Source: Raillietiella orientalis (lineage: Eukaryota). From it: a stretch of 64,000 nt of DNA. The first letter of the stretch is position 1; every line of letters begins with the position of its first letter. Where the stretch lies: positions 11,532,001-11,596,000 of the forward strand of contig JAYWIR010000001.1 in assembly GCA_036172245.1 (NCBI GenBank), given 5' to 3'. The translations under genes were made by a program, and so were the position numbers. Positions 1 through 64,000 of this stretch are shown here, one piece after another. The notes beneath the pieces were generated by a model, which searched no databases, had not been told where the DNA came from, and was given only the letters and a program-made list of their open reading frames with translations.

Positions 1-559
1 CGGTAAGCAGCACAGCCCCATGGCTGGCAGATCCCCCGACCTCGTGCACACGCGGCGACCCTCGGGAAAGCCCAGAAGGGGTGTGGCAGAACTCGTTGAG
101 TACAGCGCAAGAGGAAGCGGCGACCGGGATGGAACAGGGCGAGGGGCCCTCTGGTCCAGAGCGTCCCCGGGTGGTCCCAGTCCTCGAGTCTGCCGCTGAG
201 CGGAAAGAAACTGCAAGCGCGCTTCTCGCTGCTTCGGATGCGCCCGGCAGACCCCCCTTGGAAGCCCCCGCGCGTCTCCGCGCAGTCGCGAGGGGAGACG
301 ACCTGCCGAAGCGGTGCAGCCGAGCAAGAAAGCGGGGAGGAGACCCAACGCCCCAGAAGGTAAAAACAAAACCTGAGAAGACCGACGAACAAAAGTATGA
401 CCGCGGCGGCGGCCCGCGAAACCCTTGGGGTCAACCTCGTACGCCGACTGGCAAAGGGAGAGGGAGGAGGGGGAAGAACGAAAGGAAGGAACAAGAGAGG
501 AAGAGCGCTCTCCGCGGAGACACCGGAAAGTCGCTTCCTAGCGGCGGTGACCTTGAACG

Positions 560-1690
560 AGCGTTCGCGCGACCGATGCCGCGGCAGGAAATGCGATCGT
601 CGGGGTGGTCGATATCGCCTCGAGCGATTGCGGGCCCCCCGCGAACGGTAGCACCTGGTTGCAGGAAGCCGTTCGCACTTGGGCGCAGCACGAGCCACGC
701 TCGGAACAGGAACAGCGCTCTCTGCACTGCTTTTACAACAGCTGCTCGCTACGGGAGATCCTGGAACACCCATTGAAGAGTGCATGGGCAGGAAGAACCT
801 CCCTCTCCACAGCGCTGCTCTCCTCAGGGAACACACGGGCAGCAGCCTTGAGGCGAGATGGGAGGTTAGTGTGGAATTCTCCGCCAGAAGGAAATGACTG
901 GGTGAGTGGACGACGGGCCAGCTCGTGGAGGCTGCGACCCCCAGTGCTTCCCTCCCACGAGGACTTTTGAGCTGTGACGAGCTACTGCGTATTCCTGAGG
1001 AAGACTCGCAGTGGCCCCCAATGCTTCTGGACACGCACACCCTCCCCCTAAAGTGGCAGCAGTCGGCATTTCTGGTGTTGCACTGGGACCTCCCCGACAA
1101 CGCCCGCTGCTCCCAGTGGACCCGGGCGGCTGTGTATCCCAACTATTGCAGGTGCGAGGAACGGGAATTCCTCTCGCACCTGCTTGTAGACTGTGTGCAC
1201 CCCGGCCCCTGTCGTTGCGTAACGCAACGACCCTTGGGGCATCAAAGACAATCCCAGGGACGTCTTGAAGCGCCTCCTCGTGCGCGATGCCCTTTCACCT
1301 GCGGCATCCCTATGCTGCCTACTAGGGATTGTGGTGACCTGGAGCTATGCGAGAGGAGGACGGCGCTCTGGTGACGCCAGCTGCTTCGCCCTGCATTTCC
1401 TGAGGATGACAACTAGATGACTCCACTTGGGACATGCTCAGAAGGAACTTGCCGGCATCCTGGAAAGGATGCAGAGAACGCCCTCCAGCGGACAGCGATC
1501 TCTTCCCGTGCACCCCAGAATCTTTTTTTATTGCTTTTATTTATTCTCACTTCTGTTTGCCTCTCTCCCTCCGCCGCCGAGGTGAACCTCGCCGGCCTTC
1601 GTGCCGGTTACGCGGCAGGTTCCGAGCATGCTCTGACAATGTAGGGCTGATGGCCCTACATCTGTATGTTTATTATTTTTTATAATAAAC
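560..1690 (+). mobile_element. Degenerate Tx1/L1-clade non-LTR retrotransposon, 3' part of ORF2 plus 3' UTR
   Basis: ORF 925-1374 has a zf-RVT-like motif (LPDNARC...NYCRCEEREFLSHLLVDC). A T-rich 3' UTR and AATAAA (1684-1689) follow. Frameshifted. 600-980 is visibly homologous to 4250-4620 on the minus strand. Confidence 0.7.
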
Positions 1691-1699
1691 GTCCCGCAG

Positions 1700-2185
1700 T
1701 GACCGGGTGATAAACCAACTGTGCCAGGTGCGGGGAGTTCGAATCACTCATCCAGCCCAGGACTGTGCTGTCCTCCGGCCCCTGTGGGAACTCTTCGCCG
1801 CCACCCCAGGAACCCCCGACGGCAACTCCAGGGACGTTCCGAAACCTCTCCTCGTTCGCGACGCCCTTCGACTCACAGCCTCGCTAGCAGTCCTGTGCTG
1901 TCGACGAGGGATCCTCGCTGCCTGGAGTGACGCAAGAGGAAGACACAGCGACAGGGGTGCCACATCCACTTAGCCGTTCGATCCGTGAGAATGCAACAAG
2001 ATGGTCCCGCCTGAAGGACAGTGTGCTGTAAGGGTTTGCCGTTATCCTCGAAAGTACGCAGACGACCGTCCCCAGCAGGAGTTGACCCCTTCCCACCCCC
2101 TCCCCAAATTTATGTATTTATTTTCATTTTTGTTGCTTTTTTTCTTTTTGTTTGGCCCCTCCCCTCTGCTGCCGTGGTGAACGTT
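1700..2185 (+). mobile_element. Second Tx1/L1 3'-end fragment in tandem
   Basis: From about 1720 the sequence translates CARCGEFESLI (zf-RVT-like). Its 3' UTR shares a T-rich tract and a CCCTCyGCyGCCGwGGTGAAC block with the upstream copy. Confidence 0.6.
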
Positions 2186-2639
2186 CTTTTGCTTTCTAAC
2201 TCGAGTCTAAGGATCACCTCCGTGCCGGGAAGTGCCATTTTGAGAGTTCTTGCTGTTCACCCTGCTAGTTTGCCTGCGACCTTCGCGAGCTCGGTGAAGG
2301 ACCCCCTAGTGATTTCGCATCTTCAGTTCAGGAGCGCTCTTGCTGCTTACGTTCCGGTAGAAGACCTGCCACCACTGAACCAGGGATTCTTGCAGGCGGC
2401 TTCGAATTTTTTGTGCAGCCACTGCAACCCTTTCTCCGGAATTCTTGGTCCTCGCTCTGCGATGCTCGTCGGTTCTCTCGAACACTCGTCGTGGGAGGCT
2501 GCAGTCCAGGCATCCGGAGATGGAGCCCACGCTCACTGTCGAATGTCTCAGCTCTTCGGCTAGCAATGAGCGCTGCTTTCTGAAGAGGACACGAAGGTGG
2601 GGCTTCGTTCGAAACCCCGAACGTTTCAATCACGTAAGA

Positions 2640-3745
2640 TCGTAAAAATAGGTACATATATTTCAGTGTATAAATTTATATAGAGACTATCATGAATTAG
2701 AAAGCTCATTATGTATACTAATATACGTATTCATGTAGAGATTGAAATCCAAATTTATTTTGACATTCATATTCATTAATAGTCATTAGCAAGAGTATAT
2801 GCTGATTACATATATTTGCATATAGATTGATATTTAGATAAGTATATATTAGAAAGATTATAAAACTCTTTAAAATTAAAAATCTATGTATTATATAGAT
2901 TATAATACTACATATCTTTTTATGTATATTAATATGCATACTGATATATAAGTTGGCATAAATACTAATATGTTTTCTCAGGTTAAAAAAAATATATGTA
3001 TGTGCTCCCCGTTTATGTACACGGGCACATATATTTATGTATAGATTAATAGACTAATGTGGAAATCTATTTTCACGTACATATTTATTGATATGATTGA
3101 GAATACGTATTAATGTATATTATTAATATACACAGTGAAGATTATTAACAAACATAAATGCTTATTATGTGCATTCATGCATATTTATAAATCAACTTAA
3201 TGAATTTATAAATATCGGTTGTTAAAACATGAGACATAATTATGGCAATTTAAAAACTGGAAAAAAATGAAGGAACAAACAAACAAGCAAATTAAAAGGA
3301 CAAAACAGAAATTTCGTATTTCGTTTTCCTGTCGTTTCCAACACCCAATAAGCGAAACCTCCTCAGGAAATGACGAATTCTATTTCCGGATGTTGATCGA
3401 TCGCTAAATGTATATGCATGTTTCTGATTCAGAATTTATATATTCATTTCATATACATCTATTATGTGTATAAGTGTGTATGATAAACATGTATAATTAT
3501 TTTTATAAACTTTAATTTATTTTTATTTACATAGAATCAATTGTGTGAGTAAATGGATTTGTGGATTAACTGGATTTGTGTATTAATGCATACACCAGTA
3601 TACACAAAACGCATATATATGTATCTTTTCTGATATTTATAATATACATATTTACATATAATACAATATGAGGATTAGAAATGAGTTGATCTGTATATAA
3701 ATTTCGATACAAAGATGTATATAATAAGCACGTGTATTTATTCTT
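2640..3745. other. Sharply bounded AT-rich block (possible non-autonomous insertion)
   Basis: Abrupt switch to very AT-rich, TA-rich sequence between GC-richer flanks. No credible ORF. Confidence 0.5.
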
Positions 3746-3989
3746 AAGGTCTTTCGGGATTTTGATCGCCAGCTATGCAGCTGTGGATCTCTTGAAGCCA
3801 CACGCGATGCTTTCGAATCTGCTTCTTTTCTGCCGCTGAACCACACCATCAGCTCGACTTTCCTTTCGGCCCAAGAGTGCACCTGAGGAACCCTTCGCAC
3901 TTCATCCCAGTGCTTTCACAGCAGGACTGGAAGAGCAGACAGCTGCTGCGCCGGACGGAAGAAATCTCGACAGCAGGAGGACACGAGAG

Positions 3990-5290
3990 CCGGATTAAGT
4001 GTACGAACGTCATGGACCACGTGAGCATGTTTGTCCTCCAGAACCCATGAGGCACCTCCGCTTTGTTCCTGGACCTGCGCGGACAGACCTCGTGTGCGAA
4101 CTGGAGTTTTCCGCCATTTGGGTGGTCACATTGTCGAAGGACTGTCTTTAGTACACACGAAGGAGAGCGCCACAGGGTGCGCGCAAGTTTTGCGGGAAGG
4201 ACAAGGGAGGAACAAGTGGCCTCGACTGACCGGGCCACTGCAGGTCTTCCTCCGGAATACCCAGTAGCACGCCCGGGCGCAAAAGTCCACGAGGTCGAGC
4301 ACTCGGGGTCGCCACGTCGGTGAGCTGGCCCGTCGTCCACTTGCCCAGTCTTTTTCTCCTCCCGCAGATTTCCACGGTAACCTCCCATCTCGTCGTGAGG
4401 CTGATGCCCATGGGTTCCCTCAGGGAGAGCAGCGCTGCGGTGAGGGAGGTTCTGCCCGCCCACGCACTCTTCACGGTATCTTCCAGGATCTCCCGGAGCG
4501 TGCAGTTGTTGTCACCGCGTACAGGAAACGTCGCACCTGTTCCGCACTTGGCCCCTGGGTCCTCGCCCACGTGCCAACGATTTCCTGCAACCAGGCACTA
4601 CCGTTCACGGGATGGGACGAGATCCATCCCGTGTTTATCCTCGCCAGCGTGGTCACCTGCTAAAGGTGCAGTCCGCAGTGGATGAGGCTGCGTGGACGTG
4701 AGTCCTGCGTTGCCAGTGGCTTGCTGAACGGGGAGGCGTGCAGGGACGCATCAGGTGGTGCTCCATAACTTCGCCACAAGGGCAGGAATCCTGAACTGGA
4801 GCTGAAGCTCCAGCCGCTCCGGCGTCAGGAGGCCGAGGCTAGTCGCGGAGTGCACAAGTCCTTCAAGCGGACTCGGGAGCTCCCTTTGCCCCAAAGGGCG
4901 ATCCTCAGGAGGTCCTTCGTCCTCTTCTTACTCCTCTGGTTTGGAGGGCAAACAAAAAACAGGGGGAACGCAGGAGAGGGGCCACCACGAAATGTTTCAC
5001 ACCGCGGCCTGTTCCGGCAGGTAAAACCTTCCACCTTGGAAAATAGGACCGATCGCCATCTGTTCTTTCTGGAGGTAGCTGGAACACGCCTCCGCAGGGA
5101 GATAATCCCCCAGCGGTGAGGACCGTTCGAGGGAGATGACGGTGTGCTCCGCTACAACCCCGCCCTGCGGGTGATCGTCGCTTCTTCCTGAGGAACACCT
5201 TCATCAGGAGGACGAAGCTGACGATGGGACACGCGTGCAACGCCCGGCACATCCTACAATGACACTCCTGAAAAAGGAGACAAGCACTCA
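3990..5290 (-). mobile_element. Degenerate Tx1/L1 ORF2 3' half, inverted relative to the 560-1690 copy
   Basis: LREILEDTVKSAWAGRTSLTAALLS matches LREILEHPLKSAWAGRTSLSTALLS of the first copy. Also zf-RVT-like LPAKLARTLWR...CPRRSRNKAEVPHGFW. Confidence 0.7.
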
Positions 5291-5599
5291 CGCGTGCGGG
5301 AGAGTATCATCTTGGGCTCCCCTGCGCTGTCTAAGGACAAAGTGTGCGTCTAGGTCGGTGTGATGTCCTGCCCGCGCGGGCCTTTGTGACTCTCAAGTGA
5401 CCCAACTGTCGCGAAAGTGACAGTGTGTATTTGTCGTGTGCATCACCCTTAAATAAATTCACTCCGCTGCGAGTCGGACTGAGGAAAAGGGGAAGTGGAC
5501 GCCAACCATGATGTGCACACGACCTCGTAGCGGTTCGTAGGACGGCGTGCTCATCGGTCGGGAAAAGAATCTTCACAGCTCAGAGGTCGCGAGGAAGTT

Positions 5600-7100
5600 C
5601 GTCTGCCTCTCGAGCCTGTCGGCGGGAAGAATCGGGAGTAAGAACGGGGAACGATGGCGGCGGTCTTAGCCGGACTTGCGGTGCTCCATGCAACCGTCCA
5701 AGGATCCTTGTGGCCGCCGTGGTAAATAGAGTTACGCAAATTGAGCCGCTGGCTACGCGGAGTGTCATGCCGAGGAATTATCCACGCGCAGAGGCGCATC
5801 CCGACGGACTGCTCTGGCACCTTGCGCGGGGCAGAGAGAGATGACGAGTGGAAGAGTCCATCGGGGGTCGAAGAGCCGCACTTTCGGCCCATCGGGTCGT
5901 TATCCGGGAGACGAAGCACAAGGAATAGTCTTCCACGCAGGACGCAGGGTGTACATGGCGCGTCTCCGACGGAGGGTCCGCACAGGTCCAGTTCTGCAGT
6001 CGCTGGTTGCACGAGATGCTGCGGGGCAGCAACAGCGCGGCGGTGTGCTGCCTGCGGAGCAGAAAGACGGTTTGTCGATGCGAGGAGTCCAACACCGCTG
6101 ATGAACCCGCCGGACGTGGTGGCTCTGAGAAGGCACACGTCGGCAGCCCTAGGCTGGACCATCAGCTTCCGCATACGACCGGCACGGTGGTCGAACCGAA
6201 AGCACGCTCTGTCGTCACCACTACGAGCAGCTGCTGCGTCAAGGACACCAAGCCGCGCGCGTGGGCGCTTCGCGCTGCATTGCCACGGGGTCTCTGCTTC
6301 GCGCCACTGCTCCAGGTGTTTAGGCAAACCGCTCTGACTCCCTGCAGGAGGACGGAGTCGAGGAAGCGTGGGAGTACATCCGCCGGCCTTCCACGTGTGC
6401 GGAGACAAGGGACTCGGAGCAGGACAGAAAGCCCTCTCGCCGTCTTCGTTCTTAGCGGACGTGCGAAGTTCGTGGCCACCAGGTGCACCGCTTTTCAGGC
6501 TTACCGCATTTCCGAAAACACCCGAAGTCCTTGCGGAAAATTCCGTCTGACTCGTGAGCGACGCCCAGAATGCAGTTTTTTCCCTGTTGAAATTCAACCT
6601 CCATCATCTGCGAGCTCGCGTTCCGGAGGAGGAAGCTTCGACAAGAGCACCGTTTCTTTTGCTTCCACTGCAGTCAGAGGCATGAAGAACGGAAAGGCGT
6701 TCACAGGATGGATGAGCGCTATAAGAGCGCAGCAAATAAGATGCCAGGAGGAGGAGGAGAAAGGGAAGCGGAGGAGGAGGAGGTCGGGAAGGGAAAGGGG
6801 AGGAGGAAGAGAAAAGGAAGCGCAGTCTTCGACCGACCTCCTACGCATTGCGATGCTCTCTGCAATGGCTGAAAAGAGCAGGTGCTCGTGTCGACCTTAC
6901 TTTTCAGGTAATGGGTCTGGAAACGTGGCATGTGCTGGGAAACAAAGGTCGAGTTTTCGGTGCGAAAGCTCAGGCTTCCAGCACATTCCTTTGGTGAGCA
7001 AGATGAGGATTTTGGGAAAGCTCTACCGACCTCTTCGATTACGAACGCAGCTTAACCGGAACATCGGATAGCAGAGACCATACACGCGCAAGAATAGGGG
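5600..7100 (+). mobile_element. Highly decayed CRE-like (RLE-type) non-LTR retrotransposon: RT plus Cys/His region
   Basis: Motif remnants in the expected order across frames: RNSLPR (~NAFNSxxR), SMRGVQH.DEP (~GVQQGDP), HTTGTVV (~DDGTLV), GLCFAP (~GLxLN), SRSGGG (~LPxRxGGLG), LRIAML...RCSC...GNG..NVAC (~CxCG..DxxGxHxxxC). Confidence 0.45.
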
Positions 7101-7199
7101 GCCCCACGACTGGAATCTTGTTTCATTCATAGCAGGACAGCACGAGAGTGTTTGTTGCTTGTAGGTTCATCTGTCAGCATCCATCATTAATCAGGGATA

Positions 7200-7560
7200 C
7201 AACAGCACAAAATGCTCTCTCCACGTTCAGAGTCGGCGCATTCGAGATCTTTTGCCACTTCTCGTTTTCTGCTCTCCGTAGGAATTTTATTTCACCAGAA
7301 GAAAGCAGTTCTCAAGTTCTAAGCTTGTACTCCCTGGGATCCCAGATCTTCTACTAAATACTTTTGTTATGCTACCAGCACACATCTTCGGATTGCACCC
7401 TAGTGCTCTCTCCGTAATGCCTTACTTCGAAGCAACCTTTGCGAACTTGAAACGCTTCGTTCTTAGATAGCAGTCACCACTGCTGGATTCAGTGCTCCTG
7501 AAAAATTATTACGCTATTACATTTCACAGCGTCCCATTCAAGGGCGATATGGAAAACGTG
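7200..7560 (-). mobile_element. Possible RTE-clade RT C-terminal remnant
   Basis: Minus-strand EIKFLRRAENEKWQKISN resembles the RTE EMKFLR...RDRIRN motif. Heavily decayed. Confidence 0.3.
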
Positions 7561-8847
7561 CTTTCAGACCGAAGGCAGTCACCTGGCACTCTGCTACAGT
7601 GAAGCATAGTAAGATTTACGCAAACGATTTCGCATGGGCTCGTTCACATCGGAGTCCAGCAAACACACACTAGACAAGGTTGTGGCCATAAGGGATTGCG
7701 GATTGCGTACATGGCAACGACTAGTTTCCATGAGAACTCTCCCTTTTCCTCGGCTGGTGCGTTAGCAATGACTACCTATATTCAACAAAGCCGAGTGCAA
7801 GTTCACAATGGGCAGCATCCCTTCCGCTCTGCTCCGTCTCCGAGGAACAGCCACCTCGCCGACTTTCCCTCCCGACAGGACGCGAAGGACGCTCCGGGAG
7901 GCGCTGCCGCGTCCGGAGAGGAGGCGGCGCAGGCGCAGACGAACCGGGCCGTGAACGAAGGGAAAGGGCGCAAGGTCGGTGGGGTGCGTTGCCTCCGGCC
8001 AGGGAAGGAGAAAGGGGTCGAGGGTGGGCGTTGAGGATCCGGGGGCGCTCCCTCACCCCTTTTCGAGGATGCGGGAAGCTTCCACAGGTCTCCCTCTCGT
8101 CCTCTATCGATCCGTATTGGCCAGGAAGGATGTCCAGGATACAACTCCTCTGCATCCCGACCTCCCGGAGGGCATTCCAGTGTCTCCTCGTTGAGTGGGC
8201 GTGGCTTCTTCTCCGAGGAAGGAAGGGGGGAGAAGAGGGAGATTTCTGTTGACGAGCGCTCCCGTGCATCGCCGCCTCTCCGGAGCGCCGCTCCGTAACG
8301 GCGGAACGCCGTCAGCGCGGCGCACCGCGCAGTCACGGACGAGCGCGTTCATGGTTCCGCGTAGCCTCAGAGATTCCTCTACTGCCGTCTAGCCCGTTTG
8401 CACCACCAGGAGGAGGCTGGGATCCCAGAAGCGCGCCGAAATCGTCGTGCTTTGCCCGCGGTCCAACGTCTCAGAAGGAGACAGACATGCAAAAAAAGGT
8501 GGGAGAAGCGAAGCGACTGAAACCATGCGCTGTTCTGGAAGTCCCTCCCCTTTATTTCCCTTCCCCTTCCCAGGTCCTCCTCAAACATCACCTATGCTTC
8601 TTCCCCTCCTGCCAACCAGGGAACAACACGCCATGCTCGCTCCACCTTAAGCATCAGCACACTCCTTGGGTGTTGGACCGCAGTCCAAGCACGAGGGCAC
8701 TTCCATGCCGATTCGATCCCTTATTCACAGTCGGGAATGGGTAAGTGCGTAATCCCACGGAGGATGGGATGCCGTAGGCACTGCACTGCAGTCGGTGTTG
8801 CAGACGTCTCCTTGTTTTCAAGCACAGTCCGTTGCTGAAAATTCGTG

Positions 8848-8886
8848 GGAGCAGGTAGCATGGTTTTTCACCATGCTACCTGCTCC
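8848..8886. repeat. Perfect 17-bp-stem hairpin
   Basis: GGAGCAGGTAGCATGGT-TTTTC-ACCATGCTACCTGCTCC. Confidence 0.95.
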
Positions 8887-9078
8887 TCCTCTCCCCATGA
8901 CCGGAATGAGTAGGACAAGTGGATCCGAGAGGCATGCGACCGCATCCACTCAGATAGAAAAATCTCAGAGATAGAGAAACTACGTTTAAGGAAATCAACA
9001 ACAATCTCTCTGTCCGGTCCATGGCATTTGAGCTTTACTATCGAGTTACCAGTCATTCTCATACTCTTCAGTTTCATC

Positions 9079-9507
9079 TCAGCTCAGTATGATCCAACAA
9101 AGCATTGCCATTGCAATCACCGCAGCGTTTTCTCGGTTTTCGTCGCTCTCGTCTTCTGTGTACTCAGTGAACCATGTCACGAATCTGCTTACTGACAACC
9201 CCAGTTCAAAGAATTTGGAATACAAATCTCTGACTGTTCTGAAGTTTCCAAAATCCAGCAGCGAGCGCTTAGCCCTGGTCACTCCCGGTATGCTTCCGAC
9301 GTCATCAGAAGAGAGTCCCGTTCTAACGAAATCCCAAAACTGCTGAGAACTGGAGATGGTGTCATTCCTGTGGGTCATCATTGTGGAATTGTATAGATTG
9401 TTGATTTCATTCAGTACGTTCCAGAAACGTTTTGCTAGCATACGTTGCCGCTCCTCATCAAGAAATACCACTGGACGTGGAAAATTTTCAGGTCGAACCA
9501 CAGACAT
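9079..9507 (-). CDS. Divergent barrier-to-autointegration factor (BAF/BANF)-like protein, intronless. 142 aa from ATG 9507, 100 aa from ATG 9381; the frame is open up to ATG 9783.
   Basis: SSSQQFWDFVRTGLSSDDVGSIPGVTRAKRSLLDFGNFRTVRDLYSKFFELGLSVSRFVTWF...LCW aligns without gaps to human BAF residues 2-66 (recalled sequence). Identities: S4, Q5, D9, F10, V11, V20, G21, S22, G25, L34, F39, F49, L52, F59, W62, plus W84 after a short acidic insertion. The stop falls where BAF ends. Confidence 0.75.
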   Translation of the reverse strand: MSVVRPENFPRPVVFLDEERQRMLAKRFWNVLNEINNLYNSTMMTHRNDTISSSQQFWDFVRTGLSSDDVGSIPGVTRAKRSLLDFGNFRTVRDLYSKFFELGLSVSRFVTWFTEYTEDESDENRENAAVIAMAMLCWIILS

Positions 9508-10489
9508 CACAAGAGGTTGAGGAAGAATGCAGAAACTTTCGATTCGCAGAATTCTTTCAAACGAAGACTCAGCGCTCCGTGAAAGTCTGGACAGAAATCC
9601 AAGGAGTGAGCACAGAAGACCTCGAAAGTAGTAAGACGGGAAAGTAAACGGTTGCCTCGGAAACGCGCTTCCCTTCCAACTTGCTTGTTGAAAGAACCAT
9701 GAAACAACAAAATTTCCACAGAAAGAACTTTTCCGATAATCTCTTAATGCCTTCATCAAGGTTCCAACCGATACCAATGCCATACATGTGATTCATTGAT
9801 CTCAACCTCAAGGCATCGCAGTTTCCAAACAGGGATGAGCTCAAAGTGGCTTCTCATTTCTGTGGTGCGCTTACAAGAAAACCCACAAAGAAACACAAAG
9901 TACAGAGCTGCAAACGGCATGTCGAATGTGCAAAACGTGGCAGCATTCATGAATTCATCGGCGTTCATCGTTCACGTGACACGTACCAAGAAGCACGATT
10001 CCTCACCTCATCCAAAAGGAATATCCATTCCGACTCTCGCTAATTTGGCAGATTCTCATCCACCTTCGCGACCTGTCGTTGCTGCCGCTTCTGCGCCGTG
10101 GGCACAAAAGCAGCAGATTGACAGTATCAAAATGTGAATGCTGCTGAAAGCAGGAGATGGCAGCCTCTTTGCGGTTTTTCGGCTCCTCCAGCTCCATGGT
10201 CTCCGGTCCTCCCTTCCTTTCTCAGCGGAAATTAAAAGGAGAGTTGCAATTTTCTGTGACTGCTGCAGACTTCAGTTGCTTTGTGTCCTGCAGGGCTCAC
10301 CAGCATTCTGCACAGCATGGGAGGCTGCTGTCATACAGGTGAGGATACAGGAAAGTGGACAAAGGGTGCCTAGAAGATCTTTTTCACCAAGAGAGACCTA
10401 AGAAGCACTTCAGCCTCTGCTGATATGCTTGGCTCTTCTATCAAAGTGTCAACCAGAAAGCGGAAACCATGGATGCTTGCGCAATCTGC

Positions 10490-12400
10490 AGAATACAATG
10501 GAGTCCGGCTACTGCTGTTGCTGGCGCACATGGCGAAAATTGTTCACTTTGTTGCCAGTCTGCTGCCTACTTGAGTCGACAGCACATTGTCCACCGACTC
10601 ATGAAGCATTTGGGACGAAATGGCCAGCTGCACTTTGCTAGCACCACTCTTCACAGTACAGTGGAATGGATGGTGAGAGCATGCATGGCGTGCACAGTCA
10701 CAAAGAGATGGAAAGCTCATTCTGCTAACAGCACAATCTCAAATTCGGAGTTGTCCACCTCCTCTTTGGGAAGCACCTAATCGCTGCTCTTGATGCACAC
10801 TGCTCTTCCAGCAACAACCAGTTATCAACGAAGTGCTTCTCCGCAATCTCCAAACCAACTCCAGCCCACTGACAACGTACTGCATGCTGCATGGAGGGCG
10901 CACCCGAATACGCAATCTTCGAATTCCACGTTGCCATGAAGCAAAAGATGATGCGCAAGCTGGTCCAAAACTCTCAAACAAACGCCTAGTACAATCTAGA
11001 GAAACTTCTACACCACAAAACTAGCTTGGTCCAGTGCTTTGTCATATGCGAGTCGGCATCCCAAAATTGCACTTTGACTGGAGCACTTTGACTCCTTGTG
11101 GAGTATGTTACCTGCATATGGTTAGTTCCAGATTGAAAAATGCTTGGATCTGCTTGCACTACAGGCAGACAGCACACAAATAAACTGGCCATCAGAACAT
11201 GTGCACTATTTCTTGGAATGTCCCAAACAGCCAGATGAGGTCTTGCATTGAAGACCTGCGTCTTTAACACAAGACCTCATCTCAACCACAACCGGCAGTA
11301 AGATATCTTGTTTGTCAGATTATCTTGCAGTGAGATATCTTTTGCCCATGAATGGTCACCTACAAAATCATCACTGTACACTACAGCTTTCGCCGTCTTG
11401 CTTCAAGACATTTTGGTGGCATGCAGATCCAAATGAAGATCAGCCAATTTCGCACTTTACACTCATTGGACACGCTGTACAGCAGCTGGATCTCCGAATA
11501 CATGCTTTCATGTAAAGGACCCACCATGTGCACATGGTAAATTTGAATCAACTTTGGTAAGAACTCATTATTCTGCATGCACTGAAATTGATCAGAGATT
11601 TCCTCAACCTGAGGTGACCAGTGAGGAGATTATTCAATGCAATGCTTTCCAGAGACCATCATTCCAGACTGGATGGGCTGAATCCATTCTTCTTCAGCAG
11701 GAAAAAAACAGACAAGTTTGAAAACTACAGGATGTTTCTGGAATGAATTTAAATTTTTTATTGTAACATGCACACATTTGCTCATGCCAACATAGCACCC
11801 TGTTGCAGATTCATCACATCAGAAGATTACTGGAGAATGCTGCAAACTTGATAACAAAAATCTGTTTATACACAGAGCAAGAATTGCAATCAACGAGAAC
11901 TGTTCTTTTTATTTTCGTAGTTGATGCACAGTATTAAGATTGCCATCTTTTCACTTGCCAATGAAAGATGCAAACATGGAACCGATAGAAAACTATCGGC
12001 ATTACTATGATGACGTTTCCAAAAATGCCTGTTGGTGCACAGAAGCTTACATGTCAGTAATATATGCACAGGCTTGAGTATCTGAAACAAGTCCATTTCA
12101 TAGGTTGTTCTATGTGATTGTGGTAAAACACAGTGGCACTCAGAAACATTGGCATGGAAAGGATTCACAAGCATGTAAAGATGCACTGGCATCTACAAAG
12201 AATGACCTGTTCACGTGCTTGTTACAAGGACTCCGCAGAACTTTATTCCATTCCCGAAACCCGGCAACTACATCTTGAATGCAATTACAAATGTGATCTC
12301 CTATTTTATCTTGAAAAGGCATTCTTCATCTAAGAAACAAAATGCCCTACATAAACTAATTCGCTCTAGCCAACTGCACCAAAAACGCCCATACAAAAGA
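10490..12400 (+). mobile_element. Decayed P-element/THAP9-type transposase with possible N-terminal THAP remnant
   Basis: Ordered remnants: CFVICESASQNC (11035; ~VxCDxxxxN), VHYFLECPK (11201; ~YFxDxPHLxK), YKIITVH and QMKISQ (~KLTxxH, KMxV), RPSFQTGWAESILL (11653; ~PxxxGWxxTI), LLEN (~QDxLEN), ACKDAL. Many stops and frameshifts. Confidence 0.55.
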
Positions 12401-13689
12401 AATCATTACACTTTTACACCAAATTAAACATCCAAATACATCTGTTGTGCATGACATATGGTGTCATGCTACTGTGTCTACAGAAATTTAGAAACTCCCA
12501 AACGAAGTTTTCATAACGCTTCAATGAAAACACACTTGCAATGAATTCCTGGAAATTCATGCCAAAGAGAATGTGAAAACATGTCTCACTCTGAATAATA
12601 AAGAAGCTCTCTTGAATACATCTAATGCTCGGTCTTAAAGCTTTACCTCGAATCAGACAAAACTACTGCCTAGTTTACACTGATTCTACTGCATCCCATA
12701 CCATCATTGGGTCAGAAGGGAGAAATCCTTGAACTTCTGGTCGGCAACATTAATCCTACATAAGTTTCACGGCAAGGAATTCTAATAAATAGCTCACCAT
12801 GGATTATCCGCGTGCAGATAACTGAGCACATTGCTGATGAGTTTTGGATTGTAATCATAATCAGTAAGGTCCGGAAATCCTTCTGAATGAGAGGATACAT
12901 CTGGAAGAGATATGGATGATATCTCTTAAGCCACCAGATATTGAGACCGAACCTAAATGAAGTGCATATTTAATAGGTTTCCTTATTTTTGTATTGAAAA
13001 TGGATGTCATAAATCCATTTCATTTTTTCGCATTTCCATTGATAGTTCACGGATGGTAGCAAAAAAGATGTTTCTTCCAATTACTAAACATTTTTTTACA
13101 TCAAAATTTGCATTCCGTTTTTTACACTACAGCTTCTTTTATACTACTACGACTTCTTCAAAATGATAGTGTTTTGTTTTTTTTTAGATGCATAAAGACT
13201 ACGAAAGCAAAACTTCTTGGAACCGTCACCCCTTCTGTGCTACCATTTAGATCCTCTGTTTTTCAGGTTCAGTTTTGACAGTGCCCTTAACCTGATGACC
13301 AATTAAATAACAAAGGTAAGTTCAGTAACTGATAAGGTAATTGCAATGTACTTAAACTTGATCGACCGCATGTTCCATAATTTAACATAATGTGAAATTA
13401 CAGCAGTTACAGAACCCGTAGTTCTTGCACATGGAAATAATACTGTGAGCATCGTTGCCTGGAGCTCTCCTCGTTAAACTTTTATTCATTATTTTAAAGA
13501 AACATACTAACAATCCGAGATGAGAAGACCAAGCTGGGTCATTTATTCATCAAACATAGACATACACGTTAGTACCGCATAATGCAGAATACCGTTGTTT
13601 ACAGGAGGGGAATACTGTCGGACGCCCACTTCGTTCGAAGGGAAGAGGTCAATAAATAATTGAAAATACATATGGAGGAGGAGGCAGAG

Positions 13690-14050
13690 TCACCCAGTCC
13701 TTCTGACCAGGCCCTCAGTGCTTGAGCAAAGGGGGCGATGTCTTCCCCCGCTGTTTGACTCAGCCGATGTCACCTGGCTGCTCTTAAAATGAGGATGTCG
13801 TCTCCTTTGGGGGAGCTCCGCCGCGAGTTCAGCCGCCTTGACGCCGCGCGGATGCACCTCAAGGTGACAGAGACGGTCTCCGCGGGAGCAGGAAAAGTCC
13901 ATCTCGGAAGAAAGGAAACACCCCGTGGTGCCTGCGAGCGACGTCCGGGTGGGAGAGAGCCCTTACCGCGCATTTCTGGCCCGAACGAAGGGCACTGGAA
14001 TCCAGTAGAAGGTTCAGGATGAATCTCTGAGATCGCAGACCTAGCGTAGC
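13690..14050 (-). mobile_element. L1/Tx1 RT C-terminal fragment
   Basis: RRLNSRRSSPKGDDILILRA resembles the L1 WxxRxLSxxGRxxLI motif. Confidence 0.35.
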
Positions 14051-14103
14051 CCAGGAGAACTTCTTTCCCCTTACTTCAGGTGCCGACCATTAGCCCTGGG
14101 AAC

Positions 14104-14324
14104 ACATACGTAACCGAGTGGCGAGGATGCCAGCTGGGAAATATGAAATCCCAAGAAATCCTTGCCTTCGTCAGCTTTCATGCGAGCAGCCAGTGTTTCC
14201 TGGGCTCCACTTCATGGTTTCAGCGTGGCCTGCAACCCTTACCAAACCCTTACTTGTCGACTGGGAGAACACTGTGCGAATGGTGGGGAAACCCTTCCAT
14301 CGTTCTTCTCATGTGTCCCCGAAC
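14104..14324 (+). repeat. Left arm of 221-bp inverted repeat (IR1)
   Basis: Reverse complement of 15230-15450 with one mismatch (14248). Weaker similarity extends out to about 14058/15503. Confidence 0.95.
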
Positions 14325-15229
14325 GTTGCAGGACATCGTGTCCAAACGGTCCTTGATACTCGGTCCTCTTCAGTAGATTCACTGTGGCATTTGATCCACG
14401 GCAAATGGTTCTTCAAATTAGGACCTATCAAAAGCATCCACGAGCATATGTGGTCCATAGTGTGTTAATAATACAAGCATTGAATTTTATAAAAGTTTAT
14501 TTATGTAATTTTTATTGAAATTCACAACGAATTTCGGTTTCAACTTTATTCTTCCTCTTCCTCGTCATTAAGTTGAGCAGTTTGCTCTCGAGTGTATATC
14601 GACCTGATTGCTAGCGTTATATTTGTTACATGTGCTAAGAATCCCGGTTATGTGTGTTTGATTTTGTCCGTATCATCGAGAAGCTGGTAGCCGCATCTGA
14701 GTGTGACATCCAAGGATCTGTCGTAGCTGTCGAGAACGTGGGCGTTGAGTTGCCGTGGTTTTGTTGTTTTCCTTTTAACACTTCCATAAATCTCTGGATA
14801 CAAGGATGATGAACTTTCATCAGCTTTTAAAATTTGCATACCATCGTGCCACTGCGTTGTTTGTCTTGTGACAGCCGTTCACTACTGATGTACCTTGCAG
14901 CTTCTGCCTCTGTGACGCCCTCCACGGACGTACGCCTTTCCACATAGTCCATCAGTCCATCCATTTTCTACAATGTACTCAGAAGTTTCATTTACAGCTT
15001 CCAAAGGATTATGATTGCTAATAGAGCTACAACACAATGACTGGACTAAAAAAACGTGTCATCTGTTGATATTTTCGAAACCAAAAGTATTAGTAAACAT
15101 TGTGGACTATTGTAACCCAAGGACACTTTCTGAGCGCAGGCGTCTCAGACGGGATCAAATGTCAAGAACTTTTTGGAGTGGACCACATGTTTCGGTGGTC
15201 CTTTTTGACAGGTCCAAATGTCTTGTAAT
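14325..15229 (-). mobile_element. Internally deleted Mutator-like (MULE) element remnant
   Basis: Minus-strand MDGLMDYVE (~14964), HKTNNAVARWYANFK and HHPCIQRFMEVLKGKQ match MULE transposase C-terminal motifs (DYFE, RTNNxxExWH, HPxIWxFIxxLKxEQ). Both ends carry GGAC/GTCC-rich subrepeats. Confidence 0.65.
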
Positions 15230-15450
15230 GTTCGGGGACACATGAGAAGAACGATGGAAGGGTTTCCCCACCATTCGCACAGTGTTCTCCCAGTCGACAA
15301 GTAAGAGTTTGGTAAGGGTTGCAGGCCACGCTGAAACCATGAAGTGGAGCCCAGGAAACACTGGCTGCTCGCATGAAAGCTGACGAAGGCAAGGATTTCT
15401 TGGGATTTCATATTTCCCAGCTGGCATCCTCGCCACTCGGTTACGTATGT
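15230..15450 (-). repeat. Right arm of IR1
   Basis: Reverse complement of 14104-14324; the mirrored ORFs in the track are identical except at one site. Confidence 0.95.
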
Positions 15451-16699
15451 CGTCCCAGGGCTTATGCGCTAATCAAAGCACCTGAAGGAAGGGAGGAGAA
15501 GTTTGCCGTGGACCGAACGCCTCAGTGGACCTTTTGGATGGAACCAAACATCCGCGAGTCATCTCTCGACTTTTCCCCTCAAAGATGATCTTTTTCATGC
15601 TTTTGTGCAGCATGTATTCTAACCGAATGCAGTTCTTCTAAAGTAGGCACTAAACGATGCCATCTAGAGATGCACGGGACAAATTAATGATTGGGATGCA
15701 TGCACCCACAGACGCCGTAGGGCTAGAGCATTACTTTAGGGGGAATGCCTGCGTCTGGAATCGTATACCCGCGAATGTTTTATGCACGACATTGCTTTAT
15801 GAAATCCACATCTGTTTAAGTTAACAGCAAGGGCGAAGCAGTGCTTTTCCCCGCTGCTTCCAGGCACACGTCCCAATCTCCTGCTTCTCCTCCGCTGGTG
15901 AGGGTCGCACCACCTTGCGAGGTGCGTCAAAGGCAACGTTTTGAACGACGCGGAGTTTCTTCCCTGAATGCCCACAACGCAGCACGCGTGCGCACCCGCA
16001 CGCAATGATTCGAAAAACACCGCGATGCTCAAAGGTCAACGCGACCGTCTAAAAGTTTCCTTTTCGCCACCGCATTTCCAGATAAGCAATTGTTTTTTTT
16101 TCGAGGAGTTTGAAAATGATACGGGATTTTAGGAATCTGGCGACAGAGTGCTGTGCCTGGGATCCTACATGCTTCTGTGTGCGGCGCTACATCCGTTTCA
16201 CCTCGCGGATCTCACTGGGGTTCCCTAAGGTGATCTCTGAGATGAGTAAGATGATCTCGAGAGAGGAAGAAGGCTTTTAAGATCACGGTGCCTGGGATCA
16301 GCATCAGGATGCGTGGTCATTTCGGAATGGTCATTTTTATTATTATTATCAAAGGAGAAACATTCAGAGAAGTCTCTAAAGGCACCGCAACCAACCACAC
16401 CATGCAAGCAGTCCTGTGGTGCAGGTAGCAACCTTGGGTTCTCCGTAAAGTGTTGCACCACAGATACGCAATGTTATCGTTGCCACTGAACTTTCAGGTT
16501 GACCTCGGTCACCGCTACCCTTGATGCTTCGTTCAACTCACATGAAGCCAAGCTCTTCTTCCTTGTTCTTGCTGATGATGACGCCTAAAGAAAGGAAAAA
16601 AAAATGGAAACTGTGCGGACCTGTGAAATTCCTCTGGTTGGGTACACGCTAACGATGGTTGCTGCCAAGCGCTCGCCGTGCTCCTCAGAGCTTCAACGA

Positions 16700-17320
16700 A
16701 GATGGCCGCGGTTACCGCGCTACTCGCTGCGCAAGGCTTTCGGTGGAACAGCGTGAAGGAAGCAGTTTGGTGGCGAGCAGCCTCAGAATGCGAGATGGAA
16801 CGAACCTTGGCTCCCGAAGTGACGCTAAGCGGCGGACAGGAGCAGCAAATGGAAGCGAAAGTTTCCACCACCTTCCTCTCCAGCTCCTCTTGCGATCCCG
16901 AGGGGTCCTCTTCTACGAGCCGGTGACCCAACCGATGCTTCCGGCTGATGTCCGGCAACGCTGCACGCTCGAGCTTGCCCCTTCCTTCCCGACGCGTTCC
17001 CTGCCTGCCTCGCGGGCAGTCTTCCCGTCCTCCCGGAACTGCACCGCCTCCCGCAGTCTTCCACGAGCCTCGCCCGCCCTGCCTCCTCCGGCGCCGTGCA
17101 TGCGCGCCGACCCGACCACTTTCCTTCGCCCCGCCGCTCTCTCGGGCTTCGAACCCGCGTTCGCGGGACGGTACCTGTTTGTCGACGGCCCCCAGCGACG
17201 CGGGGCAGCCCTCCTGACCAGGAGCTCGGAGTTCGCCGCGCACGCCTCCGTGACCGGCCGCCGACGCACCGATCGGCGAGGATCCGAACCGTTCCCGGTG
17301 GTTTCCGGCGGTCGCGTGAG
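16700..17320 (+). mobile_element. I/R1-like non-LTR remnant (RT C-terminus and start of RNase H)
   Basis: RYLFVDGPQRRGAALL resembles RNase H motif I (YTDGS...GAA). A GAxxTSP-like segment lies upstream in an alternate frame. Confidence 0.35.
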
Positions 17321-17328
17321 CAACAACC

Positions 17329-17558
17329 AGAAGAAGAACAAGACCAACAACTGGAAGAAGAAAAAGTACAGGATGGAGAACAAGAGTTGGCAAGGTTGGC
17401 AACCCTGCTCTCTCTTAAACCAGCAATCCTTAATTGGCCGCCACTTTAACCGCATAGGTTGGTCGTTCTCCTCCTCTTTTGTCTGCGTGGTGACCCCGGG
17501 TCTGCGGTCACGCGCCCGACGCTCACGCACTCCAAGAAACGGCTGGTGAGTGGCGGCA
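17329..17558 (+). repeat. Left arm of 230-bp inverted repeat (IR2)
   Basis: Reverse complement of 18271-18500 with 8 substitutions and no indels (counted by eye). Confidence 0.95.
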
Positions 17559-17579
17559 GCGACTCGTCCACGTGGTTCG

Positions 17580-17900
17580 ACTCGTCCAGCTCTCCTCTTG
17601 TCCGCGTTGCTTCCTCGATCCGCCGTCCACCTGCGAACCGAGGCTGCTCGCCGCGGAACAGGAAATGCCCCGGAGCACGACGATGCTGCCCGATGCAGGA
17701 CGTGGCCTTCCCTTGGCTCGCGTCGTGCCCGGAGGCCAGGCACGTTTGTGAGCGCCTCGAGGTCGTTTCCTTTTCCGTGCGCGCGCCCCATGCCGGGAAG
17801 TCGTCGGGGGCTCTCCCTCCCTGTCGGTCCTTGCAGGAGCCCCGAACGGTGCTGCTCCGCTTCCCGGACGCGCGATCCCCCAGATCTTCATGCGTTGGCG
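17580..17900 (-). mobile_element. Tx1-like ORF1 remnant inside IR2
   Basis: TSCIGQHRRAPGHFLFRGEQPRF resembles Tx1 ORF1 ...YxGQP. Homologous to AASGQHRASGQFLFDGGP near 42500. Confidence 0.35.
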
Positions 17901-18270
17901 GCGCCTGTGGCCAGCTTCCCTTTCGCCACCGCACGCAATGCCCTTTGAGATGCCGGTCGCGAGCTACCGTATGCGGAGAGGTCAATACTTGAAGTCACCG
18001 TGCACTGCCTATGCAAATGGGGGGCGAAAAGACTGCTCTTCTCTAAACATGGCGTCTCAGTTGCTGCAGGTGGACGCGTAACCGGCCGAGTGCAGGATGG
18101 TACCGCAAGAAATCCTTTCCTGGCATTCGGCTGCACGACATGCTCTGGAGGAAGCGCGGCGGGACTGGTCATTTCCTTCTGCGCAGCGCCTTCCGACCTT
18201 CCATCTCGCGGCGTTTCTCGCAAAGAATTTCATTTTCAGGCAACACCGCGTTGGATGCAGGAACAGGCGA

Positions 18271-18500
18271 TGCCGCCACTCACCAGCCGTTTCTTGGAAA
18301 GCGTGAGCTTCGGGCGCGTTACCGCAGACCCGGGGTCACCACGCGGACAAGAGAGGAGGAAAACGACCAACCTATGCGGTTAAAGTGGCGGCCAATTAAG
18401 GATTGCTGCTTTAAGAGAGAGCAGGGTTGCCAACCTTGCCAACTCTTGTTCTCCATCCTGTACTTTTTCTTCTTCCAGTTGTTGGTCTTGTTCTTCTTCT
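18271..18500 (-). repeat. Right arm of IR2
   Basis: Reverse complement of 17329-17558. Confidence 0.95.
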
Positions 18501-18559
18501 TCTTGTTCTTGGTGGTGGTGGTGGTGCTCTCATCCCCCCTACTCCCACCTCATGAAGGA

Positions 18560-18850
18560 ACGTTGCCCCTTTTGTAGGGAACGCTCCAGTGTGAACAGAT
18601 AAGAAGCCCTCTCTTCCGGAAAGTGGAGACGTCCAGAGTGCCGCTAGCTTTTGTCGTCCCTACAGCGCAGGGAGAGGAAGGGGTGGAGGAACTTGTCACC
18701 CTTCCAGCTCTTCAGGGGGCTCCGTCCCTCGCCCTACCCTCCGAAGGACTTACGGAGAGCTCGTGCCACTGCATGCAGCCGGCAGGGCCCGGTGACCTCG
18801 CTCCACCCTGGGGTACTGCTGGCCGCTCCTCCGCGCAGCCCCTTCCCCCC
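18560..18850 (+). mobile_element. L1/Tx1 RT N-terminal fragment
   Basis: FRKVETSRVPLAF followed by ERKGWRNLSPFQLF (~LPxS...KG...NWRPISLL). Confidence 0.35.
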
Positions 18851-21800
18851 CCTCCCTTCGAGAGGGAGGAGAGAGCGCGAGGAGGAAGACCGAGGAAGCT
18901 CGGGGACACCCGACGCCCTCTCCGCCCGCTTCAGTGCAGCACCCGCCTTCCGGGGTCCGCAGAGAGAGGAGAGCGGAGGCTGCGGAGACACCCGGCGTCC
19001 TTGCAGCTTCCTCTCATCCGAAGGCGAGCGCCGTCGAGAGAGCGAAGGGGGAGAGCGGCAGGCGGTGGGAGAGGATGGCGCGCAAGGCTGCCGCGGGGGA
19101 AGAGGGAGGACTGGCAAAAGGGAGAAGGATCGTCTCGCCGCCGCCGCGGCGATCGCAGCGCCGCAGCGACAGCAGTAAGCAGGGCGTTGGGTAGGAGAAG
19201 GCGGGAGACGGGGAAGCGACCACCCAACCTCCTCTCTGCGCCTTTCTTTCGCGCCGGGACGCTCGTGGGTTCGTCGACCGGCCAAGCGGTATTCGCGCGA
19301 GAGTCGACCTCCAGGCGAGGTCGCTGAGCGAGTGCTCCTGGAAGGGCACGTCCGCGGAAGAAAGGGAGGAAGAGGTAAAGCCTCCGGCTGGGAGCGCGGG
19401 CGATCCGCGCGCCCTCACTGCTGAGCGGCGGTGTGTGCAACTACCGTTCCGCTTCTCCGGGGGGCGCGCAGGACGGCCGGGGTGCGCCAAGGTTCAGTCC
19501 GGTCAGCTGGCGGCGAAGGTCCCTACCGGACTGCCGCGAGAGAATCTTTGAGATCGCTCTTGCCTACCCAGCCACACTCGCCTGACCTCAGGAGCGAGTT
19601 AGCTGCAGCGAAGGTCCCCACCTGAGGGCTACTGCTCCCGGCTCTCCGCAGCCTCCAGGACCTGGAAGTGCCCCCCACCCCACCTTCCAGAGGACTTAGG
19701 GGGTGGCGCGAGCCGTTCAGAAGGTCGAGGGTTCGAATCCGACCAGCCCTCGGATCGCCGCCCCTTCGGCCGTGCCTGCGCCTCCGCCACCCTTCGGGAA
19801 GCGTCCCGAGCGCTCCCCTGACTCCCCTTCCCTTTCGTTCCGCGCGGACAACCGCGCGTAGGAAGGTGGGTTCGTGCCGGGGCACTCTCGAGCGAGGTCG
19901 GGGTCAGGGAACCTCCCGTCGCGCAGAAGGCGTCCTCCCTCCTCGGGAGGCAGCCGATCGGGAGAGGCCGTCCGTCACGCCAGTTTCCCGTTGCGCGGCA
20001 ACGGCAGAAAGCCCACGCCTCCGCGGCCACTGTCGGCCCCTTGCTGTCACCCCGCAGGCCGCGCGGGATTTCTCGAGTTCCCGGCCCTCTCCTCGCGCGG
20101 GAAGCAGCCAGCACCCACGTGGCGGAGACAGGAGGCAGCGCAGCTACACGTGCTCTCGTCCCCCTCCCCTGTGCCCCTTCATCCGCTCTGCACCACCTGA
20201 GGGGAGGGCGGGGCGGGAAGGACAACCCGCTGCAGTGTGAGGAGGGTCCGAGCCTCAACGTCGTCGTCCAGCAGCGTGCCTCGGCGCCGTGAGGTGGTGG
20301 GAAGTCGACGCTGCGAAGAAAGTGAAGGGGAAGTCCCTCTACCCTCTCTACCCTTTTTTTTCCTTGCATCCCTTTTTTCGCCAGGCATTCAGCCTCGCCT
20401 GGTGGTTTGCCAAGGAGGTGCGCACCGCCGCCAAGCTCCCGTCAAGGATGCTCCTTCCCGAAAAACTGGACGCGGGAGCGCCTGACAAATCTCGGGATGG
20501 TCAGTTCCCCGGGACGTGTTCTCCTCCCCCCTGTCGATCCCTCCTCCTTCGCGTACCGCCGGGCAGGGGAAACCGAAAGGAGAACGCCGGCAGAGGAGCA
20601 GTCTCGGTTGGCGATCTCCCCGCTAGATGTCAGGGGGAGTCCGCAGAATCCTCGAGGCGCCGTTTCCCTCCCGCAGGCGCTGCTGCCCTCTCCATTTCTT
20701 CTATGCTTCCGCGCCGGGTAGGAGGGAGCAAGAAGAGGGGGAAGGGGGCGTAATAGGCGTGGTCGGGTGCTTTTGTGCCCGGATCCGAGCCCGGGAAGGA
20801 CGTGAGGGGCAGGAGAGAGAGAGAGAGAACGTGCTGGGTAGCATTCAGATCGACACTAAGGAGGGGCGACCCTTGCCCCGGGCCGCGACTGCCGCTGTCG
20901 GTGGACGCCCTCCCACTGCCAGGCGGGGCAGCGGCAGTGGCGGCAGAAGGTAGGGCTGAGAAAGGCGCGCGCGCTCGCGGCCTGCGTGTCGAATGGACTC
21001 GAATGGGGCGCGTCCGGAGCGAGCAAATCGAGCGCTATGGCGCAGGGCGTGCGAGGGAGCGGGACGACCCCAAAGTTCTCCCTGGGGCAGGGGCTCGTCG
21101 CCGCTCCCTCGGAGGTGCAGTTAGCCTCCGCATGAGGGCAGCTAGGAACTCGCATCCTCTTCCGCCCCCCCCCTCTTGCAGCGCCAGTAAACGCATGCGA
21201 GTGAGGGAAAGAAAAAAAAAACAATCGTGAGCTTTTTGTGGTTGTTTTTGGGGGATGCGAGTGCATTCGCTCGGTACCCCCTCCTCCCCCCCCCACGCGT
21301 GCGTCCGCACGAAACGCCCGCACCACGGCACGCACGCGCGATCCCGCACCCTCGAACGCACCTTCCGGAGTGCCAACCCCCGCAAACGTACCCCGCGCGT
21401 GACACGGACTGCGCGCGTACGTACCCCGGAAGGTGCGCGCGAGCAGGCAATTTCCGGGAGAACTCGGGGACCCCGTGCCATCTATACACGCACGCAACAA
21501 CAGAAGTCCGACGCGCGAGTTGACCTGCGTGTGAGCAAGCGCAGGTCGGTTGCCTGGAGACGGCGGGACGCCAGCGCGCCACCAAGGCGAATCCCGCGTA
21601 CCCGGAGCTCCTCCTGCCCTCGGGCGACAGCAACCTGCGGGCTCTCCGGCAGCGGTTTGGGCGGAGGACGGCAAGACGGGCGCCCTGCTGCCCGCCCGTT
21701 ATCGCCATCCCGCGCGCGCGCCTCTCCGGGCCGCTGACAACTTCAAGGACGCCCTCGTTAATGACGCGGACGGGAATCCCGCGCTCCGCTAATGGTAATT

Positions 21801-23045
21801 GCAGGTCGCTTAGGAACCGGCGATGACGCGCCGCGCCTTCCCCCCCCCCCCCTTTCCTCCACACTGCCGCTTCTCGGCCGAACTGCCCGCGGAAACCACG
21901 GCGATGCCGACCGCGGCGAGCTCGCGCTTGCGAGACGAGGAGGAAGCAGGGTGGCGGAAGAGGAAGGGATGGGGGAAGGGAAGGAAACGGAAGAGGAAAA
22001 ACTCCGGCAGCCATCCGGCCGGCCGAGAGCCCCCGTCCAAAAGCGACGCGCGCGCGCGTTCGGATGCCTCCCGAGCGCCCGAGACATCGCGTCTGGCAGC
22101 TGGGAAGAGGGGGGGATCGTCCCGCCGCCACGTGGCGGGAAGCCGGCAGCGGGACGGAGGCTCCGGAGCCCGCGCCGGGTACCCTTGACTCGGGAAACGT
22201 CCCACGCACTTTCCTTCCTTCCTCCCGGACGAAACCTTCGCTTCCTTCCTCCGGCGCAAGCGTCCCCACGGCAACTGGGCAAGGGGCTCCGACCGGTCGC
22301 AGGAGCGCGCCAGAGTTCGCACCTGGAAGGGGCTGACTTGATCCCCCCCTCCCGTTCCCATTTCCCCTCGGTCCAGCCGCTGCTAGCCGCACGGGAACGC
22401 GAGAGTGCCCTGACATCTAGTGGGGAGATCGCCAAGCAAGAAGCTAAGCGCAGGCCGGTTGCAGACGCTTCCTCCGGAGTCTCGCAGAACGGGAAGAGAC
22501 AGAGGAGAGGGGGGGGGGGAAGGGGTCCCAGTGTGCGCGGGGGAGTTAGAAGTAGAGCACTACGTTCCCGTGAGCAGTAAGGAAGCGCGAAGGGCGCTCC
22601 CCGGTGCCTGGAGTTCGAACCCAAGGCGTCGGCGTTGGCTGCCCTCTACCGGCGCGCAAGCACAAAAAAGAAAAAACACCATCTTAGGAAGCAAAAAAAG
22701 AGATAGGGAGAGAGAAGACGGAGAGCGCACGCGTGCGCTCGAGTCTGGAGGCGCACGCACGCCCCTGGCTTGAGGCCCTAACGGTCACGTGACGGCACGA
22801 AACATCTGCGCCGAGCTACCCAAGCCGACGGTGAGCGCGAGCATTCGCTCGCTCGCAACTCCTCGGGCCCGCGGTGGGTGGGTCGGCCGCTTGGCAACGG
22901 AAGCAGCGCCACTCCACCGCTGCCGTCACCCGAGCGATGCGTCGTGACCTTTCTCGCGCGCGCTTTTTCCTGCGCACGTTCCCGGAATCCGGTGCGGAGC
23001 GGAGCGCTGACAGCCGGGCAAAAGCCGAAAAAAGCACGTCAGCAC

Positions 23046-23089
23046 TGCATGCATGCGTGCATGCGTGCGTGCGTGCGTGCGTGCGTGCG
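23046..23089. repeat. (TGCG/TGCA)n microsatellite
   Basis: Read directly. Similar tracts at about 26625 and 62617. Confidence 0.85.
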
Positions 23090-24139
23090 GGGGTGGGGAG
23101 TTTCGAGAGATCGCTTTCGGAACGAGATGAACGCACGTCTCCACTCTGGCAGCGTGCCGATCGGACCCGTTGCCGTGGAGACGGGGGTCGCGAGCAAGCC
23201 CCTGTGCTCCGACAGGGTATAACAAGGGTCAAGTGCCTTCACCCTTGCCTCGAAGGGAACGTCTTCCGCAGCGGTCATCACCTGCTGAACACATGCAGCA
23301 GGGTGTCGGCTCGAACGCGAAAGAACGTCCATCCGGAGCCAATTAGTCGATGCGAGCGCGTCTCCCTGTGCTCCCAACGACCCAATTACGCTGCGGAGGA
23401 GTCGGGCAGAGCCAGTAGACCGGAGGCAGGGGAAGCAAAGGAAAGGAAGGGCGGGCGGGCAGGAGAGAGACCCGTTTTCCGGCGATCAAGCCAGCTCCAG
23501 GTCCAAGCGCGGCCCGTACCCATGTTTCCCACCGTTCCACTCGGCACACCAGGAACGCAAGCGGTCTGCGCAGGCCCCCTCGCGAAGAGGGAGCACGCAG
23601 AATGCATCCAGCAGCCGGACCGACGCAGCCCGACTAGCGAAAGCGCCTCTCTCTTGCGTGACTGCCGCGTCGAGGTGCCGCTGCTTGCGCGGTTGTTTCG
23701 CTTTGATGTCGACGTCCGCACGGAAGGCCCGATGAGCCAACGTCGCTAGCTGGCGGCAGGCCACAGCGCGCATCTCCCCCAGTACTCGCATCTCCGTCAT
23801 CGTCGCGTGCGCAAGAGGGCAGACAGATTACCGAGCGTTCTAGCGCAGGCGCAGCAGCGAAAGCGAAGTAAAAATATCCGCGTAGCTTGGGCAGGAAACA
23901 GAGCGCGTTGGGGTTTTCGTTTCCGCTCGCGCCCAGGGCTGCGCTATCTGCCGGGAAGAACGGACGAAAAGCACGGGAACTGGTAGATGTCTGGTTTGAG
24001 GAGAGAGGCTGAGAAGAGGGCTGAACCGCACTCGCACTCAGTGAACTAACTAAGTACTGTGAGCAGACAGGTCAACCGTACTGCGAACAGCGGAGGAACA
24101 GATAGAGAAATAAAAGTGGCACGATCCGCCGCGTTTCGA

Positions 24140-24370
24140 AATCGGCGAAGGAAATTTGGTTCCGCTGACATCATGTGCAAATGCGGAGTAAACTGACGAG
24201 GTAATCACGCTGCTGGCATTTCTCTTCAAGACCATCGCAGCGCCGACCATCTTTGCGCTCCATGGTAAAAGACTTGCGCCGATTTTTTTGACGTTCTGAA
24301 TTCTGTTTTGCTCCAAGTTATTATGCTGCACGTTTGTATCAGCAGAAACAGCCGCACGCGGTGTTCTTGT
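24140..24370 (-). pseudogene. Possible decayed THAP-domain remnant
   Basis: Minus-strand PRAAVSADTN ... VLKR ... RIC / HDVSG across frames resembles THAP CAAxxCxN ... RICSxHFVSG. Confidence 0.25.
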
Positions 24371-24485
24371 GGTGCCTTCGGGAGCCACAAAAACGGATTT
24401 TCGATCCTTAGATTTGCATCTTGCCCGTTCCAGCGTCGTAGGCTCTTGGGCGCGCAAGTAAAAAAAACAAAAACAAAGACCCTCC

Positions 24486-24959
24486 TAGGCTGATCAACAA
24501 TGCCGCCGCGCGCAAGCGCGGGAGGGAAAGCCGTAGGCTGATCAACAATGCCGCTGAGCGCAAGCGCGGGAGGGAAAGCCGTAGGCTGATCAACAATGCC
24601 GCCGTGCGCAAGCGCGGGAGGGAAAGCCGTAGGCTGATCAACAATGCCGCCGGCGCAAGCGCGGGAGGCGCAAGCGCGGGAGGGAAAGCCGTAGGCTGAT
24701 CAACAATGCCGCCGTGCGCAAGCGCGGGAGGGAAAGCCGTAGGCTGATCAACAATGCCGCCGCGCGCAAGCGCGGGAGGGAAAGCCGTAGGCTGATCAAC
24801 AATGCCGCTGAGCGCAAGCGCGGGAGGGAAAGCCGTAGGCTGATCAACAATGCCGCCGCGCGCAAGCGCGGGAGGGAAAGCCGTAGGCTGATCAACAATG
24901 CCGCCGTGCGCAAGCGCGGGAGGGAAAGCCGTAGGCTGATCAACAATGCCGCCGTGCGC
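24486..24959. repeat. 48-bp minisatellite: 9 full units plus one partial
   Basis: Unit TAGGCTGATCAACAATGCCGC(CGC/TGA/CGT)GCGCAAGCGCGGGAGGGAAAGCCG starting at 24486, 24534, 24582, 24630 (62-nt variant), 24692, 24740, 24788, 24836, 24884 and 24932. Confidence 0.97.
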
Positions 24960-26822
24960 GAAGATGGCACCGCTGAAGGTGCAAACGACGTTCATTTGAC
25001 TTTGAAACAAACAAAACACGAAAAACACACACACACCAAAGGTGATTCTTTCTCATTTTCGAAACTTTGCTGAAACTTATACCGAGTCGCGTCCCAAGCA
25101 ACACACTTCAGGTATGGCGAAAGCGAAGGAAATGGCAAGATGATTGGCAACCTAATCGAGAATTCTCCCCGTTGCCCCCATCCGATGGATTCTCTCATTT
25201 AAAGTCTTCAAAAGCACTTTGCGTATTCGCTTATGTTACGATTCCCTCCTCTTGTTTGCGGTCGTGTTACATGAAAAGGAAAAAGATCCAGCTCTTCGAA
25301 TTAGACAAAACCCGGCAACCATGCTCTTCTGCCTGATATTGGATTCTGGGAAGCGAACGCTTCCTGGTGCACACAGGAGGACTATCTCCCAACGGCTAAG
25401 GCTTGTTATGCAAAAATTAAATCCATAGGTAAATCCAATTCGGGAGATGCTGCGTGTGGGTATTACTGTTACAAAAGAGCCTTTTCCTTTTGGAGGGTCT
25501 AACTTGTGGGTGATCATTCTGCAATCAACACTAATAGGTGGACACTAAATTTTTCACAATGAATTTCCATTATGAATACTTTATAATTGTTTCGTTTTCA
25601 ACCCTCCATAAATATGTGCTAATGATTCAACCAACAGGGCCTTTGATTTATGGACTGAGAATTTCAATTTCCAAGTTTTATAGCTCTTTCTGGCCATGTG
25701 ACGTTTCACATTCAGATTTTAATACTAAGATTCGCTAACTGCTGGGCACATGAAAATTTTACGGCTTTTTATTTCCTCATTACCGAAATTTGTTCATTAG
25801 CATTTGCGATGGGAAAACGAAGCATCTCTGCCGGATGTACAGGTGTGCAAACTTCTGCCATGGCTGAAAGAGTTGTGGGTGCACCTACCTCGCCCGAAGA
25901 AGATTCGTTTCCACTGGACGTTTTTTGCAAGGATTTGCAAAAGGAAAAAGAGAGAGGGGGAGGGGGGGAGCGGAGTGGAGATACTTTTCTCTTTCCTTCC
26001 TTTTTTTTTTTTTTTTTTTTTTAGATACACACTGAAACAGTCAAACAAGGGATTCGAAAATTTTCCGCGGAAAATTTCGCGCTGCTCTTTCTTCTGGACC
26101 TGTTGTTTTCAGATCCTTCCTGGATTCCTTACATCCTCATTATGGAATGAGTAGCGATTTATGGATGCTGAGGAACCAACCGAAGGCTCTTGAGAAGGAA
26201 AGCACTGGAAAACTTGCGGCGCCTCGCTTTGATTCCTTAGGCGATGGAATCTTCCAGAACCAGCCCGATGCACGGGGGGGGAGGGGAAGAAAGAACCTTG
26301 GGAAAAAGGCGACTGATCCCTTCTCCTCCAGTGCTCCTTTCCTCACTCCAGTGACAACGGTATCGGCTGGGCGGCGACGAAATCGATCCGAATCACTACA
26401 TAAAGCGCCTTTATGAAAGCCATGATGTATTTGCATCTGAAGTGAATTATCTATGAGGTGCGCACGCGTGCGCGCAGGAAAAGAAGAAGAAAAAAAAACA
26501 GAAAAGCAAAGCCCGCAGTACATTCGGGAACGCTGAAGAGCGGGCTTGTGGAGTGCGTGTTGCGCAGCCGGGGAGGCAGGCGGACACCGAGCGTAGCCGA
26601 CCGAGCGAGGATGCTCTTTCCGCTGCGCACGCACGCACGCACGCACGCACGGGAGGCGCGCGACGACGATCGGCGGGGAAAAAGTACGCGTGCGTGCACG
26701 CGCGCATGGCGGTGGCAGCAGAGCTTCCGCAGATCCTGATGCCAAGAACGAGGAGGAGGGGGGAGGGAGAAGCGAAACGAAAAAAACACGCGCGCGCACG
26801 CAGACAGACCAAGGGGACAAGT

Positions 26823-26873
26823 GCCGCCGCCGCCGCCGCCGCCGCCGCCGCCTGCTGCTGCTGCTGCTGCTGC
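26823..26873. repeat. Compound trinucleotide repeat (GCC)10(TGC)7
   Basis: Read directly. Confidence 0.9.
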
Positions 26874-29800
26874 GCTCTGCCGCCAACTCGCCGCCCCGGA
26901 TGCTTCTCCCCCCCAGAAAGATCGCCTTCGGTAGCCGGGCGCAGGGGACGGGAGGAGGGAAGAGGCTTCTTCCCGACCGCGTCGTCCCGGGGCGGGAGAG
27001 AGGCAGACGCGGCGCGAAAGGATTGCGCGCCGCGGAACGCCGCCGGCGCCTCCGCTCGCGCGCGGGCGAAGAGAGGGAGGGGGGGAGGGGGAGAGAGAGG
27101 TCAACAATGCCCCGAGTCGCGAACACGCCGCCCTCTGCTTCTCCGGCGGGGGAATCAATACGAGGCGGGAGGAAACATTAGCGGCAGATTGAAAGATTAA
27201 TTGCCTTGGCAACGGATGGGCACGGCGCTACGGAAAGCGCCGTCGATTGTCTTTCGGGTAGGAAATCCATTACGCGCAGCGTGGCGCGAGGGCGGCCGGC
27301 GCGCGCGTCAAGGAGCGCCTCGGCGGATCCCCGCAACAAAAGCCGCGCTCCGGATGATCCGTCATTCCTTCCCTGCCTTTTTTTTCTCCTGGACGCCCGC
27401 GCGCGAGCGAGCGCGCGAGCGAGCGATCACCTTGACCTTGGGAAGTGGGCGTTTTCGGGGGCCGGGCCTCCGCGCGCTGCCATATGCTTCCCGGCCGGGC
27501 TGGCCCCCAGCGGCCGCAGAGCGCCCTACTAATAAAGGCGGGAACGCTCGCCCCCGAAAATTAGTCGCCCTTCTAACGAGTCGCCTTTTCTTCGGCCGGG
27601 ATGACGGATCGGCGAAGGCGCGGGGGGGGAAACCTTCCCGGAGGAAGATGTGGGTGGCTCGGAGCAGCCCCTTCCGAGCCCACGTCTTCCGCCGCCGCCT
27701 CGGATGCCGCTCGCCGGCGGCGGCGCGCGCGGGACTCTCCGGGAAGGAAGCGGGAGAGGAGGACGAAGAGTTGAGTTACGGAGAGACCCCGCGCGAGCGC
27801 CGAAGAGAGGAGGGGGAGTGGGGGAACTCCGGGAGTTCGAATTTCTCTGTCCGCGCCCACCCACGGGAAGAGGGACGGAAGGAAAGGAGCGCGTCCGCTC
27901 CCATCCCGAGAGAGCGAGGGAGGGAGGGAGAGAAGGGTTCCTCCCTTCTGGAAAGGGCGGCCGCTCAGGAAGAAACTCGGACGTTCCCACGAGGCGGCAG
28001 CTTTCCCAGCCCCACGGCGTCAAAGTGCGAAAAAAAAAAAAAAAAAAAAAAATGCGGGTTGTGGATGTGAGGAAGGCGCCGCCGCCTCCGTCCTCCCGTC
28101 CACCCGCGCAGCTCGGGAAGAGGAGGGGGAGGAGGAGGGAGGGAGGAAGAAGAAGGGGAGGAAGAGAAAGGATGGCGAAAGATTTGCGTCCGCTCCGGCC
28201 GAGCCCACCGGGCTGCGCCACGTGAGGCTCCGCGTGGGCCCAGAAGGGCAGGAAAACGAGAGGGCGCTGGAGACGTACGCCCTCCTTTCCGCAGGGCACC
28301 GGAACATCTGGACACGGCTCCTGGTGGATTCGTGTCGCCGGGTGGTGCGCGCGCGCCCTCCCGCCGCCGCCGCCCCAGGGCAGCCTTTTTTTATGGCTGC
28401 CGGGCGAGCGATCCTTCCGTGCTCCCGTCGCCAGCGGTTGTTTGCTCCTTGGCTACGCTCCCTCCCTCTCCCCCTAGCTGTCCGGGCGACCACTGGGAGA
28501 GACGGCCGATTACCGTTGTTTACGACGACCGTAAATTTTCCGGGGCTGCTGGCGCCGCCGCCGGAGAGGTTCTGCCGGGTTCCTCCGGAGAGCGGGAAGG
28601 GAGGGGGCGCTGCCTTGGTATCGCGCGCCGCTCCTCCTCTTTTCGCCTGCGTGTCGCCGGTGGACCACGAAAGAAAAAAAAAAGAAACGTTCAGCACCCA
28701 TCCCCGCGCAGCTCCTCCCTTGGCTGCAGGGGCGAAGAAGAGGGGCGGTTCTCTCCCGAGAGAACGGAAATGGGGGGTGGGTGGGAGACGGGGGATCGCC
28801 CTCCTTCCCGCCCGCAGCCCGCGCGGATTTTTTAGAGGGCCATCCGCGCGGTTTTTTCCTCCCGCGCTTGCACTCCTTCCCCCTCCCCCCTCCTCCTCCC
28901 CCCTCTTCGGGGAAGACCAATGCGCGCGCGCGGTCGCCCGTCCAGCCGTCCGTCTGCCTTTTGTAGTCATGGATAGCGCATTGTGGAACACGAGGAGAAA
29001 ACAGGATTGGTTTACAAGCAATAAACAAGCAATAACCGGGGTAGTCCGGAGTGTAAACGAGGAGGAAACCCGGCGCTCGCGGGGAAAACAAAAAACATAC
29101 AAAAAAAACACACACACACACACTCGGAGAGTGAGAGAGGGAGAGAGATGCCGGACGAGTGGTTTTACAGCGTCTCCAGGGGCGCCTCCGCGCGCATGCG
29201 CGTGGAGGCGGGGGAGGGCGAGGGAAATCAACGCGACGGCGGCAGTACTGCGTCGCCGCCGCTCGGCGGACGTCAATCCCTTCGCGGCGGCGGCGGCGAC
29301 GGAACGCCCGCCCGCTCGCGGGATCCGTCCGAAGCAACAAAACAACTCCGGGGCATCCGAATATCTTCCCGGATAATCTTCCCTTGCATTTTTGGGATGT
29401 TCCGCATTCTAAACACGCCGACGGTGCCTTCCCGCGCGGTAGCCGCTAATCCTGTTAGCTGCGTTCCTCTTTCTCTCAGGGAGTTCGCTCGGAGGAATCC
29501 TAGGAGAGACGGCGCTGCCCGTAGGTAAACCGCGGGAGGAGGAGGAAGATGGGAGGAAGAGATACGGCGCGGGTGAGGGAGCGGCTGCGGAACCAGGCGG
29601 CATTCTTCGCATCGCTACGGGGCCCCCTGCGTGAAGAGGCGAAGCCCAGGCCGAACGCGCGCGCACGCGCAGCGAGCAGGGCAGAGCGCGTTTGCCAGCG
29701 TCGAGAAAGCGCGCGTCTTAAATCAATCGGTCCCCCCTTGCGTGCCGGGCGAGGGAAGGAGTGAGAGAGAGGGGGGGGGGGGGGGGAACTTGGCGAAAAC

Positions 29801-30539
29801 CGAGTTTCCCGCAAGCCGCTGATGAGATGACAAACGCAAACACCGGAAAGGAAGGGGGGAGGAGGAGGAGCGACGAAGGAAGCAGGGAGGCGGACAAAGA
29901 GCACGCGCACTCGAGGAGGGTGTTCGCGAGCGAAAAGGGAAGAATAAAAAAAAAAAAACGAGCAGGGAGGGAGGGAGGGATCTTCTCCCCGAGTACGTAC
30001 GTACGCTCCGAGTTTTTTTTTTTTTTTTTTTGTCGGGAGCCACGCGCCGGAATCGCTCGCGGGCTCAAAGGATGTCCCGCCGCCGTCGATTTCACGTGCG
30101 GCGGGAGACGGCAAAAAGAGAGAAACGCGAAATTCTGTCGCGACGGAGAAAGAAAAGAAAAAAGGGAAAAAAATTGTGCGCGTCCGCATTGTTGCGGACG
30201 AACACGATTTTGCCATCGTCGCCCCGCAACCACGCGGGGCGACAGTGGCGCACTCGGACGTTCGGGCACGGGGACGCGCGGCGGCGACTCTGGAAGGTGG
30301 GGTTCGAAAGTTCCTCAGCCCCGCAGCCGGCGTGGGGAGCGGCCGCCACCCCACCTCGCCCGCGTTGCGACCGCGGGAAGCGGAAGAGGAGGCGCGCTCG
30401 GCTCTCCGGAAATCCGGCGGCCGGCCGCCTCCGGGACGCTTCGCGGTGTCAGCCTCCCCCGCCTTGGCTTTCCCTCCGGCCCCCTTCCGGGCTGGGCGCT
30501 GCGTCCCACAAGGGGGGGGGGAGCAAGGGGGAGAGGGAG

Positions 30540-31150
30540 GGCCAGAACGCGCGCGTCCATGAGCTCGTCGTCCTTGCAGATCTCAGCAACGGCGCCAGGC
30601 CACGCCCTTCCCTCTCGGACATGCGCGAAAGTTCCGTCCTCCGGATCGCCTGCGACCCCCACATAAATCCACCCCCGCTCCACCGCGCCTTGTTGTGTCA
30701 CGCGCGACCCCCTGAGGCTCCTGCAGGCCCCTCCGTCCTTCTCGCCTCCGCCGGCGCACTCCACGTCCTCCCCTCCCCCCTTGCTCACCACCCACTCCTC
30801 TCATGCGGCCTCCCAGAGGAAGGCACGGGGTTGCCGGAAACTCGCCGCTCCTGTTCGGCCAGCCTCTTGCGACCACGACCTCCCCTTCCCACCCTACCGC
30901 CTCGTGGGCAGCTCCGGTGTCCCGTCGCGCCGCCTTGCAGGCAGACCCGTTGCCCGGATACCCTGCGAACAGGGGTGTTGTGAGCGAAGGAGGGAAAGGG
31001 TCGCAGAGAGGTCTTGACCCGGTTCCCCCACCCTCCGCTGAACCGGAAGGGGAGGGGACGACCACCCGTACGTAGACGATCCAGCTGGGGAGGCCCGCCC
31101 GAGGGGTCGTTACCCCGACCTCCTTCGTCTCCTGTTCTCCACCCCCATTT
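30540..31150 (-). mobile_element. L1/Tx1 apurinic endonuclease remnant
   Basis: TWSAPAEARR (~VYAP...R), WIYVGVAGD (~GDFN) and VAEICKDDELMDA (~LxDxW) occur in order. Confidence 0.4.
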
Positions 31151-33699
31151 GTTCTCTGGGAGCGCTGCCTTCGCTACCTGCACTCCTCACGCCGGCAGGA
31201 GGCCTTTTCGCGCTGCCCTGGCGACTGCTTCCGGCGTCTTTTTCGCAGTGCTAGAAGGGCAGAGGCGTACCCGGAGGGATGGATGACTCATCCCCCGCCC
31301 TCTTGCCTTGCCGCGTCCCTCCAGCCGCTGGAAGAGGGCGAGAGGAGGCGCCGACCGAGACGGGAAGGGGGGCAGCCGGCCCTTCCCGCCCCTCCCTCTC
31401 CAGAGAGCCGGAGGACACCCTGGCGGCATAGGCGCCAGGGCGTGCTTCCCCGCCCCGCCTTCAGCCCCAAATTGCACCCTTCGCTCCCTCGAGGGGACCC
31501 CTTTTTATGGTCCTTCCCCGCGCCCGAGCCGTCGCTGACCCGCGGGGGGCGCGCGACTGGCGGGTGTTTTTTTTTTTTTTCCTTTTTACTGCGCGTCCGG
31601 GTCCCCTCCGCCTCTGCGCAGCTGCCCCCTCCGCCTGCGTCCCCCTCCCCCGACCTACCGCCTGCCCCCCAGCCATAAGAGTCGCCCCTTCCTGAATTTT
31701 ACGAGCGAGCACTCTGTGACCTCCGCACATGGTCAGCTCCTTCCTTTCCTTTCTGAGTGTTCCAGCAGAGGGCACGCAGTGGCCGGGAGGCGTTCCCACG
31801 CCCCGGGAGGCAGGAGGGGCAGGGTAACCGGGATAGGCGTCCTGAGGAAGACCTCCTAGGTGCGGGAGACTCTTCGAGGGCGTGGTAGGTGCCGCCGGTG
31901 GTCCCCAGGCGCGTCCACCCCATCCCCTCCTTCCGCCGGACCGCCAACTGCGCCGCCGCCAGCATCGCGGTGGAGCAGAGAGGAGGCGGGAGAAACTGCG
32001 AGCGGCGGGGCGGGACCCGGCGCCATTCCTCACATGGCTGAAGGGGGACCCTCGCGTGAAGGGGCGACAGGCACGCACGCACGCATTCCTTCGAGGACGA
32101 GGGAGGCGACGAAACGCAGCCTCGGTCGCCAAGGCCGTCCGCCTTGGCGACCCGCTCGCCTCACCACCTTCCGAGGAGCGACCCCCTCGCTCTGGGCCCG
32201 GCGGCAATGACCGCTCCCCCTCTGTCCGGTCCCTCTACCCTTCTCACCCGCCGCCGCGGCGAGCGAAGGCACGTGGGAACGTCGCGACCCCATCTTCACC
32301 CCTTCCCGCCCCTTCTCGGGGGAGGGAAGGGAGCAAGGCGGCGGGCGCCCCGAAGGAGTGGCGGGGAGGGGGAGAGAGGAGCCGATCTCTTCCCCCCGCC
32401 AAGGAAACAACACCAGAAAAGGGGTGAAACGGGATCCTCCCCTCTTTCCCTTCCCCTCCTGCCGCCCGCCCATCTGCTCGCGCTGGGACCGCCTTATCTC
32501 CACATCTCCGTCCGTGGCCGCCCCTCACAAAGGGGTGGGCGCAAGCCGCTGCTTTCTCCCCCCCCCCTCCTCGTCTCCGCCGCTGCGTCCCGGCGATGCC
32601 CCTCCGAGACGCACGGTTTCCTCCGCCCCGCCCCGGCGAAGAAACTTCCTGCGGGTTCCGGGGCTTATCGGCCTCCCTCATCTGAGGTCCCCCGTCGCGC
32701 AGGGGGACCAAAGGCTTTCTCCCTGGTGGTGGCGGCAGCATCCCCGCTCCGCCCTCCCTCCGTCGCCGCTACAATGGGGAGGTCGCGGAGCGCGCCGGTG
32801 CTAACGGGACCCACGCTGGCGCGCGAGCCGCAGGGGAGGGGAACATTCTTCCCGCACCCCTCTCCGAGCTCGTCCCGGAGAAGGCGGACCAGGAAAGGAC
32901 CGGAAGAGCCTTCTCCCGCCACCGGTCTCCCTCCTTTCCGCAAAGGAACGGGGACTGCTCCATCCCTTCAGGCTTCCTGGCGGAAACCCATCCCTGCAGG
33001 GGTCTTCACCAGGAAGCCCTCCCATAGGCGTGCGCACGGGGGGAGGGAGGGGAGATCAGCGAAGGAAGAGGAGGAAAAAAGGTCCGGGAACTCCACACCA
33101 GGAGAAATACTCGTGGGAGCCGTTCTTCGCCGCGGCCGGTGGCCCCTAGGCACGTCTCTCGGCCACTCCTCAAGCAGCGGCTGCGGCGGCGGCGGAGTTG
33201 CTGCCGCCTTCCTTACAGTCGGTCGTGACGCAGTGCGCGAAGGGAGTTAGGCTCCGCAGGTATCGAGGAGCCAGCGGCCGCAAAGGCGGCGCGCGGGAGC
33301 CCCGACAGGCATCTCCAAAGACCCCTGTCCCCTTCTCTCCCCATATCTTTATTTCTATTTTTTATATGTATTTGTGGTCCCCTCCCTCCCGTTCCGGACT
33401 TTCGGTTTACCGACCTGCGTGTCGGGGATCCCCCCCTTCGTTTCTTCTGTGTCCTTTGTCCGGGAACTCTGTTCCTGGATAGTTTAAAAATAAAGCCCCG
33501 GCGCACCCGGGTGAGAAACAGCCACCTCCAACGCCGACACCTCAGAGACCCCCCCTCCCGAGAGGAGGAGACGGTGTGCGTGGCCAAGCGCGCGCCTCCA
33601 CGACCCCTTTCCTCAAGGGTGAACCATGCCCGGAGGCTGCGTTCGCAGCTCAAACTGTCGGCCCGGCTGGTGGTGGATCCTAGAGACTCTCTCCGAGTT

Positions 33700-35260
33700 C
33701 CCTCTAACCCCTTTCCCTAGGGAGCCGAGCATCCGGTAGAAAAGGGCGGTTCCTGGATGATCGGGGAGAGAGATCCACGCGACAGGGCTTGGGGGGAAGG
33801 AAGGTACCTCCGAGAAGGGTCGCAGTTCCAGCCAGCAGAATGAGCCTGGTCAACATCCGCGCTTTCGCCTAGCCTCAACCTACTTTCATTTTTTCTAGCG
33901 CTATTCTTGGAGGGCGCCTGGCACAGTTTCGAGAACCGAGTAAGAGTGTGGGGTGCACAGAGTACCACTGATACTCAATGGTGCGAAGCACACGCAGCGG
34001 ACCAGTTTATGTTGTAACTCAAGTCCACTTCCTAAGGCCGTCCGCTCCCTGCTGGCAGCCTAACTTGCGAGATGTATAAAGGTATCGGCCAACAATGGCG
34101 AGGTGGCCTAGGATTCCAAGCCATACATGGACATGGGTAGACAACGGTGCGTGAATGGAGAGCTGTAGCCGTTGTTTCCTGCTACACAGAACACTAGTAG
34201 CTCCTAAACTGACATGTAGCATGGTGCATACGAGGGCAGTGCATACACGAGGGCGCACTGCACTATCACTTTTAAATGAAGTCACTCCCTCCCTCTTCAC
34301 TTCCCATGATACGAAATACCAACAAACTTCTGAGGAAAAAGCATCTTTCCTCGGACGTATCTTCAGGTTGTTGCTCCATGATGAGGAGGTGGGGGAAGCG
34401 ATGGATTCTCTCAGAGCAAGTATGTCGGGCATGGGAGGCTCACCGGAGAAGCAGTTATCTTTCCCAAGAATCGACGCACGTTGATTAAAGATCCGTATGA
34501 GCCCTGGAGAGGGGCCGGGTGCTATCAGATGCTGCTCTTTCTGGAAGAGTGAAGCATCGGATTATTGAAGGAGACATCGGGAATCATTAGCCGGCGTATC
34601 GTTAATGGCACTGACTGATCAAAAGATTAGAAACGGTCCAGCATCCTCCTGCTGGGACACTGGGACACCTCGTTGTCAGGAGCTCTCAGAATACTTCAGT
34701 AAACAAAAAAAAAATTTTCTCAAAGGAATCCCTTCGAGTGTGATGGACGATCGCCAGAGTGTGATGCTGAGGAAAGCATACCGATCACACCTCCGGGAGA
34801 CCCTTCCACTGATCTACTGAGCTGCTTCCGGAGGACGAGCGCGAGGTCGGGTGGACCCGTGTCCGAAAGCATCCTCTCGCGATTGAGAGAAACGGAGTGG
34901 ATGGCAAAAGGCAGGGATACGTTCCTCCGCCTCCCGAGGAGCATGGGACCCTGAAATAGAGGCGAACGCGTGCTCTAACTCGCACCGAATTTCGTGCTGT
35001 GCTCGTCACCCTGGACACCAAAGGCATACTTTCGCTTTCCTCTCTCTTTTTCGTCTGCCGCTAATCTTTTATTTTGCTTCTCCCCTCCCTCCTGACAGGC
35101 AGTCTCCAAGAGTCCGGGCTGCTTGGCGCAGTGGCTCCTGCATGACCGTGCTTTGCTGTCGCCTGAAGTGGTCGGCAATATCGGGCAGCCCTGTCCCGTC
35201 CCCATGAGCAGACGAACGGAAGATGATGGCGCCCTGCTAACCCAACCGTGACGACCTCGA
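33700..35260 (+). mobile_element. Degenerate L1/Tx1 ORF2 (APE to start of RT)
   Basis: GEGRYL, LVNIRA (~LVNIYAP), VPLILNG (~PLILGGD), LRDV, HTWTW, SRCFLL (~SRxDxFL), then PVPSP*ADERKMMA (~RPISLLNxDYKIxA). A T-rich LINE-like 3' UTR with AATAAA lies just upstream (33340-33495). Confidence 0.55.
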
Positions 35261-35699
35261 GAGAAAGGTGCTGGAGGTGAAGGGAGGAGCAAGAGAAGGA
35301 AGAAAAAAGAAAGAGGAAATGGAACCTCAATTTACGGAAAAGGATCACATTCGGATGTTCTCGCCCTCCGGTTCCACCCTCCAGCACCCCGAAGGAGCAC
35401 GCAGCTTCCCGAAGACGTAGGCTGGGTCTGCTGCTGGTCAAGGGGATGAAATATCAGGAAAGAAAAGAAAACAAAGGAGGCAAAGGGGAGATGGTTGGTC
35501 ATCCGAAAGTCGGAGAGGGAGGGAGGGGGTGATTACGGCGGTTCACTTCATTTCCCCTGTAGTTGCTTTTGCTCTTGCTAGCTTGGATTAGAGCTCAAGG
35601 GGGAGGGAGAGCATCATAGAAGGAAAGATAGACTCTGGAGCCAACTTGGAGACGATCGAGCTGCTGCTGCTGGCTCTGGTAAAGCTGGGGACAACGGAG

Positions 35700-36200
35700 C
35701 AGGTGACTCTCCTCTCTTCTTCCTAGAAGAATCTCAGCCAGAGAGAGCCTCTGAGATCTGACTGTCCCCAGAGGGGAGGAGAGGCCCTCCTCCAGTAGGG
35801 AGCGTTGCGGTCTCTTTGGAAAACGGGGTGGAGATGAGGAGAGCAGAGAAGACTCTTGTCCACCCTTGAAGGATATCTGCGGTCATCGGGGGGGCCGCTG
35901 CTCTCCAGAACGTTGAGGAACATGCCTTTTCTACTTCTTTTTCCCGAATTCCGGGTGCCGCTCCCCTCCTACCCAGTGGAGCGCGACGGGATGAGGGAGG
36001 CCACATGGTGTCGGAAGGATCTCCTCGGGGGACGAGCAGGGAAGTTGGCCAAGGAGACTGGGAGCAGGGACGCTTCCGCTTCGAACGTGGTCGCGATCCA
36101 CCCGGAGGAGTTTGCTGCGCGTCTACGTCCAAGCTGCCTTTAGGATTCCCTCTGCTGCTGCGACAGTTTCCTCTTGAACACTCGCGCAGGGGTGGGCCGT
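35700..36200 (-). mobile_element. L1/Tx1 ORF2 post-RT fragment
   Basis: KEVEKACSSTFWRA resembles the L1 ...IxxxxxxFxW motif. Confidence 0.3.
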
Positions 36201-36479
36201 CCCAGAAGGCAGTGGCAGCGATGCTGTGCCGGCGCTGCCACGCGCGCGCGCACGTGCACGCATCGGGAGCGCCGCGAGCGACCGCGCCTCTTTCCGCGGG
36301 AATGCGTCTTCCCCTCCTTCCTCTCCGCGCAGGAGGCGGCTTTTCCCTCGGGAGCGCTCCCTCCCTCGGCGTCCCGCGGGGAACGAGAGCACGAGGAGGA
36401 AGGCAAGAGAAGGAAAGAAGGAAGAGGAGGAAGGGGAAGGAAGAGGAAGGGAGGAGGAGGCAAATTTGCACGCACTAGT

Positions 36480-37700
36480 GGGGACATTAGGAGCATTTGG
36501 ACGGTGGGGACGCAGACCTCTTCCCGTACAGCAGTAGTCGGGGAGTTTTTGGACGAATGACAAAAATTCCAGGAGGAGGAGGGACGCGCCCGACCATTTC
36601 GGGGCGTCTCTTCGGGAAGCCGTGCTTGGTCCTCCCGCGAAGGGCAATCACGGGAGCGTGGCGCGCGCACACCTGACAGCGGCGACTCGCCCTCTTGCTC
36701 TGCCCTCTTGGGCAAGTTGCCCCCGCTCTTGCCTTCTCCTGTGGGTGGGAGCCAGTGCTCCAGACATACGCCACCATGGCAGGCTCCCTTCTTTGCCCTA
36801 CTCCCCCCCCCCTGCCTTGGGCTCGTTGGAGGCGGCGTCTGCAGCGGTTCACTTGAAGCGGGAAGCTCCTGGAGCGGATCGGCGACGAGGCGAGGGCCCA
36901 GTCCTTCATCAGGACTTTCGCAGTTGGCGCTGTCGTGGCTCTCTCTCCCGGTCTTTTCGACCAGAGGGCACCTTACCCAGACCACTACTCTCTCCTCCCT
37001 CGTCGGCTTGTCGTGGACCTCCCGTGAGGTGGCTTTCGTTTGCCAGCTTCGAAAGCCAAACCGATCCGAAGCTTCCTCCACCTTCCGCTCGATGGCGCGC
37101 GCTTTCCCTCCGTCTGCGAGAACAGGACAAGGCAGAAGAGACATGCTCCTTCGGGAAATCCTCAGAGAGCCGAGGGGGTCACCCTCGGAATCGTGCTACA
37201 TCTGCAACCACTTGCTTCCCTTCTGCCCTCCTCCCCCCAACCCGCATTCCATCCCACAGCTCCCTTTTCCGTGCTGACCTGCATTGGGTTACGCCCGGCA
37301 GACACTTCGTACGGGAAGCATTGCCTTAGTGACTCGGTGGACTCCCGGAGTCCGGCGGTGGCTACGAAGGCACTAGGAAGCCTGGCCCGTTACCCAAAGC
37401 GCTCGGAGGGATAGTAGGCAGGGGGGGGAGGGGGAGGCCAGGAGAGAGAGAGCGATTTGCCATAGACTCGGCAGGTGCATGAATACGCACTCTAAGGGAC
37501 CGGGCACGAAGAGCACCCGCTATCAGGAAGCGGGTCGTACCTCGCACTTTTTTCCGGATGTGCGAGGATTCCTGGAGGAAAGGAAGGACAGACAATTTCC
37601 CCGTGGCGACTGACTGACACGCGCGTCCCTTGAGTGCTTTCTGGACAGTCAACGGTGGCGGAAAGGCAGCGAACGGGCCGGCCGCGAGGAGGGCGCCACA
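36480..37700 (+). mobile_element. L1/Tx1 ORF2 fragments
   Basis: ASLREAVLGPPAKG (~PxSxRxxxIxLLxK) and a zf-RVT-like LTRASLEC near 37620. Confidence 0.3.
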
Positions 37701-37899
37701 TAGGGAGGAGGCAGGGGAAGGCGAAAGGGGGGACGAGCTCCAAGAGCGGGACGCAACAGTTCCGGGGTAACGTCCCACAACACGCCTCGCTTTTGCGGGC
37801 AGCGCGTCTTGCGAGCTGATTCGGACAAAGTGGAGGGAGTCTGGATGCGAGCGAGGCTGGAGTGGAGGCAGCAGACACCACCTCACGCGCGGGAATACG

Positions 37900-38300
37900 C
37901 GGGAAGAGGTTAGTTCAGTAGCAGCCGAGAACGACAGTGGACTCCGAGGCGGCTACCAATCGCTTTCGGGCGAAATTCCGAGGCATCAATGGGCGACGTT
38001 TCGGTGTGGAAGGGGGGGGAGGAGAAGAAGAGAAGGAAAAAAGACCTGCTGGAAATTGTCGTCGAGGGACCGAGCGCTTCTTGCTGCGGGTCACTTCCAA
38101 AGAAGTCTCGCCCGACAGCTCGAGTGCGTGCTTGCGCGAGCGAGCATTTGCGGAACAGTCTGTGTCCACACCCTGCAGTATTTTTTCGGGTTGTACCGGC
38201 AGCGTTGAATGCTGACACGGAAGTGGGAAAACGTCAGCAGACAAGAAAAGCTTGTTTGCCCGTACCTCCAGCTTCATTTGGTCCTGCAGGCTCTTTTTCC
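37900..38300 (+). mobile_element. I/R1-like RNase H end plus C-terminal zinc-knuckle remnant
   Basis: FRGING (~HxGIxGN), then LAAGHFQRSLAR...SICG...HTL (~TGH...L...CxCG...H). Confidence 0.4.
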
Positions 38301-41006
38301 TTTGCTTCTTTCTTGCTATTCTTTTATTATTATTATTATTATTCTTTTCTTTTTTCGAGTACTGTATTGGGGGTGGCTGAACATTGAATGCGTTTCAACG
38401 TCAACGATGTCACGAGAGTGCACGAGGACGCACGTGATTCTCAATCATTGCAGACTTTACGTAAACAGTTCATTTGAATAGCGTGAAGGATAACGTTAAG
38501 AGAACGTGAGCATCCTTATGATTTACGGAAACACCAACCATATGAACGCATACCGTTATGAGAACACAAGCAACGCGAGGAGCAAGTGGAACACTTGAAA
38601 CAAGAGTGCGCATGCTCGCCTCTTAATTAAACGTTTTTATTAAAATGGAGTCCGAGGCAGCCAGCCTAGGAACCGCCTCGCTTAGCCAATAGATGACGAG
38701 ACGAGATTACGTCAGCAACAATGAAAAATCGATTTTTCCAAATGGGATTTTTCTTTTTGCTGCCTCTTCGCCATTTTCCTTCTTTTTTGTGTCCGCTGAT
38801 GTCAGGTGAAGGCTCGCCATGAGCGCGGGCCAGGCGGGCGATGGAAAACACACCTCTCTCCCCCCCTCTGGGTGTCCGCGTGCACGCCGTCGAACGCGCG
38901 CGAGTACGAGGAACGCCGAGCTCCAGACCGGAAAGCAAAAACTCACGTTGGCGAGCCGAATTCGCGTGCCTCCCCCCCCCCCCCCCATGCCCCCAGTCCG
39001 GCCGGCGTCTTCTGCCCTCGGCTTGTTGGTTTCCCCTTTCCGCCGCTGGAGTCGCCCCGTTCGGAATCGAGGCCGCGCTTGGCGCTGCCGTCCGTCCGGA
39101 GGACGCGCGCGCGCCGTTTCCCGTGCCTGCTCTCTGGGTGCTTTCAGTCGCCGCCGCCGCCCACGCTTGCGTGTTTCCATGGGAGGGGCGAAAGCGCCTC
39201 CCACAAGTCCTCATCCCCCCCCCCCTTCTCCTTCCCTTCCTCCCTTAGAAGAGGCCATCCGGTGCGGGACCCGCGTTTCCCCTCACTCCTTGGCTAACGG
39301 TGACTCTCGCAATCACCTTTTCCCGGCGCCGTGTACGCACGAGGGACTGCATTGGCTTCCGTCCAAGGGGATGGGGCAGAGTCCTCAATTGGGTTGGGCA
39401 GACGTGCGGGCTCGAGGCGTCTTCCCAGGTCGGTGCTTCCCGTGACAGCTCCAGAGCTGTAGGGGGCCCTCACTAGGGAATTTCGGGCGCTGCGGCGGTA
39501 GTAGGGAAGAACCCCAGTCTCCCTCCCTATGGGGCACGTCGTCGCATCCCGGAATCCCTGCTTCCGAGGACGGGATCCACGGTCGCGCTGGACATGCCAG
39601 CTCTCGTCGGCGCCGCCATCCTCCGGGAGGACGGACGCCCCACAGGACGTGTCCCCTTCCCCTCCTCCTCCCACTCCACCACTCTCTTTGATCTTCTTGC
39701 CCCCTCCGGCCTTGTGAAAAGGCCGAGGTCCCGACCGGCCTACGCCGCCGACCCCTTCGCCCCTGGAACTGCCCCGCCGACAATCAGCCGAGCGGGTCGC
39801 CGCCATTGTGGCCTCCGGGAGCGGGGACGGCGCTCCCCTTTAACGGGAGGAAGAGCGGTCGCGCGCGGCGGTCCCCGGGGGCAGGGGTGAAGTCTCGCCC
39901 CGGCGGCCGCGGGAGGGGAGGCAACAATGGGCGAGGCCGACCCGGTCACGTCCTGGCGGGAGAGGTGACTTCGAGCCCGGCGGCGGCTGTTGCCGGGCGC
40001 GAAGCATCGCGCGCGCGCGCGAGGCGCCGGACGATTCGTCACGAGCGCCGCGCGACAGGCGCGACCCGCCCCGAGCGCCGTGACGAGGGTCGCTTGAGGT
40101 CGCCGATTGGTCACGTCCCCGCACCTCCTCCGGTGATTCAGGAAGGTTGGCGGAGGGAAGAGGACGCGCGCGCCAGCGGCCGCCTCCTCGGCAGCAGTTC
40201 TCGGGGGGCGGAGGGGAGCCCGCCCTTTTCGTGCCTCCGTGTCTCCGGGGGCAACCTGCCCGAGCGTGGGGGGAGGGGGGGCAGCGCCGCGGAAGAGGAC
40301 GTCGTGGGGAGGGGGGAGGGAGATGGGCGCATCTCCTTGGCGACGACACGCGCAGGCGAGACCGGAGGACCCGCTCGACTCGGGACGCGCAGCAGGACTA
40401 AACGAGGGCGAGGGTGGGGTGCTAGCCCGGAGCGCCCTTCTCCGGATGGAGAGGAAAAGGAACCGCAGCGAGTTTCCAGAATATTCCGAAGTGGCGCGCG
40501 CAGTCGCCGCCGCGCCGTTTTTTCACACCGCATTTCGCGCCGGTTCATCTTCACGCCCAATTTGGACTTCTCCGTCCCCCCCTCCCCTCCTCCTCCCGCT
40601 CCCCGCGCCGAAGAGAGCGAGCGAGCGCGCGGGTCTCCTTGACAACGCCTCCCCGCCGGGTCTCCTCGAAACCTCTTTCGGTAAACAGGCGCTCTTTAAA
40701 CGCCTCGTTGCTCCCAGCGGCACCGGGCGAGCGGGAAGCTGCGATGCACCCGTTCGGCCGGGAGGGGGTGCACATGCACGCGCTCCGGCTCCTAGCCGAT
40801 GGGAGCCCACGGGGCCGGAGGGGCTGCCCAGAGCTCCGAGACTGCCCGCAGAGGGCCGAACGCCGTAGAGGCGCTCTCGGACCGCCCGGTCTAGAGCGGG
40901 ACGCGAGTAGAAATTCGGGCGGGGAAGACCCCCGTGATCCCGGGGGTGGGGGAGAGAGGAGGAGGATCTGACTAGAAGCCTACCCGCCTCCCGTGCGGCT
41001 CCGCAT

Positions 41007-41218
41007 CCTGCAGAGCGCTCCAAGCGGCGGACGGGCGAACCGAAGCAGCGCGCCTGCGGTTGCGAAGGGGCGGTACCCCGGCACATTCCAAGCGGACCGT
41101 CCCAGTCCGAGTCCTAGTCCTGAGGGGGAGGGGGGGGGAGCGCATAGCGACCACGACCCGTCGTTCCTTCCCGCCCGTCCTTCGGTTCGCCCGTCCGCCG
41201 CTCGGAGCGCTCTGCAGG
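41007..41218. mobile_element. 212-bp MITE-like foldback with 39-bp terminal inverted repeats
   Basis: CCTGCAGAGCGCTCCAAGCGGCGGACGGGCGAACCGAAG (41007-41045) versus the reverse complement of 41180-41218, one mismatch. Confidence 0.6.
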
Positions 41219-42199
41219 CTGAGGCACGGGGCCTACAGAGGCCGCGGACTCGAGGATGGGAGCGGGAGGAGACTCCCGGAGTCCCGACAGGTGGGGTCCA
41301 CCGGGGGGCTGCGAAGGTCACGGTTCCCGGGGTAACCGGCGCGATTGATTTCTCTTCCCCGCGCGCGCGATCGCCAACCGCAGGGGCTCACGAGGGCGAT
41401 CCGCGTGGAAAAGCTCCTCCCCCCCGCAGACGGTGGGGAGGGGGAAGAGAGAAGGGGAGCGGACGACGGACGCGAATGTCCTTTCGCGGCTCTTCTCCTC
41501 CTCCTCCTCCGCCTCCTCGTCGAGTGCCTCCTGCTCCGCACGACGGCCGATTACGTCACTTCCGAGCGCGCGCGCGCGAAAATCCGCAACAAATAAATCG
41601 TCGCTCTTCCGGAACGTTCGTAAGGATCCACGCCTTCGGGAGGGAGGGGGGGGGGAAGAAAAAAAAGAGGAGGCGGAGGAACACAAAGGGAGGCCCCGGG
41701 GACGCCTCCGCTGAGGAGCGCGCCTTTCTTCTTCCTTCTCCCGCGGCAACTGCGAAGGAGGCGCGTTTGTTCCCAGGGACCCGCCGCCTCACAAAGGGAA
41801 CAATGATGATGATGACATCCGTCCGATGAGTTTGGTCGCCGGCGGCGCTCCCCGTCGGGCCCCCTGCCACCGCCGCCGCCCGAAAGACCGGCGGCCCTCG
41901 ACTAGGCGCTCCTGCAGCAACAAGGACGGCAGCCGCCGTCGCCCTGGCGACTGCGGCAGGACGACTCGCCACATGAGTGCGGGAGAGCCGGCGGCAGTTC
42001 GATGCTGTCCATAGCGCGCATGTCACGCACAACCTTCCCAGGGTTCGCCGCAGCCTTGCTTCCATGATTACGGAGCGAGGGCGAGGGGTCTCCTGGCTGA
42101 CGTTAGGCGGCGCCGTGACCCCTCGAACCAGCCTGCCGAGACGTCGGGCGCCAAAGGGTCAGCGGCGCGACTAGCGCGCGAGCGTAGAGCCAACGAGCC

Positions 42200-42830
42200 C
42201 TCCCCTCGCCGAGCTCCCAGGGAGACTGGGGTTGACGTGCAAGGATCCCAGAGTGGCGCCCGACCGCCCCCACGCTTTGTGGGCGGCGCGTGCCCTGGGG
42301 CAAAGAATCTTCCCTGGACCGGTTCAGGCGCACTCACCACTCTTCCGACCTTCCTCGGACGCGTCCCTGCGGTGGCACCTCGTGGAGTTGCAGCGCAGCT
42401 GGAGGGCTGACTCATCCACGGTGACCCATCCGATGTCCCCGTGCTCGGCTCGAACAAGAGTGTCACAGCGAACCCCCCCCTTCCGGAGGAGGCACCGGAC
42501 GCGGGGCCCCCGTCGAAAAGGAATTGTCCAGAGGCGCGGTGCTGACCCGATGCAGCGCGTGACTTCTCCTGCAGTCGAGGTGCGCTGGCCCGAGCGGTAA
42601 CCCCGGGGCGCGCGTTTACCCCCCAGCACAGGAACGCGCGTTTACCTCCGAGTGCGCCCGCCGACGATTGCCCTCGGGCGACCAGAGGCTTGGCGCCCCG
42701 CCCCCGCCGCAACCTTGTTTCCAGGTGGCCGGTTGCGTCGGTTGGATCCATGGCGACGTCTGGTGTCAACGTTCCCGCCGCCGCCAGGGCGTCCTGGACC
42801 GCCCCTCCCAAATCCGCAGGGGTCAACCTG
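42200..42830 (-). mobile_element. Tx1-like ORF1 remnant
   Basis: VQDALAAAGTL... and AASGQHRASGQFLFDGGP. Homologous to 17580-17900. Confidence 0.35.
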
Positions 42831-43029
42831 TTCGGGGGCAGACGCCGACGGCCGAGAAGGTTATGGCACTCTCTGGACCTCGGCTTCCTCCTCTGTCTGA
42901 CGCCGTGGTGGCCTCGGCGGTCCAGTCCGCGCGCTTCCCTGGAGTGTGGGTCGCCTCCTAGATCGACTCTACATCCACTCCTGAGGGCTTCTCCCGTAAC
43001 CTCACGGATCGGACTCTGCCCCTCCGGCT

Positions 43030-43330
43030 AGCGCTCGGCGGCGCAAGCGGGAAACTCCCTCCGCGGAGACGCCTGGTTCGGAGGCGGGAAGCGGTTGGAG
43101 GTCGACTTTGTTTTCTTTCCGCGAACCGGGCGCGGAAGAACCTCGAGATGCCCCCCTACCCCTGCCTTCCTCCTGCGTCTTTTTTCAGCAGTGCCTTCCC
43201 AGACCGCCCAGATGACCGAGCCTGACCTATCCTCCGTCAACCTCTCTTCCAAGAAAGCGATGCGGTGCCGCAGTTCAAGAATCTTCGGCTCATTGCGCGC
43301 CGCTGGTCCGTTCTGCACGCTTGCCACTGA
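43030..43330 (-). mobile_element. CR1/L2-like ORF1 N-terminal remnant
   Basis: Coiled coil KILELRHRIAFLEERL, then WAV...KRRRRK and TSNRF, the typical layout of CR1/L2 ORF1 N-termini. Confidence 0.4.
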
Positions 43331-43699
43331 GTCTGTCCGGGGAGGGGAGGGGGAAGGTTGTGGACCTCCAATGCGACTCTGAAGCCCTCCGAGTCTTCGA
43401 AGGTTACCCATTCTGCCAGGCCACGGTTGGTTTCTTTGCGTGAGACCGCGTGGTCTCTAATCCCCGCGCCAAGTGCTGCAGCAGCAGCTCAAGCTCCTGA
43501 GGTCAACTCTTTCTTGCTGGGAAGATGGCGCGACTTCCGAAACGTCCAGAAAGTAGTTGGAACTTCCAGCTCAGCCGCGATCCACGTTTCTCGTCGGACG
43601 CACGCGCACATTCGCTCGAGGCAGCAGCGGCTGGTGGCCGGAGCGCGCCCGTCCGCGTCAGCTTCGCTTCTGCAGACGAAATCACCGTAGCGACGGATT

Positions 43700-44200
43700 G
43701 CGAATGTCGCCGCCACCACTTCGCGATTCTCATCGGAGTCCGTTGCCACATTCTTAGCTCGGATACCACAATCGCCACCGCTGCTGCCGTTCCTATCTGC
43801 GCGAGGTCACCGTAACCATCGTTGTCTGCCTTCCTCCTCCTCAACAGTGCTGTCCTTGTGCCCATTATTCTTCACCCCCGCGACCCCGTGAACCTCGCGA
43901 CCACTGCTATCCATAGCCGTAGCCATTCTTGTCGAGTGCGACGGCGGCGAACCTCTCGGGAGGAAAGAGGGAGGAAGAATGTATTGCCCTCCGCGATTCG
44001 GTTCCGGCTGCAAGAAGTGGCGAAGGTCAAGACCGGACAGTCAGCGAAGGCACTTGGACCGGAGGGGAGGGGAGGGTCTACCTTCACGTCTGGCACCGCC
44101 GTCCGCACCGAAACTTGGCTCTGCGGCCAGCAGAAGGAAAAGAAGGCCGCGCGACGTTCGACGCGCGTTCGGACTGGAACTTCCGACCACCCCGGCGCCT
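43700..44200 (+). mobile_element. Non-LTR RNase H remnant
   Basis: TAIHSRSHSC (~IxSDSxS) and CGQQKEKKAAR (~GNExADxxAK). Confidence 0.3.
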
Positions 44201-45799
44201 TCCTAAGGGAGGAGGAAATCCACCGATCGCCTCTTCCTCCTGTGACGCGCTGCGTTCAGCGGAGACACAGATGTCATCTGGGTGGTGGACGGCGCGTGAT
44301 GAGCGGGCGTTTACCCTGGTGAGACCGCAGCGGTTCGTGATCGATGGGTCCGAGGGAGGCTTCGCCGGGCAGAAGCGGTCCAGTGGAACGAATCGAAAGA
44401 TTCGAGATTTCCCGGGAACATCGATCTTCCCGGTGATTTAGAGGAGACACCTGTGGGACTCATATGGGCAGCAGAGGGAGGAGTAGGAAGAAAAGAGGAA
44501 GAAAGGAGGAGGAAGAAAGGAAGGGAGAAGAAAGGAGAAGGTGGAGGAAAGGAAGAAAGAGGGAGGAAGAGGTCAGCAAATACCCATTAAAGATGTGGGG
44601 GAGCAGAAGAGCTCGGGACGAAATGAACTCTCGCGAGACCGGACCCGCACAGTCAGGATTGCCAGCATCTACCCGTGTTGTTCTGCTTGCCCTTCCTGCC
44701 TCGTTCCCTCCTCGCTTCTTGACCGGAAGGCCTCGCTCCTTCGCTGCCGAGTCTCTTTCCTGCAGCAGGGTCCCCACCTTCGTCTTGAGGCAGCTCCGAG
44801 GGGCCTTTCTCAGGGGTCGCCCGACGTTCTGCTGCTCCGCGGTTTCAAGCTCGCTTCGGTTCCGCCTCTCTGGCGCCAATCCTTTCTGGAGCAGGCCGCA
44901 AGTCGGAGAACGCGAAGCTTCAGCGGCGCCTTCCCGTCCAATGGTGCTGCCGACTCTTCGCTCAGCAGCGGCGAGACGACGACGCCATCCCCGCCCGAGG
45001 AAGCCGGCAGGACGTTTGGGGGGAGTGTCGTGTGTCCTCCTCCGAGATGGAGGTGTCCCCCTTTTTGAATGGCCAGCCCACACGCTCAGGGCTCTGGTGA
45101 CTGAGGATGTGGGCGAAGGCGTCCTGGATGCTGATACCGGCAACGAGTTTTCCGACGTCTTCCTAAGCCCCGGGATGCTAGGGGGTTGCTGCGGCGGCTC
45201 TTCCGCTTCGAGAGATGACCCAGTTGGCGCCACCGCCCGGACCGCCTGCCTTTCCGCTGGCGAGTACGCCTGGAGGGGCGGAGCGGCTTCCGGGCCAAGC
45301 GCAAGCATCTCCGGTGGGCAGGAAACCGCCCCTCTCCCTCCCCTCCCGGGAGGAAGACTTTCGGCTGTGAAGAGAGAACACCTCCTCCCGGTTCAAGAAA
45401 ACGTCTCGGGGCTGAGTGGAACCAACGTGCTTTCGGGTTGAAGCAGCCCGGCACGGTGGGAGTTCAGAACTAGCTCCCTTCCCGGAGGAGGGTCGGAGGG
45501 AGCGAGGGCGTGCCTTCGCCCCCACCTTCTTCTCTCTCTTCCCAGCGCCCTGGGGAGCCCCACCACAGCGAGCGACCCCGATCGCAGATAACGGGACGGC
45601 TTTGCTCCCGCCTAAGGTCACGTCCCGGACGCGGGAACGCGGCGGGTGGGAACGAGGGGAAGGCTCGTTTCCTCTCCCGACTAAGAAAGCCCACGGGTGG
45701 GGAGGGAAATTGGGATCGCCGTGGGCGTCGAGCCATCCACCATCGCGACGGCATTTCTCTCCTCGCGGAGCGCCAGCTCCCTTTGCTTCTGGACGGCAG

Positions 45800-46430
45800 G
45801 CAGCGGGGTCTCTTCCAGGACGGAAGCCTGTTCACGCCATTTTCCCCCCTTCGGGATGGAGGCCTGTCCACTCTTGGATGAGTGTGCAACGGAGACCACG
45901 CGTTTCTGCACAAGTGGGCAGCTCCTTCCGGACTGAGCGATCGTCGACATGACAGCATGCAGGGTAGGGTGGCGAAGTGTCCCGAAGGTCTCCGCGAATC
46001 CCGCCTCCATGATGGAGAGAGAGGGGGGGGGAGGGGCGCTGTGGATTCCTCCGCCATCTCGGCTGCGGAGGACGGCGATTCCTCAAAGACTGATTCTTTC
46101 GGATTCGCGGCGGCCTGTTGAGGGCGGAGGGCGGCGGCGCTACTCCCCCTGACGCTGCCGCACAGGGAGCAGCTGTCCTTGGAGGTTCCGCTCTTCCGAG
46201 AGCAGCGGGAGAATCTGCTTAGTCTTCGTCGCTCGTCCCCGGGGACAATGACGAGCCGCAAGATCCACGTGCACCAGTGGGCGCATTGGCTGGCGGTGGT
46301 CACGGGAGGCCTCTTTTGGCTGGCGGGCGTCCTCCTCGCCCGGAGGCGCACTGACTGGCGTTCCCTGCGCAATGCCTCTTCTCCAAGAGGCAGGACGGAT
46401 TTCGCCCTGCCCGATGACGTCACTCTACGG
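45800..46430 (+). mobile_element. L1/Tx1 zf-RVT and C-terminal remnant
   Basis: ACPLLDECATET / HAFL, then LARRRTDWRSLRN (~AKxxIWxxRN). Confidence 0.35.
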
Positions 46431-49400
46431 TGATCGTCAGAGCCGCCGCCCGTGATTCCCCCTAAAGGTGGCGCGAGGGTGACCGGGTTCATGGCGAGGC
46501 GGAAAATCCGGGACTCTGAGAGCTCCGCGCCTTTCGGGTCGCGCCGACCTCCAGTCACGCGGTCTCAGACTGGCTGCCCGAGCGCGCACGCAGGAATGGG
46601 AAGGGGGGGGGGGGGCAGGAAAGGAAGGAGGGAGAGGAGGGGCTCGAGCCCTTGGCCGGCAGAGCCGCCGCAACTGCGCTGCGCGCGAGTGGCAGCAGCA
46701 CAGCGCTCCTCTGCCCACCAGCCCGGTGACCTACCTCTTGGCCCCGGGAACCGCCCCGTGCCTATCCTCCTCCTCTTCCTCTGCCCCCTCGCGGCCGGCT
46801 CTTCCGGACCGCTGCGCAGGCTTCTTCGATTACTCCCTACTTCCCGCGCCTTCCCGGCGGCGACAGCCCTCCTCGAAGATGGCGGCATCGCGCACCACCT
46901 CCTCCTCCCCCTCCTCTCGAGCAACCGCAGTGGCTCCTCGGAGTGGCATTTTCCAGGCGAGAGGGTGGGGCGCCGCGAGGGTCTCGGCTCGCCCCCCCTC
47001 CGCGGCGGGAGGGAAAGGGTCGAATTCCGGGGTGCTCCTGTGGACGCAGCGTCGGGCTGCGGACTGCTTCCGAGGCGAGGAGAGGGGGGGAGGGGGCAAG
47101 GAAGAACCGTCACCTCCGCTCCGCTCTCCCGCACGAGGCTCGCACACGCGCTCACCCTGAGGCGCTCCCTCCCTCGAACCCCACCTGCACGGAAGGTCCG
47201 TCCCTCGGAGGACGGCGCCTTCACCTCGCTGGAGGGTGGCCTCAGGTACCAGCATCCTCGCTCCTCCGTGCCCGAACGGGCCCTCCTACTGTGCGTCCCT
47301 GCGCGCTCACGGGGAAGGGGACGGCGTTCCCCTTGGTCGGCTGGGGTAGGACGAGATGCGCCCTTGGTGGCAGCGCGCATCCGCTCTCGAGTCCGGACTG
47401 CCGCCCGCAGAGGCGCCAGCAGCACGCCGTTCCAGAGCGTTCCCCCGTCTCCCTTCCTCAGAGAGTGACGATCGATTCGCCGCTATCTTCGGGCCTGCCC
47501 GATGCGCCCCTCGGGCGATGGCGCAGCGCTAAACGGAAGGTGGCCCGTCGTGATGGCCGGAAGGAGGCCAGGATGAAGAAGATCTGGACCGCGCTGCGAC
47601 GACGTCGGCAGCCCCCCCTCCTCCGCTGCCCTCCCTCCCGCCCACCCGCCGCTTCGGTGCGCCCTCCCTCGGGGCCGCGCCTAGCCGCCTTTCGTCGAAC
47701 ATCTTGCGGCGCGCGCGTGGGGAGACAAAAAAAAGGGGGGAGGGGAACGAGGCCATTCGAGAGCGGACAGTCTGTCGATTGCGAAGGAGGGGCGATGGGC
47801 CGGTGGGCCGTCGCCGCACGTCAGAGGAGAAAGCATCGAGCCTCCCCACTCCCAGTCTCTTCCCTTTTTGTTGCCCCAGGGCAACTCGGCAAAAGAGAGA
47901 CCGTAGAGACGACACTCTCTCGGTTGCCCCGGCGACCAGGCAAGCGGCCGGAAAGCGCTCGCCCCTCCTCCTCCCGATAAGCATCTTTCCGTCTCGCCGG
48001 GCCTGTTTTTTCCCCCCTTCCTGGTGCCGCCTGGAGCCGAGCCGCCGTTCCGGGACGAGCGCTGACGTCGATCCGGGAGTGCCCGACTTTGAGGGCGGAG
48101 ACGAAGGGGGGAGGGGGTCGAGTGTTCCGGCGCGCTCTGCGGACGGGCGGGAGAAGGGGTACTGGCACGTCGATCCCAGGGCCCCGAGAGCCTGCAAGCC
48201 AAGCCTTTGTCTCTCCTGACGGCCTCCCCAGGAGGGCGAGCTGCTCCGGAAACCGCGCGAGCGCGATGGACGACGGGCCTCGCATGGACACGACGTGGCG
48301 AGCTCCGGCGGGGAGGCTCCCCACTCCCTTGGCAGCCAGAGGCTCCCTCTGTGTCCGAATGAACCGCGAGCGTCTCTCTGGCCGGGTGGTCGGCTGGACG
48401 CCGCGGCCTCAGGCGAGCCTCCAGCAGACCGCACGACCGTCTTTTCCCGAGGGCGCCTGAGCCTCCTCCGCCGCCATCGGCGGACGGGCGCAGCGGGGAG
48501 GGAAAGGCGCGTCGCCTCGGCCCTTCCCCCCGCCCGCGTTCGCCGCCGCCGCTCACGCGCGCGCGCGCTCGTCGGGCGGATGCATCAGGTGGTGGCAGCA
48601 CACGCGCCGTGGGCACACGGAGCGCGCCTGCCCGGGAGGAAGAGAATCGGGAAACTCCGAAACGAGGCGTGCCTTTTGCCCTCCGCCTCACCCTTTGGGA
48701 CGAAGGAGAGGGGAGGAGAGGGGCAGGGGAAGGCAAGAGTGCCGTCGCTCCTGATCGGACTCGCAGGAATTCCTGCAGCTCGGGAGGAACAGCCTGGCAC
48801 CAGCGACCCGCAGGCCACCCGCACTGTGTCGATGGGTGTAGCGCGAGAGCAGATTGAGGCGGGCGCTGGGAGAGAAGGAGGAAGGGGGGGAGAGAAATCT
48901 CCCCCGCTGCCTCCCGCGCGCACGAGGCCGAGGCGCGGCAGCCGCGAGAGTGAGCGGGCGAGCATTCGCGGGGAGGACGCACCACGCTTGTGAGGGCGAT
49001 GTGTTCTCCTCTCAGGACTCTTACCCCTCGCGACCCCGCCCTGCCGGAGCGGCAACACCGTCGCAGGAGCAAAGCGAAGCCCTCGAGGTGTCGCCAAGTT
49101 CCATCCTTCGTGCTGCATCCACCTGCCTCCCCGAGGTGTCGGCCGTTTCACAGCCGGTGGAGTCTTCTGACACACGAGAGCGAGCGCTCTCTGTTTCCAC
49201 GTGAGCGGTCTAGGGAGAGACTGGGTCTTTCCCTCTCCCCGTTCAGCTCATGGGCTGGACACCCTCCGTGGTGATTCTGCCAGCCGGCAGGTCGGCGGAG
49301 CGCTCCTCTCCCCCTCCAGTGGGGCCCGGCCGGTTCTCGCGGCTTGTCGACGAGAGTTTTGCCGGTCGGATGCTCATCGACGAAGGGCGCGCGGCCCTCT

Positions 49401-49499
49401 TCCCGACGGGACAAAAGGGATGAAGCGAGGTCGGGAGAGATCCACACCTCGAGGAAGTGCAGGCGGAGGCTGCGCGGAGTGGAACCTCTAGCAAGCGGC

Positions 49500-49800
49500 C
49501 TTCGAAGCACGAGAGCCCAGCGTCGCCTTGGGGGCGCGAATTTCTCGCGAGGGAAGCGGGGCGACATGGTCTGGCATAAGACCCCTGGTCAGCTGGTAGC
49601 TTTCCAGTGAGGGAGACAAGGTGGTCGTCGACCCGCTGAATCCCCTTGGTTGCTCCGGACGAGACGGAGGAGCCATCATCCTTAGTTTCCTCTCTTCCTC
49701 CTCCCGAATCCCCCGGGAAAGGGACGCTTCTTTTGTTATTCTGCGCGATTCCTACTGTGTGTCTTTTCTGCGGGAACTCGGGGAGGAAAGGATTCGTGGG
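49500..49800 (+). mobile_element. L1/Tx1 RT start remnant
   Basis: HKTPGQLVAF resembles KTPGxDGxPxEF. Confidence 0.3.
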
Positions 49801-52800
49801 GCGCCGTGGTAGAGAAGCGAGGGGAGTGCGACCGCGTAGCCGTAAAACCGTTTCTAGGAGACTGGAAGGAGACGCACGCGGTGTGCGTTCTGGAGAGCGG
49901 CGCACTCGCCAATCCACCCCCCCCCCTCCCACCTCACAAGGTTGACCCCCGCCACCGAGTTCCCGGAGTCCGTCCGGTGAGGGCGTGCCCCTCGCTGAGG
50001 ATGCGGCGACGCCAAATCTGCTGGGGTCCGTCTCGCGCCCCATGTACTAGCGAGCGTGCCTGCGGGCGGGTTCTGCTCGGGTGCGAGCGAGCCGCGCGTA
50101 CACACGGGCTGCCGTGTACACGCGCGAATGGGGGGAGCTGCTGCCGTCTGAAGTGACGGGACCGCGCCGCGCCGCTGGCGTTGCTAATCAGGTTTCCACG
50201 GGAACCGTCCGTCATGGTTCCTCTTTTCCTTGCATTTCTCTGGGCGCGCGGCGCTTCTTCGAGCGTGACGCATAACCCTCCGCACGCACGCGCGTGCGAA
50301 AAAGAGAGAGCCCGGGCTACTTCGCGGGCGAGGGCGAGGCTCGGACGGCAGCGGACGGGCGCCGCTGGTTTCGTCGCCGCCACCAGCTGTGCGTCCCTAC
50401 GGGCCGCCTGCTGCCACTGCCGCCCCGAGGCGTCCTGAGTTTTGACCTGCCTCCATCCCCTGCCCGCCTTCTTGCCGCTGCCGCTCGCGATGCCATTGCC
50501 GCCGCGAGGCACTCCAGGTTGGACGCATCAGAAGCACAGTTTCTCGGTCACCCGGGGTTCCCGAATGCAAAGAGTCCCCGCAGCTCCCCTCCTGGAGTCG
50601 CAGATTCGATCCTTTCCAATCCCTCCTCCTGCGCCCAAATCCGAAGAGCCCTACAGCCATGCCTGCAGGCAGCAGCGAAAGGCAGAACGGCAGCAGAGCG
50701 GGCGGCGGTGATGGAGATGAGGAGGAAGGGAAGAAGAGAAGGAGGAAGGGGGAGAAAAGGAGGAGGTCCTGAGGGGAGAGGTGCTGGAGTTCGATCGGGC
50801 AGGGACAAGCGCGCGCACCGAGCCTCTTCTTCCGCTCCTCGGACCGAAGAGACGACGCCCCACCCTCCTCCCTTCCTTGCACGCGTGCACCCTCGTGAAG
50901 GCGCGACCAGGACGGGGCCGACACCGGGAGAAGGGGTCGAAGCGCACCTGACAGAACTTTAGTCAGCGGAGCGTTCTTGCAATCGCACCCGTAGCCGTAG
51001 TGGTGGTGACACTGCTGCTGGCGGAGGCAGTGTTGCCGCCATGCCGGAGAGGAGGAGAGCGCGGACGGTGCAGAGTGTGGCGAAGAGGCGTGGAACGCAC
51101 TCGAGGAGAGCGCCACGAGTGCAGCAACCCCAAAGCATCCCAAAGGTAGCAACGCTCGTCCTCCCCTTCCGCCGAAGAACGGAGACTCGGCGGCACGTCG
51201 TGCTGGCGCCCCGGGGAGTGTGGATACCGGAGGAAAATCCACTCTGCGCCCTCGGGCAGGAAGGACCGCCAGCTCCCATCCCCGCCCGCGGGGCCCTTGC
51301 GAGCTGAGCACGACTGGGAACCGACCGGGCTCTTCCGGCCTTCTTGGCCACCACAGCCACGTTGGCGCCATGGTTGCCATCGCTCCCTCCGGTTCGTCCC
51401 TCGTCCGAGTCCTACCGTCACGCCCTCCGCAGGCCGGGAACGCAGACTCCCCTCCCCTCACCCCTTGGACTCTCCCCGCCCCTGTCTTCCAGTGGTGGAG
51501 GGGCTCTGCCGGGGGCGCGGTTCTTGCAGACCCTTTCTGGCTGTTCGGCCACTTCTTGCTGCTGACTGCGTTGCCGTTTCCAAGAGCTGAGGATTCGCAG
51601 GTTCCAGAAATTTGCACGTTATCCCCCCCCCCATCCTTCCCCCATCTTCCCTTCGGCTATTGGATACTTCGAGAACGGCCAGGACGGCAGGCTAGACGGG
51701 CTTCGAGGCGAAATTGTGATGCTGGCAACCGCGTCCGAGGCAGCGGCAAGAAGGACGCGCGTTCGAGGGCCAGCATCGCCACCTCTGGACCGACGTAGCA
51801 CGGGGATGAGTCGCAGGCTCCGTCCTGAAGACCAGGGGAGCCCGCGGTCCTGTCTGGAAGCAGCCCACCGTCCGTTCGCAGCCAGCGGAACTTCGCAAGA
51901 GGAGAGGAAAGCGCCTGAAGGGCTGGTCGCGCGCACGGCCTCGGCGGGAAGGAGAACGAGGGAGGCCCCGCTCTGAGGCTCCGCTCGCGCCGCGCGCAGG
52001 AAGTGCGCATGCGTACGGAGGCAAGCACGCGCTCTGGCAAAGCGGAGGAGGACGCACGGGAGCAGCCGGAGCTTGGCAGGGAGGGGGGAGGGGCGACGGA
52101 GGCGAGAGGCGCCTCCCGGCTTCTACAGGAAGGGAGGCGGCTGTCCCCGCTGGCACCCTTGGCGATGAACGGAGGCTCCTCAAGGGGCCCGGCAGGAGGA
52201 AGGGCGGGATGCGGAGGCTGGGTTCAAGACTCTCCCCTGAGGGCATTTTGGCCCCGCCGCTGCCATGTAACCACTGCGAGGACCCAAGCAGGCGCAGCCT
52301 CTGCAGCCCGTCCGAGAGGATCTTCCAGCACTCTGGTCCAAAGGCCGGGAGGCGGTCCCAACCCCCTTTCCGGCTGGCTCGACCACGAGGATCCAGGGCG
52401 ACCCCGAGCTCATCGGGCGCAGGCGCCGCGTGCCCGATGAGTACATCCGGCCGGCGAGCGACGGGGGCCCTGAGAGCCGCTCCCACCCGAGCGGGAGAGG
52501 TCAGCAGTAGGTCGCCCCCCGCATTGGTCCGAGGGGCGAGGAGTTCCGGGAGGGAGCGTCCCGTACCGGCAGGAGTGCCAGCAGCGCGACCTCGCTGGAT
52601 ACGCGCTTCCGGCCTCGCTCGAGACCTGGGAAGCCTGCGGGCGAGCAAGACGCGTCGCTCCCCCTCGCCTGGCTCCCCTCGTGCCCCGAGAGCGCGCGTC
52701 CGGGCCGGGCCGGATGCGGGCGCGGCGGCGGCGTGGGAAGGGCGGGCGCAACCGCCGCCGCTGACTCTGCAGGCGTCGCCGCACTTCGAGGCTTCCCACC

Positions 52801-55800
52801 TCTGCGAAGGGACTTCCAATGACCCCCCCGCTCCATCTTTCCTGACACCCTGAGGCGGATCTGCCCAAAGGCGGATCTGTCCGCATCTCGCCCCGGTGAT
52901 GATGACTGGGAAGCGGCCCTTTGTATTGAGGGGAGAGGCTAAGCAAGGCCAAACGCCTCAGTAAGGAACTTGGAATTTTCTCTCCTTCCCTCCTCGGATT
53001 CCTCCCATTCCTCGGCGACGGGACGTCCCGCATGGGCCATCCCGAGCACTCGCGAGAAAGGACAACGGGAAAGGCAGCTCAGGTGGCCCCATGCTCTCGC
53101 GGAGCAGCCATGTTGACTGGTCCGCAGCAGGGACCGCGGGAGACGGCCGAGGATAAACGAGACAGGGAGCTCCGAGCCACGAGGGGCATTGCAAAGAGAG
53201 CGTTCCCGGGAACATGTGTTCCAGGCGCGGGACGAGTCCCTACCCTTGTCGCAAGCCCGGGAGACGCCTTCAGCATTCTGCATGGACGCCGTGGTTTGGG
53301 TTCAGGCGAATGAAGCAAACGAGAAAGGGCAGAGGTGAGAAAAGCAAGAGGAGGAAGGGAGGAAGGGAGGGAGGGAGGAAAGGAGGAGGAGGAAGGGGAA
53401 GTGAATAGAAGTGAGGAAGAACAATGGAATCCCTGGAAGCACGTAGAATTCCAAGACGACGGCAGCGAGACGGATTCGGGGGCACCCTCCCCTTCCGCGG
53501 GCCCGGAAACTTGGCGTGCAGTCAGCGCGCGGTCAGCGGAGGCAGTCGTTCTCTCCGTCCGGTGGCGGGGAGGCGCGCCGTCAACAGGACCACCGTCGAC
53601 GACCGCGCTCGCTCGCTTCTCCGGCCGAGATTTTTATCACGCCGCCTTCTCATCGGCGCTTTCCGGGTTCCCTGCTTTACGGCGGTCGCGGTCAAGCGGG
53701 GCCGAGGCGGTCTCTCCGCGCGCGAGCTGACCGCGGAGGCTTCTTCTCGCCGGGGGGACTTTTGAGAGGCGGAGAAGGGCAGCAGCACTATCAGCGCCTC
53801 TCTCTAGTCGTCCTCACGGAACGTCACGAAAAAGTGCCGGTCACTTCCAGCCGGGGGGCACGAGCGCGCGTGCGCGCACTGCTGAGGGCCGCTCTGCAGC
53901 AATCGAAAGTTCACTTTGAAGGAGGGGGGGAGGCGCACGTGTTTTCGACACCGCCTCCTGGGCACGCGCACGCACGCGTGCATGGAGCCCTTGAAGGACC
54001 TTCGGACTCGCGCGAAGGTTCCATTTTTCTCCTCCTCCTCCTCCTCCGTGATCAAAGCCGTAGGAAGCATGCACTGGCAACCGTCCCATCAGCGCGCAGG
54101 AGCGGCTTCCATTGCTCCAAGTGTACGCCATGAGGGTGGCCCGGAACACGACCAGGAGCGGGAAGTCGGGGCGGGGTCGCAGAGAGGGCACCGCGAACCT
54201 GGCGCTGTCGTCTCCAGCATACGCGACTCCCGCTGCGCGCCGATGTGGCCTTCCGTAGAAGAAAAAAAAAAAATGGTTTCGGTTTTGCGGCAGCAGCAGT
54301 TGGGACGCCCGTGAGCACAGCCGAGGTTGGCCCTCGCCATCCCGACGGGCAGCCTGAATGAAGTGCCGGGTCATCACCGCAGGAGGAAGGAAGGAAGGAA
54401 GGGGAGAAAAGGAGAGAGAGAGGGAAAAAGAAGATAAAACTCTGTTTTCGCCTCCACTTCTTGCTCCTGTTCCTCATCCTCCACTCCCTTTCTCGGAGTC
54501 GTACTGCGTTGACTTCTTACCAACGCCGCGATCACGGCGAACGACGCGCAGCGGCTGTCGTCCTGATCTCGAAAAAGTGGGAAAAATTGTCGGACCGGTT
54601 GCTACGCGATCGCTCCGTATGACGGGCGCGTGCTGCAGTCAAAAAAACCCGCAACAATAGCTTGTCGCGAAATTGTCACTGACCAATGAGGAGAGTCGGT
54701 TGCTGGTACCGGCTTAATGAACAAGTCTAAATTAAGAGTTAGTAATCGGAAACGGAAGCGCTAACCGGTAACCATGGTGGGCTACTGGTGTGGAAAATTC
54801 GATCCAATTTGGACACAAACAGTTCCAGGACATGTATTCGGAGGGGGGGGGGGGGGAGGTGCCGGTCTATTGCTAATTTAAAAACACTCATATGCCTCGC
54901 ATTTATTCGCGTGCATGAGATAGTGTATGCATTCAATTGTGTTTTTTAGTGTACTCGATGATAATTACTCAAGTGTGTATATTGGATAGATGCCTGTCAC
55001 ACGGTGCCGAAATCCTTGAATGATCGTATCGCATATTGAGATAACACTTATCATGTGAAAGGGTGTAGCATCCTTCTGACATGGGGAAGAAAATGCGACG
55101 ACCGCAAGTGCGACGGGAGGAGGTTTTGGTTGGCCCACCCCCGGGCAAGCAAAACGCGCATGCCCGCACGCACGTCCGCGGGGCCGGTCGAGGACACAGC
55201 TCGGGGCGCCCTTCGCAGTGGAGGGAATCCGCGCCCAGGCAGGGCGAGCGAGTGTGGTACGTACGCTGCAAAAGGGAAAACACTGCTGCTGTTCGGGAGG
55301 ATGCTGTGTTGATAAACGCGAGCAATTAATTTTCCCGTGTTCGCAGGCGGAGCGAAAGAACCTTCAAGAACGTAACGTCAGGAAGCAAGGAAGTACTCGA
55401 GTTTTTTTTCCCTCCCCCCTCCCCCTCACCCCTTCCAGAAATTAACGCGGATCATCGCTTGAAACGGACCGCCGGAATTCTGTCCTGTTCGTGCACAGCA
55501 AGCAAACCAGCAGGGAGACGCCCCCTCTCCAAGCATCGGGATGTATTTCGGGATGCGTGGAGCGGGAGAGAACGCGTGCGCTCCTGGCAACGGATGCCGA
55601 AATATCAAACCGGCTGCAGCATCCGATCCTCGCGCGCGCGTTTATTCGCTCGGGCAGGAAACGCTAGCCGACGCTTCTTCTGCACACCCGGATTCCCAAC
55701 AAACGGCGGCGGCGGGTTCGGGAAAGGAATGACGAAGACTGCGTATTTCGTCAGCGACACCGCGCGCGGGCGGCGGGCAGTCTTCCCAGGAGGCGACGGG

Positions 55801-57899
55801 CTGCGCAGGCGGAGGAGGGTAACCTAGGGGTGCGCGCGCGCGCCGGCGTTGAGAAAAAACGGGGAGGAGGGCGCTCCCGTTCCCCCCGACGTAGAGGGGA
55901 AGGGGCCCCCCTTGCGCGCGCGAGAGAGAGAGAGGAAGAGCACCGTCGCCCCGGCCGGAAACGCGCACGAGGGCGCCGGCAGCGGCCAGCGGCCGTCCAG
56001 CGCATTCAGAGAGGGAGCGACGCCTTTCGCAGGAGCTCAGCGCGCATGCGTGCTTCGCCGGCGTTGGGGGAATGCCGATAACGGCGCGGGAAAGGGTGGC
56101 GGCGGCTCTAGACCCCGAAGTGTCGGTCGCTCAAGGGGCTGTGTCCGGGAGGGCGTCAGCCCTTCAGTCTCCAAAGTGAGCCGCGGGATACCATTGCCTG
56201 GTTCTACGGGAAGCGAGGGAAAAAAAAGTAAAAAAACGAAATCGAGAACCCCAAAAAAAATAAACAAAAAACAAACAGAGAAAGGCCATTGTGGACGCCT
56301 CCTTCGCCCGCAGACCCCGGGGCGAAGAGACAAGACGACGACAACCAGCCCTTCGGCTGGCGGAACCGTCGGAAGCCGCCGCCGCCGCCGTTGCCGCTGT
56401 AGCTCTTGAGCACGGGTGCTTCGGGGCTCTCAGAACGGGCCGCCAGAAGGCCGAGCAGGAAGGGGAGCCGGGAACTTTCCCGCTCCCTGATGGGATGGTC
56501 AGGACAGAAAGGGAAGGCACTGGGAAGGGGAAATCACGGTCTTTTCCCCCTTGGGGCCGGGACCGGAGGAGGAGCGGGGTCGCACACAGAGAAGGGAAAG
56601 GTCACGAGGAGGAATCCGGCGGCATAGGCAAGTCACGAAGACCGCCCGAAGGCACGCTCGCTCGGAGGGAGGGGGCGGGGCTTTCCCACAGCCCGCGAGC
56701 GGCGCGCGCGCGCGCGCACGCCCCCTCCGCGCCCCCCTCGCGCGCGCCGGGAGCCTCCGAAACGCCGCCGCCGCGCGCTGACCGGAGGTCAAGGCGTCCT
56801 CCGCGCGCGCGCCCCGGCGGCGGCGATGGTGGGAAACCGCGGAGCGTTCCCACGGCAACGCGCGGCAACGGAAGACCGACATCCGGGCGCGCACGAGCCG
56901 CGCGACCCCGCGGGCGAGCGAGCACGCGCGCGCTCGCGCGGTGTTGACCTCCGGGCCGTCCGCAGGGTCCGGCGGCGCGGCCGCGCGTGTAGGGAGAGAG
57001 AAAGGGCGGAGAATCTCTCGTTCCTCTTCTACCTTTCCTTTGGGGGCTCCCTGCTCCGAGACGCCATCCTGGAACCGAAACAAGATGCTCTGAAGAGAAA
57101 AACGCCCCGGGGGCAGTTCTGTCCTGCAGGCGGCGACAGGAGAAAGGGGAGCGACGGTGGTTGGACCAAGAGATCATCCCAACAGCTCTCAATCCCCCTA
57201 CGCGTGCCCCGTCGCACCTTCCGGAGAGCTGACCCTTCTGCCCCTCGGGACGTGCCCGCGCTCTCCCGGCACGTGCGGCAGGAAAAGGTGCTTCCACTCC
57301 TCGCGACCCGGCAGGAGTTTCCGGCCGTTCTCACCGGAGAAGGTTGGCGAGATCGGACGCCACCTCCCGAGGCATTCGCACACTTTCCAGCTAAGGTGGC
57401 GGAGGGGGGTAACCGGACGCTCCACTATCCAGGACGGACGGTCAGCTGTTCCCTAGCCGTGCCTCAGCTGCTGCCCTGGACCTTATGCGTCTGCGAGATC
57501 CGTTCTTCCTGAAGTCATTGATTCGTCTCTTTGGAAACGAGCCGGAGGCATCCCTCGGACCAGGTGAGCACGGCGCCCCCCTCCCCCGGGATGACAGGCC
57601 ACACAGTCGGTCCCCGTCCTCCTGTTTCTTTTCGTGCAGCAGGGAGCAGAACTCTCTGCTCCCTGCGGTGGGTGCACTGCCGCGAGCTGGCGGCGCGCTT
57701 CTGGTAAGTGGAGCCAGGCGAAGGGATGGTCGTGCCCTGCGTGAGATATAGGTCGCACCCGTGCTGTCTTGAGGGGTCCACCGCGTGTGCAGGGGGCCCA
57801 TGACGCGATTGCTCCCGCTCCATTTGCCAAACTCGGAATGAGGCTCAGGTTGGGTCGCCTGCTGGCTCGAGCGCACCCTCGCAAGACCGCCACGATCTC

Positions 57900-59400
57900 G
57901 AGCGGAGGAGGGTAATGGGGGAAGGAAGACAGCCGGGAGGCAAAGACGGCAGACTAGTCAACGTTTTTCTCTGCAGTCTTCGAGCGACCCTCCTGGGGAG
58001 AGCCGGGTCATTCGCACCCCTCCACCGGCGAGGAACGGGAGCGTACGGGCAGCCGTGTTTCCCGGAAGACGAGCTCCGGAGTAACCAGGAAATGGCGACA
58101 ACCGGGAGAACCTGCCAAAGACGGAAAGCTCACCACGGGCTCACGCGCCTGGAGGAGGATTACAGAGACTCGGACCGCGATTCATCACTCCGGAAACGCT
58201 GCACACAGGAGCGGCGGGAATCTGGCGGAGGAAGGGCCCAAAGATGGAGGTGACCGCCAAGCGAGGCAAAAGGGACCGTCGGAAGAGTGAGTGGCCCTCT
58301 CCTGTTGCTGCAACTCCGGGAACTGCCGGTAGAGTGGCCGCGCCCGATATGGCAGCCCGATATGTGCAGAACCACAGGAGGGTCTTGGCTCGCCAGAGGC
58401 CCCCCTTTCGGCTGCCTTTCGAGAGAACGGCAAATCGCACTTTCCGAGCTGACCTCTGCTGGCGCCGAGAGGCAGGACTTCCCCGCTTCTCCCCAGGCTA
58501 CCAGAGGAAGAGGAAATCGCCAGGCACGTCACTCTCCTGCTTGCGCACCCTCGCAGCACGTGAGGGCGAATCTCAGGGGCCATGGACACCTTCCCGATTC
58601 GTGGACGCATCACAAGGCCGTGCCATTTTGCTTTTTTTTTGTGTTTTTTTCCCTAGTTGCTCACTCTCCCCTTCGCCCGAGGGACCCATCGCATGGGCGG
58701 ACAGGTTGGGCGACTAATTCTGGAGGGCGGCGATCCGAGAAGGCGAAGGAGGAGAGGTACGCCCACCGACCCGTACGCAGCATCCGAATGCCCCTCCGCA
58801 GAGCTCTCCCCAAACCCACGGGCCGTCCGCCCAGCACGCGCGGCAACGTCGGAACTCGCGGGGTTTCCACTTTCACCTTCGCCGGCTTTCTGGCGCGCCG
58901 CCTCTAGGTGGGCGGCTTCCTCCGCGGGCGGTGCCGCAGACGGGGGCGGCCCCTGGCGTCGGTCGAGCTTACCACGGAAGACGGAGGGGTTTCAGGGCGA
59001 GCGAACGCGGAAGAAACTTAGCGGGAGGGAGGTGCCGGCGCCGTCCCGATTGCATCTATCCGAGGGGTTGGCCTTCGGGCCGGAGCGCCTGCCCTTCGCA
59101 GGGCGCACGCGCGGAAGGATCTTTCGTGCACGCGCTGAAGACGCCGCCGCCGCCAGCGCCACCCGTTCGAGCATCCGGTGAGAGGAGGAGCGCGGCCTTG
59201 ATCGTTATCGCCGGCGGCGGCATCCATCATCGGCGGCTACCACGAGGGTCACTCCGCGGAGGGCAGCCGAGGAGGCGCGCCGAAGACATGGAGGATTTCA
59301 TCACGAAGGCGCGCCGCTGACGCCGCCTTCCCACGTCGTCGCCGCCCTCCGGGGGGACGTGAGCGCCCCCGGCTCGTGCGGGCCGCTCCGCGGGGAGAAA
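57900..59400 (+). mobile_element. Decayed R1/I-like element: gag zinc-knuckle region plus endonuclease
   Basis: Cys remnants (TCQRRKAHHG; GNCR...SPIC), then LIVIAGG...RGS...RRAEDMEDFI (~IAGDFN..WGS..RGxxLxDFI). Confidence 0.35.
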
Positions 59401-62400
59401 GACGAGAAGCGTTGCCAGGAGACCGACCCACAACCCGAATTTCCTTTTCTCTCGTGTCTTCCCCAGCCGGGAAGATCGCACAGCTGGAGGCGGGCGCGCC
59501 CTTTCGCTGTCTCCCGGGAAGTCGGCAGGGTAGCAGGAGAGGAGCGGCAGTTCGTGTCTGTGGAAGTTTCCGGACGGACGGCGAAACGACACGCGCCCGG
59601 GGAAACGGGAAGACAGGCACTCACGGGAGCGCTGGAGGCATCTAAGCAGCGAACGTCTCTTGCCTGAGGGCCATCAATGGTTTGAGGGAGTCACTCAAAG
59701 ACGTGAGGAGCCATCGATAGTCCGAGCAGGTGGTTGAGCGCAGCTAGGCAAGCAAAGCCATCCTGGAACCTCAGGGATCACCTAGCGAAGGCCGTTGAGC
59801 AGACAAACTGGTGGTACTTAATTGGCTCTCGCTCATGGCCACGGGCCTTGGACACAGCGAGAAGATCCTGAGAAACTTGCCATGATCGCCAGAGTCACAC
59901 CCTCCGTCGACCTGCGCACGTGGGGGGCTATTGCAAGAAGAAAGAGGGTGCACGTCGCCATGTGAGGGAGCGTGAAAAGGGCGACTGGGAGAGAGGCTCG
60001 GAGAGGGGTGACAGCGATACGGAGCGAGGAGCGCACCTTCGACCCGGGGGGGCCTCGGCGATGTCGGGAGGAAGGCGAGTGGGCGCAGACGTGCGGCCCG
60101 GGAATGTCCGATCTGCAGACCGGGCGCAGCGCGGGGAGGCCGCAAGCACCGCTCATCGGTGGAGGCGCCCAGCTGCTGAGGAAACGCGGAAGAGCGCCCG
60201 CCAGAGAATCCGCAGGTCGATCGGGAACGGCAGCAGGCGGCCCTCCGCTCCCGTTTCCTGGTCGCGCGCCTGGATGCTCCCCGCTCCAGCCGTGGTCTCT
60301 CACTCCCGCCTTCCACGCCCGCAGACGGTTTCTTTCAGCTTCCTCCGTCAGCGGAGGGCGAAGCAGCGCTCGTTCACCGATAGGAGGACGCGGGGCTGTT
60401 GGCAAGTCGCCCACCGGCACGCGCGGAGAGCGGAGGAGGGGATCTGGACTGGGGGATTTAACCGTTGGATGCCCCCGATATCGGTCGGCGTCGCGAAACC
60501 AAGAAAGGCGCACAAGTCGTGGTCTCGCCGCCCTGCCGTTGGGTCTGCAACGTCTCCTGCCTCACGGTGAACCTGCTCTCTCCCAGTATTCCCGGAAAGC
60601 TCCTCCCACATCCCGTCTCGTCCCCTGGGCGATCAAAAGACGGGAGCAGACACTGCAAGAGGGGAGCCATCATCGATGGGCGCAGTCGCGGTCACGCATC
60701 CACGTGGAGAGAGGCGCCGCTCGCCCGACGACGCGGGAGGTGCGCTGTCAGGCGACCTTCGCCTCCGCGGCCGCTCGCAGTGCCTCGCGCGCGGCTCCCG
60801 GCAGGAAGAGGAGACCGGAAGCTCCGTCTCCCCTGGGGGAAGAGTTCCGTGTGAGGGGGAACGCGTGCACGGGGAACATGCAGCAGCGACCCCCCTCCTC
60901 CCCTGCATCCTTTTTCGCGTCCTCTCGAGTCGGCAGGGCCAGCAGTAGGGGAGAGACCTCTCCCCCACTGCTGGTCGGCGGGCCTTGGAGCGCGCCGGAG
61001 CGGGGAGGACGGGGCGGAGGCGAAGGCGATCCAGTCGGGCGGATTCCGCCATCTCCCGCCGGCACGCCCACGCGAAGGAGTTTGCTCGCACGTGTTCGGC
61101 GGGCGACAGTTGGCTGAGGGCGCCGGGCCAGGAGGCACCGGCTCGGTGAAATACGGCGCCGCCGCCGAGACCGAAAGGCGCCGCCAGGCTTCGCCTCTCC
61201 GCTTCTCGCTCGGTCGAAGCAGCAGCGTCCGTCCGACCCGCCCCCACCCTCCCTCGCTCTCTTCTTTGAGTGCGCGCGCGGCCGGGGGGCACCTAGCGGC
61301 ATTCCAGCTGCGCGCCCTTTTGCGCAGCGATGGCTGGACGCCGCCGCGCAAAAGGCCGTCTCGAGTTGTACGCGTGTGCTGTGGGAGGACAGACGAAGAG
61401 GCAGGGGGAGCAGAGGGACCCGGAAGCTGCCACGATGAGCCCCGAGTCTGCGGTTGATGAAAGCAGAGAGCGCGCGCCCCCGCGCTCGTTTCGTTTCCCT
61501 CGCCGTCTTTCCCCGAAAGGAAGGGAGGGCGAGCAACTTTCGCCTTTCTCAGGGGTACCACCTCATCCCAACTCCATCGCTTTGCCTTCCCCGTCGGAGC
61601 GAGGCGCAGGCAAGCAAACGGAGGGAGGGAGGACTGCCCCCCCCCCCTTCCCTCCTTCTCCACTGTTGTCGCCTTTCCGGCTTCTGGAGATGCTGTACGC
61701 ACGCGTGCGACAGGACAGCGGCCTCCGGCGTTTCCCTCCCCTCTCCCCAGCCTTGTGCTCGGAGGCAGCTCGCTGCGGTTCCCCGAGACGGTGGAGACCC
61801 TGGGTTGTATCTCTGCCCTGCTTGCCCCGATCGCTCTGAGGGCGCAGTCGTCTCTCGGGAAAGCATCTCTCCGGAAACGGGAAGCGCTGGCGGCGTCTGT
61901 GCAGCAGCAGACGTCTCCGGACTGAGGGACGAAGACGGATTGGGATGCGAAGGGGAGGGCACTGGAAGGGAGGAGCCACAGAGAGCGCACGTCCTCTTCC
62001 AGCGGTTCACCACGGGAGACCACGCCAGGAGGACCGCCCGGAGTGCGGACTCCCGGTCCGTGCCTCGCGGGGGAACTCGCGAGATGAGGGATCGGAGGGA
62101 GGGAAAGACCAGGAAGAGGAGAAATGCAGGCGGATCGAAGCGCTCGGTCGGAGCCGTGACGCCTCATCCCTCCCGCCCCTGCAACCGACCGAAAGGGAGA
62201 GGGAGGTCCCGGAAATTCGTTCCTGTCGGGAGGGAAAAGAAGGGAGGGGAAGAGAGAAAAATAAAAAAGGTGGGAAGGTGTGGAAGCGGGAGGCGAAGTG
62301 GGCGCTGAGGAGGGGGGCGCACACTGCCTCGGCTGCGCCGAGACGGCCGGTCCGTTCCAACCGCCTTTGCTCCTGGGGCGATGAGCAGCACTCCTTCCGG

Positions 62401-63673
62401 ACGGCGCACGCTCCTGCAGCGACGGGCGGCAGCGGAGGCAGCAGCTCGCCCGACCCGCTCGGCGGCCTGCCGCGGGGGGGGGGGGGGGGGGCGCACGCCG
62501 CTGTCGGGGACAGCGAGCACGGGAAGTCCCAGACAGAATGACGGCTCGGTTTGGAGGTCCAACTGCAGCGCTGCTTCCGACGGTGGGAGGGAAAACGGTT
62601 ACCATGAAACTTTTTGTGCGTGCATGCGTGCGTGCTTGCGTACGCGCGCTCCTCCTCCCGCACGCGGAGCGCAGGAAACGGATGCGCCACGCTCGCAGCT
62701 GCTCCTCGTAGTCTGGCAACCAACACAACGGCCGCTGCTACCCGAGTGTCCTGCGACGGTCACGTCCCGTGGCGATGTCCCCCCCCCCCCCGCCTTTCCA
62801 ACGACCTCCGGGACGCGAGCGCACTGATCGACTGGGCTTCTTGACCCGCAATTTATCTGATGCCGTCCACACACGTGACCCCATCAGCACACGTCACGAA
62901 AGCATCGCAGCGAACCGGACAGCAGGGGGAGGGGGCAAAAGTCACGGACATGCACACGTCGTTGCTACGAGGTGCCGATGCGCGATCAACGCGTGACCCT
63001 TCGCCACACGAACGACGCACACCACCCGCGAAAAAATGATCTTCTGGCGGGAGAGGGGAGGAAAGGGAAGAGAACAGTGAAAAGAATGAACCGCGTTCTT
63101 CACGCGCAAGGAGCTTGGATCACCTCGCAGATTCCGACAATCCCGCTCTATCAATCTACCGCCGCATCCTGCAGCTGAAATTTATTCTCGCAGCATCCCG
63201 GCGGCGGCGGCGGCACCCGCGAACGCCCCCCCTCCCCCCCAAAAAGGAAATAAAATAAACCGCCCCAGCATCGTTGCCGCGCCGCTCGCGCGAAGGGTAG
63301 TTGCGCACGACGCCGGCGTTCCCGACAGGAAGCTCGGGTTTGATCCGGGAAAGACATCAATCTGCGGGTTAGCTACGTCGGACTGCACGAGCGGGGCGCA
63401 CCTTGCCTCGCTGCTCGGGGGAGTGAGAAGGAAAAGGGAGGAAAGAGGTTCGCGCTAAGGGTTTCACTTTGAAAACTTTTCGGGAAAAAAAAAACTCTCC
63501 ACTCCGGGGCGGATACCCTACGCTGTGCCGTCTCCCGTGGCAACGGGGACGCGGGCGGGCGCGCTGCCTGGGCGGCGGCGGCGGCGGCGCCCGCATCGCT
63601 TTAGCACCTTTTTGGATCCGGCACACAAGTATCGGCGGCGTCCCGGAATTCCAAGCCGCATCATCCCAGCACA

Positions 63674-63700
63674 GTGTGTGTGTGTGTGTGTGTGTGTGTG
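63674..63700. repeat. (GT)13 microsatellite
   Basis: Read directly. Confidence 0.9.
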
Positions 63701-64000
63701 ACGCCAGGGGCATGCGCCCACGAGGAGCCCGCAGCGCCGAAAACCGGAGAAAGACAGAGACAAAACGCACACAGAAAAAACTTGTGGCCAAAAGGGAGGG
63801 AGAGGGCAAGGAAATTGTATTTTGCGTAAGATGGCGTTACATAACAGGAAGACACTTGTGATCTTGCCATTCCGAACGGGTACACGGTTTTCCTTTTTCG
63901 TAGGCATCACTCGAGCAACGTGGACCCTCGGAGACGCGGGCGCACTCTTTCAACGGATCCCACGATCGATGTCGAAATCGAAAAATAGGCTTGCATTCTT

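Follow-up and report, generated by a model that had tools for sequence, protein, structure and literature searches.

A divergent BAF-fold gene of a large lineage-specific family with dN/dS above 1 and a putative X-box promoter

In this study we find that a small intronless gene in a window of 64,000 nucleotides, the whole stretch of DNA analysed, encodes a divergent protein with a predicted BAF fold and belongs to a family of at least 43 loci in the same genome. BAF is a textbook example of a conserved gene of one or two copies, whose product bridges DNA at the nuclear envelope. The explanation that best accommodates our results, and to which we assign a probability of roughly 0.55 for the whole chain, is that the window gene encodes a positively selected, probably spermatid-expressed, non-bridging derivative of BAF that takes part in genetic conflict.

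Results

The gene and its reading frame

The coding sequence is a single exon of 142 amino acids, stop included, on the minus strand (Table 1), and the intact open frame described in the earlier note is borne out. Three sister copies lie inverted on the same contig, 0.15-0.45 Mb away, within blocks that are 89-99% identical to the window and have differing breakpoints. We take the ATG at 9507 as the start because these sister copies break a longer frame and because heavy divergence begins at this position. A 234-residue reading from 9783 was rejected: in the sister copies its upstream extension is interrupted by a stop or by indels that shift the frame, and it is also nearly undiverged between them, strong divergence setting in at the 9507 ATG. 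The acidic loop insertion reported earlier is present, but its net gain is just 4 residues and a similar insertion is found family-wide. Pfam gave no domain above its cut-off for the 142 ORFs of at least 165 amino acids in the whole window or for 105 shorter ones within the first 17 kb.

Table 1. Features of the window gene and its surroundings (positions within the window)
Feature	Position	Strand	Basis or remark
Coding sequence	9079..9507	-	Open frame; start backed by sister copies
BAF-fold domain, residues 50-142	9082..9360	-	VIA-align and Foldseek on predicted models
N-terminal extension, residues 1-49, predicted helix 18-41	9361..9507	-	Model; amino-acid changes between copies abundant
Helix-hairpin-helix turn, residues 70-81, VGSIPGVT...	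9265..9300	-	Gly25 kept, Gly27 replaced by Thr
RFX X-box-like palindrome GTTGCCTCGGAAAC	9651..9664		144 nt upstream of the ATG
Segmental-duplication block	8667..13015		Matches copy at C1:11.95 Mb (95% and 89%)
Adjoining duplicated block	659..7256		99.3% identical, inverted, C1:11.958-11.965 Mb
Decayed M16 peptidase gene, upstream neighbour (context only)	10569..13414	-	Copies on C47 and C23 match at 67-73% DNA identity

A predicted BAF fold

The Pfam SAM_BAF profile (PF02961) scores the window protein at 15.8 bits (E 0.02), under the curated cut-off of 25, and the domain alone at 17.3, so that sequence alone is insufficient to prove the BAF identity proposed in the earlier note. Seven paralogous loci pass the same cut-off. 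A profile built from 8 sequences ranked BAF first in the PDB (E 0.054), and in the ESM Atlas a paralogue retrieved BAF clusters at 0.95. With the window protein itself, phmmer against the PDB returned chance hits only and the ESM Atlas gave no usable hit; word-indexed protein searches with this protein or with a 17-sequence alignment found no match among proteins of near length.

Structure prediction of the protein alone agrees with the earlier proposal. Two AlphaFold models were built from paralogue alignments of 17 and 8 sequences, canonical BAF being absent from both, and have mean pLDDT values of 87.7 and 86.8. Both match the BAF chain 9j8m_K with a VIA-align Z of 14.4 and an rmsd of 1.6 A over 87 of 88 aligned residues, while the next-best chain among the 48,161 searched with both models reaches Z 7.2. 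The first eight Foldseek rows are BAF throughout, at E 0.015-0.14, with no row at E 0.001. Helical models may reach such Z values by chance, according to the structure tool's own caveat; we nevertheless accept the BAF fold because the gap to the next row, the full coverage and the sequence hits concur. In the predicted models the five-helix BAF fold spans the whole domain, and on this modelled evidence the window protein has a BAF fold.

The residue equivalences given in the earlier note all hold in a gap-free register, in which positions of the window protein equal the human ones plus 50, or plus 54 beyond the acidic loop. The equivalents of the BAF core are F60, V61, V70, G75, L84, F89, F99, F109, W112 and W138, and the replacements relative to human BAF include K6>Q56, G27>T77, G47>S97 and A12>R62.

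Interaction surfaces of the domain

We compared the binding surfaces using residue lists from the available text of PMC6212729 and PMC13712952, the list of DNA contacts being derived from a predicted model. The window protein keeps 3 of 14 DNA-contact positions (Ser4, Gln5 and Gly25), 3 of the 7 LEM-binding residues F39, Q48, V51, L52, L58, E61 and W62, with Leu58 changed to Arg, and 1 of the 6 lamin-binding residues V11, A12, P14, E83, A87 and F88. On the dimer face, Val44 has become Asp and Val51 has become Glu, and the dimer-centre position 47 is Ser, Ser, Glu and Asp in the four copies. What the window protein shares with BAF/BANF1 (PF02961; PDB 9J8M, 2EZX, 1CI4, 6GHD) is the whole-domain fold, the hydrophobic core, Ser4 and Gly25. 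It differs in being about 20% identical, in a 49-residue N-terminal extension, in the replacement of Gly27, Lys6, Gly47, Leu58, Ala12, Pro14 and Phe88, and in a domain net charge of -4 versus +1; its family also differs in having dozens of copies, a dN/dS above 1 and an X-box promoter. Judged by these residues, the window protein appears to be a BAF-fold protein that fails the tests of a canonical BAF.

The same positions are eroded family-wide, Gly47 being kept in 2 of 42 domains, Leu58 in 0/42, Ala12 in 3/42 and Gly27 in 8/42. Among the best-kept positions are Ser4 (33/42) and the two residues of the Pro-Gly hairpin (39/42 and 34/42), which may be kept for folding rather than for binding. 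For the non-DNA-binding role suggested in the earlier note, the loss of most contact positions and the retention of these residues point in opposite directions. In the accessible part of PMC11811190, Ser4 is placed near the DNA backbone. The available text of PMC5638020 reports that in human BAF the L58R change abolishes LEM binding and that G47E is dimer-dead. The pattern of replacements suggests that both DNA bridging and envelope tethering would have been lost. A decoy that pairs with BAF in the manner of BAF-L, as suggested in the earlier note, is doubtful because the dimer-centre glycine (Ser here, Glu or Asp in sisters), the lamin-face residues and Leu58 are lost; Val44 and Val51 are likewise acidic. 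Since L58R and G47E occur naturally among the copies, these offer a ready series for studying a BAF domain that lacks bridging or envelope tethering.

A large family of BAF-fold loci

The 210-Mb genome contains one canonical BAF (145 bits), arthropod-like in kind, with an intronless coding sequence and ordinary host genes as neighbours. In addition, 20 contigs carry at least 43 divergent BAF-fold loci without introns, comprising 42 full domains and one fragment, so the gene earlier described as stranded is one of many. Stop codons are absent from 37 of the 42 full domains and present in five. The census started from four seed proteins and a local profile, and its counts are lower bounds from searches that favour intact copies; a further seed gave 8 more candidate places, 3 with stops and some weak, which lie outside the analysed set. 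Family members are only 11-24% identical to canonical BAF and keep Phe10 in 42/42, Phe59 in 39/42, Leu34 in 36/42 and Trp84 in 33/42.

A quick tree places the window copy in a 28-member genome-specific clade (SH-aLRT 99), and the lineage-specific BAF paralogue proposed earlier is supported. In the same tree, which has no verified BANF2 row, 62 of 104 inner branches are open and the whole family is not traced to a single origin. Outside this genome, 252 proteins among 1.84 billion match at E 0.001 and none at 1e-30. The closest to the family profile have E about 1e-18, and the closest single-domain ones about 1e-10. Five of ten outside matches looked up are named BAF or BAF-like, from mussel, abalone, fish and two nematodes. 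The BAF-like proteins of mussel, abalone, saury and nematodes indicate that extra BAF paralogues recur in animals, and they resemble the present family in having a Pro-Gly hairpin in place of Ala-Gly and in the frequent replacement of Leu58. However, unlike the family described here, the outside rows mostly keep Gly47 (60/85), Gly27 (77/85) and Lys6 (60/85), counts in which 18 of 85 rows are near-duplicates. In the literature searched, from which most subscription papers were absent, we found no large and fast-evolving family of BAF proteins described.

Several members have features of their own. They often occur in inverted, identical or near-identical pairs that resemble ampliconic palindromes (contigs C3, C36 and C54 of genome G000). 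Two loci (L017:808-1812 and L021:1483-2535) encode about 200 extra N-terminal residues, alike in both and without a Pfam match. An 802-codon open frame with a serpin fragment (L030:3860-6265) adjoins the C36 cluster.

Duplication and surroundings of the window gene

The window gene has moved by DNA duplication in a repeat-rich setting. Apart from two weak matches elsewhere, the 4 kb around the ORF match only segmental copies on the same contig; parts of the larger duplicated block are common to the copies at 11.69 and 11.99 Mb, and an older copy, the fifth, is found about 45 kb from the gene. The two weak matches, on C47 and C23, reveal positions 10570-13410 as a decayed M16 peptidase gene, which we take to be insulysin-like. 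An ORF in the C47 and C23 copies matches PF16187 at E 1.3e-31; these two copies are nearly identical to each other.

These results change the picture of origin given in the earlier note. Its "transposon graveyard" is right in that a dispersed, high-copy repeat occupies 640-1720 (3331 candidates, 40 of them scored), but the nearest upstream neighbour of the gene is the decayed host M16 gene. Carriage by a transposable element finds no backing in the flanks, which recur with the ORF in same-contig segmental copies only. Nor is a retrogene origin supported, because the coding sequence of the canonical parent itself lacks introns; the recent copies are DNA duplications.

Selection on the coding sequence

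The four copies differ by 7.5-15.5% in coding DNA and by 0-6.1% in the flanks, with distal flanks at about 1%. In 100-base bins, 0-1 sites differ at 300-600 nt upstream against 4-24 within the ORF. Our own codon model, whose likelihoods agree with IQ-TREE, was applied to 140 of the 142 codons, two gapped columns being dropped. Across the four copies M0 gives a dN/dS of 2.21 (P 0.0025 against 1), or 2.48 (P 0.0047) once double or multi-base changes are allowed, and M2a is favoured over M1a (P 4e-5 and 0.003). No purifying class is detectable among these copies (P 0.82). A tree-free count of 15 synonymous and 90 nonsynonymous changes gives a synonymous share of 0.14, where 0.23-0.28 is expected under neutrality (P at most 0.005 in 1000 runs for each of three kappa values). 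In a neutral simulation all four frames remained stop-free in 102 of 5000 runs, and the real frames stay open while the flanks carry indels of 1, 4, 7 and 8 bases. A separate clade with four intact members gives a dN/dS of 1.62 (P 0.019; M2a P 2e-4).

Sites with a posterior above 0.9 are residues 14-16, 25, 27, 33 and 34 together with human positions 41, 43 and 47. Seven of these ten best-supported sites fall in residues 14-16 and helix 18-41 of the N-terminal extension, so this extension, earlier called optional, does not look so.

Some of the figures are weaker. Of the six pairs, that of the window copy and L002 has a dN/dS of 1.03, and no more than 6 changes are private to the window copy. 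Among 31 older family pairs dN/dS ranges from 0.67 to 3.06, scattered around 1, one pair without synonymous change being left aside. The dS of the ORF (0.056-0.127) is also higher than that of the flanks, which indicates that gene conversion or a local excess of mutation contributes; four consecutive discordant sites suggest conversion, and conversion can inflate site tests. The pattern resembles that of peak-of-divergence duplicates, with a diverged coding region between nearly identical flanks, which the available text of PMC3924837 expects where selection resists gene conversion. What sets our case apart from that text is that dN is also higher than dS, among four copies, and that the pattern is seen again in a second clade. 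The open frames and the dN/dS above 1 speak against the dead pseudogene considered in the earlier note, and we regard a functional gene under selection as very probable.

In one sister copy (L004:1501-1956) the stop codon has been lost and a 10-residue acidic tail gained, from sequence lying in the 3' non-coding part of the other three copies.

A putative X-box in family promoters

Genes that work in sperm and in ciliated cells typically carry the X-box as a control motif, and RFX also serves sensory neurons. The palindrome upstream of the window gene, GTTGCCTCGGAAAC (9651-9664), fits the published GYTRYY N1-3 RRHRAC and is the best PWM site of the window. We grouped the 42 loci into 25 promoter clusters and used consensus strings from the available text of PMC2375033; our earlier patterns had been picked after the motif was seen. 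The restricted consensus occurs in 8 of 25 upstream windows versus 2/25 further upstream and 1/25 downstream (3/50 controls), with 0.6 and a maximum of 3 in shuffled promoters (P 0.005). Enrichment also holds for two looser strings (10/25 and 14/25); the strictest published consensus shows none, with 1/25 family promoters.

A de novo search of the 25 promoters returned the X-box as its top motif (96.6 versus 57-72 in three shuffled sets), and in a leave-one-out analysis at 12 bits it was found in 12/25 promoters versus 1/25 and 0/25 controls. In five diverged promoters the X-box accounts for 11 of the 19 invariant columns. By sequence criteria, then, the family promoters carry a putative RFX X-box; the accessible text of PMC2375033, on Drosophila, cautions that control by RFX cannot be predicted from a degenerate X-box by itself. 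We found no X-box within 30 kb of canonical BAF and none of 15 bits in 20 kb at a radial-spoke head gene, which failed as a positive control and whose true 5' end is unlocated. The genome encodes this gene and two RFX domains, which makes motile axonemes, probably those of sperm flagella, plausible. In the mouse, spermiogenesis is under the control of RFX2 (PMC4498915). Around the window X-box, positions 9601-9700 differ by 5-6% between copies versus 0-1% further upstream, the motif itself being unchanged.

Discussion

The germline or conflict role suggested in the earlier note is backed by the dN/dS above 1 and by the X-box, and the explanation we favour builds on both. Single-exon BAF-fold genes would form a large family specific to the lineage and spread by DNA duplication in repeat-rich and often inverted blocks, with positive selection driving their proteins apart. 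RFX would activate the window gene in cells forming cilia or flagella, of which spermatids are the likeliest, and the protein would enter the nucleus with its BAF core and hairpin kept. It would no longer form the canonical dimer, so that DNA would not be cross-bridged and there would be no tethering to LEM proteins or lamin. Instead, we propose that it acts on spermatid chromatin via surfaces new to this role, namely the helix gained at the N-terminus and the former dimer face, which are also the places where selected sites concentrate. The driver would be an arms race, for instance between meiotic drive and its suppressors or in sperm competition. We infer the spermatid expression, the action on chromatin and the conflict alike. 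A broader version, in which BAF, a single near-invariant gene in most animals, gave rise in this lineage to 50 or more RFX-driven spermatid chromatin proteins without dimer, LEM or lamin binding that compete with each other as drivers and suppressors or serve as new sperm nuclear proteins, is possible but tentative; protamines and amplified sex-chromosome genes elsewhere provide a parallel.

The mechanism is modelled by analogy on BAF-L (BANF2), a germline BAF paralogue with an altered DNA-binding face. According to the available text of PMC13443024, BAF-L shares 53% similarity with BAF and forms heterodimers with it, and that of PMC8877947 assigns it a role in the histone-to-protamine change of the mouse, also citing a second knockout that is fertile. 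The present family is far more diverged, has lost Gly47 and can be likened to BAF-L by fold and presumed role only; it is also larger, with at least 43 loci, whereas cichlids have 2-5 copies of BANF2 at most in the accessible part of PMC8268354. If our explanation is true, the BAF fold has been put to use in germline conflict or in packaging the chromatin of sperm, and this separately from BAF-L in vertebrates.

Other explanations have to be weighed against this one. A modulator of the BAF-L kind, forming a heterodimer with canonical BAF and lowering its DNA bridging, would account for the shared fold, the replacement of most DNA-contact residues and the negative domain charge, and BAF-L forms heterodimers and binds DNA more weakly (available text of PMC13443024). 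Yet positions 44, 47 and 51 are Asp, Ser and Glu, position 47 varies between sisters under positive selection, and canonical BAF as partner would be a nearly fixed target, which leaves this reading unlikely. Large families under positive selection are a usual mark of defence, and Ser4 is widely kept; both count for a pathogen-driven diversification in which foreign DNA is sensed or trapped by the copies, or viral BAF antagonists are absorbed by them. BAF does restrict DNA viruses, and viral proteins target it (accessible text of PMC13712952), but the X-box is a signature of ciliogenesis or spermatids rather than of immunity, canonical BAF lacks one in its surroundings and BFVD holds no viral BAF-fold structural match, and we consider an antiviral or anti-transposon role rather unlikely. 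Relaxed or dying duplicates, in which local mutation or conversion mimics selection and the window copy is unexpressed, could explain a dN/dS near 1 in many pairs, the elevated dS and the five domains with stops, all the more as the searches favour intact copies. The low synonymous share, the frames kept open despite flank indels, the retention of Phe10 and Phe59 at so low an identity and the conserved X-box nevertheless make this improbable.

A role in ciliated sensory neurons instead of sperm would fit the same promoter motif, an X-box screen in Drosophila having yielded sensory ciliogenesis genes (available text of PMC2375033). In our judgement, however, a chromatin-protein fold, amplification in inverted repeats and a dN/dS above 1 suit reproductive conflict better, and we rate the neuronal role as slightly more improbable than dying duplicates. 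Finally, high-copy repeats and retroelement-like pieces near several members could point to transposable-element cargo, but the segmental nature of the copies of the 4-kb stretch, their differing breakpoints and the fact that distant members have just the X-box region in common make this the least probable of all. The reading as a fast-evolving spermatid protein derived from BAF remains the one we prefer.

Other features of the window

Pieces related to the 640-1720 repeat occur at 4232-4611, an inverted partial copy within the window. Two inverted repeat pairs lie at 14058-14336 and 15218-15503 (93% identical) and at 17322-17564 and 18265-18507 (95% identical), and a tandem array at 24486-24959 has a 48-base unit in about 10 copies. 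Positions 2600-3750 form a very AT-rich island inside the GC-rich window, and the genome alternates between about 30% and 65% G+C.
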